A stretch of DNA of 64,000 bases from Cystobasidiomycetes sp. EMM_F5 (Eukaryota): positions 496,001 through 560,000 of the forward strand of contig JBPGPT010000008.1 of assembly GCA_051047955.1 (NCBI GenBank), read 5' to 3'. Of this stretch, positions 1-64,000 are shown in pieces (positions within the stretch are counted from its first letter, which is position 1; each line of letters starts with the position of its first letter). A program made the translations under genes and the position numbers. The notes below the pieces were generated by a model, which saw only the letters and a program-made list of their open reading frames with translations, was not told the origin of the DNA and searched no databases.

Positions 1-796
1 GAATCCGAGGCCTAGGAGGGTGTAGGATATAAGGAGCACGGGCAGAGATGCTCGAACCGATATTGCGCAGTATGACAGGACAACCGACCCAGCAGAAGCA
101 CTTGACAGAATTGCTAGGACGTATACGTTAGCTATAGCCACCATCGAATATGCCACTTGCCCACCAGTAGCGGGGTACAAAGCTGTAGGAGGTAGATTCT
201 CGACGCTGACTTTCTCCATCCGGATCATGATCCAGTAGGGGAGAAAGGCAGCTACGAGCGAGATCGCTACGTCACAATACCAGAGGACCATGATAGCATT
301 CCCCCACCCGTACCAGTCTTTGCCCAGAACGAGAGCGGTCATCTCGATCAGTGTGCTGATTGAGATGCTGACGGTACTGATATAGTCCGTCTGCTCGGGT
401 TCCTCCTCGAAGTGAGCCACTGTTGATGAGGGGAACAGTGCTATTCGTACGCCGAAAGTGACGACTATTGCCGTGAAGATGAGCAGATCCAGCATCCACA
501 CGATGATTGACAGGATGCCGAGACCGTTGAATTGGTATGGCAGAGTTTGCAGATTCACGGCGAGAATCTGAATGTCATCATCAATCGCAGGTTGTCTTCG
601 TTTGCAGAGCCCCACTCACCCCAGTTCCCCTGTATGGATGGGAATGACATCAGTATAAAAGGAGAGAAGCGCTTCAGAACTTGGCTCGGATGCAACACCA
701 AGGGAATTATTCGTACATGCAGAAGAGGAAGAACTGCGCGCTAAAGTTGGCGAGAGCTGTCTGTCCTGCATGGGGTTGGGACCAGTGATTGTGCAT
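1..796 (-). CDS. SLAC1/TDT-family C4-dicarboxylate/sulfite transporter (Mae1/Ssu1-like), 3' end outside window
   Basis: Manual splicing gives ALANFSAQFFLFCMGTG...QFNGLGILSIIVW...DYISTVSISISTLIEMTALVL...VSVENLPPTALYP...LPVLLISYTLLGLGF, the TM pattern of fungal TDT transporters. Start codon (796) is uncertain. Confidence 0.75.
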
Positions 797-1343
797 GACC
801 GGTATCAGCCAGAACGGCGAGCAGGGAGGTCAGTCTAGAGTATTGAAGTCAGCGTGTTGGGTCAGTCGAAAGCCAGGATGGTTGTTCATTGCAACTCTTG
901 TTAATCTGACAAGTTGAACATGGTGATTGTCATCCAGATCCAGATCGTCATTTCTTTCAATGATCGCCATCTTGGATCTTGACCTTCTCAGGCGATGCGG
1001 CTTCTGCTCTTGCTTCCTCGGGCCATGTTGGGACAATTGCTGATACTCTGTGCACCATTATGCTCCATGTCTTGCCGATGTCACCGTCTGTTTCCCAACG
1101 GCTATCACTGTCAATTGCGTCAATATCGACTTATCAGTGTACGAAGGGCATAGGTTGGCATGACATCGATGCGATTTGCCAATTGAGGTCTTTCGAATGA
1201 AGAAAGCAATTAACCCGAACAACTCTAGGCATCGTGCCACAGGCATACCACCAGACATTTGCTTCGCATATCACTAACACACAACCGCTTGTCGCCTTCT
1301 TCATGGCTATACTCCGCTTAGGAACAGCTCCCGGTAACGCCTT

Positions 1344-3542
1344 TCACCATCCAAATTCTTCTGGATAGTAGTCTATCGAACCCTTATCCTTCGAGATGGC
1401 CGCTGCACACCCAGCTCGACACGCACCCATCATACCCTCCGGACCAACAGCAACGACGGCGTGATTGCCAGGGCGGCATGTCAGATCACCGATGATTCCT
1501 GTCAAATCCGGACGCGGACCATATTCGATGGAAATATGAGCCAACGGAGCATTATTTTGCTTCTTTTCGAAATTGTGCGATGACGTCGAAGACGCTTGAA
1601 GCGAAGATTGTGATGAGGCTTTGGACGACTTTCCAGTCACATGCAGTATAACGGTGACCCGTTGCTGATCTCGGCCAGCCAGGCGATTGATGTCGTCTAG
1701 TATATCATGCCATCCATCTTCTTCTCGAACTACCCACAGCATGGTGATCACTGGCGGTGGAAGGGTTTGGTTCCGCTTTGCGCCAAGCAGAAGACTCTCG
1801 AGATGAGGAACAGCTGCAGTAACGCCAATGCCGCCTACGATGAGATGGACGTTATCGTATCTATTCAGCGGCAACCCATGTCCATAGGGTCCCTCCAGCC
1901 ATATCCTCCTTTCCACGGGAGTGCCCCAGGGTTGCGTCAGCAGCCTCTCACTAAGCGCATGCGTTATACCCTTCCGTCGCTTGACATAGAAAGTGATTGT
2001 ATTCGGGGCGTCTTTGACGTCCAGTCGGGTGTCCGAGACTGCGACCTGATCTGAAAGCTTGCCTCCCATGTCTGATAATGTTCTGGATGCCATCTCAACC
2101 TCCTCATTGTCACTTGACAGCTCAGCTGCATCTGTCGAACACGAATAGATGGTAAAGGGATGCGATTCCCAAGGCTTGCTCTTGAAGCCACCTCCGAAAT
2201 GCAGGAATGCGTATTGGCCTGCCGTGTATGGCCATGCAGTCGGTAGGCGTGCTGTAATCTTGAGTAGTTTGCCCTCCTCGTCAATCAGAATCTGGGCGCA
2301 AGTACTTCGGAAGCCATTTGATGGTGACCAGCGGAGATTGAAATATAGCAAGCGCGCTATACGCAATAAGCGATCAAACACCCAGACGGCAATGGCTGCG
2401 TACAACCAGTACAGATAGTAGAGCGGACGGTGGAGTACAATGTGATAATAGGATCCGACGATGAAGGCAATGACGAGAATGATGTGGATTACTAGGAAGG
2501 CTTCGTACGCACGCTGTCGAAAGGTTTTGGATGCTTGAACAAGAATCGCACAACCCGCGACGAGAGCGGCAGATCCAGCCCAAGTCAGCGGCTTCAGCCA
2601 TCTATTGCCAATTTGCGCGCCGCTGAGTCAGCCCGTAGTTGCGATGTATGTGCCGCAACTATGCTCACAAGACCTGAACCGTTTCATTGATAGTATAGCT
2701 GGCAGAGTGTATGATGGCGAGTGCAACACACGTCCTTCCCATCCACTTGTGAAAGACGTTGAAAGTTTTGAATGAACTGCCGGTCAGCCAGATGAGGATA
2801 TTGTTCCGCCCAGCGAAGCTGCAGTGAAATACGGATCAGAGTACGATATACTCAGGCTCTTATCGTTACTGACGCAATCAGGAGAGGCATATTGCTGTGG
2901 AGCTTGACTTTATTAAAGTCATCCTAACTTTGTTTCGGATGGCTTGACTCACCCGAAAGCAAGCATCCCTGCCCGGTCAGCGACATAACGACTCAGATTC
3001 GCAGACGTGGAGCCATAGTAAGGTACGGCCAAGCAGGCGATATTCGTAGCGAGGTACAAGATCAGAAGTAGCGTCTCAAGCCTTGTCGGGACGGAAAGGG
3101 CAATATTGCAGAAGGACGGCGCTGGACGTGCATGCTTGCCGAGAAGAGCGGGTAGAGTAATGTAAGAGGCAATAGCGACCGACAATGGCGAGGTCTTTTG
3201 TGCAGAGGCAGAACCTTTTTCAGTTGAATACGACCGATGTCGTCGAGAGCGGTAGATGATGTCGAAAGCTGCGACGAGGAGGATGGAGCCGATGATTGCT
3301 GCTGTCATTGAGTATCTGTGCGTTCGTTATAGTGAGTAATGTCGCGCCAAAAGTATTTGAGCTATGCGAACGCACGAATAGGTATTGACAAATGCAATAT
3401 TGTCGTTTATTGTCCAGCCGTTGATGATTTGCTGCTTTCCGGGAGCCGGTGCGGCACTTGCACTTGCTCCCGGTTTGCTTTGAGCAGCTGCAGAGAGCAT
3501 GAGAGTCGAGGGCAGCAGGAGGGTTTGCAAGATTGACGGCAT
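1344..3542 (-). CDS. Ferric/cupric reductase (FRE/NOX family), multi-exon
   Basis: Signal peptide MPSILQTLLLPSTLMLSAAAQ; TM region (ADRAGMLAFG, HKWMGR); FAD motif HPFT; EGPYG; NADPH motif VGGIGVT; C-terminal EEFGW. Confidence 0.92.
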
Positions 3543-3820
3543 CTTGGACACGTTTGAAGTTCGACGACGATAAGGATGGTACAAGTCGAGGACGAAGAAA
3601 AGAAGAGTGATCTTTGCGTCTGCAATTCCTTCTCAGCTTCTTTGCGGTCTTCCTTCCGCAAAGATTTCTAGCGAAAAAGTCCGAGCTCCGAGGGTATCTC
3701 ACGCTAGCTGATCAGCCTCATCGTGCACCCAAGCTTTTTCCGCTTGTAGCGTGCAGTCACCTGGCATGTCCGCTTCGCAGCATAAATTCATCGATCAGCT
3801 GAGAAAGTGACCCTAGCTTG

Positions 3821-3829
3821 ATCTGATAA
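3821..3829. promoter_or_regulatory. ATCWGATAA iron-responsive GATA repressor site (SreA/Urbs1/Fep1 type)
   Basis: Exact ATCTGATAA about 280 bp upstream of the ferric reductase ATG. Confidence 0.6.
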
Positions 3830-4245
3830 GATTGGGTCGGACGATGCGGCGGACGAGCAGAGATGGGGACAGATTAGATCCGAGGAACATGAAGAGGGTC
3901 ATATACAGGAAGAAGGAGGCTGACGGTGCAGTTGAATGTAATATTCAGAGCATATCGAGGTCTCGGATGAGGCGACCACTGGCTGTCCCTTTTCAATAAC
4001 GACGGCGAAAAGAAACCTTGAAGCAGACTGAACAGAGCTAGTATCCAGCACGCCCGCTGTCGATACAATACCGAGGATATCGAACATCTCCACCTCGTGC
4101 TTCGCCGTCGACATTTACCGAGATGCGCTTTGACGTCGCAAGTCGCTCGAGCGGTCGCACAGCCCACCACCACGATATGGACGACGAGCTTCGAGCTGCT
4201 GCTGCTTGCTTTCAGGACATACTGATGATTTGCTGATGCTCCATC

Positions 4246-7200
4246 ATGACTGTCCACGCCGTCGTCTCTGCTGCGACGGCGGGTCCACCAGCTTCGACGG
4301 CCTGTCTACGCGCAATTGAGGACAGTCGAGTCGCCTGGCTGGCTGATCTGAAGACTCTGCTGAGAGAAGCGAGAAGGCGGTTCGCAGATGTGTCGTGGGC
4401 TGTCGCAAGTACTAGCAACCAGGCTGGCGAGGTTGTATACGGGCACCGCGGTGTGTGATGATTGAGCTTTAATTCGGCTAGTATCACTGACAGGCCATCA
4501 CAGCAATCCTGTACGCTCGAGCTAATGCCGCCTTTCAAGCGAGATTCCTCAACCCAAACGGCAATGCAAGACTGCAGGCAATCATGTCGGGCTCAAACAT
4601 CGAATTGCCCTCGTCGCCACCGAGTCCATCAGCAGACTCGCCCGGACTGACGCCAATTCAGCTCCACAATACCGAGCAGGCCTTGTTTAGTGCCCTCTTG
4701 GAGCTCCTCTACACTGCGACCAGCGAGTCGGGCGAATTGTTTGCCTTTCTGTCCGAGGAGCAGATGTTTACACAGGCTCATAAAGCGGGGACAGAGGGGT
4801 TGGCGCAGGTGAGCTACACATGAAAACCAGATTGCCATATCATACCTGATCCAGGTCAATCTACAGGACCTGCTGTTTGCATGGCGTTCAAAGCTCTTTG
4901 CGGATGTTCAGATTCACCTCCAAGACACCACCGCCCTGATTCCCGACGAAGACGGCCCCTCACATTCCGACATACCGGAAGCATCACAAGAATGCGTGTT
5001 CTCTGCACATCGGTCCATTCTGAGCGTGCGCTGTCCATATTTTGCCTCCTTGCTGTTGTCCCCGTATGCAGACAGCGAAGCTACTTCCTTTACACTGCCA
5101 TCCCCGCCATTCACCGCGGTGTCCCTACACTACATTCTCACCTATATCTACACTGGTACGCTGTCGCTGAATACTCGTTTGATGGATCTGTCCATCGCTA
5201 TGGACGTGTGGAGAGGCGCCCAGTATCTTGGCATGGACATTCTGCTCAACGATGTCGAAGCTCGCATGTCCGACATGTGCCATAGCTACAAAGGCTGTGA
5301 CAGAGCCTGTCGACGTCGGTCAGCTCGCGTATTCGCGTTTGCCCTTGCATCAGACGTCAATTCTACCAAGCTACAAGCTCTCAGTCGACCCGTCGTCATC
5401 AACCATTTTGGCGACGCATGGGACGAAGAAATTGGACAACTCTCATACGATCAACAAAAGTCTCTGCTTACAGATCTGTGTACACGTACTACTGCCGAGA
5501 CGGCGACAAGCGCTTTTACTGGCATATGCCGATTGCGATCCCGACTCGCCAACGAGCGTCAACCGTGGGCAGATCATATTCGAGCAATGCTGCTTCCACT
5601 CCAGGACCGAGTGACGTATATTATTCGAACGAATCTCTCAGAACTCGTGATATCGCCTGCTTTCGTGGCACTCATTGACGGTGTAGGGTTCGCTTACGAC
5701 GTATTGGAGAAGTTGCTGGAGCTCGTGGTGGTCAGTTTGACGGAGAGTACTGCTCCAGCTACGTACGAGGTATTGGTAGGCAAAGTGCTTCTAAGAGAAG
5801 ATGGTCTGCATGTCGACGCTAGAGCCAGAGTCGAGGATGCGCGCAAGGCTATTATCGAGTACCTCAGGAAGCGATGGATCAATGCTCGATCAGCAAATGC
5901 ATTCAACGCGCTCGAAAATTGGTGTCTAAAGGAACTTAGTGACGGTCAGTCTGGTACCGCATACCAATTCTAATAGCCTGATGTTTCGTCATTGTCTTCT
6001 GCAGAATTAGAACAGCCTGTTGACGACCTCTTACTGGCCCAAGCCGCTCCGCCCGTAGCAAAGTCGAGATCCTCAGCTGGGAAGCCGCGATTGTCATCGA
6101 CCAAATTCCACAAGCTCGACCAAGGCGATTATTCATTTGCGACCGGACCGCCTTCCCTCCACGCAACCGTCGTCAACCGCACCGCTGCGCGCAAATCGGT
6201 CGGTTCAAACCTGACTGTGCGGTCATCAGCGTCCGCCAACGGTGGTGTCAAGGCTGGGTCTACAGCAAATATCAGTGAGCAACCGCAGCTAGCACCTGCC
6301 GCCCGCGTTCGGAAGCTTCCGACTGCTACATCAGCAGTGATCCCGGTACCAAATGCTGCAATGTCACCTCTGACTCCCCCACAAACACCACCGCCGCTGC
6401 CTGCTGCAGACACTTCTTCCGCATCTGAGGTCGACAGCGAAGCCGTGCATCAACCTACTCTGGCTCAAGAGACCAATGCGCAGAAGGCGCCACCCGTGAT
6501 TTTGGGGAGAGCTTCGGCGTCAGACTCCAGGCCAAAATCAGCAACATCAGTGAGGTCGACTAGGTCGCCTGCAAATAGAGTGGTGGCTGGCACCACTTCG
6601 CCCAACAGGGTTGTGAAGGACGCCGATTCGGTACGTCCGAGCAGCTCGCATTCCACACGCTCCACAACAACACAGCACAGGATCGCTACTAGAACGTACG
6701 AGCCTCCTTTGCCACCTCAATCTGCTGTACGAAGCGTAGCTACGTCTGTTGGTGGTAACCACAAATTTGCGGCAGCGTCAACAAATTCCATACGAAGTAC
6801 GTCTGGGACGTCATCGACCCCAACCGGTCGGACTTTGCCAGCCAAGCCAAGCCCTCGCAATGAAATAACGAGCGTAGCTTCCACGCCCTCATCGACGGCA
6901 GCTACATCTGTACGCCAGCGCACGGTCTCTGCTTCATCGACTGCGACAGTCAAGAGTACTCAGAGGCCTACGGGAATGTCTTCTCCAAAAGCTCTCTCTG
7001 CAAAGTCAATTCGGTCGACAGCAGGAAACGGCAAGACGACTTCAACTTCGCCATCTACGCCGCTGAAAGCGCGACCGAAGGCCGTCGTGGCGGAAGGGGT
7101 TGCGCAGGGAAAAGGCGCCTCGGCTTCGGCACAGCCTGTCAACATCGAGCGGCGAGAGCAAGGTAAAGCTAAAGCTGTTCGGGAAGCGCCAGGAACGACC

Positions 7201-7679
7201 TTAAAAGTTGGCATTCCTTGCGTCATCACTATTGGTGCTTCGAAGCTGCGTGGAACGGTCCGCTACCTAGGAGAGACCTTTTTCGATGCCGGCGTTTTTG
7301 TTGGCGTCGAGGCAGTTGCGGAGGAGACTGATCCTTCTCAAGACATGCATTGGAATGACGGTACAGTTGATGACGTCAGAGTGAGGTTTGCTCGCACTTT
7401 GAAGTCGGCGTTTTTTGATTTCCCTTCTGCACCAGTATTTCCAGCTCGAATCGTCTCTAAACAGTAGTCCTGCCGCGAAAAGCTTGACAGTTCCGCAAGG
7501 CAAGCGTGCAAGGCCTTCTCTCATAAGTAATGGACGGAGCACGCCAGTCGGGAACGCGACAGTAATAACCAAGGGCATCTTCGTCCGACCGAATCAAGGT
7601 GAGCATAGGCTCACGCGTAATGTTTCGCATAGCTACCTGCAACTGAGTACTTGCTATCCCAGTCCTGTACGTGTTCTAA
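4246..7679 (+). CDS. BTB/POZ-domain protein with S/T/P-rich linker and C-terminal CAP-Gly domain
   Basis: BTB signature FSAHRSILSVRCPYFASLL...LHYILTYIYTGTL; CAP-Gly RGTVRYLGETFFDAGVFVGVE...WNDGTVDDVR...GIFVRPNQ; several introns. Confidence 0.8.
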
Positions 7680-8006
7680 GTAATTGTCAAAATTATTTCC
7701 AGCTTGGAAAAGCTATTCTAGCGTGGTAATCACTCGACGCGATAGTCCTATAGTCAAAGTCCGTCTCCACCATGCTTGCGTGAATAACGGCTAAATACAG
7801 AGATGAAAATGTCAAGCACACTGTAGTCAGCAGTCGGTAGGGTATTAGCTGGCCGTATCGCAACCACTGTGATGCGCTGTCAATGGAGAGAAGTAAATTC
7901 TGTTAGTCTCGTTTCAGCGGGATCCCACTTTGCTGCAACCGAGGAGCAGAGCTGAAATTGAGTGAATCATTGCTGCCGTCATGAACGAGAATGCTATCGT
8001 TAGCTG

Positions 8007-8513
8007 TCAGCTGGCGCTCGCATTTACAGCCATGTTGGAGAATACTGTATGTATTCTCAGCCTTGGTGAAGTTCCCACGCCAAATGTCAGCCCAGTACAC
8101 TCGCAGCGCTTCCACACCACGCCAAAGCCAGCTCTTAAGCATCTCTTGCAGCGTCGTGTTTGCATCCAGCTGACGGCGTTTTCTTGAGTGTGCTCTGCCC
8201 CATGGTCAGAACGCGAGGTCAGAATGCGACAATGCACCATTTTGCGCTGATGTATCACTACTCTGACTAACGCACCATATGTAACGCTCAACAGGACGCC
8301 CGGATATGGCAAGACGTTGCGGAAGTGCTTCTTGACCGAGGCCAGTCTGGCTGAGTCTCGACATACGGGAACAACCGGGAGAATCGTGGAGACTGTCTCT
8401 GCAGCAAAACAATTGCAAACGAGAGACGCGGCTACTATTGCTAATGCTCATCTTTTTACCATTCCAGTATACTTACCTGCTTCTTCTGGCAATTGTAGAG
8501 GAAATACTTTCAT
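8007..8513 (-). CDS. Hypothetical small spliced orphan gene (~110 aa)
   Basis: ATG at 8513; two canonical-looking introns (8399-8476, 8195-8275) keep the frame: MKVFPLQLPEEAETVSTILP...TYEHTQENAVSWMQTRRCKRCLRAG... No family recognised. Confidence 0.3.
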
Positions 8514-8722
8514 GTCGGGAAGTACTGCTAAATATTGTTTTTGCATCCGACGTACTGTTTATTAGGGAAGGTGTCGGCCGAGCAGCCAGCTCGCTCACAC
8601 CTTGCACACGGGCGTCCCGTTCGCTGCTCTCGCGTCTTCTTTCCGTCTAATCGCTTCGGTCAAGCTCTACTGCTGCTGCACATCGGTGCTACTGTCTGCA
8701 CACTAACACCACAGCTAAAAAC

Positions 8723-9355
8723 ATGTTCAAATCCGCTGCTCTCGCTCTCGCTCTGCTGGCTTCGGCCGTCTCCGGCCAAAACAGCTCGAATACTACCTCT
8801 GGCAATGCCACCATCCTCTTTACAAACCCCATCAGCGGGACCCAGTGGACCTTCAGTCAGAACCAGACTATTCAATGGACGATGCCAACTGCGTCGGACC
8901 CAAAGAACATCTCATTATACGTAGCAAACACCAGGAATATCTCTCTGCTGTAAGCAGTTTGCGGTCTTGCGCGATATCAGACAGCTGAACGACTTGTTTC
9001 GCGATGAAAAGGCCAATGTATCAAACTGCACTTGCGCTCAATATTCCATCTGCTCGTCAAAACTTCTCGTTGGCCAACGTCTCGCTCCCAATTGGCGACA
9101 GCTACGTTATTCTCATGACTTCAATCACAAACGCATCCCTCATCTACGCTCAAGGCGGTCTCTTCAACGTGACCAACTCGACCTCTAGACCTGGATCTAC
9201 GGGCAGCGGATTCGCCCTCCCTAATGCGACAACCTCTGGAAATGCCGTGAGTCGCTGTGCTCGAATATGTTTGATGAACAACGACTGAGTGGGCACTCTC
9301 CTGATTGCAGACGGCACCCATCGTACGCCGTGCCATCCAGAGACTGACCAACTAA
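8723..9355 (+). CDS. Secreted Ser/Thr-rich glycoprotein with Kre9/KNH-like N-terminal Ig-like domain
   Basis: Signal peptide MFKSAALALALLASAVSG; FTNPISGTQW...TIQWT...YVILMTS...IYAQGGLFNV pattern; many N-x-S/T sites; two introns. Confidence 0.7.
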
Positions 9356-9641
9356 GTGGCCAGGGCAAACGAGCATCAGCATAAAACCATGACTAGCATT
9401 GGGCGTTTTGGGTAGGGTGGGGAGATTTGGCATTCATTCAGGCATTTCCAGGAAAAGGCAGCGGCATTACTCTGTAATCAGACTATGCTGGCCATGTTGG
9501 TGAATGCGCAAGCTGTCAGATGCTTCTCGGTCGTGTTTACTGTTTGATTCGATCGTGTACTTTGCGCGAGTAACCTTCAGGACCAATGGACTGTCTCTCC
9601 ATCGAACAACTGCTCATGATATTCTGAATTGATGCAGCAAA

Positions 9642-12600
9642 ATGGACAGCGACGCGCCGTTCAAGTCGCCCAGACCGCCAGCTCCCAGGCGGTCTCGCAG
9701 CAGGTCGCGGCTGGCGGCCACAACAACAACAACAACAACAACAGCTAACCCATACGGTCACGACCAGGCAGCGCTGACGACGAGGTCATTGCTGGAGAGA
9801 CTGGAAGGGCTGCTCGTTGCAAAGAGTAACGAGATCCAGCTGGCAGGCAGACTGGGCGAGGCACTGCTCAATCAACAGGCAGACCTCGAAGCGAGGATAC
9901 GCGATTTGCAGGACGAGGTGCACCACCAGCAGGCTACCAATGGCCGTGCGAATGAAGTCTTTGGCAACGGCGGACGGGACAGCGACGACGAAAGTGTCGT
10001 TGGCATCGAGGTCCGCCAAAGGCTCCAAGCGCTCGAAGCTGAACTCGAGCGATGGAAGGAGGGCAACGATGAGCTATTCAAGGGCGTCGCGTCAGATAGA
10101 CAGAATCTCGACTCGTCTACGTCGGTCAGCGCGGTGAGGATATTTACGTTTGACGACGAAATACGGTGACCTATGCTGAAATTATTACATCGCATAGGCA
10201 AGGAATAACGGTGCAGCCCCGCCGCCTCTACCCTCCACAACATCCTACAAAGCCAGCCTCGATGGTCTAGGAATCTCTGGGCAAGTCGCGCCTAATATAC
10301 CAATGTCAGCAACCGAAGGGGAGAATGGCACAACATCTCCCAGCATGTCTAGGCGACAGCGTAATGCGCAACACCGAGCAATGGACGTCGAATTTGCAGC
10401 AGAGATAGGACAAGGTTTGCTCGTAGAAGTCCGGCGGTTGCAAGCACTACTATCGGAACGAGACGCGACAATTGCTGCCGGCAAAGCGGAGCGTGATGGC
10501 ATGGAGAGGTCGATGGAACAGCTAGCGACATCGCTCAAGACCGTTGAAGAGAATCTCGACAAATTTCGCGAAGAAAATTGGAATCTGGAAATGTCGCAGC
10601 AGGAAATGCAAACGCGCATCTCTGACATGTCTGCCAGCTTGCTGAAGACGGAGAATGAGCGAGCTCGTCTGGCAAAGGAGCTCGCTGCGTCTCGCGAGAT
10701 TCTAGATACGCACAAGGTGGACAACGAACGCTTGCAAGGTCAATTGACAGATTTCAAATCAAAGCACGAAACAGACATGGCTAGCATGCGTCGCACTAAT
10801 GCTGGCCTGCAGCGCGAAAAGACGGATCTGCAAGCTGCTGTCGAGACTGCGACCAAAGAACTGAACCTACGAGCGAGAGGAGTTCGCCGTAGCGTGTCTG
10901 CTGCTTCCGGTGTAAACATACCTGGTGCGATCGACGAGTATGGCAATCCTCTGGGCGAGATGCAAGAATCAGATGAGGAGGATGTCTTTGCTGGACCTCG
11001 TGCTATCCAAGGACGATTGAACGACGACCTCTTCGACGCGGATGGTAACATGCTGTCTGATGCCGGCACGCCTGACGGATCCCCAGCACTACAGCGACGA
11101 GGCCTTGCTAACATACGCGATCAGACCGAAGTGGAGAAGTTGCGGACAACGTTGGCGAATTCCCACAAGACTATACAGACTTTGCGATCTGCGCTGCTCA
11201 GAGAAAAGGAGGCTCGCCTAGCAACAAAGCGCAAAGCTGTCGGAGAGGCTGCGACTAGCGACGACGAGATCCACGACGATGCCGAGGACGACGATGATAG
11301 TCTTCCAGAACAGTTCGAGAACGATGAGAATGATACGCAAATTAGGAGGCAAGGTTTGTCACGTCGCAGCCGTGGCGGGAGAGGAGCTCGAGCGCTGGTG
11401 CCCGTCAGAAGGCTACAGGCTCCGGTCGGGCGCATGCCGCGTGGACCACAGCCTTCGCGATTGTCATCGGAGGTCGAGGTCAACGTAAGCCAATACCAGG
11501 ATGATATCCAGCCAAGCAGCGATGGCGAATCCATACATAACGTGTCCATCATTGATCACGGCGCTCCAGAAGCCTCCATGGCGCTCAGTGAAATGGAAGA
11601 GCTGGCTTCTTTCGAAGACCACGCATCTGCCCAAGGCGACCGCGACATGCTGCGATCCTCCGTTGCATCGTACAACAGTATTTCTGCAATGGACCCCGCT
11701 TTTTCGCAGATACTGCCTCGATCGCATTCGACAGCCTCTACGGCCCGTCAAACATCATTGGGCTCCTTGATGAAAGACCCGCGGCCCACGTCTGCAATGT
11801 TTGCGACCGATTTCAACTTGGCAGATGCTTTAGCGGAGCACACCTCTCGCACTGCGACCAAGAAAGCCATAGACCTGGCTGTTCAGACGGACGCTATCGT
11901 TCAAGATCCTCCTGTCATTCCAGATCCTGTCGTCATCTATCGTGATGTTGAAGTTCACGCTGCTAAACCCTCAATGCAGGAAATTTCACTCCAGACGGAC
12001 GATATCCCGCCGGAGATAATTGAGCCAGTCGTCATCTATCAAGAAGTACGGGTAGAGGTCCCGGCTCCGAGACCGAAGGTTGTTGATCTTGGTGTTCAGA
12101 CGGACAAAGTTGAGCCGGAACGCTTGCCTGCTCCTGAGCCTGTCGTCATCTACAAAGAAGTGCAAGTGCCGGCTCCGAAGGCAGCCACCCAAGATGTCGG
12201 TTTAGAAACAGATGCGATTGTGCCGAAAGTGGTGCCGATTCCAGAACCTGTCATCATCTATCGGGATGTGGAAGTCCTGGTTCAACCCCCTCAACCGGAG
12301 AGGAGAAGTGCCAATACGCAAACCGACGAAGTCGTCGTGCCCAGAGCACCGTCCCCACCTCCACCAACTATTGTATATCGCGACATCGTTGTCGAAGCAC
12401 CAAAGCCTTCTCAACAGGACTCGGTCGTTCAAACCGATGAGATTGTCATTCCACCGCCTCCCACCCCGGAGCCGGTCATCATTTACCGAGATGTGGAAGT
12501 CCTGGTACATCCTCCCAAACCGGATACTAAAGACTCTCAATTCCAGACGGATGAGCTTGTCATGCCGTCTCCGCCTCCTCCCACGATCATATATCGCGAT

Positions 12601-15600
12601 GTGATCGTGCACGCAGTTAAACCACCTACCTCAGAATTCTCAATTCAGACCGATCCGCTTGTACTACCAGCGGCGCCGGCGCCGGAGCCTGTGGTGATCT
12701 ATCGCGATGTGATACCTCCCAAACCTATCGTGCAGGATTCGACGACGATGACAGACGCAATCATTGCGACAAGCTCGGCTGACGCATCTCATAAGAATGC
12801 GCTAGAGCCAGATCGTCCCGATATGCACCACGATGCTGATGTTGGCGCAGATGACGAGACCACTATCTTCCACTCCGGGCTGGTTTCCGACAGTCAGGAC
12901 GGAACACATACTCCCCAGCTCGGCTCTACCCCTAAGTCAAAATCGCGAGCATTACCAAGCTTTGACACTTTCAACCTGCTGCACGAGCAGCCTATCCCGC
13001 GCAGCGAGTCGGCCGCGCAATCCTTCAAGTCTTTCTCGGTGCACAATACTGGCTATGACACTGCAACAGAGACGGAAGGCGACTTTGAAGATGCTCAAGA
13101 GATGCTGACACCTATGGAGAATGGCACTCAGCTTGGACACTTCTCCAACACTTCTAGAGAGACCATGAGAACAGCTAGGGGCCTCGATAGCGATGACGAC
13201 AGTGATCATTACAGAGCCCTCGCGACTCCCCGATATACAGCAATAAGAAACAGAAGCTCGCGACAGGTCGTTGCCGAGCCTGTAACATTGCCGAAAGCTA
13301 TGAAGGAGATTGGCACCAGTTCCGTCAGAGAAATTGTGGAGCTGTCGAAACACGAACCACTACTCCCAGAGAAGCCTTCGGTGTCCGATGTCGGTATACA
13401 GACAGACCCCTTGGTCGATCTCCCACGAACAATGGTCACTTCTCCTACAATGCAGTTTGGCCAAGGTTCTACTGCCACGCCTATAGCTTCTGCTGTGCCT
13501 GGAGGACTTGTTTACTTACACAAGGTCGGGACGCAGCCTGCAGAGATGCCTGTGTCATCGGGTCTCAGCAGAAGTGTTTCCGCCAAATCAAGTATCAGCA
13601 ATGTTTCGGCTGTTACAGCGGATACGCATGCAACCGCTTCGACTCGCAAGGTCCGTGCACCAAAGCTCTCCATACCGCCACCACCGTCCATGCCTCCTCC
13701 TTCTGACATTATCAAGCAACATACCACGCCATCCTTCAAGCCACCCAGACCTAGTTCACCACCACCGCCTGAGCTGTTGGCCAGAGCTCAGCAGACTCCG
13801 AGCTTTCTGTCGACCGCGCGGAACGGACGACGGACATCTTCTGCCGGTGCAAGCGATACCATGTCGAGCACATCTACGCCAATACACGGCAATATGCTGG
13901 GAAGCAGAGATGAGCACTTCTATGGCGCGTCTCCTGCGCCTCTTCCGGCTGCCCGGACATCTGGCGTCCCTCGGGCGGTCGCTTCGGCGGCACAATTGCG
14001 AGATGCGCCGCCTCTACGCACACAGGGCGCTTCGACCGGATCCGAAGGTATGACTAGTCATTCTATCGAGCCGATGAGACGTGCGGGAGCAATCACGCCA
14101 GTCAACACGGCAGCCAGACCACCTTCTCGTGGCGCCTCTACCTCCACTAGACGGCGGCATGACCGTATGCATCCTGCAAGGGCGTCCATGTCCTCACTAG
14201 GCAGCAGCGCTTCATCCATAAGCGGCATACAAGCTACAAACTTTGGAGAGGCAACTAATCATTCAGGTGACAGCGGAGGCCTAAGTGGGCTTGCTGGCAC
14301 GCCCGATCCCATCATCCAAAGCATCACACAGACTATGATTGGAGCGTATTTCTTCAAATACACTCGCACCACATTCCGCAGAGAGACTTCGCAGAATAGG
14401 CACAAACGCTTCTTTTGGGTCCATCCTTACACCAAGACGCTCTATTGGTCCGACAAGGATCACGGAGCACCCGACGTCAATCAGTCGAGTGCGAAAAGTT
14501 GTGGGTGCCCTTGTTATCGAGGGCATATCCCGAGACTGACGTGTGCAACGCTCAGTATTTATCGCTGGCGTGCGTGAAGAAGTCGACACGAACACTCAGC
14601 CCCCTGGTTTGGTTGGCGTAAGCATTGTCGTGTACAACGAAGGCCGTGAGGTGAAATTCACGGCTCCGACGTACGAGCGGCACGATACCTGGATGAATGT
14701 TAGTCCGAGGGGTCTCATTGCTGATTTGCGCCATGACGCTGATGTCACGGTTGTTGTCTAGGCGATAAGCTACCTCCTGAATCGGCCGGAAGGTACTGGT
14801 ATTGTACCCGCGACGCCTGCACGATCGACTCGTGTCATGCCCGACACGCCTGGCAGTACGCGGTCGTTCAGTCTGATCAAGTCTATCAATCGTTCGGCTT
14901 CGTCACTGAGGTTTAGAAAGCAAAGCGACCCTCTTACCTTGTCTGATGCAACACGGGAGGCGACACTTGTACCGAATCGAGCTGGACATGCCCGACCGGG
15001 CGGTACGGTCGGCCGGACTGGCAAGAATCGAGCTTCAGTTATGAGCATGATGGATGCGGATGTGGACGAGCACGGTCAGCGCCATCGCAGTCAGATTGCT
15101 AGACCTGCTACGAGCCTCGGAACTTATACCTACTCTACGCCAAGTAACGTCAATGCGCATAATGGGACGCCCGCGAGTGGTAGTGCAAGAGACGTTGAGG
15201 ACGAGTCCTCAAGAGTGACCCCAAAGCCGTCTGATCACAAGACTGCCTCGAAGTCTGCGAGAAAGATGTCGATTGTCGGGATGATGGGCGGAGGGCATCG
15301 AGAGACGTCGACGGGACACGACATCAGTGGTCCAGCACCGAAACGACCGGCTACGCCCGCTGCAGAGTATCAGGAACTGGCGGCACAGTATGGATCGCCG
15401 AGGAGTATTCGAAGCTACAAGCGACCTTCTACGGCCATGTCACTCACTGCTCCTGCTCCAAACGTCATTGCCGACGAGAGTATCGAGTTTATCGACCGTC
15501 GCGATGTACTTGGGGTGGATGAGCACGGTCAAGGGTATGAAGGATTGGAGAATGTCCGAGCGTGCTGTAACGGCGCTCACGATGTCGGCTCGCTCAGTGT

Positions 15601-16018
15601 CGGGCAGAGCAAGCGCCATCACCATCATCACCCTCCAGCCTCGGCGAGCGGTACTGCAAGTGCTGCCTCTATTGCCAGTCGTACTTCGAGCCGGCGCAGC
15701 AATCCGACTGGAACGATTAGCAGTATTGCAAGTGCGAATCGCATGTTTGGGTACAATCCGCACAAGGAGGCGAGTGTGGGTGGTACGACTACGACTACGA
15801 GCAAGCGGCAGCGGGAGAGGACGAGCAGTAGCGGAGTGCATGCACCGGGTGATGCTGTCCCGCCTCTCCCCGCTGGAGCGTTGCATCTGGCAGGGACGTT
15901 TGAAGAGCCAGGGAGTCCTAGCCTTCGAGCGAGGGGACTCACGTCTACGCTGAGGAGTGCGAGCAGTAATGCCAACCTTGCCGGCGGGCACTCTCGATCT
16001 CGGAAGGGTGCTCGGTGA
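9642..16018 (+). CDS. NUM1: Num1/ApsA/Mcp5-like cortical dynein anchor (nuclear migration protein)
   Basis: N-terminal coiled coils (DVEFAAEIGQGLLVEVRRLQALL, ENWNLE); central repeats; Mcp5-type PH domain TQTMIGAYFFKYTR...RHKRFFWVHPYTKTLYWS...FTAPTYERHDTW; late LENVRACCNGAHDV motif. Confidence 0.88.
9720..9743 (+). repeat. (ACA)n microsatellite encoding poly-Thr
   Basis: acaacaacaacaacaacaacaaca in Num1 exon 1. Confidence 0.85.
11872..12756 (+). repeat. About 9 degenerate ~35-38 aa coding repeats (QTD...PEPVVIYRDVEV...PKP)
   Basis: Visible directly in the translation of ORF 10303..14577. Confidence 0.9.
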
Positions 16019-16527
16019 GTAGGATACGGAGAGGAGCTGAAGTGTGAACAGTGCCATTGGCGAGTCCATACTCTGCCCACATCATCGCATGACACTAGCT
16101 TGGACAGGAGTGTACCTCCCTAGCCTATATCTCGTTGTTGTTGGGTAGGCTGTACAGTTGCCCGTCTCGCTTGACATTGCCTTTACATTGCTCCTTGACC
16201 TTGCTCCAACTCGACGAGGAGGAGTATATCAGAGAGAGTAGCAGCAGACGAGAGCACGAGGAGACGAGGAGGCATTCCCGACAGCTCAGCGCAGAGTTCA
16301 AACAAAGACCTAGTTAGGGTACTGCCACCAGTTGCACCCGGTGAGGAAACGGGAGCACTGTCATTATACGAGTATCCACTAAATGCCATCATGCTCCAGC
16401 CGTCCGGTATCGCTACGGCCCTCGACAACTGCGGCAGTCTCGGTCAGAGCTCGCATTGCCCACGTTTGGAACGCAGGAAGATTACAATCCAAGGAGCTCG
16501 AAGACGCACAAAATACAGACACCCTGT

Positions 16528-16553
16528 AGCATACAAGCATACAAGCATACAAG
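16528..16553 (+). repeat. Short tandem repeat (AGCATACA)x3 upstream of wc-1
   Basis: agcatacaagcatacaagcatacaag. Confidence 0.7.
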
Positions 16554-16713
16554 ACACATCAACCGAATACGACACATTCGACGACGTTGAATAAAAGAAT
16601 AAAAGTCTCCGCAGCAAAGATCTGAGCGACAGTGACGTCCCGCTTCGGGCAGCCAGGCAAGTATCACAAATCTCTCGTCCAAGCTGATACAGGACACTTT
16701 GTAACTACACTAC

Positions 16714-19700
16714 ATGGCATCGCCGTTCGACTTTTCATCCTTCCTGCTCACTCCTCCCATTCCCGGCGCACTCAACGATGGCCAGACGGGACAGGGCAGT
16801 GGAGGTGCGGGAACCAGAGTCACCACTACGACCTCGTCTCAGCAGCCTCAGCAGCCTCAGCAGCCTCAGAACGATGGCAGTAGCATGGGGCAGTATCTGA
16901 GTGCATCGTATGAGTCGAACAATGGCTCCAGGCAAGCTCCTCAACAGCAGCAGAGTGCAGCAGACGGGAGGAATCAGCAATATCAGCCGAGTCAACAGTA
17001 TCAACCGACAAACCAACAGCAACATCAGCAGCAATTGTATGGGCAGCAGCAACAGCAGGACCGATATCCGCAGTATGCCAACCAGCAGCTTGCCAACGAT
17101 GGCTCAAACGATCGATTCGCTTATACTTCGCAGGATGCCAATCTGAATACAGTCAACAACAATGGCTATGGTGCAAATCTCAATTATGCGGTTCCGAACC
17201 AGCCCAGCAGTGCCATGCAAGCTGGCGGAGGAGAACAATACAACCAAGTCAACAATCAACAGCACAATCAGCAACAGCAGAATCAGCATCTTTCAGAGCC
17301 GAACTATCAGCAGTCTGCGCAGCAACACATATCGCAGAGCTCGAATCAAAGTAGCTCCGCCGCTTCGTCCTCTGCAGCGTCCAAGCTACAAAGCTTTGAT
17401 GATCGCGATTTTGGTCTAGATCCATCGGCCTTTTCGAATGTAGCGTTTCAGATGCCCTCCTTCCTTTCGGCAACGATTGATCCGTCCCAGTTTGGCATCC
17501 AAGGCGTTACTATGGTTGATCCGCAAGCGTGAGTCAGTCTCGTTTGCTGTGCGAGCCGTCTGGACTGATAGTCATTGCCCTACCGACAGATTTCACAATC
17601 CTCAGCAGTCAAATGTCTACCAGCCGTACTCGTACGGGCAAGCAAGTATGCCGTCGTCTGGACAATCCAACCAGTATACGGGGAGCGTTAGCAGCATGCC
17701 GACCATTGACACGGGTGCCCTCTATGGTAACACCGGGATGCATAATCAAGCTCAATCACAGCAGCAGCAGCAATCAAATCAGAGTTATTATCAGAACACT
17801 GGTAATCAGCGCAAGTTGCAACAAGCAAGCGGCGCTGTTGCGAAGGCTTCGTCGAATACCTACCGGCCAGATACCAGCAATCCAGTCTACGGCATCTACG
17901 GTTCTTCAGTCATTAGCATCAACCCTGATAGTTCGCCATTCAAGCTACAACTCAACAGTGCACAACCGCCGTATGATCCGAATCAGCAGGAAGCCCGTGG
18001 CGATTCTCCAGATTTCGATCCAAAGTCACTAGGACTGCCAATAGGCAACAAGCTGTTTCCTCAGCCTCTTCCTGGCCTCTACTCGACCTCCGGCTTCGAT
18101 ATGCTCGGCGTTCTAGCCAGAGTCGTGGCACGCCCTAACCCGCAGATCAATATTGGACCGGTAGATACGAGTTGCTCCTTCCTTGTCGTTGATGCACGAC
18201 GCTACGATATGCCAATTGTCTTTGCCTCGACGACTTTTTCGGAATTGACGGGCTACAACAATGCAGAGATTATCGGCCGCAACTGCCGTTTCTTGCAAGC
18301 TCCGGATGGACATGTTGCGCTGGGATCGAGAAGGCGGTATACGGACGGAAATGCAGTGTACCATCTCAAGACGCACATTTCGTCTGGCAAAGAGTCACAA
18401 GCGAGCATCATCAACTATCGCAAGGATGGCTCACCATTCATCAACCTCGTGACTGTCATTCCCATCACATGGGATACAGACGAGATTGCCTACTTTGTTG
18501 GCTTTCAAGTCGACCTCGTAGAGCAACCAAATGCAATCCTAGAAAAGATGAGAAACGGTACTTATGTCGTAAATTACTCTCTCCTGCCCACCACTCAGGG
18601 ATCGAGCCTCAACTCTATACTTCCGATTCCGACAGAACCACCAGAAGAGACGCTGCCCGCCGATGACACGGCTTGGTCTGAACAGAAGGCTGTAAAGATC
18701 GTGAACCCGGTAGCATCTAGTGCGGCTACCGTGGCTGCTGCTCAGAGCAGCATGCCCATTGCACCTGAATTACTCGAAGTCATGGGACTCGTTGACGGCG
18801 GTGACGAGTTAGACGATGACGCAGCCAAGAAGAAGTGGAACAAGATGCTTCTGGACAACACTGGCGATTTCGTTCACGTGCTATCGCTCAAGGGGTCTTT
18901 CCTGTACGTATCTCCGAGTATTCGAGGGCTATTGGAGTACGAGCCGTCAGATCTCATTGGCAAAACGCTGCAAAGCGTATGCCACCCTTCAGACATTGTG
19001 CCAGTCATGCGAGAGTTGAAGGAGGCCTCTACAGTCACCCATCCAATCATCAACCTTCTCTACCGCTTTCGACGCAAAAGATCGGGCTACGTGTGGCTCG
19101 AAGCTCAGGGTAAACTCTACCTGGAGCAATCCAAATCACGCAAATGCGTCATTCTAGTCGGGCGAGAAAGGCCAGTCTATAAGATCTCATGGCAGGATTT
19201 GAAAGAGGCAGGTGGACTAGGCGAGAAGGAATTCTGGAGTAAGATATCTCCCGATGGCATGTTTTTGTACTGTACGCCCACCGTCAAGACGGTCCTTGGT
19301 CACGATGCCGACGACCTTCGTGGGAGGAGCATGTTTGAGCTGGTCGAGCAGGACAAGACGGCCGAGCTTACCAAAGCATTACAAGATGCGACTGCTGGTA
19401 GATCAGTTCGTCTGCAACACAAATTGCGCAGCTTTGCCGGCAACCATCTCGACGTTATTACGAGTTTCTTCCCCAATTCCGCTCCGAAGGACTCTGCAAG
19501 TCAGAGGACGGCTGGCACGGTGTACCCTTCGGTTATCGCCCAGACAAACGAACTTTCGTCTGAGATGCGCCGCCGACAAAGCACGGTGCATCCGTCATCA
19601 CTGCCCAAGCCATATGGTGTATCTACAACAGACGATGGGCGAACTGCTTTGAATATAGCAGCAGCTTCAAGCGCAGCTATCCGCGATATGATAGTAACAA

Positions 19701-20329
19701 CTGAAGCCAGCGATGATAGCGACTCTGCCAAGGATGGCGCAACATCAAGCGGTCCAAGCGGATCAGATGTTTCTGCTCCATCCACATTCTCTGCTATTCC
19801 TTCGACGTACAAGACGCTCGTTATGCAAGGCAATACAGCATCAGACAATATCTTTGACGAGCTCGATACTATCCGCAGCACAAGCTGGCAATACGAGCTA
19901 CACCAGCTCAAGCTTACCAACAAGAAATTAAAGGAAGAATTACACATGCTTCAAGCTGCTAAGCGCAAACGAAAGAAGAAGACAATTATCGAGCATATCG
20001 GCGCTGGTAGTGGCAGTACTAGCGCGCCAGCCAGTCCGCCTGCAAGTAATGCGAAAGCGTGCGCAAACTGCGGGCGAACAGATTCTCCGGAATGGAGAGT
20101 CGGCCCAACCGGTCAGCGAAATCTCTGTAACGCCTGCGGTCTGCGCTGGGCAAAGGCTACGAGAGTACATCGGCAAAATAGTGCGACTCCGTCGACGACG
20201 CCAAGCTCCGGCTCCGGTGGCTCCGACATGGATACTGCCGCAAGTTATCTTCAGGCTATCCCAGTTGCCGGTCCGTTCGGACTACGTCCTCCTCTCAAAC
20301 ATGCAGAATCTTCGCAATTCAATCCCTGA
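16714..20329 (+). CDS. wc-1: White Collar-1 blue-light photoreceptor/transcription factor
   Basis: Q-rich N-terminus; [14 protein letters not shown] cap; LOV motif GRNCRFLQ; two further PAS domains; basic KRKRKKK; GATA finger CANC-x18-CNAC. Intron 17529-17589. Confidence 0.95.
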
Positions 20330-20592
20330 CAGGATCACGTCCGCCTTGCATACATTTCATATATATTTCAATTTTCATCAGTGTAGATTATCGGAAGGCT
20401 TTGAAAGACTCAGTCATATGTAGCATTACGGAACAGCATGTCATCGGACAGCTGCGAGACTGCCTCCAGCATGTACAAACCAAGTTGTGCATAACTTTTA
20501 CCGCTCTGCCTGCCATTATTGCACAACATGTATAGACCTATAGATACAGATAAGATAGCGATATCACACTCCAGTCTGACACTCAGGAGGCG

Positions 20593-22386
20593 TTAACCCA
20601 ATGGTTCGCTGTTCTCCGATAACCTCGATAGGTGTATGTATACATCGGTCTGTCAAGGAAGGGTATCGCAGTCAGTGATCTTTTACCATGACCCTGAGGC
20701 CAGATTGATATTTACTCCGTATCCTTGCATTGATATGAGCTTTACGTTGCCTCCTAGGTACTGCGCGTATAGTCGGCAAACTGGAAGGCCGTATCCAAAA
20801 CCAGCCAGTGGCGCTTTGAAATCGGATCCACCGAACTGATCGCCGACTTCTTGAGCTTGTGCAGTTGTAAAAGCGTAGTTCCAGACAAGATGTACGTCCT
20901 TCCTCGGTATTCCGCCTCCTTCGTCTGAGATCTTGATTGTGATGTCGTCCTGCCCTTCCGCAACGATGACTTTTACGGGAGGGTAGGCGTCGGCCTCCTC
21001 GCCGTAAGTCTCGACAGTTGCTCGCAGCGAGTTCTTCAAGATCTCAAAAAGCATATGATTCTGTGGTATGGCTTGTCAGGGCTGCAATCTGTCTGAAGCT
21101 CGATATGCGAACGAAGGGCGTACCAAATGACTCGGTATGTACATGAATCTCAAGTCCTCTGGACACGTCAGCTCCACCCTCGGTCCTTTGAACAGACCGT
21201 AGTGTTCTTCGCAGATGAATAAAGCGTTATCGATAGCTTCTTGTGCGACCTCCTTGACGTTTGTGTTTGTGCAGATGACGCCGACGTAATTTGGGTCGGG
21301 ATCAAGTTGATTGAGAGCGATATGCTGTCCAATGAGCACGCGGATACCTATCCGGCTCATGTAGAATCTGTCCAAGAACGTCTGTAGTGTCTTCTCCACC
21401 TGCTTGCTCTGCGGCTTCCCTCGTTTCAGCTCAAATACGCCTTGCGCGATTGTCGTCACCACTGGATCATGCCGCGTCTTGATCTTGACAAGGGCTTTGG
21501 TGAATTGTTCGTTATACGCATGCACTTCCGGCGGCCATTCTACGCTTAATCTCGGATTCGTGTAGTATCTTGTCAATCATGGGACATGAGATTCACTTCA
21601 GCGGTGTAGATGTGGTAGATTGAGTGATCTTACCGGCTGTTAGTGGCAGATCTCGCTTTCCCATTTAATGACTTTGTGTGTTGTTCAAACATGTGTGGCG
21701 GTAAGCTTGGATTCGGTAAGCCTTCTGGCAGAGGTTCAGTCTCGATAGATCCCTTCACTAGCGCATCTCGTATATGTGGTGGTACTTTTGGCTTAGGGAA
21801 TTTGACCAATTCCTGCGGTAGTACGTATACAGCCGGAATCCAGGTCAGTCGATCCGAACGAATGCTGCGTGACGAATGTCGAAATAGTCGAAAGCAGACA
21901 CTGGTACTCACCTCAAACGACTGCGCATACCAGTTCTTGACCTTTTTGATACTCGGCATTTCATTGAGTCCGAGCGGTAATTCGTCCAGGTCTTTCACGC
22001 GATGGGCAAGTCTTATCGGCAGTTCCTCTAAATGCAACGAAGCGGTGAGCAGGGGAAATATGACCGTCAGTAAGCTTTCTCTCCCGCGACCGGGCTCTCT
22101 CCGCTTTCCAGGCCTGACCGGGGTAACCATTGCACAGACTGACCAGCTAGGAACTCGGAGGCTCGCAGGAGGGTTCCCTGAGATGGATACTGGCCTGTAG
22201 GTATCCGGATATCAGCTCAGCCCAATTAAAGCCCAGTCGAAAGAGCCGTTTGCTTCGGGCGACCCAGTCATTCGATATCCCTCACGCACCAAATCGGACA
22301 AGGGCGCGCAAGGACACGGGGGTCTGCGGGAAGCCAGCATAGTGCGATATCGTGTCGTACAGCTGAGGGCTTATCCGAAAAGACAT
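20593..22386 (-). CDS. Mitochondrial pyruvate dehydrogenase (alpha-ketoacid dehydrogenase) kinase
   Basis: ELPIRLAHRV; FLDRFYMSRIGIRVLIGQH; GHKL boxes EILKNSLRA, KISDEGGGIP, LAGFGYGLP; final exon TDVYIHL. Confidence 0.93.
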
Positions 22387-22745
22387 ATCCGTATAGCCGG
22401 AGCCAGCCAAGTTGGGCAGGATATCGAATACGGCAGCAGCAGCGGTATTATTGGAGCTTTGCAGGCTGGGCAGCAGTGGAAGACGTGGACTCGTACTCAA
22501 AATTGCTGGGCGGCAGCGGTTGGAAAAGATGCAGGCGTGTAAATGAACGTCGCAGCTTGGCTCCAGACTGACTATCGACGGAACAAGCGACTGGCAGCTT
22601 TTCGACTATGCACCACTACAAGACAGCAGCTGAAACGGCAGATTACCCTTCCCTGAACAAATGATGGAAAAGTACCCCGTATTGACGCCTGCGACCCTAA
22701 TTATCTGAACGGCCACCATCAACTTCCCTAGACATCCCTCACACT

Positions 22746-25138
22746 TCAAGCCTCGCTCTGCCCGGCCGGCATCTTGTGCTTGCTTGCGGGAGCGAATGCT
22801 TCACGGCGTTTATTGCTCCATGGCCAGGTCCATTTCCGGTTGAGAGGAGACTCGGAGCCAGTGTACAACATGGCATCGTACAGGAAGCTCCCAAAGAGTG
22901 CGCCAGCAATAGTAGCACAGACCTAATCATACGCAAGTTTTCGTCAGTCCAGCTCGCAATTTTAACGACGACAATCCGACTTGCTGGAGTCCACAGCCAG
23001 TACTGATTCCTAAAGTTCCAAACTTCACGTCCGTAACCCGCCCACCACGTAACAAGTCTTGGTCCAAGATCTCTTGCAGGATTGATGCAGTAGGCCGTCT
23101 GCATGCCCAAAGCAGCACCTAGGCCAGTGATAAGAAGGAAGAGGACAAGCGGATTCAAGCCATCGGGCGGCGAGGCATTGTTGCTATCCGAGATTGCGAG
23201 CACGACGACAAGGAGGATGGTAGCATTGACAAATTCTTGGAAAAAGGCATTCGCGTCCGACAGGTATGTTTCTGTGATTGAAAGCCCCCGACATCAGTAT
23301 GACCTATACAAACGCAGCTGCCGAATCAACCTACGCGGATATGTCGCAAATAGATTCGCAGTAGCAGTAGCTCCAGTGACGGTACGAATTCCAGGTCCAC
23401 CTTCGTACAGCGAGATAGCCCGACGATATAGTCCGTAATTGAGACCTGCTGCGCATGTGCTGCCCGCAATCTGAGCGAGGACGTAACCTGGCACTTTACG
23501 CCAGGGAAAGCCTCTGAACACAGCCAGAGAGAGCGTAACAGCCGGCTGCGCAACGTACATCAAACATGATACACCAGTGTCGACGAATACCCAAAAGACC
23601 TACATTGATGTGACCACCGGAAATACCGCCAGCAACCCAAACGCCCACTTGAATGAGATCACAGACTTAGTCGATAGGCTGGATGTAAGTAGCGTTTGTC
23701 AACGTACTGGCTACACCGATGCCCCAGCCAAATGAAACCGAAAGATAGGTACCGTAGGTTGTGTCTGTGACTGCTTTGCTCGTCGACAAGAAGTACTGCA
23801 GCGACACGCCTGTGCCAAACATGATAAGAAGAACTGGCAGTATGAGTGAATCTCACATTAGCGCTTTGGGAAACGATAGACCCGATGAAAGAAGAAAGAC
23901 TCACACGTTCCCAAAAACTCTGCAAATACTTCGCGCATGGTATGCCTGAATCTTGCCCAGGGATTCGGGAACTCCTCTGCGTCATCGTCTTCGGAATCAC
24001 AAGACGAGCCCGATCCAGAAGAAGTCAACGAGTCTCTTCGCTCTGCTCTCGCCGTTCTCTTTTCGGCACCAGACTCGTTCTTATCCATCTTGCCCTCTTT
24101 TCCGGCTCCCCCCTCCCCATCATCCCGTACGTCCTCTGCATTGGCAACCGCAAATTCATCGACCTTTTTATTCGTCTTTTCGTTCTCCCGCAAGAGCTGT
24201 TTGAGCAGGTCCATAATCTGATCTTTATCGCCTCCTCCATCACCTCCGATGCGGAAGTCGCGGTTATGGGATGGGAAGTATGCAGACGTAGCAGTATGGG
24301 GAGTATAGTATGCAGAGGCTGGCCCAGCTACTCCGCCGTGATGCATTGCACCAGGTCCGATACGTAAATCCTGTCGAGGATATCTGCGTGGAGTCGCACT
24401 GGAGGAATGATGGTGCGAATGACGATGATGCGAATGGTACGACGCTCCGTCATCAATCGTGCCGTTATGTCCTCCTACGGCACTATGGGCCGCTGCCCTT
24501 GCTCGAACATCATCGCGGTAGGCCTTTTGCGCTAGTCGCTGCTCATTCGTGGGCAGTGGTCGAGCGAGCGAGAAGAGCGGTGTACGGTGTTTCGCCGACT
24601 GATGATCTACTGGCCGTCTGTCCCATGGGAGTGGAGACGGATAAGGATAGCCATACGGGTCAAACGAGTGATTGCGGTGGGAAGAGTAGCCAGAGTGGGT
24701 ACGGCGAGCAGAAGGACGGAAAGTGGTGGTATTGTAGCCCGCCGACTTTGGCATGGCGCGTGGCTGGACATCATCGTGCGACCTCGTCTGGACTAGGGTG
24801 TCTCCACCTGTATTGATGGGGGCGAGAAAGACTGGAGCGGGATTGGAAGCAGGAGCTCCGGCAGATGACTGAGTGAGTTGGTCGAGTGTGTCGGTCTTGA
24901 ACAGCGGAGGAGACATCGGAGCAGACACAGAGAGACGGGGTGCCATTCCACCGACATAGCCGGTCGCGTGGTCTATGGCCGTAATGGGCTGGTCATTGTC
25001 GTCAAAGGCCGTGCGACCAGAGGAGGGTGGGCTGTCGCCGTTGGACGAGGTAATGTCGTGTCGAGAAGTCTGGCGGGATACGGGCGAGCTGACGGTTCCA
25101 AAGCGGACTGCCTTGTCTGCCGAAGGGTCTGCTGCCAT
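22746..25138 (-). CDS. Aquaglyceroporin (MIP family), Yfl054-like with long N-terminal extension
   Basis: FAEFLGT; GISGGHIN/PAVT; second box NPARDLGPR (glyceroporin type); N-terminal PLFSLARPLP motif. Confidence 0.92.
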
Positions 25139-25676
25139 GACGTCGCCGGAGAGAACGAGGCGTAGAGTGGGAGTGAAATGTGACGAATGGGTCTGGGTGT
25201 GCAACTTGTCTGCCTTGTCTGATTGTAAAAGAGCAGAGCCAACCCTCGAAGGCTGTTCCTTTTCGGCAAGATGAGCTACTAAAATGCGAAAAGCTTGGAT
25301 GTTCCGACGAGGCTTGTCGGGGGATAGAAGTTATCGAGGGCTGGCTGGCTTGGATGTTGTGTTGTGAGAGGCTATTCAGTAGTTGGTTTATATCCAATGG
25401 TCTTATAAGTCCCGCCTTGTTGTCCGACTTCTGACTTGCCTGTCACTTTATGATTGCCACGGTCCGACTGCCCCGGTGCCTGTCAGTCGGCTCGGCGTTG
25501 AAGAAAAGAACGGCAAACGACAACTACGACGATAGAATGGTATTCACTCAAGCACACAGTAGCGGTGGACGGATCTGCAGTCATGAGAATACGCGCAGTA
25601 ATGAAGGGCTCGCTGGTGACTTGCAAACTGATCACTACAACGGGAAGAGTAAAGGTAAGGGTAGAGGTGACTGCGC

Positions 25677-26143
25677 TTAATCGAACAGACCAAAGCCCAT
25701 GTCGTCGTCTGATTCCTCCTTCTCTTCCTCTGTTCAGTGAGGAATGCGAAGAGTCAGCTTGAAACACGTCTATAAAATGTTGAATCAACCCACCCTTCTT
25801 CTCCTCGACCTTTGCCTCCTCGGCAGCACCACCTGCAGCCGCACCACCAGCAGCTGGAGCAGCAGCAGCACCGCTTCCGCCCGACGGGACAGACGAGAGC
25901 TTTGAGGAACCAGTCGAGATCAACTCGTTGATGTCCTTTCCTTCGAGCTCGCTCAGCAGCTTGCTCAGTCGGTCAGAGTCGGTGTCGACGCTAGATGTAA
26001 GACAGTGTGTCAGTTGAGTCATGTCGACTACCACTGTAAAGTATATCCTACCCTGCAGCATCCAAGACCGACTTGATATCGGCCTCTGACGGGCTGGCAT
26101 TTCCGCCAATTTGGAGGAGGAGGTAGGCAGCAATGTAGCGCAT
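25677..26143 (-). CDS. RPP2: 60S acidic ribosomal protein P2
   Basis: [19 protein letters not shown]...[10 protein letters not shown]...[17 protein letters not shown]; two introns. Confidence 0.96.
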
Positions 26144-26461
26144 ATTGAGGTGTTTGTAGAGAGTAGTATAGGGAACGGGGTGCTTTTCCGCTAGTTATCG
26201 GTTCTGCAGCAATGTCCCGATTAGCTATCGCCGTGCTTCAAATCGGACGCAACCCACTAAGGCTCAATCGAGGGTATCGACTGTGTGCCAGACAAGCTTA
26301 GACTGGATCAGCTGGGCGTGGGGGTGTGTTGGTTGCAAAGTGTTTGTAATTCTTTGCGACTTTTATTTCCAATTCTTCCTCGATCAGGAATGGAAGGCAG
26401 GGCAATCCACAAAGACAACCACCCGACAATCCCGTATTCTTGGGACGACACAACAGCAACC

Positions 26462-27518
26462 ATGGCAGACAATGCAGAGGAGCCCCAGAGAGCACGACGA
26501 ACGTTCAAGAAGTACCAGTACAGAGGCGTAGAGGTGAGGCAGACTGGAGGGGAAGACGATGGGGCAGTCGCGGAGTGGAAACTCGATACTGGAATCATAT
26601 ACACCTGCGACTCGTTACGATACACTACGACAACGCGGAGGATATCAGAAGGGCGCTTCATGGCGACATTCGAGGCATAGATCTCGGAGATGGGTACAGC
26701 AAGATATGCCAGGATGGAGCAGGACAGACACGACAAGCAGCAGGGAGCTTCTCACAGCGCACGCCTGGTCAAATCGAGTCACACGGATCATGCTTCTACT
26801 GATAGAGGTGCCGTTTTATGCTGCAGCAAACCTCGACGATAGCCGCGACAACCTGAACCCAGCAACCTCGATCCGCCGACCTCCGACAATTTCAACAGAC
26901 TCTGCGACTGCCCTCGCTCACCTCTCTCAATCCATCTAGCTACCTACTGACCTTTCTTAATTGTTAAAAACAGCTCGATGCCCTGCTCGACCTCAAGCCA
27001 GAGCAGTTTAGCGAGTTGGTACACGCTCGCGCACGGAGACGTTTCCAACGCGGCCTCGGAGCAAAGCACCACCGGTTCTTGAAGAAGCTCATCAAGGCTA
27101 AAAAGGAAGCCCTGCCAAATGAGAAGCCAGCGACCGTAAAGACCCATCTCCGAAATATGATTATCGTACCAGAGATGATTGGTGAGTAGTCGACGAATTA
27201 TGAATGCTGTGATTGTATACTGATTGTCCCTTTACAGGATCTGTCGTTGGTATCGTACGCTTACCTGCTTCGACCTCACCTTCGCCAGCTGCTGACTCCA
27301 TCTTATCCGCACAGTATAACGGAAAGACTTTCAACGCCGTCGAGATCAAGCCAGAGGTACATTTCCAAATCATCTCGCACTCACGCATACTAATATACCT
27401 CTGGTATGCCCAGATGACTGGATTCTACCTCGCCGAATTCTCAATCTCCTACAGGCCAATCATGCACGGCAGACCCGGTCTAGGCGCAACTTCTGCCCGC
27501 TTCATCCCTCTCAAGTAG
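26462..27518 (+). CDS. RPS15: 40S ribosomal protein S15 (uS19)
   Basis: [19 protein letters not shown]...[36 protein letters not shown]...ARFIPLK; 4 introns, first about 440 nt. Confidence 0.96.
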
Positions 27519-27741
27519 ACAGGACACGTATGCGTGTTTTCTCAACCCTTTGTTGTCGTCTAGGCAAGGAATTTCAGTGTTGCCCTGCATAAACGGAAAT
27601 GGAGCTTTGATGACTGTCGATTCTCGTCCACGGCAAGACGTAATACTGCATACATCGCAACTAAATGTCTATAAATCTACCTGACTAATCGGTTAGAATG
27701 CCATCGCTTAGTACAACTTGCATCGCAAACATTTTCGCCCA

Positions 27742-29996
27742 CTACCTCACGAGTCCCCACCCCTTTTTGCTGGGCGTCGTCAGGCCTTCCTCTTTGACTG
27801 TCGGAAGGAGAACTGACGCTCTCCTCTCGTGTCGTATCCGGGCTCCTTCTCCGCGTTCCACGTCTCCTTTAGCCTGATTGTACAACCACAAACCAAAGAA
27901 GGTCAATGAGATTCCGATGGCTTGAACGGTGTAAATGTGCTGCCCAAACCAAACGATGGCCATGCAAATCACGGCAATCCGCTTGATGAGTGAAGCGATA
28001 GAGTATGTGACTGGACTCGTGAGCGCAAGAATCGCAAAGGCCAGCAGATTTTGTAAAAAGTGCACACTCCCGTTGATGGTGTATAACATCACGAGGGTTC
28101 CTATACTCGCTGTCCGAGGTGCCGCAGAGGGAGAGCCAAAGAGCAGTGCAGATGCATCGTAGTAGGCCCACAGTGGAATCATGCAGAGGAAAGCAACGCC
28201 AGAACTATACAGAAGCAGATGCAACTTGTCCAACTTGCGTTCGCCTGCTCCGCTTGCATTTCCTGCAACGCCGTGGTCGTGATGAGTCGCTCCGTCTTTG
28301 GGTAACAGTTTTTTGCTAAATATGTTTTGCGAGACAAAGACCAGAGTACTACCCAGTGCGCACAGGAAGCCCAACGCGTTGGCTCGGAAGTCGAAGGAAC
28401 AAGCTAGCATTACGCCAGAAGTGAGGGGAAAGAGGGAGATGTACGTTTTGGACGTGTAGCGTGCCCCAAAGAGCACCGCGTATGACAAGACAGTAAAGAG
28501 AGGAGAGAGGGCCTGAAAAGGAGATCGGGATCGTAGGACTCCATGAGCAACAGAAGACATGGCACAGACAAAGAAACTAAGCCTACCTTGATAGTATGTA
28601 CGGTACTGACTGGCACTCTAGCAATCGCCATACTCGAAAAGATGTGGCCGCCCACTTGGAAAACGGACATGACTAGCGTATTTGACAACTGATGCTTGGA
28701 TGGCGTCTGAATACCCCATCCCTGCAGATTTCTCGGCACAGAGACTGAATGTCGCAACTTGCTACTGCCGGGAGGTCCACCATTCTGCAATGACGCCGCT
28801 CGCCCCGCTTGGAATTGCGCAATCTTTGCCCTCCCAATCAGAAAGACGATGCACCAACCGGCGACAAAGCCAAATTGGATAAATGTAAGCGTGACGGGAT
28901 ATCGGAAGCGGTTCATGATGCTCTTGCCCGTGTTGGAAGACAGTGCAGACGACGTGTACCATAGTCCACAATATGAAGCGAATCGCACAGTCGATATGGA
29001 AGGAGTGACTGCCTGTGCTATACTTTTCCGACGCGAATGGCTCGAAGTCGTTGATGGACCGGCAGGATGGGAATGAGATGGCGCGCCAGCCGACGAGGCT
29101 TGAATGTAGCCATTGGATTTTGCAAAGTGCGCATGCGCATGCGGGACGCTGTTATACACATTGGGTTGGGAGTTCTGCTCAAAGGCTGCATGATGTACGT
29201 TCCTGTGCACCTGCTGTTGATGCGGCAAGTAAGCTTGCTGAGATGGCTGATGTTGAGGATTGAGATAGTTATGCGAATAGTGTGATTGCTGCGTATTGCT
29301 CGTACTGGCAGACGCTACGGCTACAGTACCACTGTTGGCTCGAGCTCGTACATTGGTTCCTTCACCATACTGTTGAGACAAGGTGGAAGAAGAAGCTACT
29401 TTTGGAGACGTAATACCGAATCTCTCTTGTCGTTCGTCAAGCACAGGTGATGTAAGTATTGACGCAGGCGAGGTGGAGCGAGGTCCGGTCGAGAGTGACA
29501 GTGATTGCTGTAAATGAGGAGCGGTTGAGCCGTTTGGCGCATATGAATGGCCATTTGCGGAGGCGGAAGTCGGCAGAGACGAGCTGTGATTTAGCGCAGC
29601 GCTCGTGGGTACATTCGAGCCCTTGCGCTGGGTAAATGTGGATGTTGCGGTCGCCATTGTCGATACTGGCGGAGTTACGGAAACGCTACCACTGGACGTC
29701 GCAGCGGCGCTCAACCTGTGACGAGGAATACTCGGACTGCGAGCAGCTACTTCTGCGCTAGAATCTCGCGAATTGACAATCGCAGACGCCTTTGACCCGC
29801 TGGGGATTGCTGCCGAATTGAGCAATGGACTGGGCGAACGGCTTGCTGGCGGTGACGGCGGCAGATATGTCGTGTAATTGGGCACGTAGCTGACGTGCGA
29901 AGTGGTTTTGCTGGGGCTGCCAATGCTATCGAGGCCGGTGACCGTGTCGCTGATACGTGGAGGACTGCGTGAGCGATGGACCGCCAGTCCCGGCAT
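27742..29996 (-). CDS. Triose-phosphate/nucleotide-sugar transporter family protein (SLC35E/Sly41-like)
   Basis: LWYTSSALSSNTGKSI, FRYPVTLTFIQF, VPVSTVHTIK|ALSPLFTV, SPVTYSIASLIKRIAVI; long S/T-rich N-terminus; start uncertain. Confidence 0.88.
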
Positions 29997-30470
29997 GGCA
30001 CGACCGCAGTCGTGAGGTTGATAATTTATATCTGCTGGAGACTCGACGATGCCGCTGACTTTGCTTGCCAATTATGTCTTGGCTCGAGGTCTTGTTGAGC
30101 TCGAACTGCAGCAACTCAGGGAACGGTCGCGGCGTCTTGCTTCCACCCTCTCGGATATTATGTTGCACTATTGCATTGCCGTAGTGTCGGTATCGTGGGC
30201 CAGGGTGAGTGCAAGGTAAAGAAAGCTTAAGAGAGACTCGCGAAATTACGATAGGGCAACAAGTCTACCAGTAGCAAGATATCTTGATTATCGTTGACAG
30301 TCGTTGATTGCATTCATTTAGTTGCATGTCATTTAAACTAGGCTACAGGTGATGTATGCGATTGCTAAGATTGCTGTTGAAAACACTAACGTAAAAGCGG
30401 AGACAATAGATTAAAAAGGTTTGGTCTCTGCGAGTCGTGGCATTAAAGACTTGAAGGCTCTAGTGAACGG

Positions 30471-32720
30471 TCACTGTGCAAACTTCGACATAGTTCGCAG
30501 TCTTGCGCCGTACTTGAGGAGGAGATACATTGGCGGGACCATAATGATGGCTAGGCCAGCAAGTAATGAGGAGCCCGGGCCAATACCAAGGTTGACGAAA
30601 AGAGCATGGCCGAACAAAGGAAAAATGCTGGCGACTACGCCCCTGATTAGCGCGTTCCCGGCAAGAACTGAGGCGGCCTTCGATTGATATGCCTGCAGAA
30701 GATGGAGTTTCAGTTCCTACCTATCCACAGGTCTCTCGTGTTTCTGTGTGCTTACCATCGGAAGGTACACGATCGCGCCCTGAAAAACTAGGTAGATGCC
30801 AGGCAGATAGAGAGATGCTCCGATGACTGGCGCTATCCAATGAACGCTCTCACGGGAAGTCCAGCCGAATATCAGGAGGGCGGCCGGGATGATAGCAGCA
30901 CCAACCAAGGCAACCTTGAGGCGGTCTTCTGGTACGAGAATTCCAGTTTTCTTGAACTTAGCGATCACCACATTCTTTTGATACCAATAGTAAATTGCCA
31001 AAGTCGGGGCTAAAGCAATGATGAAGCCCACGAACGGCAAGCCCGCCTCTCCAAGATTGAACTGATAGATGCCATTGAATACCAAGGGGAAAGACTCGAA
31101 CCATAAGTAGAAGACTGCATATACCAGCCCGATGTATATGTCCAGGAAGGCGACCATGGGCTCGAGCAAAAGCCGGAAGGGAGTCAACAGAGCATTTGTC
31201 ATGATCTCTGACGAAGACATGGCAGCCTGGTCCAATTCCGACTTTGATCTCAAGTCTTTGTTGCCTGTCAACTTCCGAAGCCGTTGGGCACGACGGAGAA
31301 GAATGGTCGCGTGCGAAGTTTCCGGGAAGAGGAAGCTGAGCACGATGAAGCAGAAGAGACTGAGGAACAAGAGCATGTATAATGGCCACCTCCAATTCTC
31401 TTCTTGTGCAGCGAAGCCACCTGGAGTGTATACCAAGCACTGTCAGAACGAGGCCCCGATCGAGACGAAAAACGTATTTACCGGCTACTGGGCCGATGAC
31501 AGGGCCCGCAACAGCTGCATAGGATCATATCACTTCAGTTTATCGAATCAATTGTATTAATTGAAAAAAGCAGCCCACCTCCGGCGGACCAGATGGCAGT
31601 CACAAGAGGGACATCAAGGAAGTGGAAAGTATCGGTGAGCGTTGCACCGCCTGTAGACAATGCTGGACTGCAAACAAATCCAGCAAAGAAGCGCATTGCC
31701 ATAAGCGTCGAATAGTTCGGCGCGAGTGCCGTCGGTATTTGAAGAATGACGAAAATGAATAATGATATTTGATAGACGTATAGTCGACCAATAGATGGGA
31801 TTTCCGTAAGCGGCGAGACTAGAGTTGGAATGCAGCAGATGTTAGCAACGTTTGAACATTTCTCCAGACCTCGAAAATTTATTTACGAATCATTGGCCCG
31901 AGTCCGTACCCAAGGACGTAGAGTGATAAACCGAGTAAGGCTTTCGTCTGCGAGACTCCAAACTGCTCTTGAACGCCACTGATGCTTGGAGTAAATATAG
32001 CTGAACCAATCTTTCCGTTCCAAATCAAGATTAGCATCAATTACACCCATATTCTCCAACTTCACTCACATAGACGCTGAAAGTGAGCAGCATGACCTGG
32101 AACAATAGCAAGCCTTTCTTTGCTCTGGTCCAGTTCCTGTTCGTTGTTGAGTTCAGCAACTTACGTTCGCCTTTAATCTTTTCGCGGAAAGTGGCGACTC
32201 ACTGGGGGTTATCCGGGTCTTCTGGACCATACCAATCAACGAGGTTAGGGTCTACACCTTGTTCAAGTGCAGCCGCAGCCTCCGCATCTGTCAATGCAGG
32301 TTTCTTCTCTCCCGCGGCCTTGCCACTGTCACGTTCGTTAAGTGTTGCATTGTCGCTGTCAGCGCGAGACGGCTCTGCAGGAGTGGGAGTATGGCATCGC
32401 GTCGCATTCGGCGTGAGCGTCCTTGAGCTATTCTGAGAAGCAGTAAGGTGCTCGTCGTTATGGCTGTTTTGCTCGCTTGACGCGTTTCCAGCTGTAGCGC
32501 CAGGAGGTGAGATGGCTTCTGATGGAAGAGTGGAAGAAGCAGCCTTCTTGGGGCTTGAGGTGGACGAGAGATGAAGTGCTTGCTTCTCTTGCGCGGATTT
32601 GGGCCTATACCGGTCTGGGACGACAAAATCTTCTCGTTGTTCAGGAAAAGGCAACAGTCGACCCTTCGTGACGTGATTCACGAAAAGGCCAACCGTAGAT
32701 TCTCTGAGGATAGCCTGCAT
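30471..32720 (-). CDS. MFS drug:H+ antiporter, DHA1 family (Flr1/Caf5/Mdr1-like)
   Basis: VDWYGPEDPDNPQ|NW; WRWPLY; FPETSHATIL; PEDRL; VHWIAPVIG; multiple introns. Confidence 0.92.
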
Positions 32721-32887
32721 GATCTTGAAGAAGCTCTTGCGATGAATGTATTTTGTGCAAAAGCAGAAGCAACTTCAACGACTCGCTAGCTTTTTGTATC
32801 TTCCCAAATTGCGCCAAGTCGGATTGAAATCTTTGAGCCGATGACGAATTCACCGCATATCGCCGACAAGGTCGGCTAACTAGCTGA

Positions 32888-33160
32888 TTACTAAAGTTAG
32901 TAAGCGAAAGAGATGAGATGATTAGAATTAATTGTAATGAGCTTCAGCGAGATTGTAATGAATGATTACTAATGCTCACAAGTCAGTTTATAAGTCGCTG
33001 ATTCATGGCTTCAGACTAGTGTCCATTACTAATGCATTACAAATACACGAGCACTTTGCTTCATCATACTGCACTGATACCCTTGGCACCATCATGATGC
33101 CTCGTGCGAAACGTGTATCACTCAGCCCAGCTGATTGGAGATTAACATACTCCTTACTAA
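32888..33160. promoter_or_regulatory. Cluster of Yap1/Pap1 (AP-1) response elements
   Basis: TTACTAA at 32888, 32966, 33026, 33154; TTAGTAA at 32897; TTACAAA at 33037; all upstream of the DHA1 gene. Confidence 0.7.
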
Positions 33161-33197
33161 TCCTGCGAGATGATATCGCCTTTTTGATTCCGACCTT

Positions 33198-34213
33198 CTA
33201 CAAAGCATCCCACATTACCGACCTCCGACCCATCGCACCATCCGGTGTCGCCGTGACGGTCGTATTGCTCGAGGCGGTCAGGGCGGGTCGGGTAGTATAT
33301 GAAGTGGAGGTAGTGCACAATGGGTAGATGCATTCTGCGTTCGAAGCGCATGAAGCAATCGCGCCACACGGCAGCACGTACGTCGTCGTTGGTCTGCCAG
33401 AGTCGACAAACGAATAATACGGCACGATGGTAGTGATGGTCGACAGCGGGCAGGTATTGGATGATGTAGCGTTCGACGGGCTGACGACCGGTATGGCAGA
33501 GGTCACAGATGATGGTGCGGCAGTCATAGTGACTGTGGTTGTCCTGGTTGTGTTCGTCCCGCAAGCCGGACGGGTAGTCGCAGTAATGACGGCCCACTGC
33601 GGCGTGGGAATATCCGTAAAAGTAGTCCAGATCGACGCAGGACAGCTTGGACACGGGCACGCTTGTCCAGAAGGACACGCTGGACAACTAGCAGTGCACG
33701 GGATCGAATTCGGAACTTCGACACTGTTGACCACAGGCGTGGCAGTCCAGCTGCCAGTGAAATTGCCTGTGCATATCGGAGCGGGTTTATCTGTACCGCT
33801 ACATGAAGATCCAGGTGGACAGTAAGGTCTGCAAGGGTATGTTGTATTGACAATTGTCGTCGAAATGACTGTCGGTGGTGGTCCAGTTGCGACCGTAGGA
33901 GTAATTGTGGTCTGCAATATTCAAAAGCATTTTCTTAGCTCATTTTCTTGTACAAAACAAACAGTATCCTACTCACCGTTATGAGGCTACACACAGCAAT
34001 GCAGACTTCTGCCGTGCACGGTTTGCATATGGTTGTGACGTAGGGGGACGACGGGACGGGGCGTGAAGAAGGGACGATGGTGGATACGACGGGCAGCGTA
34101 GTCACAGTTCTGGTGGTCGTCATCGTTGGTGGGCTGCTTGTCTGGGCATTCACGGCAGTCGCAGCCGCCAGAAGGACGGCACACAGCCCGACGAAGACCA
34201 TTCTTTCGCCCAT
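33198..34213 (-). CDS. Secreted Cys/Thr/Pro-rich protein of unknown function
   Basis: Signal peptide VFVGLCAVLLAAATAVNA; Thr-rich tracts alternating with Cys clusters; one intron near 33912-33976. Confidence 0.75.
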
Positions 34214-34427
34214 CTTGATATGCTATGATATGTACGCTTGTTGGGCAGGTAATGTATGCAGTTGTGTTCATGCAGATGGGTGCAGAGCTGACTTGCATTT
34301 GGGAATCTTTGCAAAAAGCCGGTTGACGCCGTCACATATCCAAACAGCCATTGCGGAGCACCGTCATTCGAAATGCATACAGGCGGCTGACATTGTATTG
34401 TGCGACCTATACTACAGATGGTAGAGC

Positions 34428-36073
34428 TCACCGCCGCTTGGCAGCTTTGGCGTACAGACTGTCTACGACCTGACCGACCTGCTTGAACGTCTCGAGTGCC
34501 GTATCGTACGTCTTATCCTCCTGCGGTTCATCAAACACAATCAAGCAGCCTGCACCCTGGTCTAATATACCGTGAAACACCTTGTCCAGTATCATTTGGC
34601 TGAGTCTGTATGCCTCTTGTTAGCCGGAGTGCCCGCAAGGTGCACGAAATGGACAACTGACTTGCTCTCCACCATGGCGACAGGCTGCTTCACCAGCTCA
34701 GCTACATAGTCAATCTCGACGCGGCTGTATGGCTCGATGACTCGAACCAAGTTCTGCTCGAGTAGCGTGTCATACAGCGCCGCCAAATGATTCCGAATGA
34801 TTGGGTCGTCGGATAGTTCTGCCATTCAAAGAGACTAAAGCATCAGCGCTGCTGAACAACTTTTCCCGCTGGCCGCTTACGAGATTTGTGCGTTTTCAGA
34901 GCGTCTTGGTACTCCTCCAGACTCCGGTGCTCATGTGCAGCTGCAACGGCCTTCATGGCATCCACGTCGGGTCCAATGTACCTTTTCGCCAACTTTGAAG
35001 CGATAATGGCTTCGACATCCTCCGGCTGCATCACCAACGTTGATCACACTTTATCAGTACGAGTGCATCAGGATCAGAGCCTCGCATGCTCACCAAACTC
35101 AGCATAATCTTGCAGAGGAGCATGTATTTGAGCGCTCTTGACGCTCTCGGGTCATCCTGAGACGACAAGCCCTCGAGCGCTTCGAAAAAGTACGAGTATC
35201 CAGTCTTGTAGTCCTTTTCCTCTGCATGCAGTACACCACTCTGCAAGTCCAGCTGAGCCTGCAGGATGGGCGGGCAGTAAATGGCATTTGCGGCTGTTCG
35301 AGCGGACGTAAGGGCTGCTCGGGCTTTCGGAAGGTTGGCTAGCGCATGATTGACGCGTGATTCGAGGAGATGTACTTCAGTCAGGATCATCTTGTCATCT
35401 AGCCGTTTCAATTCGCGGAGAAGGGATTCGATGAGTGTTTGCGCTTCGCGGTGATTACCCGTTTCGATATATCTGCCATGAAGAGCCGTTAATGTCAGCT
35501 TGACTACTCGGGGGTGAATTCGCCAAACGCACAATGCCACTAATCTCGTCTCTAGATTCTGTTTTAAAAAGATTCGCTTTTCCGATTTCGCCCATTCGAT
35601 GTTCTCTTGCGTCACTTTGATTTGAGCGTCTCTGGAGTTTGGGATGGCGTTGAAAAAGTCGATGAGCGTGCGGATAAGTTTGGCCGTCTTTGCTTTGGCG
35701 ATTGTGCTCATGAATGTTCGAGAGGATCGGACGACATCGCCTAGCGCTTCGGCATTTCTGCATCGTAACAGTGTACGGTCAGCGTTGGTTGCTAGTGCTC
35801 TCCAGTTTTGGGCGTGGATGCGTTACGCACTGTTGATCTCGGTACAGCTCGCCCAACTTGACGATAGCAGTCTCCTTTTCGCGCAGTGCGACATCGTCAG
35901 ATGGGTCTTTCGTACATACGACAGAGGAGAAAAGGAAACATAATCAGCAAGCCTGCCTCGTTTGCTGCCTTTGCTGTTCATAGCCCACCTGTCTTGCGCT
36001 CAAGGATATCCTTCAATTCAGCCTCGCCAGTCCCATTCGGCGGAGCGGATGTCGATGTGCTGGCTATCGACAT
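34428..36073 (-). CDS. RPN6: 26S proteasome lid subunit Rpn6 (PCI domain)
   Basis: [74 protein letters not shown]. Exact ends approximate. Confidence 0.95.
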
Positions 36074-36358
36074 GATGGAGCAGAATATGAGATATCGCAG
36101 TATATGTTGGGCAGCTGGCAAGCTGAGTATCGCGAATCCCAGGTCCAATGCTGCATTGATCGAGGCACAGATGGACTGGATGACGCGGCTGCTAGCTTTC
36201 CTTTCCTCCTCCGACTCAGCAAAATGATTGAAATACAACAATCAAGTCTTATTATGCAGCACACAAACTCCCATCTTGCTCCGCGTTCTCCTTGTCCGGG
36301 TCAAACTGCGGCCAAAGAACAATTATATTAACCTTACGTAGACCGCAAAAAGCAGCAA

Positions 36359-37171
36359 TCATTTTCCCCGTTGCTGACGCTTGCGTTCGTTAAATATGAT
36401 GCCGAGGGCGGATACAAGAACGAGGTCGACCCTAGGAGCCACCTCGACAATGTACGTGTCTCGGCCAGCGATGAAGCCTCCAAGTCTGCTGTAATCCCTG
36501 TGCAGTCGGGCAATCACCGCGCCAGTCTGGACTATCCGTATGTCGGCCTTCCACTCGAGCCAGTTTCCCACCACTTCCAGCTGGACGGGTCTGTTTGTCA
36601 CTGCGTCCGTAAGCCATACGGTGAACTTTGGCTTCAGAGGTGACCATTTCCCTTCGGCACGAAATAGTGGTACATTGTCGTCGTGAATTCCAAAGACGGC
36701 GAAATCGGTGAAAATGCTGAGCAATTTCCTCCTTATTGTGACCATGGGCTGCCCGTGTGCATCGTTGAGTCCTGACGGGACAGACGCCTCGTGTTAGTTA
36801 TATGCGGACGATTTCGGATGCTGCGTACATACTTGTCTCGCTTCTCAAGCTAAAGAATTTACCATCCGCCTGCAAGACACAGTTGCCATACTGATCTCTG
36901 ATCCTGCAAGCGTAAAGATGTATGCGTTGTTAAAAGGTGTGATCCGCTTTCCCGCTCAAACTCACTGATAGTCATTTCCGCTGACGGAAAAGAGGTTGTC
37001 CTGCAGGATTAGGTTGGTATACTGGTCTGGAGCAAAGTTCGGAAAGATGCCAAAGGGCTGCGGCTGAGGAGGAAGGTCGGGTCGTGCTGTGTATGGAGGT
37101 GGCGAAAAGCCGACTTGTCCATGCTGCTGTTGTTGCGGTGGATGAGGAGAGAAAGCTGCGTCGACGCCCAT
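36359..37171 (-). CDS. LURP-one-related / Tubby C-terminal-like protein, copy 1
   Basis: LILQDNLFSVSGNDY; ADGKFFSLRSET; IRRKLLS; LEVVGNW; DTYIVEVAPRVDLVLVSALGIIFNE. Confidence 0.85.
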
Positions 37172-37578
37172 GATGGCTTTACGGAAGTACTCAAATTAGC
37201 GCTGTGCTTATATGCACGCTCTCTTGCTGAAAGTGAACAAAGCTGCACTGCGATTGTCTTTCTCGGCCTTAGCTTCACCGAATCACCTGACTTCTCCGCA
37301 ATGGGCAGTATACGCCCTACAGTATGTGGGACACGGTCTTTTGCAACAATCTGGAAGCCAAGAGTCGAGAAGAGCGCTGTCCGGGTTTTTGATGCCCAAA
37401 AATCTTCCACGGATTTTGTGAGTGCGGGGAGCTATGGATTTCACTGCATAGACGTCTGAGCACAAGTACAACAACATCGGTAACTGCGATAGATAACGTA
37501 TGCTTTATTATGCCCGTTGAGGCGTGCCAGCGGGTTCTGCCCGGCCACTCCCTCGTGAGCATTTGGGTGGTGAAGAAA

Positions 37579-38346
37579 TCAATTGAAGATGGAAATTCTG
37601 TCATTCCTCGAGTTATCTCTACGTGCGCGTTGCCTCTCGTCATAGATAATCCCGAGAGCAACGATAAAGGCCAAATCAACGTGGGGCGCGACTTGCATGA
37701 CGTATGTGTCGCGACCCATGAGGAGACCAGGAAGACTGCTGTAGTCTCTATGTAATCGAGCGATGACCTGGCCAGTGTGGACGATTCGTACTTCTGCCCT
37801 ATAATCGAGCCAGTTGCCGACGACCTCTACTTGCACAGGTCGACCGGTAAGGGCATCGGTGAACCAGGCAGTGAATTTGGGTTTGAAGTTGAAGGGAGAG
37901 AACTTTCCTTCCGCACGGAAGATGGGCTCCACGTCGTTGCCTGGCCCGAATACTGAGTACGAATGAAACATGCTGAGCAATTTGCGGCGGATCGTGATCA
38001 TTGGTCGCCCATAGGCGTCGAGGAGTCCTAGAGCGACGAAGCAGCTTGTTTAGCGGTGTAATAATGAGATGGATGTCATTACATACTCGTCTCATTTCTG
38101 AAGCTGAAGAACTGGCCATCTGCTTGAAGAACGCAGTTGCCGAATTGATCTTTTATTCTGATCATGAGGGCATCAGAGTCAGTGAATGAGATGAGTACCT
38201 GAACCCCTTTCGACTTACTGATAGTCGTTACCAGAGAATGAAAACATGTTTTCTTTGAGTATGAGGGTTGTGTATTGATTCGGGGAGAAGTTGGGAAACA
38301 GTCCCAAGGGCTGGGGTAGAGGTTGAAGAGGGGCGAACGAGCTCAT
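37579..38346 (-). CDS. LURP-one-related / Tubby C-terminal-like protein, copy 2
   Basis: LILKENMFSFSGNDY; ADGQFFSFRNET; IRRKLLS; VEVVGNW; DTYVMQVAPHVDLAFIVALGIIYDE; same exon layout as copy 1. Confidence 0.85.
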
Positions 38347-39041
38347 GATGATATGTGTGTAGTGAGTGCGTGAAGCGTGGTGTGTGCTCTGATTGCGGTG
38401 ATATCTGATGTGGAAAGGAGGAAAGACAAAGACAAGGACGAGGACGACGAAGTGCTTTCAGAAGACTACCCTGCAGCCTTGCACACCGCATCTGTGCGGC
38501 TCCGCTGTGCGCTGCGTCTGCGCTATCGCTTCCGTGTACGCCGCCGGCGATGCTGCCAGGCACACGAGAGAATATGCGGCTGTACCGCATTCCTTTTGCG
38601 GACACAGATGAGAACGGACGACGAGTAAGAATGGGAGGCAGCTTCCATTGTTCTTTTAGTCAATCAATCAGTATTAGTACTAAGTATAGGGCTGTCTGGG
38701 AAGCTGGATAAAGTGATAGCTTTCAGACATGTGCTCAGAAGAAATACAAGTTAGAGCTTCGATTTGCAGAGCCATGGCGGGCATGTATTAGGATCTCGCA
38801 GCATAGTAACCAGTCGAGATTTGTGAATATATCAGTCTTGCATTTCTATCAGTCTTTAGCCAGTTGCCAGCCTCCCTCTCTCTTTCCACGATATCGATAT
38901 CGACTATTCGAATGCAAGCAACGACGAGCAGCCAGCCTACACCTCGGTGCGCCTACAGAAACAATGCGGAAACTATGCCACGCCTTCTCGTCCAACTGGA
39001 GTCACTGACTGCGCTTTTGTTCGATATCTTAGATTGAAACC

Positions 39042-40823
39042 ATGGCTCCGTCCCCGTCTGACCCACAACCCGATACAGCGCACAGCAGCGCAATGTCATC
39101 CAGGACACCTTCCAGATCCGCAAACCTCAAGTCCCAAATCCCAGGGATACTCGCAGTCTCGCCGGCCATGCTCGCTCAGTCAAATGTCGACTACGGCTCT
39201 GGTGCGACAACGAATAGCGCAGCAAAGTCATCGTCGCGTAGGAATAGAGGAGTCCGCGAGGACAGTAGCGAACCGCGCAAGTCTGCGGTAGCGACCGTCA
39301 GCGTCAACGTCAACGGCAGCCGAGTATCGACTCCACCGCTCAAGCCGCACACTGGCAGTCGACAAAGTGAACGGCTTGATGTGCCAGAATCTAGTGATGC
39401 AGTCTACCTGTCAGATGAGCCCGTATCCGAAGGGCCTGTAAAGATATTTCGAGCGACAAGGCGGAGTCCACGAAAGCATCAAACGAAAGAGACTGAACAA
39501 GCGGAATCAAACCAGCAAGTAGACGCGGATATGTCTGACGCAACGCCTGTGAACATTGCCGGTCTTCAAGGCTCTTCTGCATCTCCGAGCAAGAACCGTA
39601 GAAGCCGTCGAAACGATAAGGCTAACGCTACAAAATCGACCAAAGTACCCTCGGACGATATTCCGCAAGCGTCTGACATGCCCGTCGACATGCAAGAGCA
39701 GCTTCTCGAAGCGGCCTCCTCTGCTCCGACCCCTACACAGCTGTCCAAGTCAGCGCCCGCTTCATCATTTCTTGCCTCTCGCACCCAGAAAGCTCGAAAG
39801 CACGCAAAGCATGCAACCGATATCGACCGTATAGACCACGGTCTACAGCCAGACAATCTCGCTATACCTGCGCCCATTCGCAGTTCCAACAGTGCAGACG
39901 AATGGGATATGCCAGTGACGGCTTCGAAAGTCAACGATGCCCTGACCTGGCAGCAGCAACTAGGCCTTTCACGCAAACCATCTAAATCAGCCAAGAAGTT
40001 ACCCGCATCTAAAGCAGTCAATGGACATGACACCACAGTTTCGAATGCAGCAAATCAGCGCACCTCTCCTACTTCGGATGTACCCGCTTCAGCACCCTTG
40101 ACCTCAAATTTTGGCGGATTGAGTGCGACTCGTCCGACATCCGGCCTCACATGGCAGCAGGAACTACTGCGGTCTTCTGCCCCTGCCACGCCAGTACCTT
40201 CAACGGTCTTTGCAGCGTTGGAGGAAGGACATACTGGCGCACACCCATCCCGCGAACCATATCCGTCCCATCATGCCCGAACATCATCTTCACCTTCCAA
40301 GAATAACAGAATGGGCAAGCGCGAGCAACCACGTCGCGATGAAAATACCATCGACGAAGCAGTCAACAACCCTCAGCTCAATCGATCTCTAGCTGCCCTA
40401 AGCTTGGCTTCTTCGGGCAACTCCGCTGGTAGTCAGCCTCGGTCAAGAAAGGGCGCATCGACCAATAATGTCAATCAGACGAATGCCTTCGGTCATCACA
40501 GCGAGCCCCCTTCCGCTGTCCCCGCGACGGCCGCCCGTGTCGAGCCTTCCGCTGCGGGAACACCTTCTGCAGCACTCATTGTCGGTCCGCACACGCCGGA
40601 TACTACACAGCCTATTGCCATGTCTGCTAGCCCCTCGAAACCAGCTAGCGCCTTGCGTAACCAACCTACATCGTCATCTCCCGTCTTCTACGCCGGTCCT
40701 CGATTTCACAATTCCCCGTCGGCTGGACAGCTACCTACTCCAAAGCTTGCTGGCCTTCTTAGCCGCCATAAGTCGTCACCTATCGCTTCTCCTGCAGTCG
40801 ACAGCAGCACCCTTGCGGCTTGA
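39042..40823 (+). CDS. Disordered protein with C-terminal PNRC motif (Edc1/PNRC2-like decapping coactivator)
   Basis: Single 593-aa ORF, S/P/A-rich, ending with YAGPRFHNSPSAGQLPTPK (YAG...F...SP...LP.P motif). Confidence 0.8.
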   Translation: MAPSPSDPQPDTAHSSAMSSRTPSRSANLKSQIPGILAVSPAMLAQSNVDYGSGATTNSAAKSSSRRNRGVREDSSEPRKSAVATVSVNVNGSRVSTPPLKPHTGSRQSERLDVPESSDAVYLSDEPVSEGPVKIFRATRRSPRKHQTKETEQAESNQQVDADMSDATPVNIAGLQGSSASPSKNRRSRRNDKANATKSTKVPSDDIPQASDMPVDMQEQLLEAASSAPTPTQLSKSAPASSFLASRTQKARKHAKHATDIDRIDHGLQPDNLAIPAPIRSSNSADEWDMPVTASKVNDALTWQQQLGLSRKPSKSAKKLPASKAVNGHDTTVSNAANQRTSPTSDVPASAPLTSNFGGLSATRPTSGLTWQQELLRSSAPATPVPSTVFAALEEGHTGAHPSREPYPSHHARTSSSPSKNNRMGKREQPRRDENTIDEAVNNPQLNRSLAALSLASSGNSAGSQPRSRKGASTNNVNQTNAFGHHSEPPSAVPATAARVEPSAAGTPSAALIVGPHTPDTTQPIAMSASPSKPASALRNQPTSSSPVFYAGPRFHNSPSAGQLPTPKLAGLLSRHKSSPIASPAVDSSTLAA

Positions 40824-41867
40824 CTGTTGCTGTTCATCGGAAAACACTCGTTCTCGGAAGCTCAAAGCCTGACCTCTGTCCCGTCACGACTTTCCTGTTA
40901 TTCGCCTTGCTGGTATCACCACCTGGATTTTCCGAAGTCTCTGGCAGTATGTGTATGTCTCCAGTAGTTTACCAAGACGGATCAGTATTTTATCGAGACT
41001 CTTGGCAGTATATCGGTCGACATGGCCATGGATCAATCACGCCAAATTGGACTTCTCGCGGACGTACATTGTGTTCGCTGCGCTGGAATCAGTACCGAAA
41101 TGTATCGGCTCACGGAACTCAATTGTAAAAACACGGCTTATCTCCTTGTATCGGCTTTGCCCAGTGTAAATGTTAGCCATGTAAGCCGCCTTTGCTCTAA
41201 GCGAGTGTCAAATCTGTCAATGCTAATCATCATTCACCGACAGAATGGCTTGTATATCAGCTAAGTTGCTGCAAATCAGCACACTTCCCAACAATCAATC
41301 AGACTCGAGCCGTCGCCCATACTAGCATATCTGCGTATCCCTGATGCCGGCGGCTCGCCGTCTGGCAAGATCCACCATCGCACAAGTGCGAATGGCAAGA
41401 AATGGCCATCTCACTTCTGGCGTTCAGATCTCTTTCCCTTTGTCTACGGCTTTCCGTGCGATATCTCTCGTCGCATCCTACCCTCACTCTCACCACCCGA
41501 TCCGGGTTCTTCGCCTATAAGCCATCGTCAATGGCAAATCACTCTTCAACAGGGTGCCATCTCCTCCGTCTCCCGTCCAACGTGGTATCGTGAACGAGTT
41601 TGCAATGTTAGCGTAGCTGCTCTAGTTTCTGAGAAGAGTTCATCGCTCGTTGTATGCATGGTAGCCAGCCCGGTCAAAACCCATTGGACCCTACTCTGTA
41701 GTGCCATTGTTATAGGCAGATGCCACAGTATTGTTTCAGCTTCGTTGCTTCTCTGCAATTGCCAGTGGCGACACATCCCCACTTCGACGTTGCATTTCCA
41801 CCACGAAGCTAAAGAAGTCTTGCATTTTCTCCAACTTGCAAGCTGACTTTGAGCGGATTCAAACCTA

Positions 41868-42618
41868 ATGAGCGACATAGCCGCTTCCCATAAACGCACA
41901 CTGCCTGTTCCAGATGCCGGCGACGACACGACCGAGTTCGACAGTATGGTCTCTGGCGGCATGTACGCTGCTTCAGACCCGTACGTCCAGAAGATTGCTG
42001 GCATAGAGTCTGCCAAAGTACGCGCAATCAACGATGAGCGCGACCCCATCCGCCGGAAAGAGCTGTTGCGCGACTTTATGGGAACGCCAAAAGAAACAGA
42101 CTTCTACTGGATAATGCCCTTTTTTGCAGAATACGTACGCTAATTGCTCCATCTCGACGTCGAATTATCGCTGCTGACGTGCGCGTCCGGACGAATCAGG
42201 GCTTCAACCTCAGCATTGGTACCGGCAGCGGTGTGGGGCCAGGCGCGACAATACTAAATGTTTCCCCAGGTGAATAGCGAATCACGCATTTACCATCATA
42301 ACCTTCTCCATACTAATAAGTCCGTCCTCTCTTCCATCAGTCAGCATAGGCGACCGGACCATTATCGGTCCCAATGTGCAGATATACGCTGCCACACACC
42401 CCATATCGCCAGAAGAGAGAAACGGCAAATACGGTCGCGAATACTCGAAACCAATCCGGATAGGTAACGACTGCTGGATCGGAGGGGCAGCCATACTGTG
42501 CCCTGGCGTAACGATTGGGAACGGCGTCACGATTGCCGCAGGAGCAGTCGTGACGAAAGATGTGCCAGATAGGGCAGTGGTTGCAGGCAATCCTGCGCGA
42601 GTACTCAAGACTGTCTAG
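41868..42618 (+). CDS. Maltose/galactoside O-acetyltransferase (left-handed beta-helix)
   Basis: [44 protein letters not shown]...[10 protein letters not shown]; two introns. Confidence 0.92.
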
Positions 42619-42778
42619 AAGAAAATGTGAAATCTACCTTCGCGCCTGGCATTGACCGACTACACGGCAGTCATCCGAAACGAGGACATGCTTGTTACAA
42701 CGACATGACTGATTGAGTCCACTGATACGGCAGCATAACACGAGCACGCTTTGCCTTGATCATTTCAGTCTTCATAAC

Positions 42779-44627
42779 TTACTCATACTGAGCATTCCCA
42801 TTACCGCCACTGTTTTGCATAGTCTTGGCACGTTTGGCTTGTGCAGCAGCCTTGTTCCGTGCAATCTGCGCTGCCGCCTGTTGTTCTTGCAGTCGACGGG
42901 CTTGTTCGACAGGACTGATGCCCTTGACAGGAACCATAGAGACACCAAGTCCCGCATCATCTTGCTCAGGATGGCCATAATCTCCGTCCCTGCGAAATAA
43001 GATCAGACCGGTCTCAAAACAAATTCTGCGATTTGTACTTGCCCTTCCGTCTCCTCTTCCAACATTCGCTTTATTCCCCTTGCGTTCGTGAAAGAAACGT
43101 TGGTCGGAACACCATCTGCAGGTGGTTGACCAAAACCATCACCTCCGAATGCGGCAATACTCTGCTGCGATGAGGGGCGTGTCACCGGCATGGCTTTGAT
43201 GGGTGAGACACTGCGCTTGACACTGTTTTGGCGCTGAGGTGGTCCCCCTGCTGCCCTCTGCGAATTATCTGTCAGAATGCGAAGCGATGCATAGAATTTG
43301 CGATGCTCTCACTTGCTGAAGGGGCTGACGTAGGGCGTGCGAAGGCCCTGCACCTCCCGTCTGCGGACCACGTCCATGTGGTGCTAGCCTGTTAATAGGA
43401 GCGGGACCGGGTGCTCCTCGACTGACATTCGGATTCGGTGCATTGGGGTAGGGAGCTCTAGGCTTTGCGGGCATGCTTACGGATGTATCCATGTCCACGA
43501 AACCGCTATCTTCTTGTTCTGGTACAATGCCACTTTCGTCGATTTCCGCATCTGGTCCTTCGATGTCTTCTTCGAGTATTTCACTCCCACCTTCTCCTTC
43601 CCAGTAATCGGAAGCAGAATCGGCTGCCGAGGCCTGCTGAGTCAAGCCTTGAATGGGAGCTTTTGGTTTCTGTGGAGCATTCTGCTGCACTGGGGGGTTG
43701 TTGGCTGCTTTTGCGGCTGTTACCGCTGTGGGCTTTGTCGCGGGCAAAGGCCGCGCTGGCGCTTGCATCCTTTGTGGTGGTTTGACAGGTGGAGCTGGCC
43801 GTGACGGCTGCACGGGCTTTGATGGACCAGCTACGGGTGGCGGCTGGGCAGGACGCTGCGGAACAGAATTTGCCGTTGGCATCTGGCCAGGACGGTGCAG
43901 TGATCCAAAGTCCAGCTTTGGCCTAGGAGGTGGTTTGATCTTTGCGATATCCTCAACGAACTGCTTGTCATACAGACAGTTCCCGAGCAGACTGCCGAAT
44001 GTCCGCATAGCACGCTTGAGTCCATCCGTGACGGCCTCTTTCTTAATCTACCACAAAGTCAATGAGGGTGTAATTTGATCAAACACCGATACCATGACTT
44101 ACCTTGTCCATCAGATCTGCCTTGGATTTTGAATTTTCCATCTTGCCGCATCCGACATCTTCGTGAAATGTGCCGTCGGTTAGTATGATGCGGACGGTAG
44201 CAGAGGCGGCTCCGCAGAATCTGCCGCTCTCCTCATTGTAATCCATCTGAGGGATTGCGCACAACAGTGAGCTTCCAGTGGATTTCGGCAGAAGTCAACA
44301 CGTACAAAGTCCACTTCGAGCTTCCGGACTTCAGAACTCCATCCGTTGAAGCCAAAGACTTCGTTGGCGAGGTTGATGATTCTCCAGCCTTCGATGTAAG
44401 TCAACTTGTTTCCGCCTCCGCCTTGCCTATGGCTTAGGTACTCTGGACCGAGCCTCTTGGACAGCAGCGCTCCTATGCGTTCGATTTGTGCAGCGGCTTC
44501 TACACTTGAGCCGTCAGAAACAACGGCGTCTTGCATTTGAATGACTAAACTCACCTTCTCCTGGCGGTCTGCTCCAGTCGATGAGGACCTGCTCTGCCGA
44601 CTTGCCCACTGCATCATCCAGCTGCAT
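42779..44627 (-). CDS. RAD52: Rad52/Rad22 recombination mediator
   Basis: [80 protein letters not shown]. Confidence 0.95.
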
Positions 44628-44825
44628 GGCTGCAACTTGGTCAATTTACACGGTAAACAGACGGGAGTAGGATGGATGGATAGCCCTGCTCAGCGCGGAC
44701 ACGGTGATGTGAATGGATGTCAGCTTATCAGCAGTCGGCGCATCCCTGCCAGTTGGCCGTAAAGCAAGCCTCGTCGTCGTTTGTTTCTGTCCAAGTCCGA
44801 GCGTGATCGGGTGGCGAATAGCAGT

Positions 44826-44856
44826 CGCGTCAAACAATTCAAACAGCAAAGACGCG
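44826..44856. promoter_or_regulatory. Inverted pair of MCB-like (GACGCG) elements in the RAD52/RAD54 intergenic region
   Basis: CGCGTC at 44826-44831 and GACGCG at 44851-44856. Confidence 0.45.
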
Positions 44857-44935
44857 GGTCTCCTCTGCTCCAAGCGGTGAAGGGATGGCTGACGACTAAT
44901 ATTGAGTGATATTTTGACAATCATAAAGGGTAGAG

Positions 44936-47923
44936 ATGCTCAGGACAGCTCTCCTGGCAGCCTTGCGGGCTCAGCAGCCGCCTGGAGGTGCTGATGAAAA
45001 CGACCCTGGCAGCGTCGATAACGATGGAGGACAGGCCTCGAATTCTGATCAATGTCAACGCAGTCAGGTGTCGACCCCCGTCAAGCCCATGACGGCCCTC
45101 TCATCGACGCCGCGGAGCGCATCAGGTGCCGGTTTTGGAATTGTCCACTTCAAGGCATTCAAAACACCTTCTTCCAGCGTCAAAAGGGATGTTGCCAAGC
45201 GCACGGTCGTCACAAAGCGGAAACGTATCTCTTACAAGGAAGCGGGAGGAGCCGCCGAAGACGACGATTCCGACGATGGCAAGGGCAAAAAGGCCACAAA
45301 GAAGCGAAAGACTTCCGATGATTCCGGATACGTTGACGGACAAGATGGAGACGAGACCAAATCTCTCAAAGAGATGTTCCCCGTATATCAGGTCAAGCCG
45401 TTGGCTGATGTCATCAAGACCTCCTTTGCCATTCCCGAGATGCGCGACAAGAAGACTGGAGATATCGTCGAAACACGCTTGACATTGGGAGCTCTCGGTG
45501 TCTGCCGCCGCCCAAACATTATTCCACGCCCTCTACATGACCCGCTTGCAGATCATGCTATTGTCCTGTGGGATCCTACCATCGACGGCGTTGAAACGGA
45601 AGAGGAACGTTTGGCAAAAGAAGAGGCCAAGAAAGCGGAAGACGAGAGGAAGAGATTGGAAGACAAGAATGGGGTTCACAAAAGTCTGGCGGCTCTACTA
45701 GGAATCAACAAGTCCAAAGACAAGGAGGCGCAGAATGTAAAGGTTCCTGTCGTAATCGATCCGAGACTTTCAAAGGTGCTTCGCCCTCATCAGGTCGAGG
45801 GCGTCAAGTTCCTTTTCAGAGCGAGCACCGGCATGATCGCAGACGGCGCCTTTGGGTGCATAATGGCAGACGAAATGGGTCTCGGCAAAACGGTAAGCAT
45901 GTGCTTTTATCGCGCAGCTGCACCACTCTGACCACGTTTCGTTTACAGCTCCAATGTATCAGCTTGCTGTGGACACTCCTAAAGCAATCTCCAAAGGCCA
46001 ACAAGTCAAGCATCGAAAAGGCTATAGTGGCTTGTCCTGCATCCCTCGTGCGAAATTGGGCCAACGAATTGGTAAAGTGGTTAGGACCTTCTGCAATCCA
46101 CCCGCTTGCTATCGATGGATCTAAATCAAAGGCGGAAATGACCGCCGAGATTCGACAATGGGTATCACAGCACGGGCGTGCGATCGTGCGCCCAGTCATC
46201 ATTGTTTCGTACGAGACATTACGTAATTTAACAGCAGAGCTAGGTAACGCTCCAATTGGGCTGCTTCTCTGCGACGAAGCACATCGCCTCAAGAACTCGC
46301 AAAATCAGACCTATACCACTCTGAACACCATAAATGTACAAAGACGAGTACTGCTGACTGGCACACCGATTCAGAACGACCTCACGGAATACTTTGCTCT
46401 GCTGGATTTTGCCGTCCCAGGATACCTGGGCACTCGAGCAGAGTTCAAGAAGAATTTCGAGAACGTCATTATGCACGGACGCAACGCCGACGCCTCGGAG
46501 TTACAGGTTGCCAAATGTAACGAAAAGCTGAAAGAGCTGTCTGCTCTTGTCAGTAGATTCGTCATCCGCAGAACGAATGATCTTCTGACCAAATATCGTA
46601 AGTCCGCTTTCGCTCATCGGCACCTTAGCTGCCTAGACTTAGCGACATCGGCGCAGTACCCGTCAAATATGAACACGTCGTGTTTTGCGCTCTATCGCCC
46701 TTCCAATTGAGCCTGTATCGACTCTTCGTGGCTTCTCCAGAAATTAAGAACTTGATCAAAGGCAAAGGATCCAATCCTCTGGTTGCGATAGGTATGCTCC
46801 AAAAGCTATGTAACCATCCCGACTTGGTCCGGCTGGCGGAGAACCTACCTGGCAGCGAGAAATTGTTCCCCGAGGGCTACACCCAAAGCGGTCGAAACAG
46901 GGAAGTTTGGCCAGCCTTGAGTGGGAAGATGCTAGTATTGGAGCGGTGAGTTTCCCGACTCGCGGGTTGGACCGGAAAGCTGACTTCAGTTCAGCTTCCT
47001 TGACAAAATGCGAAAAGAGACGGATGACAAGATCGTCCTCATCAGTAATTATACCGAAACTCTAGATGTAATCGAACGCATGTTGAATGCCAAAAAGTAG
47101 GCTAAGCCTCTTCCATCTGTGAAAGCGCGAGAGACTGACTTGAAACCTCGTCCAGGTACGGATTCTTCCGATTAGAAGGCAGTACAGTCATCAAAAAGAG
47201 GCAGAAATTGGTCGATGCGTTCAACCATCCGGAAGGCAAAGAATTCGTCTTTCTGCTCTCGTCTAAAGCTGGAGGATGCGGTATCAATCTCATTGGCGCC
47301 AATCGCCTTGTGCTGTTCGATCCAGGTGTGTTGTCATTCACAATGCCCTTGGACACGCGGTTGATATTTGCTGCCGCAGACTGGAATCCAGCTGCAGATC
47401 AGCAAGCGCTCGCTCGAGTCTGGCGAGACGGACAGAAGAAAAATTGTTTCGTTTATCGCTTCATTGCGACTGGAACGTTGGAGGAAAAGATTTTCCAGCG
47501 CCAAGCACACAAGCAGGCTTTGTCCGCTTGTGTGGTCGACGATAATGAAGATGCTGAGCGACACTTCAGTCGAGACAACCTTCGCCAACTGTTCGACTAC
47601 AAGGAGGATACAATCAGCGAGACTCACGACACCTTCAAATGCAAAAGGTGCAAGAATGGAAAGCAATTCATCAAAGCACCAGCTATGCTGTACGGAGATA
47701 CTAGCACGTCAGTTGACGGTTTTGTGCATCATGCTACAGTGTCAGGCTGACTCTACTATTCAGCTGGAACCACTTCACAAATGAGTGTTTACGAAACATA
47801 CACGATGACCTGCTCCGCGCCGAGACCGATCTGGGCGCAGTGACATCGGTCTTTCAAGTGAGTTTCATGCATCAGCCGGTGACTGCGTACGCTGAGGTCG
47901 CTCTGAAGTACATCTCGTCTTAA
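44936..47923 (+). CDS. RAD54: Rad54 SNF2-family DNA translocase
   Basis: Rad54 N-domain [90 protein letters not shown]. Confidence 0.96.
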
Positions 47924-48052
47924 AAGGAGAATGTCAGTGATCGATTCTCATAGCGATGTCAGCGATACCACATGTAGCCCAAAATTCAGACCTTAGAACC
48001 TGCTAACGTGCCATGTTATATGCCTGCCATACTTTACGAAATGCCAATGTAA

Positions 48053-49772
48053 CTATAACAACAGCTGTCCCAATGGTTCCCGTGCGAAATGATCCGGACT
48101 GTTGGCATCGTACACTTGCTTCCCCCTTAAATAGGTATTTTCTACTCTCCCGACAAGCTGCATCCCGGTATACGGGGATATTTTGTTTTTGAAAACGAGA
48201 TCCTGCTCCCGTATCTGCGTGCAAGTCGAGTCATTGGTCACCTTCCGACGCGCTATGATGGTGCTGAACGACTAATACTCACTGTGAAAGCTTTTCGCGT
48301 GTCGAAAATGACAAAATCTGCATCTGCTCCTACCTGCAAAGCTCCCTTGATGCCTTCCATGCTGATTTGCTTAGCAGGCCTACTTGCGACCCAATCGACG
48401 ACTTTGGGTAGAGGTATGCCCCTCTGCTGCGCCTCCGTCCACATCAAACTAAGACCGAGACCGAGACCGCCGATGCCTCCCCAGGCTGTTAGGAAATCGC
48501 CAGTATCTAGCTTCTTTAGCTCTGCCACACAAGGCGAATGATCCGAAACTACATAGTCTATATCGTCTTCTTGTAAGGCCTGCCATAGTCGGTGTCGATT
48601 CTTGCGGTCTCGTATTGGAGGACAGCATTTGTAGTCGGTCCGCCCATTGGGCACGCCTTCCGCCTCAAGTGCAAGGTAGTGGTGGCATGTCTCCACTGTC
48701 AAGGGTAAGTTTTTGTTCTTGCGCGCATCGCGTAAGATGGGCAACGCTGAAGAAGTCGAGAGATGAACTATATGCGTCCGGAGATTTGGGTGTTCGGTAT
48801 TTAGGCGGATAATCATGGAAATGGCGTCTTCTTCCATTGACGGTGGTGATGTCTCCAAGAAGGTTGTATAGTGTGTCTGATCGTGCGAGCTATTCTCACT
48901 GCGCACGCCAACTTCGGCATGGAACAAGAATATACTCCTAGTATGCTGTTATCCGCATGTAAGGTTTGGTGAATAAGAATGGTCGTTGCGAGTGAGGTCC
49001 GCACCTGTAAGACTTCCATAGCTTTCCGCACATCCTCTTCCTCACAGTTTGGAAACTCGTCTACGCCGCTCGGACAGAGAAAGCATTTGAAGCCTTTCAC
49101 TCCAGCTTCGATTAGCGGAAGGAGATGATCCTGGTTGCCGGGAATGACACCTCCCCAGAATCCAACATCAATATGACATTGACCCTGCGCAGCATCCGTC
49201 TTGGCTTTCAGATTCGCGACTGTTGTTGTTGGCGGAATAGAATTTAGCGGCATGTCAATAACTGTCGTAACTCCGCCAGACGCTGCAGCCTGGTGTTCAT
49301 CGCATCAGTATTGCGCCACGTCGTGCCAGTAATTGGCCAGCCGTACTTTTGTTCCAGTCTCGAACCCTTCCCTGCAGGAAATGTTATCTCAGCGGGACTA
49401 TCGCTGCAACGGAGATGATTTTCACCCACCACTGCGTTCTCCCTGGGCAGTTGAGGTGTACGTGCTGTCCGCGCATATCATTTGGTCGAGAATACATCAA
49501 AACTCCCCATCAGCACTATCAATTTTCACTATCATGCGGTCGCCCAAACGCACAGCGTCGACCAAGCCAGGGAGCAGGACTCGCCCGTCGTCTTGCAAGA
49601 GGTCGACAAAGTGCTCGTCGTCCAATTCGCCGTACTCTGACCGACTCCGCGCGGGTCTATGGACTGCCACTATCTTGCCCGTTGACCGCGATACTTCGAT
49701 AGTCGCGTCTGCGAGCTCATCCTCGCCCGGCAGTACTGCATTCTTTGCAGAGACGACCAGTATGTCGTTCAT
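48053..49772 (-). CDS. DAL1: Allantoinase (amidohydrolase superfamily)
   Basis: [72 protein letters not shown]. Confidence 0.93.
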
Positions 49773-49985
49773 TTATCGACGCAGCGACTTTGCAGCTTGG
49801 TTGCGAGTCAACTCCGACGGGCAAGACACTGAGGTTGGGGCAGTAAACAGTCAAATTGTATGAAGATGGCATTCACACGCAGTTCATTCGTACATGAAAC
49901 AACATGGGAAGCATGACTGCAGAAATTGCGGAATAACGACATTCTAGTCTTGCGCGTAACTCGTCGAGCGAAATCTTGATTGCAT

Positions 49986-52720
<2,735 letters not shown>

Positions 52721-52997
52721 GTTGGCAGCGAGTGTGTTCGTGAGTAAGTGAGTGTCTTGTAATCTCTCGCCGTTTCCTGGCTGTTGACGGCTTATCGCTC
52801 GAGAATTGACAAGATCCAACCTCGAATCGCTCAAATTTGCGGCAGATTTTGAAATCAATGGTGGCAAAACATAGGGTAACACGAAAACAGTCGAAGCACG
52901 CAAATGCACGCGTGCGTAATGTTCAAGAGGACCTAAAGAGAATGGTCTAGGAGTCTGAAGACTATCCCGAGCAGTCCAGCCAATTTGGATCACATAT

Positions 52998-54190
52998 CTA
53001 CCTCCGTGTCCGAGTCCGACCCTTCTTCTGCTTTGGCTGCGCTGAGGCAGCCTGTCCGTAAGCATATCCGTGCGGATATGCCTGCGTTTGGTAATAATAT
53101 GCACCCGGATAGGTCGCCTGCGGTTGCGAAGGATACGCTTGCTGCCCCGCATAGGCATAGTATCGATAAGGGTCATAAGCATTGGCAGCCGTACGTGGAG
53201 AAGTATTCTGCTGCCCCGCAGTTGTAATGTAATTGTATTCGGAGACTCTATCCGGGTTTCGAATGTACGGATAATATACGGGTGGTGGACCCTGTGCAGT
53301 CGGAACTTGGTTCGGTTGCGAAGTCTGCTGTGCTGGGGCCGGTTGAACAGGAGGCGGTACTGCAGCAGCTCTTGGAGGACCGGCTGAGGCACGATGCTCC
53401 GTAGTAGCTTGGGTCTGAGGCGCTATTGTATTACGCATTTCTTCTGCTTCATCCGTTGCATAAGGCTGACGCGATCGCCTTTGGCTAACATGGAGCAGAG
53501 ATCAGCATATTTAGCAAACAAAAAGTAGATTAGCCACACCTGTCTCTTCCCTTCCCGTCAAATCCGCCTTGCTGCGAGGCCGTTCTGGTACCACTGGCAA
53601 ACCTAATGTGGTTCCGATGCGCCTCGCGATGCGCCGGCCGTGATGATAAGGCGTGCTTCGGCAGGTTGCGATGGTGTTCTTCATATCTTGAGTACCGAGA
53701 GAATGCGTCTCCGAGTAATCTGTCGATCCGCCGCGTGTACCAATAAAAGGCCTTCTCCAGATGATCCAACATACCTTCCAAGCGGCCAAGAGCATAGACC
53801 CGCTGGCCTCTTGCAGTAGCACTTTCCGAGTCGCTATAGCGACCGTATGAAGATCGTCGTGAATCGAAGTGTTGCGTCCCGCGATACGCTGATTCGTGTA
53901 CATTCGGTCGCGAGCAATAAGTCGGAGTCCAATCGGCATCGACTGACACCATACGATACTCCGAAGGGTATGTAAATGTAGGTCTGTCTGGATGTCTGGA
54001 CTCTCGATGTCGCTGAGCGTGATCAAAGCTATCGCAGAGAAATCGACAATGGGATGCATCACAGCTGCTTGGTTGCAGTAAGCTTACATAAGACAGCGTT
54101 GCAGACTTGAGCATTCGTAACTCACGGAAAGACGCGTTTTCGACGATTGCCTTCGCCAAACAGATCTGGTCTATGCGTGTGTGAAGCCAT
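52998..54190 (-). CDS. Orphan C2H2 zinc-finger protein, paralog 1
   Basis: Exon 1 MASHTHRPDLFGEGNRRKRVFP; exon 2 CDASHCRFLCDSFDHAQRHRESRH; exon 3 P/Y/Q-rich. Confidence 0.7.
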
Positions 54191-54745
54191 TGTCAGCGCA
54201 AATGGGTTAGTGGTGGTGTGAGGTGGGTAGAAACCAAATGTGCCTGAAAGCCGACTGGTCAAGCCCCAGCGGATCAGTTGGTCTCCCCTCGGACACCGAA
54301 CCTTGAGACTGTCGGTTCGACTCAACGGACAGATCTTCACCGCCCTGACTGGAGGACAACATGGCCGTGCGATATGCGATTGCAGCGATGTATGTGCATA
54401 GTCACCGAAGCGCTCGAACTCGAATCTTGTTGGTTCTGTGAAATACACTTATAAAGATTATAACCTGGGCGTCAGTAGTCTTGCAATTGTCAGTATATCA
54501 GGCCTTAGTCGATATATGCTCAGGTTCAGCAATTTCAGGGCAGTTTTTACGAAGCCCCTCTGCTAACATTCCCAGATGTATTCTATCAATGATACTATCG
54601 GACGGAAGACCCCTCGTATGGGCAGGGAGCTGAGCCCTCGTCAGACGCAACAAAACATGAGCGCCTGCTGCATAAGACGCTTGCTATGCGAGTTGCTTGG
54701 GTATACTGCTCCACGAAGAGTGCGCTTGTCAAATGTCGTGCGGTA

Positions 54746-56029
54746 TCAGCGCCGCTCATGGTATCCTCCTGTTCGATCGGGACCGTGACGGTAGTAAGCC
54801 TCTTCCCAAGCTAGGCGCTCGAGGTACCTCTGGTAGCGTCTTCGCCTGCGCCGCTCCTCATTTGTTTCTGAGCGACTGTAAACCGCCCTACGTCGCGTTC
54901 GTGCGTGATTGCGATAATTCTCACTGGAATCAATGTCGTCTCGATAGACATCGTCTGTGTAGCGATTCTCCCTCCGCGGTGGACCGGTATACGTTGCACG
55001 GCCACGATAATGCGAATTTCCCCTTTGCCTAACGTCGCCGCGAGAATGAGGTGAGTAATCTCTCTGCGATGGCACATACTCGTCACCCCAACCGTGTGCG
55101 ACCGGAGGCTGCGCTGAAGGTCGGCATCTCCTCCTCAGCGAGACCCAACGTGAGCAAACCGACATATGTGTACTCACTATGACGCGGATTTCTTAGCCCA
55201 GGCGAATGGTATCGCTGCTCATGATCGTAAACTAAGTCCGGTGAGCGTGCCCGACGGTGACGTCCACTCCGTTCGTAGCGTGATGAGAGCCTGGATCTTC
55301 CTGCGTTGTCAGCTGATTCGCCCACGCGTATGTCGCTTAGACGATCTACAGATCCGTCCCGTCCAGGAACAGTTTGTGTAGGTCCTGGGTGACGTGCACC
55401 ATGGCCTCGATTGTCCTCTCGTGTAGTCCGAGGCTGATGCCTCGCATTGTCAACGCTGTGCGGACGGCTGCCGCCTGTACGACCATGATCCGAGCGCGGA
55501 GGTGAGGCTCGTCGATCCGGTGGGTTCGAAAGGTCAATCATTAGTCGTCGAATTTCCGTCATGCAAGAGTCAACCTCGTGGTATAGCCGACGCTGAATAC
55601 TTTCGACCTGTCGCAAGATGTGATTCGTATGCGTTGGTCGAGTGTACCTAAGGCTACCGTCAGCAGAAGCCGATCTTGAAGCAGGCCTATTGCTGTTGGC
55701 AGGCGAGATACGCGGTGACGACCGCGGAGGAGGTGGTGAAGCGCTCGAGGACTTGTAACATTGTTCGGCTGTGGGTCCCCAGTCCAGGGTCTCTAGATTC
55801 ATTGGGTAATCACTAGGGTCGGTGCGTTCAGGCAGGTTTTCGTGCATGTAACGTCGGTGATCCTGTGTGTGCGAAAAGTTGTCACAAACATATTCACAAC
55901 CGGGGCCCTCGCATCTGTCGACTCGCATTATTCAGGCACGTAGTTTGAGTGCACTAAACAGGCTCACTTGAAGACTCTCTTGTAGTTGTAACCAGACACT
56001 ACATCTGGATTGTTTGTATGGGATAGCAT
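54746..56029 (-). CDS. Orphan C2H2 zinc-finger protein, paralog 2
   Basis: Exon 1 MLSHTNNPDVVSGYNYKRVFK; exon 2 CEGPGCEYVCDNFSHTQDHRRYMH; R-rich tail. Confidence 0.72.
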
Positions 56030-56788
56030 TGTTTGGCCAGGAAAGGTATACGGTAGTCACGCAGGGCGGTAATTTGGAGTATGCGGTATGCAGAAGGGCA
56101 CGCGAACGTGAAGGAGCTGATTGCTGATACTTACATTGCTTGCAACTGCATTGCTTTACACAGCCCACCTGTCGAATTGTCCAACGAGAGGACGCAGGCC
56201 TGTGGTGTCCCACTACCAAGTACCGATTGATGTGACGTGCATGTGACCTGAAGCCCTGTAGTGCACATCGATATCTGTGGTTGATTGCGATGGCCGTCTC
56301 CGCTATAGCTCCATGTGTACTTTGCGTGCCGACGACTTGGCTTTTGGAAGTCAGGGCCGACATTTCAGCAGCACTCGGCTCACATACAAACGTGAGTCAT
56401 AGCCATAGATGTATCCTCTATTGTCTGTTGCTTCAATCGAGAATCTGCAGCTCTCATGGACTGGAATCGTTATTACTGAATGTTTTGCCACAGACGCGGC
56501 TATGCATCAATTCGAGGTACGATCATACTACCGGAATAGTGGACGACTGGATGGTATTTAGCTTGTAGTGAGATTGTGACGGCCGCAGCGCGTCAACAAG
56601 ACAATGCAGAGATCAAGGACATGAGTCACGTTGCTATGCTGAGACTGTCGAAATGCTTCTGAAATGACTGACGAGAGCGTACGTGTGCTCGCGCTGCGGG
56701 ACCGCATTTGTCTAAATTTTGTCAGATTCTGGGTCATCATGAGAATTTTGGATGGCAGTCGTACTATCTCGCGACCCTCCCAATTTTG

Positions 56789-56823
56789 CCATCCCAATTT
56801 TGCGAGCATCTGATGTCCTATGT
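56789..56823 (-). other. Partial G-patch coding fragment resembling the adjacent SQS1-like gene
   Basis: IGHQMLAKLGW vs IGHQMLAKMGW at 58847-58879. Confidence 0.65.
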
Positions 56824-56933
56824 CTGTTGCACCGCAATATCGACGCATTAGCCTCTTTGCTTCATGACAGTATACCAAATCAACCTCGTCCGTCAGAGCC
56901 ATTGTCATTATAGTCATCCGCCTGGACCTTACG

Positions 56934-58065
56934 TCAACGATAGCGCCGATACTGTCGCCAAAGCTCCTCCTCGCTTCCACGACGACGCCCCAGCTGAGGA
57001 TCAGTGTATGTGTCACGCCATTCATAGTAGGGGCCTTGTTTCTGCCTGAAGACGTTAGGCTGAGATGGATGGTGTCTCTGCGGGGTGGCATATTCGTCGG
57101 CATACATGTTCCCGGGCGGAGCGCGTGCTATTGTCGGCAACATTCTATCAGTGAGTCATCAGCAAAGCTGTGAATTTGCGCACTCACCACGAGGCGAAAT
57201 TGATCGCTGAGGGGTATAATAATCATCCGCCGCATAGGTATACCAAGAAGGACTGTAGTGCTCATGATGTCGCTGCCCATGATGAGGTGAGTCTCGGCGC
57301 TGTCCAAAGGAGCGCGACGAGGGCCTACGCCCTCCTTCGTCATCAGCTGCTTCACCGAGATGTATGTCCCTCAATCGCTTCACAGATCTGTCAAATTGGG
57401 GAACAGCATGTGTAGTAGGTCGGCGGGAAGGACGACCACGCCTGTGGCTTTTCTCTCGTGCTGTTTGAGGCCTACGCCTGGCATTATCATCGCTGCGTGG
57501 ACGAGATGCTCGACCTACGCCTGTTCGCGAAGGCGACATACGTTGGCCCGTAGTATTTGAAATATCTACAAGTAATTGTCGAATTTCGGCCATGCAAACT
57601 TCAACCTCCTGGTAAAGCTGACGCTGAATATGTTCGACTCGTCGCAAGATGTGACTCGTATGCGTCGGTCGAGTATACCTCTTGCTGCCTTTGGCAGAAG
57701 CCGATCTTGGATCCCGCCTGTTCGCATTGGCAGGCGAGATTCGGGGTGACGGTCGCGGAGTAGGTCGTGAGACACTTTGAGTATTGTAGCATTGGTGACC
57801 TGTTGGCTCCCATCCAACAGACTCGATTCCGGATCGTAACTCCCACCATTCAGTCTGCCTCGGTAAATCAGAATGCATGTACGCCCGATGATTACTTGCA
57901 TGGTTGATATTGTCGCACTCAAATCTGCACCCTGTCGCATCGCACCTTGTCGATCAGTAGACTTCAGCTCCGTCCCTGCATGTGCTGAACGTTGACTGAC
58001 TTGTATACTCTTTTGAAGCCTGGATGGCCCTGTATAACGTCTGGCGTCAAAGTATGGCCGGGCAT
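56934..58065 (-). CDS. Orphan C2H2 zinc-finger protein, paralog 3
   Basis: Exon 1 MPGHTLTPDVIQGHPGFKRVYK; exon 2 CDATGCRFECDNINHASNHRAYMH; DNA similarity to paralog 2 (57641-57680 vs 55611-55650). Confidence 0.72.
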
Positions 58066-58696
58066 GCTGGCGACAGTGGGAGTCAAAAATGTGAAAGACA
58101 GTCACAGTAGTTGCAGTAAGGGGAGTGGGGTTGTGCTGCTGAACAAGTGAGTGGCAAATTACGCCAGTCAGATCCGTGGTTTCATCATTGCTCGACTGCC
58201 ACACAGCCACTGGGTCAAATTGTTCAACAGAACGCGCTGTATGTACAAAGTACACAACACTGCATACGGATGGAAATCAGTGGAAGGCTTGTCCTACGGT
58301 CCCGAGCTGCGGAGAGAGTATCGATCGTGCTACGGTCAACCAGGCAATAGATTAGATGCATACGGTAGATTCGTGGAATGTGCCTAAAATTGACATTGCC
58401 TCTTCTGCTCTGCTGAAGCAAGGCGTTCAGGCGAATAGGCCATAAGACCAGCATCGATGGAATGAGGATTAGGCCCTGATCGTCTCATGTTCGCGACGGC
58501 CTCTTAAGTGGCGTAAACATCGCGGGAGGAATAGTCTAGTCACTGCAGCTTGGTGCCCAATCGAACCAGGACGCTCAAAGCTCTGAGGATCAATGTACTT
58601 TATGTTGTGAAGATTTGCGAGGAGCCGATAGTAAGGCAGACTGATTGCCACTTTCGGTCACTTCGACGTGCCATCGGTACGCTACTCAGATTCATC

Positions 58697-61600
58697 CTAG
58701 GTGAGAAGGGCACTGTAGGTGTTCGTGTCCATCTGACCCTTATTGTATCTGATCCAGCCGGATCCTAGGCCAGCTCGAGACGTCTTGACGATTGCATGTA
58801 TAGGCTCGTTGATACCTCCCGAACGACCGATCTGCATACCTTGCGTCCATCCCATCTTTGCAAGCATCTGATGTCCGATATTGTCGGCAGCAATGCGGTC
58901 GGCCCCTTCGCCAACAACGGCACCTTCATGGTTGCGAGAGACAGGCCCTCCGCCACCACCACCTGAACGAGAGGTCCGCGAGAAGGCGACCGATTTGCTG
59001 CCGCCGCCGTTGGACCAGGAAGAAGTGATGGCCAGGTATTGATTGACCTTACGGCCGTCAGCTCTAGAGACGCTGGTTGTCTGGGTCCGGTATAACACGT
59101 TATGACGATCACGGCCGGTACCGCGTGATTTGCTCTTGAGACTGACACGCACCGTCAGTCACGAGCGCGGGCGGTTGTCACCGTGAACCTACTTGTACGC
59201 TCCTGCCAACATATGGACAGCCATACGGAATTTCTTATCCATCGGCGGAAGCTGATATTCGGCAAAGCCCGACTCATTGATCCATTTCTTCAGCTCTTCA
59301 TTGAGGCGATGAAAGTCTGGTGCTACTGCAGAAGCAGTCTTGAGACTCGCTTCCTCGTCGCTCACATCGCCACTTCGGAAACCCTTACGTTTGGCGCTCG
59401 CCCGTTTCGCTTTCTTTGCATTTGCTCGCGACGGCTTTTGCTCAAGGCGCTTCAACGCGCGCTCTTGTCGACGTGCTGCCTTCTTTTCGCGGTCTCGTCG
59501 CCATTGAGCCTGGAGTTGCTCGCCAAATATGTCATCCTTGAAATCCGGGGCTTGTCTTGCACGACGAGCTGGTTTCGACATGAGGAGCTCTTCCAGATCG
59601 GCTTCCTCGTCAGCTTCATCCTCCAGCCCTTCTTCCTCACTATCACTATCGTCTATGAGATTTGAGTCCTCAAGCTGGTCATCCTCCTCATCTCCCACAA
59701 CGATCATGACCTTCTCCTGCTTCGAGGAGGATATGACGTCGGCCACCTCGCTGGAATCCGTATCCTCATCGTCATTTACTTTACCACTCGGGTCATGCTG
59801 TTGATCATCATCGCCTTCGCTTGCGACGTCGTCTCCGCTGTGAAAGGCCTCGAGGAAACGCTTTCCGGCTTCGATAAGATCGGCTTCATTCATATCTTCA
59901 ATGTCGCTGCGGAAAATTGCATTACGCTCGTCTTCTTCGTCAGACTTCCAACTGGCAACGGCCGGCACAAATACGGGGAAGCGCTCCCGTCTGCCGTTTT
60001 CCTCCGTTTTCGCTTCGCGTAGAATCAGCCGTTCTTCGTAAGCCTCTTCATTCCCGATATCAGAATCCGAATCGTCAGTCGACTGATCTGACGTGATGTC
60101 GTCCTCGTCGTCTTGCCGCCTAGACGCTGCTAAATCTTGCAAGTCATTAATGCTCAGATGCTCGCCCGCCGACACCGCATTCGCAAATGAGCGAAGCCTG
60201 GCTAGGTCGTCCACGTCGATCTTCTTCGCTTTCGATGGCGCACCGCTTGCTTCGTCATCGGATGTGCTGGATGCGTTCTGTGCAGCAATATTGGCCAAGT
60301 AGTCCTCTACGGCCAAGTCGATGGCAGTTTTCTTCTTTCCCCTTGCCATCTTACCATTCGGTACTTTGCTTGATGACACTGACGATTCTGCAACGCCACT
60401 CGCAGCTATCCTCGAAATAACATTGGACACCTCGCTATCGCCTTCTTCGTCGTTATCTGCATTCGCTGGCGGTCCATCGCTTCCCCACTCAATGTCAGAG
60501 TCGTCGACACGAGCTTGCTTTCTTTCCTTATTCGAGGGTTGTGAGACTCCATTTCGTTTCGCACGCTTACGATTTCTTTTCGCTTCGCGCTTCAATTGCA
60601 ACTGAGCATTCTTGGACAATTTTTTCGATTTCTGGACATCGGTCTCGGCAATTGCTACAGCTCTAGGCGGAGATGTCGGTGCAAAGATCGGGGCAGCTGG
60701 ACTGAGCGTCTGTTGATATGGGCGGAAAATAGTGGTAATGTCAACATCGTCGTCAATCACTCGAGCGTAGTTTGTGACGGGCAGGTGATCCGGCGGCTTG
60801 TCTGTGTTTGCAGATTTGCCCTTGCCTTTATCCAAAGTGGTACCTAAACCGCTCTGTTGAGACTTGATGGGCGAAGGGACATCTCGTATCGGGCGGCGGG
60901 GAAACAAGTCTTCTGTCCCAGACTCCGCGTCAACATCGTCATTGTCGAGCATGGCTCTGTCGTCTGAGTCCGCCAATCTTGTGTTCGCCTTTGCGCCATT
61001 CACATCGACCACAAACAGACCCTTCTCCTCCTTCTTAGCAACTTCTGATATCTTTTTCGCAGATGTCGAGGGGATTGCGCTGGCAAGTGTGTTCAAAAAG
61101 CCGGTAGCTGCGAGGAAAGAAGGCTTGTCGAACGGTTTGGCAGCGGCTGAGAGTGCTCGAGATCCGCTTGATGCAGATTGATTGGAAGAGGTCTGGCTCA
61201 TTGGTGCACTGGAAACAGGTCCATTTGTCCCGGACGTTGTAGCTTCTTGCGGTGGCGGCATGACGATAGATTCGGCCATCGCGGGAGTCAACAAGCGTGG
61301 GGCCAGACTAGCCGAAGCGAAGAGCTCCTTCAGGCGCTGCTGAGCTCCTGCACATATTCACTTCGTCAGCTGCATTCACCTATAATTATGACGCAATATA
61401 ACACACTTTGCTGCTCGAGCTCGTCTGCCTGCATTGTACTGCTCAGTCCGCCAGAGGAGGCTTTGACGAAAGCGACGGGCTTGATGAGATTGGGGTCATG
61501 GCCGATATACTCGGGCCTGCGTGTGATTGGAGATTGTCCGCTGATGTTGCTGGAAGGATACGATTGCGGCGTTCCCAAGCGAGCAGCTCCCAATCCAGCA

Positions 61601-61929
61601 TGAAGGCGCGGGGCAGGATTAGCATACGAAGGAGATGGACGAGGCTTTGACGGCGACGATGTATTGGAAGGTTGGGGTATTCTTGCGATGGACGGGGTGT
61701 GAGGCCTAGTGCTTCCATTCGAATGCGAGCCATACAGCGGCATGACCGGGTCAGCCTTGCTGTTGACCTGACGGTCATAGTCGAGACTCATCGCCGTCAT
61801 ATCGGTCAATGGCGCCCGTCCCCGTCCTCGAAATGCTGGCTTGTCCGTGTGCCCACTGCCAAACGGTATGCGACTGCCGCCATTCTGCTGCGAGGAGCCC
61901 CGTCCATGGCCAGCTCCTCTGGACGGCAT
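58697..61929 (-). CDS. SQS1: Sqs1/Pfa1-like R3H and G-patch protein (Prp43 cofactor family)
   Basis: KPVAFVKA; acidic centre; R3H LPPMDKKFRMAVHMLAGAY|KLKSKSRGTG; G-patch NIGHQMLAKMGWTQGMQIG...GINEPIHAIVKTSRAGLG. Confidence 0.85.
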
Positions 61930-62143
61930 GGCTGGATTGTTAAGAGCTTGCGCAGGAATATGGCAGAGATCCAAAACGCAACCGAGCAACGAGGTCATTG
62001 AAGTATAGTGGCGTGCGAAGCCGGCGAATATGTTTAAATAGTCAAATAGAAGGCTACATTAATGTACTATGCTATTATATTGTACAAGAGCATCGGAGTT
62101 TGAAATCATTCCAAATCGATCCAAATCTTGGTCACAGCAGTCT

Positions 62144-63981
62144 TCAGCCACTTCGATAATACCAGACGGGCCCAACAGGCGACAACTCCTCGCGATTGAC
62201 ATCGCTCCATATTCCGTAGACGCCACGGCCGCCGACTTCGACACCGGCAGTGGACCACCTGTCCTCGCCTCCGTATCTAAGCGAAGATCGAGTCAGCCAA
62301 GGTTCAAGGCTAGGGAGTGGTCAAGCTACACGTACCGCACTATAAAATTCCAATAGCGACTTCCATCCTCAAGCATCTCGACCTTGCCGGTAAAAGTTGA
62401 GCCGTGCGGTCCTGTACTCTGACCCTTGAAGCGCAAAGGCGGGTAGGCCATGCCTTGATGCGCCTCTTCCTCTTCCTCTGTCTCGTCCACCAAGGATAAT
62501 CTCATAGAATTGACCCCTCCGACGGCCTCTGCGACATCAGCAAGACTTTGCAACGCCCCGCCCCGATTCAGTCTCCGCAACACTTCCGCGTCATCCTCTT
62601 CATCGTCCTCAGACGTGCTCTCTTCGCCATTCGGGACGAAATCTGAATCTTCCTCCTCGTCCGAAAGATCTTGGTGCGCTTCGGGTGAAGCTAGTGGACT
62701 TGCTTGATCCGAGGGACCAGCCTCGCTATTTACCGTTGATGACTCAGTATCTACGGTCTCTCCAGCTGGTAGGAACTCTTCCAGCGCATCTGTCACGATA
62801 TTCTGCATGGCTAGCAGATTATTTCGTCGATCCATGTGATTGTAGGCGAAAAAGTCGCTGTTTGTCAGAGGCGAAGAACTGTGAGACTTGGGTAATGTGT
62901 CGGGGTAGCGCGTTCAAAAACTCACGAATAATCGAGGAAAGCGTATATATAGCTCCACTCTCCTTCTACCGCCGCCCAATCCCGACCCGGGCCTGGCTGC
63001 TTCCAAAAGACTGCATGCTCGAAACCGTATGGCAACATTCTCATCTCATCTTCAGTGCCCCACTAGAGTATTGTTCAGCTTGAGTCAAAGTATTATACGC
63101 TGGCATTGTCTCACCTGCCGCCATGCGCTTTCGATATTCAAGGACATGACCATACTGATATTATCCAACATCTTGTAGTCCGGCAGCAATGTTGTTTTTC
63201 CATTTGAAGTCTTGGTCTGCATAAAGGGTCCCCATAGATTATCGTCTGAAAAGTTGGCAATCCTGTATATCTCAGAGCGATGTGCAAGTCCATCCGAATA
63301 TTTCAGTTTGCGAATGTGTGCTCGATTTAGTGCGGCCAATCGTAAGCGAGCAGCCTGTTGCGCGCAACACTTAGCCGCAGACTTGGACAGAGGTAGACAA
63401 GAGGATTGGCCGCCTGGAGGATCTAGAAGAATGCGTGGGTCCAGCCAGTCGGCGATGTTTGCCTTGGAGCTCAATAGTCGGCGTAGGAAGGTCACATTGT
63501 TTGAGTCGCGGGCATCATTCGATAGATTACTGGAGGTCAGAAGGATGTCTAGCAGGACGCTTGTTACTGCAGCGCGATTGGCTGCTTTAATCGAAGCGTG
63601 AGGGCTATTAACGATACCCCGCGCACGTATCCGGGATTTGACGAGTCGTGCATAGTCTGGCACTTCGCTTTGCATATCGAAGCACGTCCTTGTACTTCCC
63701 TTCAGTATATCCTGCTCGGGATGGGTAAACACCTTTTCGGTGTTCCATTCGTAGCCGCCTCGCCGGCAAGTATTGAGGTCATCGAACAGATTGTGGAAGA
63801 GCCGGCAGTAGAGAGTCGCATTAGTCGCGGGATCAACGTGCGCATGTAATGCTCTGCAGGTCTGAGAGAGTGCCGCAACGTCTACGGGATCGAGGCAGTA
63901 CATGATGCCCTGGACAATGTCGTCGATGCTGAAGAACATATCCCGAGTCTTGTCTGATGCTGGCCCCGCCATGGCTAGCAT
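62144..63981 (-). CDS. F-box protein (fungal type)
   Basis: F-box-like SIDDIVQGIMYCLDPVDVAALSQTCRALH; NLWGPF; C-terminal PPLRFKG...YGGEDRWS...GIWSDV...PVGPVWYY. Start may lie beyond the window. Confidence 0.72.
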
Positions 63982-64000
63982 CCTTCGTCTCTTGGTATCC

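What the first reader, a model, noticed from the sequence alone, without database searches (positions are those of the whole stretch)
11872..13407. Num1-like dynein anchor carries a regular array of about 10 LC8-type QT motifs
Seen: each central repeat starts with a QT-type core: DLAVQTD, EISLQTD, DLGVQTD, DVGLETD, SANTQTD, DSVVQTD, DSQFQTD, EFSIQTD, DSTTMTD, plus a distal DVGIQTD. The cores are spaced about 36 aa apart by a Pro-rich hinge and a V/I-rich strand (PVVIYRDVEV). Established: dynein light chain LC8 (DYNLL1/Dyn2) binds TQT/xGxQTD motifs, and tandem arrays in disordered proteins (Nup159, ASCIZ, Pac11) form rigid duplex ladders; Num1/ApsA anchors dynein at the cortex. Inference: this anchor may use a multivalent LC8 ladder as spacer or dimeriser between coiled coil and PH domain. 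I am not aware of this being described for Num1.
Basis: partly seen in the sequence, partly recalled or inferred. Interest (0 to 1): 0.75.

Follow-up and report, generated by a model that had tools for sequence, protein, structure and literature searches.

The report
Fungal dynein anchor with LC8 sites
The fungal protein that anchors the dynein motor and mitochondria to the cell membrane (Num1/ApsA) carries, here and in most relatives from basidiomycetes, Mucorales and mycorrhizal fungi, short docking motifs for the small hub protein LC8, often in long rows, which suggests that LC8 clamps two anchor chains into a spacer; binding has not been tested.

Summary
This gene is the genome's only Mcp5_PH match and a Num1/ApsA/Mcp5 family member (2,063 aa). 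It has nine repeats averaging 36 aa plus one distal site; 7 of 10 pass a strict LC8 rule (shuffles give 0.05).

The motifs are a family trait. 110 homologues hold 216 strict motifs against 9 expected; 95 of 110 have at least one, almost all in the coiled-coil-to-PH linker. Unfiltered QT[D/E] sites show the LC8 footprint: only 6 of 288 have a proline in the five preceding residues, and spacings are rarely below 12. Arrays of 4 to 14 sites occur in Mucorales, Polyporales and close kin.

A rigid ladder is doubtful for this protein: its linkers are about 28 aa, two sites are poor, and the linker is dispensable in yeast. The V/I strand is an epiplastin-like unit. In other orthologues such repeats or a coiled coil fill the linker instead, which also identifies a published orphan 'epiplastin-like' Cryptococcus gene as Num1.

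Best model: LC8 dimers clamp two parallel Num1 chains into a hinged spacer. Binding is inferred, not shown. Seven literature searches found no Num1-LC8 link.

The parts
9645..16018 (+). Num1/ApsA/Mcp5-family gene, 4 exons (9645-10133, 10198-14500, 14556-14698, 14762-16018), 2,063 aa
   Evidence: Spliced model is open to a terminal stop and aligns with full-length homologues from N-terminus to tail; the third intron was scripted one base off, which gives the same spliced sequence, and is given here at its GT..AG ends read. Only Mcp5_PH locus found in the genome. No RNA check.
10348..10872 (+). Conserved coiled-coil block (counterpart of the dynein- and mitochondria-binding CC/PA domain, by inference)
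   Evidence: 28 homologues found with this region alone, from basidiomycetes, Glomeromycota and ascomycetes, 25 of 28 with PF12814
11869..11892 (+). LC8-type site 1, IDLAVQTD (passes strict rule); first site after the conserved MDPxF block
   Evidence: compare Chica IDAATQTE, 0.4 uM
11977..12000 (+). LC8-type site 2, QEISLQTD (strict)
   Evidence: compare Nup159 VDNGLQTE, 13 uM
12082..12105 (+). LC8-type site 3, VDLGVQTD (strict)
   Evidence: compare Pac11 YDKGIQTD, 0.62 uM
12190..12213 (+). Site 4, QDVGLETD: E at position 0, probably weak or non-binding
   Evidence: Fails both rules; no E anchor among the 62 measured binders; E anchors are only 3.7-fold enriched in homologues against 29-fold for Q
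12304..12327 (+). LC8-type site 5, RSANTQTD (strict; small residue at -3)
   Evidence: compare Chica RSTTTQTD, 5.2 uM
12415..12438 (+). LC8-type site 6, QDSVVQTD (loose only; V at -2)
   Evidence: compare 53BP1 QDATVQTE, 1 uM
12529..12552 (+). Site 7, KDSQFQTD: F at buried position -1, probably weak
   Evidence: Fails both rules; rule from PMC6607443
12631..12654 (+). LC8-type site 8, SEFSIQTD (strict)
   Evidence: compare BSN AEFSTQTP 6.3 uM and Nup159 CNFSVQTF 20 uM
12733..12756 (+). LC8-type site 9, QDSTTMTD (strict; TMT anchor)
   Evidence: compare MYO5A DDKNTMTD, 8.8 uM
11929..12711 (+). Eight V/I-rich strands (VVIYRDV type, starting 11929, 12028, 12142, 12250, 12367, 12475, 12583, 12691), each between a Pro-rich hinge and the next LC8 site; epiplastin/alveolin-like in composition
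   Evidence: 26% V+I, 7% A+G, 11 acid-base dyads, no VPV; pure runs of such units in Tremellomycete orthologues hit Pfam IMCp; the window's own repeats hit no Pfam family
13060..13101 (+). FFAT-like motif (TATETEGDFEDAQE), candidate VAP/Scs2-binding site
   Evidence: A similar core lies in the linker of 53 of 110 homologues; resembles yeast Num1 FFAT quoted in PMC12033498; a VAP/MSP domain gene is in the genome; binding not tested
13303..13323 (+). Possible eleventh, weak site KEIGTSS (TS anchor); the close homologue P0002 has TREMGTSP here
   Evidence: compare PAK1 RDVATSPI, 42 uM
13384..13407 (+). Distal LC8-type site, SDVGIQTD (strict); the position-conserved site between FFAT-like motif and PH domain
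   Evidence: A motif follows the FFAT-like site in 49 of 53 homologues that have one, mostly 59-129 aa downstream; compare Nup159 AESGIQTD
14311..14701 (+). Mcp5-type PH domain, split by introns 2 and 3
   Evidence: PF12814 E 4e-19 on exon 2; two exon matches in the genome search

Best explanation
This is the fungus's Num1/ApsA cortical anchor: PH domain on the plasma membrane, N-terminal coiled coil for dynein-dynactin and mitochondria (family knowledge, inferred here). Its disordered linker is a multivalent client of the LC8 dimer. Each QT/MT 8-mer adds a beta strand to an LC8 groove, so each LC8 dimer clamps two Num1 chains in parallel. About 7-8 good sites give a string of LC8 beads that dimerises the chain beyond the coiled coil and partly extends it, setting the reach between membrane, ER contact (FFAT-like site) and the dynein/mitochondria-binding end. 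With 28-aa linkers of polyproline plus a V/I strand, the duplex would be hinged rather than a rigid rod, unless the strands of the two chains pair once LC8 holds them together. One or two sites are ancestral to the family; the array is a lineage-specific expansion of a slot that other orthologues fill with 12-18-aa LC8 ladders, epiplastin-like repeats or coiled coil. Shown: motifs, enrichment, conservation, LC8 and dynein genes in the genome. Inferred: binding (about 0.85), dimeric spacer role (about 0.65 overall).
For: Motif excess in the window and in 110 homologues: 216 strict against 8.9 expected; 54 against 1.9 in the 25 full-domain homologues found with the coiled coil alone. Confined to the linker: 216 there, 2 in N-terminus plus coiled coil, 1 in PH plus tail. 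With flanks fixed, anchor enrichment runs Q 29x, M 16x, N 7x, E 3.7x, all others at most 2.3x; Q, M, N and S are the anchors seen in measured binders, and N was not in my rule. Unfiltered 288 QT[D/E] sites: proline in -5..-1 in 6 (36% expected), D/E at -4 in 202, charged residue at -1 in 9 (26% expected); the proline-poor window runs from -6 to +2 with 17-27% proline at -9, -8, +3 and +5. One site per protein: 95 of 98 proline-free, 81 of 98 D/E at -4. Spacing floor: 6 of 322 spacings are under 12 aa, with peaks at 12, 15 and 18, fitting an 8-residue site plus the 3-5-residue linkers of KANK1 and Nup159. A profile of the eight repeats has one hit at E<=10 among 177,635 PDB sequences: the SAO-1 peptide of 7y8w (E 0.53, weak), an LC8 co-crystal. 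No globular fold predicted: pLDDT 34 alone, pTM 0.17 with no secondary structure assigned on a 5-row alignment. The genome has an LC8 gene whose W-H-C-I-V-G-x-S-F-G-S-Y-V-T-H stretch is intact and a dynein heavy chain.
Against: No binding data. Many anchor-containing peptides fail in ITC: 7 of 19 PSSM-predicted peptides bound in PMC6607443. Long linkers lower cooperativity. Sites 4 and 7 break the rules. Site number varies from 0 to 16 among homologues, and 15 of 110 have no strict site, including Kockovaella and Blastobotrys. In S. cerevisiae the whole linker is dispensable for dynein anchoring and mitochondrial attachment, and the CC domain dimerises on its own; it was modelled as BAR-like, a fold that forms antiparallel dimers, whereas LC8 needs parallel chains (PMC3308694). 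Homologue counts are not corrected for relatedness or tandem duplication. The structure predictions had shallow alignments. The genome's LC8 differs at two usually conserved residues (EKDRAQ for EKDIAA, M for F).
Confidence: 0.65

Rival explanations
1. LC8 binds, but only the one or two position-conserved sites matter (a local dimerisation clamp); the array is a tolerated tandem expansion with no role in length.
For: Most homologues have 1-3 strict sites (95 of 110 have at least one, 30 have three or more). Unit length varies freely (12-36 aa). Yeast repeats are dispensable. Two sites here have decayed.
Against: Runs of four or more sites occur in 24 of 169 proteins, in separate clades with different unit lengths. 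Anchor residues are kept while codons diverge. Motif-rich and VIKEV-rich linkers tend to exclude each other (rho -0.39, n 63, uncorrected for phylogeny), as if the slot must be filled.
Confidence: 0.17
2. The repeats are a self-assembling beta-rich membrane-skeleton element (epiplastin/alveolin-like); QTD is part of that repeat and LC8 is not needed.
For: The V/I strand is the best-kept part of the repeat. Tremellomycete orthologues have pure VIKEV runs that hit IMCp and were listed as epiplastin-like in PMC6212826.
Against: Most QT arrays in homologues have no V/I strand (VIKEV count 0 in P0003, P0008, P0079, P0099). The motif flanks follow LC8 rules in detail. No compact or self-paired fold was predicted.
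Confidence: 0.07
3. The sites recruit or activate dynein directly, LC8 bridging Num1 to the dynein intermediate chain, or the strand plus QT unit mimics the intermediate chain's adjacent Tctex1 and LC8 sites.
For: Num1 is a dynein anchor. The strand lies about 20 residues before each QT, as I recall for the Tctex and LC8 sites of metazoan intermediate chains (recalled, not tested).
Against: LC8's two grooves are normally filled by two copies of one client, not by cargo and motor (PMC6607443; PMC3145545). Dynein binding maps to the CC domain in yeast. The strand is absent from most orthologues.
Confidence: 0.06
4. The motifs serve another reader, such as phospho-threonine binding FHA domains (T-x-x-I/L/V), or are low-complexity drift.
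For: All ten window sites have I, L or V three residues after the threonine.
Against: In 288 homologue sites that position is I/L/V in only 30% (background 17%). FHA recognition does not explain the invariant Q or the constraints at -1 to -5. Drift is excluded by the shuffles and the region control.
Confidence: 0.05

Closest known systems
Num1 (S. cerevisiae) / ApsA (A. nidulans) / Mcp5 (S. pombe) cortical dynein and mitochondria anchors
   Same: N-terminal coiled coil, long central repeat region, FFAT-like motif, C-terminal Mcp5-type PH domain; single copy found in the genome.
   Different: Yeast Num1 has twelve 64-aa repeats with no known function. Here the repeat is 36 aa, built from an LC8-type site, a Pro hinge and a V/I strand. 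No LC8 link was found in print. The three model proteins were not among my sequences, so their motif content is untested.
KANK1 L2 linker with LC8 (preprint PMC12803091)
   Same: Cortical adaptor with coiled coil, long disordered linker and C-terminal domain; LC8 multivalency proposed to extend the linker across a membrane-microtubule gap.
   Different: KANK1 has 15 or more weak non-canonical sites with 3-4-aa linkers and forms rods; this protein has canonical-looking sites with 28-aa linkers. No homology is implied.
Nup159 dynein-light-chain-interacting domain and Pac11 (yeast Dyn2 clients)
   Same: Very similar 8-mers (AESGIQTD, VDNGLQTE, CNFSVQTF, YDKGIQTD), tandem sites in a disordered region next to a coiled coil.
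   Different: Nup159 has five closely spaced sites and forms a rigid rod. That geometry matches the 12-18-aa arrays of other Num1 homologues (P0003, P0031, P0032, P0079, P0099) better than this protein.
ASCIZ/ATMIN multivalent LC8 array
   Same: Many sites of mixed strength, including a TMT site, and some long linkers.
   Different: A transcription factor sensing LC8 level, with irregular spacing; here spacing is regular and each linker has a conserved hydrophobic strand.
Epiplastins (alveolins, articulins; Pfam IMCp) and the 'epiplastin-like tubulin binding protein' of Basidiomycota (PMC6212826)
   Same: V/I-rich strings with acid-base dyads. The Cryptococcus protein shown in that paper's supplement has the same N-terminal coiled coil as this gene and its Tremellomycete homologues, read by eye.
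   Different: Here single strands alternate with LC8 sites; no VPV, no IMCp hit. That paper left the fungal genes unexplained.

Membership tests
Num1/ApsA/Mcp5 | C-terminal Mcp5-type PH domain | tested here: met
   PF12814 69.5 bits on exon 2 alone, cut-off 25; both exon pieces found
Num1/ApsA/Mcp5 | Conserved N-terminal coiled-coil domain | tested here: met
   Homologues across Dikarya and Mucoromycota share it with PF12814; one is annotated ApsA (Neolecta). S. cerevisiae Num1 itself was not compared.
Num1/ApsA/Mcp5 | FFAT motif between repeats and PH | tested here: inconclusive
   FFAT-like GDFEDAQE after an acidic tract, similar core in 53 of 110 homologues; matched by a loose pattern only
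Num1/ApsA/Mcp5 | Cortical localisation, dynein anchoring, mitochondria tethering | not testable with these tools
   Needs cells; dynein heavy chain gene present
Multivalent LC8 clients | 8-residue sites with [TVI]-Q-T type anchor and permitted flanks | tested here: met
   7 of 10 strict, 8 of 10 loose, by my rule built from PMC6607443 and PMC12057147 DataSheet1; LC8Pred itself was not available
Multivalent LC8 clients | Sites lie in a disordered region | tested here: met
   18% Pro; no Pfam, PDB or Atlas match for the region; no fold predicted, shallow alignments
Multivalent LC8 clients | Conservation of the anchor in orthologues | tested here: met
   95 of 110 homologues have at least one strict site; anchor-swap and flank controls
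Multivalent LC8 clients | Nearby dimerisation domain giving parallel chains | tested here: inconclusive
   Coiled coil upstream; yeast CC is a dimer of unresolved orientation
Multivalent LC8 clients | Measured binding to LC8 | not testable with these tools
   Needs ITC or pull-down
Rigid LC8 rods (Nup159 DID, KANK1) | Short (3-9 aa) linkers between sites | tested here: not met
   About 28-aa linkers here; met by other homologues with 12-15-aa spacing
Epiplastins (alveolin/articulin) | Medial V/I-rich domain with acid-base dyads, low A+G | tested here: inconclusive
   26% V+I, 7% A+G, 11 dyads in 306 aa, but interrupted by QT sites and polyproline
Epiplastins (alveolin/articulin) | IMCp match or more than three VPV units | tested here: not met
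   No Pfam hit and no VPV in the window repeats; IMCp is hit by P0010 (above cut-off) and P0017 (below)

The most novel reading that the evidence does not exclude
LC8 is an ancestral, overlooked subunit of the fungal cortical anchor. The Num1 linker is a molecular ruler that lineages have rebuilt repeatedly from three interchangeable parts: LC8 ladders, epiplastin-like beta strings and coiled coil. This protein is a hybrid in which LC8 beads register two chains so that the V/I strands zip between them, giving an LC8-templated filament whose length sets the distance from the membrane to dynein, mitochondria and ER. It would parallel KANK1 by convergence and would imply a parallel Num1 dimer, like dynein activating adaptors.
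Probability: 0.3. Interest if true: 0.85.

Novelty: new variant of a known kind. Interest (0 to 1): 0.68.

Why it matters
Num1/ApsA/Mcp5 is the best-studied cortical dynein anchor and mitochondria-membrane tether, and its central repeats have no assigned function. A family-wide LC8 signature gives that region a testable role. It predicts that LC8 mutants affect nuclear and mitochondrial positioning through the anchor as well as through the motor, which would complicate the reading of LC8 loss-of-function in fungi. It bears on whether Num1 dimers are parallel or antiparallel. It also supplies a natural series of LC8 arrays (1 to 16 sites; 12, 15, 18, 25 and 36-aa spacing) for testing how linker length sets cooperativity, and it explains an orphan gene class noted in the epiplastin literature.

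Tried and rejected
Complex prediction (four copies of a related fungal LC8, P0174, with two copies of sites 2-3): verdict 'no answer', runs 0.45, 0.05 and 0.02, median under the 0.34 mark, no controls folded, peptides outside the tool's calibration. It is not used for or against.

RNA runs: none was listed, so splicing and expression are unchecked.

Tctex-1 (PF03645) and dynein intermediate chain (PF11540) searches of the own genome gave no candidates; these exon-wise searches do not show absence, so the Tctex idea is untested.

ESM Atlas gave no usable hit for the repeats. PDB search with the single sequence gave none. A staggered self-alignment of triple repeats aligned identical overlaps and was discarded. 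A bootstrap run failed on an option clash and was redone with aLRT (basidiomycete clade 85.5, Pucciniomycotina-like clade with this gene 88).

The upstream BTB gene is not the BTB fused to the Rickenella homologue P0012 (best E 0.003 over 26 aa), so no synteny claim is made. The FHA reading was rejected. The held text of the ApsA paper gave only reference-list hits. U. maydis 'Num1' in PMC3879195 is an SPF27 splicing factor, a different protein (listing). Earlier scan notes: nothing by sequence, place or the Num1 words; one search listed LC8-motif reports on other proteins.

Full report
**The gene.** The finding lies in a 1,459-codon open frame (10198-14577). Four exons give a 2,063-aa protein that aligns with full-length fungal homologues from the N-terminus to the tail. 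It has a conserved coiled coil and an Mcp5-type PH domain (PF12814, E 4e-19 on exon 2 alone), and it is the only PF12814 locus found in the genome. Homologues come from Basidiomycota, Mucorales, Glomeromycota and Ascomycota, one annotated ApsA. On a CC+PH tree the gene groups with three unnamed proteins (P0002-P0004) inside a clade with Phenoliferia and Sporobolomyces (aLRT 88). The Num1/ApsA/Mcp5 label is therefore sound; function in this organism is inferred from the family.

**The observation.** All ten cores are present at the stated coordinates. The first nine are 34-38 aa apart (mean 36.0); the tenth is 217 aa downstream, beyond an FFAT-like motif. Each repeat reads: 8-residue QT site, Pro-rich hinge, V/I strand with an invariant Tyr, short Pro/Lys spacer. 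I wrote a strict and a loose rule from the positional preferences in PMC6607443 (parts 1-3 of 8 read) and the 62 measured binders in PMC12057147 DataSheet1, after having seen the motifs. Seven of ten sites pass the strict rule and eight the loose one. Shuffles of the repeat region give 0.013 strict sites against 6 observed (0 of 5,000 reach it), and 33,371 residues of other frames in the window give none. Site 4 (E at 0) and site 7 (F at -1) fail. The DNA copies are 60-89% alike and anchor codons differ in 69 of 118 same-residue pairs, so this is an old expansion whose anchor residues were kept.

**Homologues.** Of 170 proteins in hand, 111 had both coiled coil and PH; the other 59, mostly fragments, were left out. 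Without the query, 110 linkers hold 216 strict sites against 8.9 in shuffles; 95 have at least one, 60 at least two, 30 at least three. The larger search used a query that included the repeats, so I checked the 25 full-domain proteins among the 28 found with the coiled coil alone: 54 against 1.9, 22 of 25 with a site. The excess is confined to the linker (216; N-terminus plus coiled coil 2, expected 3.3; PH plus tail 1, expected 1.2). By clades read from the tree: basidiomycetes 62 of 63 (query included), Glomeromycota-like 6 of 6, Mucorales-like 18 of 27, ascomycete-like 7 of 12, the last with no protein above two strict sites; three proteins were left ungrouped. Fifteen of 110 have none, among them Kockovaella and Blastobotrys.

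**Is it an LC8 signature?** Four tests do not depend much on my rule. (i) With flanks fixed, the anchor is enriched Q 29x, M 16x, N 7x, E 3.7x, others at most 2.3x; Q, M, N and S are what measured binders carry. (ii) Taking all 288 QT[D/E] sites unfiltered, proline occurs in the five preceding residues in 6 (36% expected), D/E at -4 in 202, and a charged residue at -1 in 9. The proline-poor stretch runs from -6 to +2, with 17-27% proline at -9, -8, +3 and +5: about the 8-residue LC8 footprint. With one site per protein the pattern stays (95 of 98 proline-free). (iii) Only 6 of 322 spacings are below 12 aa, with peaks at 12, 15 and 18, the length of a site plus the short linkers of KANK1 and Nup159. 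(iv) A profile of the eight repeats finds one PDB sequence at E<=10, the SAO-1 peptide of 7y8w (E 0.53). That entry also holds DLC-1, and PMC9630320 describes a 2:4 SAO-1:DLC-1 crystal (passages). This hit is weak alone. These counts are not corrected for relatedness.

**What fills the linker elsewhere.** Runs of four or more sites occur in 24 of 169 proteins, with units of 12-18 aa in Mucorales (Mycotypha 14 in a run, Hesseltinella 11, Gongronella 10), 12-25 aa in Polyporales, 15 aa in close relatives P0003, P0031 and P0032, and 32-36 aa in P0002. The window protein is not counted there because sites 4 and 7 break its run. Other orthologues keep one to three sites and fill the linker with V/I/K/E strings (Kockovaella, Kwoniella, P0014, P0036), or, in P0004, with about 700 residues that read as coiled coil by eye between two sites. 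Among 63 basidiomycete proteins, string count and motif count are negatively related (rho -0.39, p 0.0015, uncorrected). The strings hit Pfam IMCp in Cryptococcus depauperatus (above cut-off) and Kwoniella (below). PMC6212826 (passages and supplement passages) reports single-copy 'epiplastin-like' genes annotated 'tubulin binding protein' in Basidiomycota and leaves them unexplained. The Cryptococcus sequence printed there has the Num1 coiled coil, by eye nearly the same as P0017, so those genes are Num1 orthologues. The window repeat is a hybrid: one LC8 site plus one such strand.

**Structure.** AlphaFold2 gave no fold for the array (pLDDT 34) and, for a double repeat with a 5-row alignment, pTM 0.17 and no assigned secondary structure. 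Both are weak tests, but neither suggests a globular repeat. Pfam, PDB and the ESM Atlas have no match for the region.

**Mechanism.** LC8 is a dimer whose two grooves take two copies of a client. The genome encodes LC8 with the binding strand intact, a dynein heavy chain and a VAP-type protein. I infer that LC8 dimers clamp two Num1 chains in parallel at 7-8 sites, carrying dimerisation beyond the coiled coil and extending a region that would be about 10-15 nm as a coil and at most about 100 nm stretched (rough estimate). A hinged duplex is likelier, stiffened only if the V/I strands pair. Against a central role: in budding yeast CC plus PH, or CC plus a CAAX box, is enough for dynein anchoring and mitochondrial attachment, and the CC dimerises alone (PMC3308694, passages). 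Isolated anchor peptides also often fail to bind.

**Known or new.** Multivalent LC8 clients are a known kind (Nup159, Pac11, ASCIZ), and KANK1 is a close functional analogue at the cortex (PMC12803091: abstract, Introduction, first part of Discussion). The protein passes the sequence tests for such a client but fails the short-linker feature of rigid rods. Searches pairing Num1, ApsA or Mcp5 with LC8, Dyn2, NudG, TQT or multivalency (listings only, apart from papers named here) showed no report of Num1-LC8 binding. A 2025 review of Num1 has no mention of light chain, Dyn2 or LC8 (PMC12033498, passages); nor did passages of PMC2063782 and PMC3145545 link them. The library holds only openly licensed papers and bioRxiv; interaction databases and proteomics supplements were not searched and could list Dyn2 with Num1. 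S. cerevisiae Num1, Mcp5 and A. nidulans ApsA were not among my sequences.

**Verdict.** Real feature; LC8 binding likely (about 0.85); hinged dimeric spacer about 0.65; rigid rod unlikely for this protein but plausible for the 12-18-aa arrays of relatives. New variant of a known kind, interest 0.68.

Noticed in passing
PMC6212826 supplement file 2; P0010, P0016, P0017: The unexplained single-copy 'epiplastin-like, tubulin binding' genes of Basidiomycota are Num1/ApsA orthologues whose linker is made of V/I/K/E strings; same coiled coil by eye, and the homologues carry Mcp5_PH.
   Followed up: partly
P0004, residues about 500-1205: A close homologue has about 700 residues that read as coiled coil between two LC8-type sites, where this gene has its array.
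   Followed up: no
P0031, P0032, P0003, P0079, P0099, P0073, P0023: Near-perfect 15- or 18-aa ladders, with runs of up to 14 LC8-type sites; better candidates for a rigid rod than the window protein.
   Followed up: partly
window 13060-13101: FFAT-like motif kept in 53 of 110 homologues, whereas a recent review calls the Num1 FFAT 'not obviously conserved' among yeasts.
   Followed up: partly
homologue linkers: Cys at -1 of QT[D/E] sites is 63-fold enriched (the first site, EFGCQTD type, in Agaricomycetes) and Trp at +4 is 61-fold enriched (seen in the distal site, QTDEW); position-specific extras of unknown meaning.
   Followed up: no
L002:1385-2030 (G000:C112): The genome's only LC8 found has EKDRAQCIKKEMD where others have EKDIAAxIKKEFD, and an unusually long (about 215-base) second intron.
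   Followed up: no
window 4813-7600: Upstream gene with a BTB domain and a C-terminal CAP-Gly-like domain (E 1.6e-5, just under cut-off), a possible microtubule-binding protein two genes from Num1; not related to the BTB fused to P0012.
   Followed up: partly
window 16714-20329: Downstream gene with three PAS domains (the first LOV-like) and a GATA finger after a Gln-rich N-terminus: White Collar-1-type photoreceptor by architecture.
   Followed up: no
window 8723-9350: Small gene with signal-peptide-like start and Ser/Thr/Asn-rich sequence between the BTB gene and Num1; no Pfam hit on its first exon.
   Followed up: no
window 15560-15585 (exon 4): A short motif ENVRACCxGxHxVG followed by a His run in the tail is conserved in basidiomycete and Glomeromycota homologues; possible metal-binding or lipidation site.
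   Followed up: no
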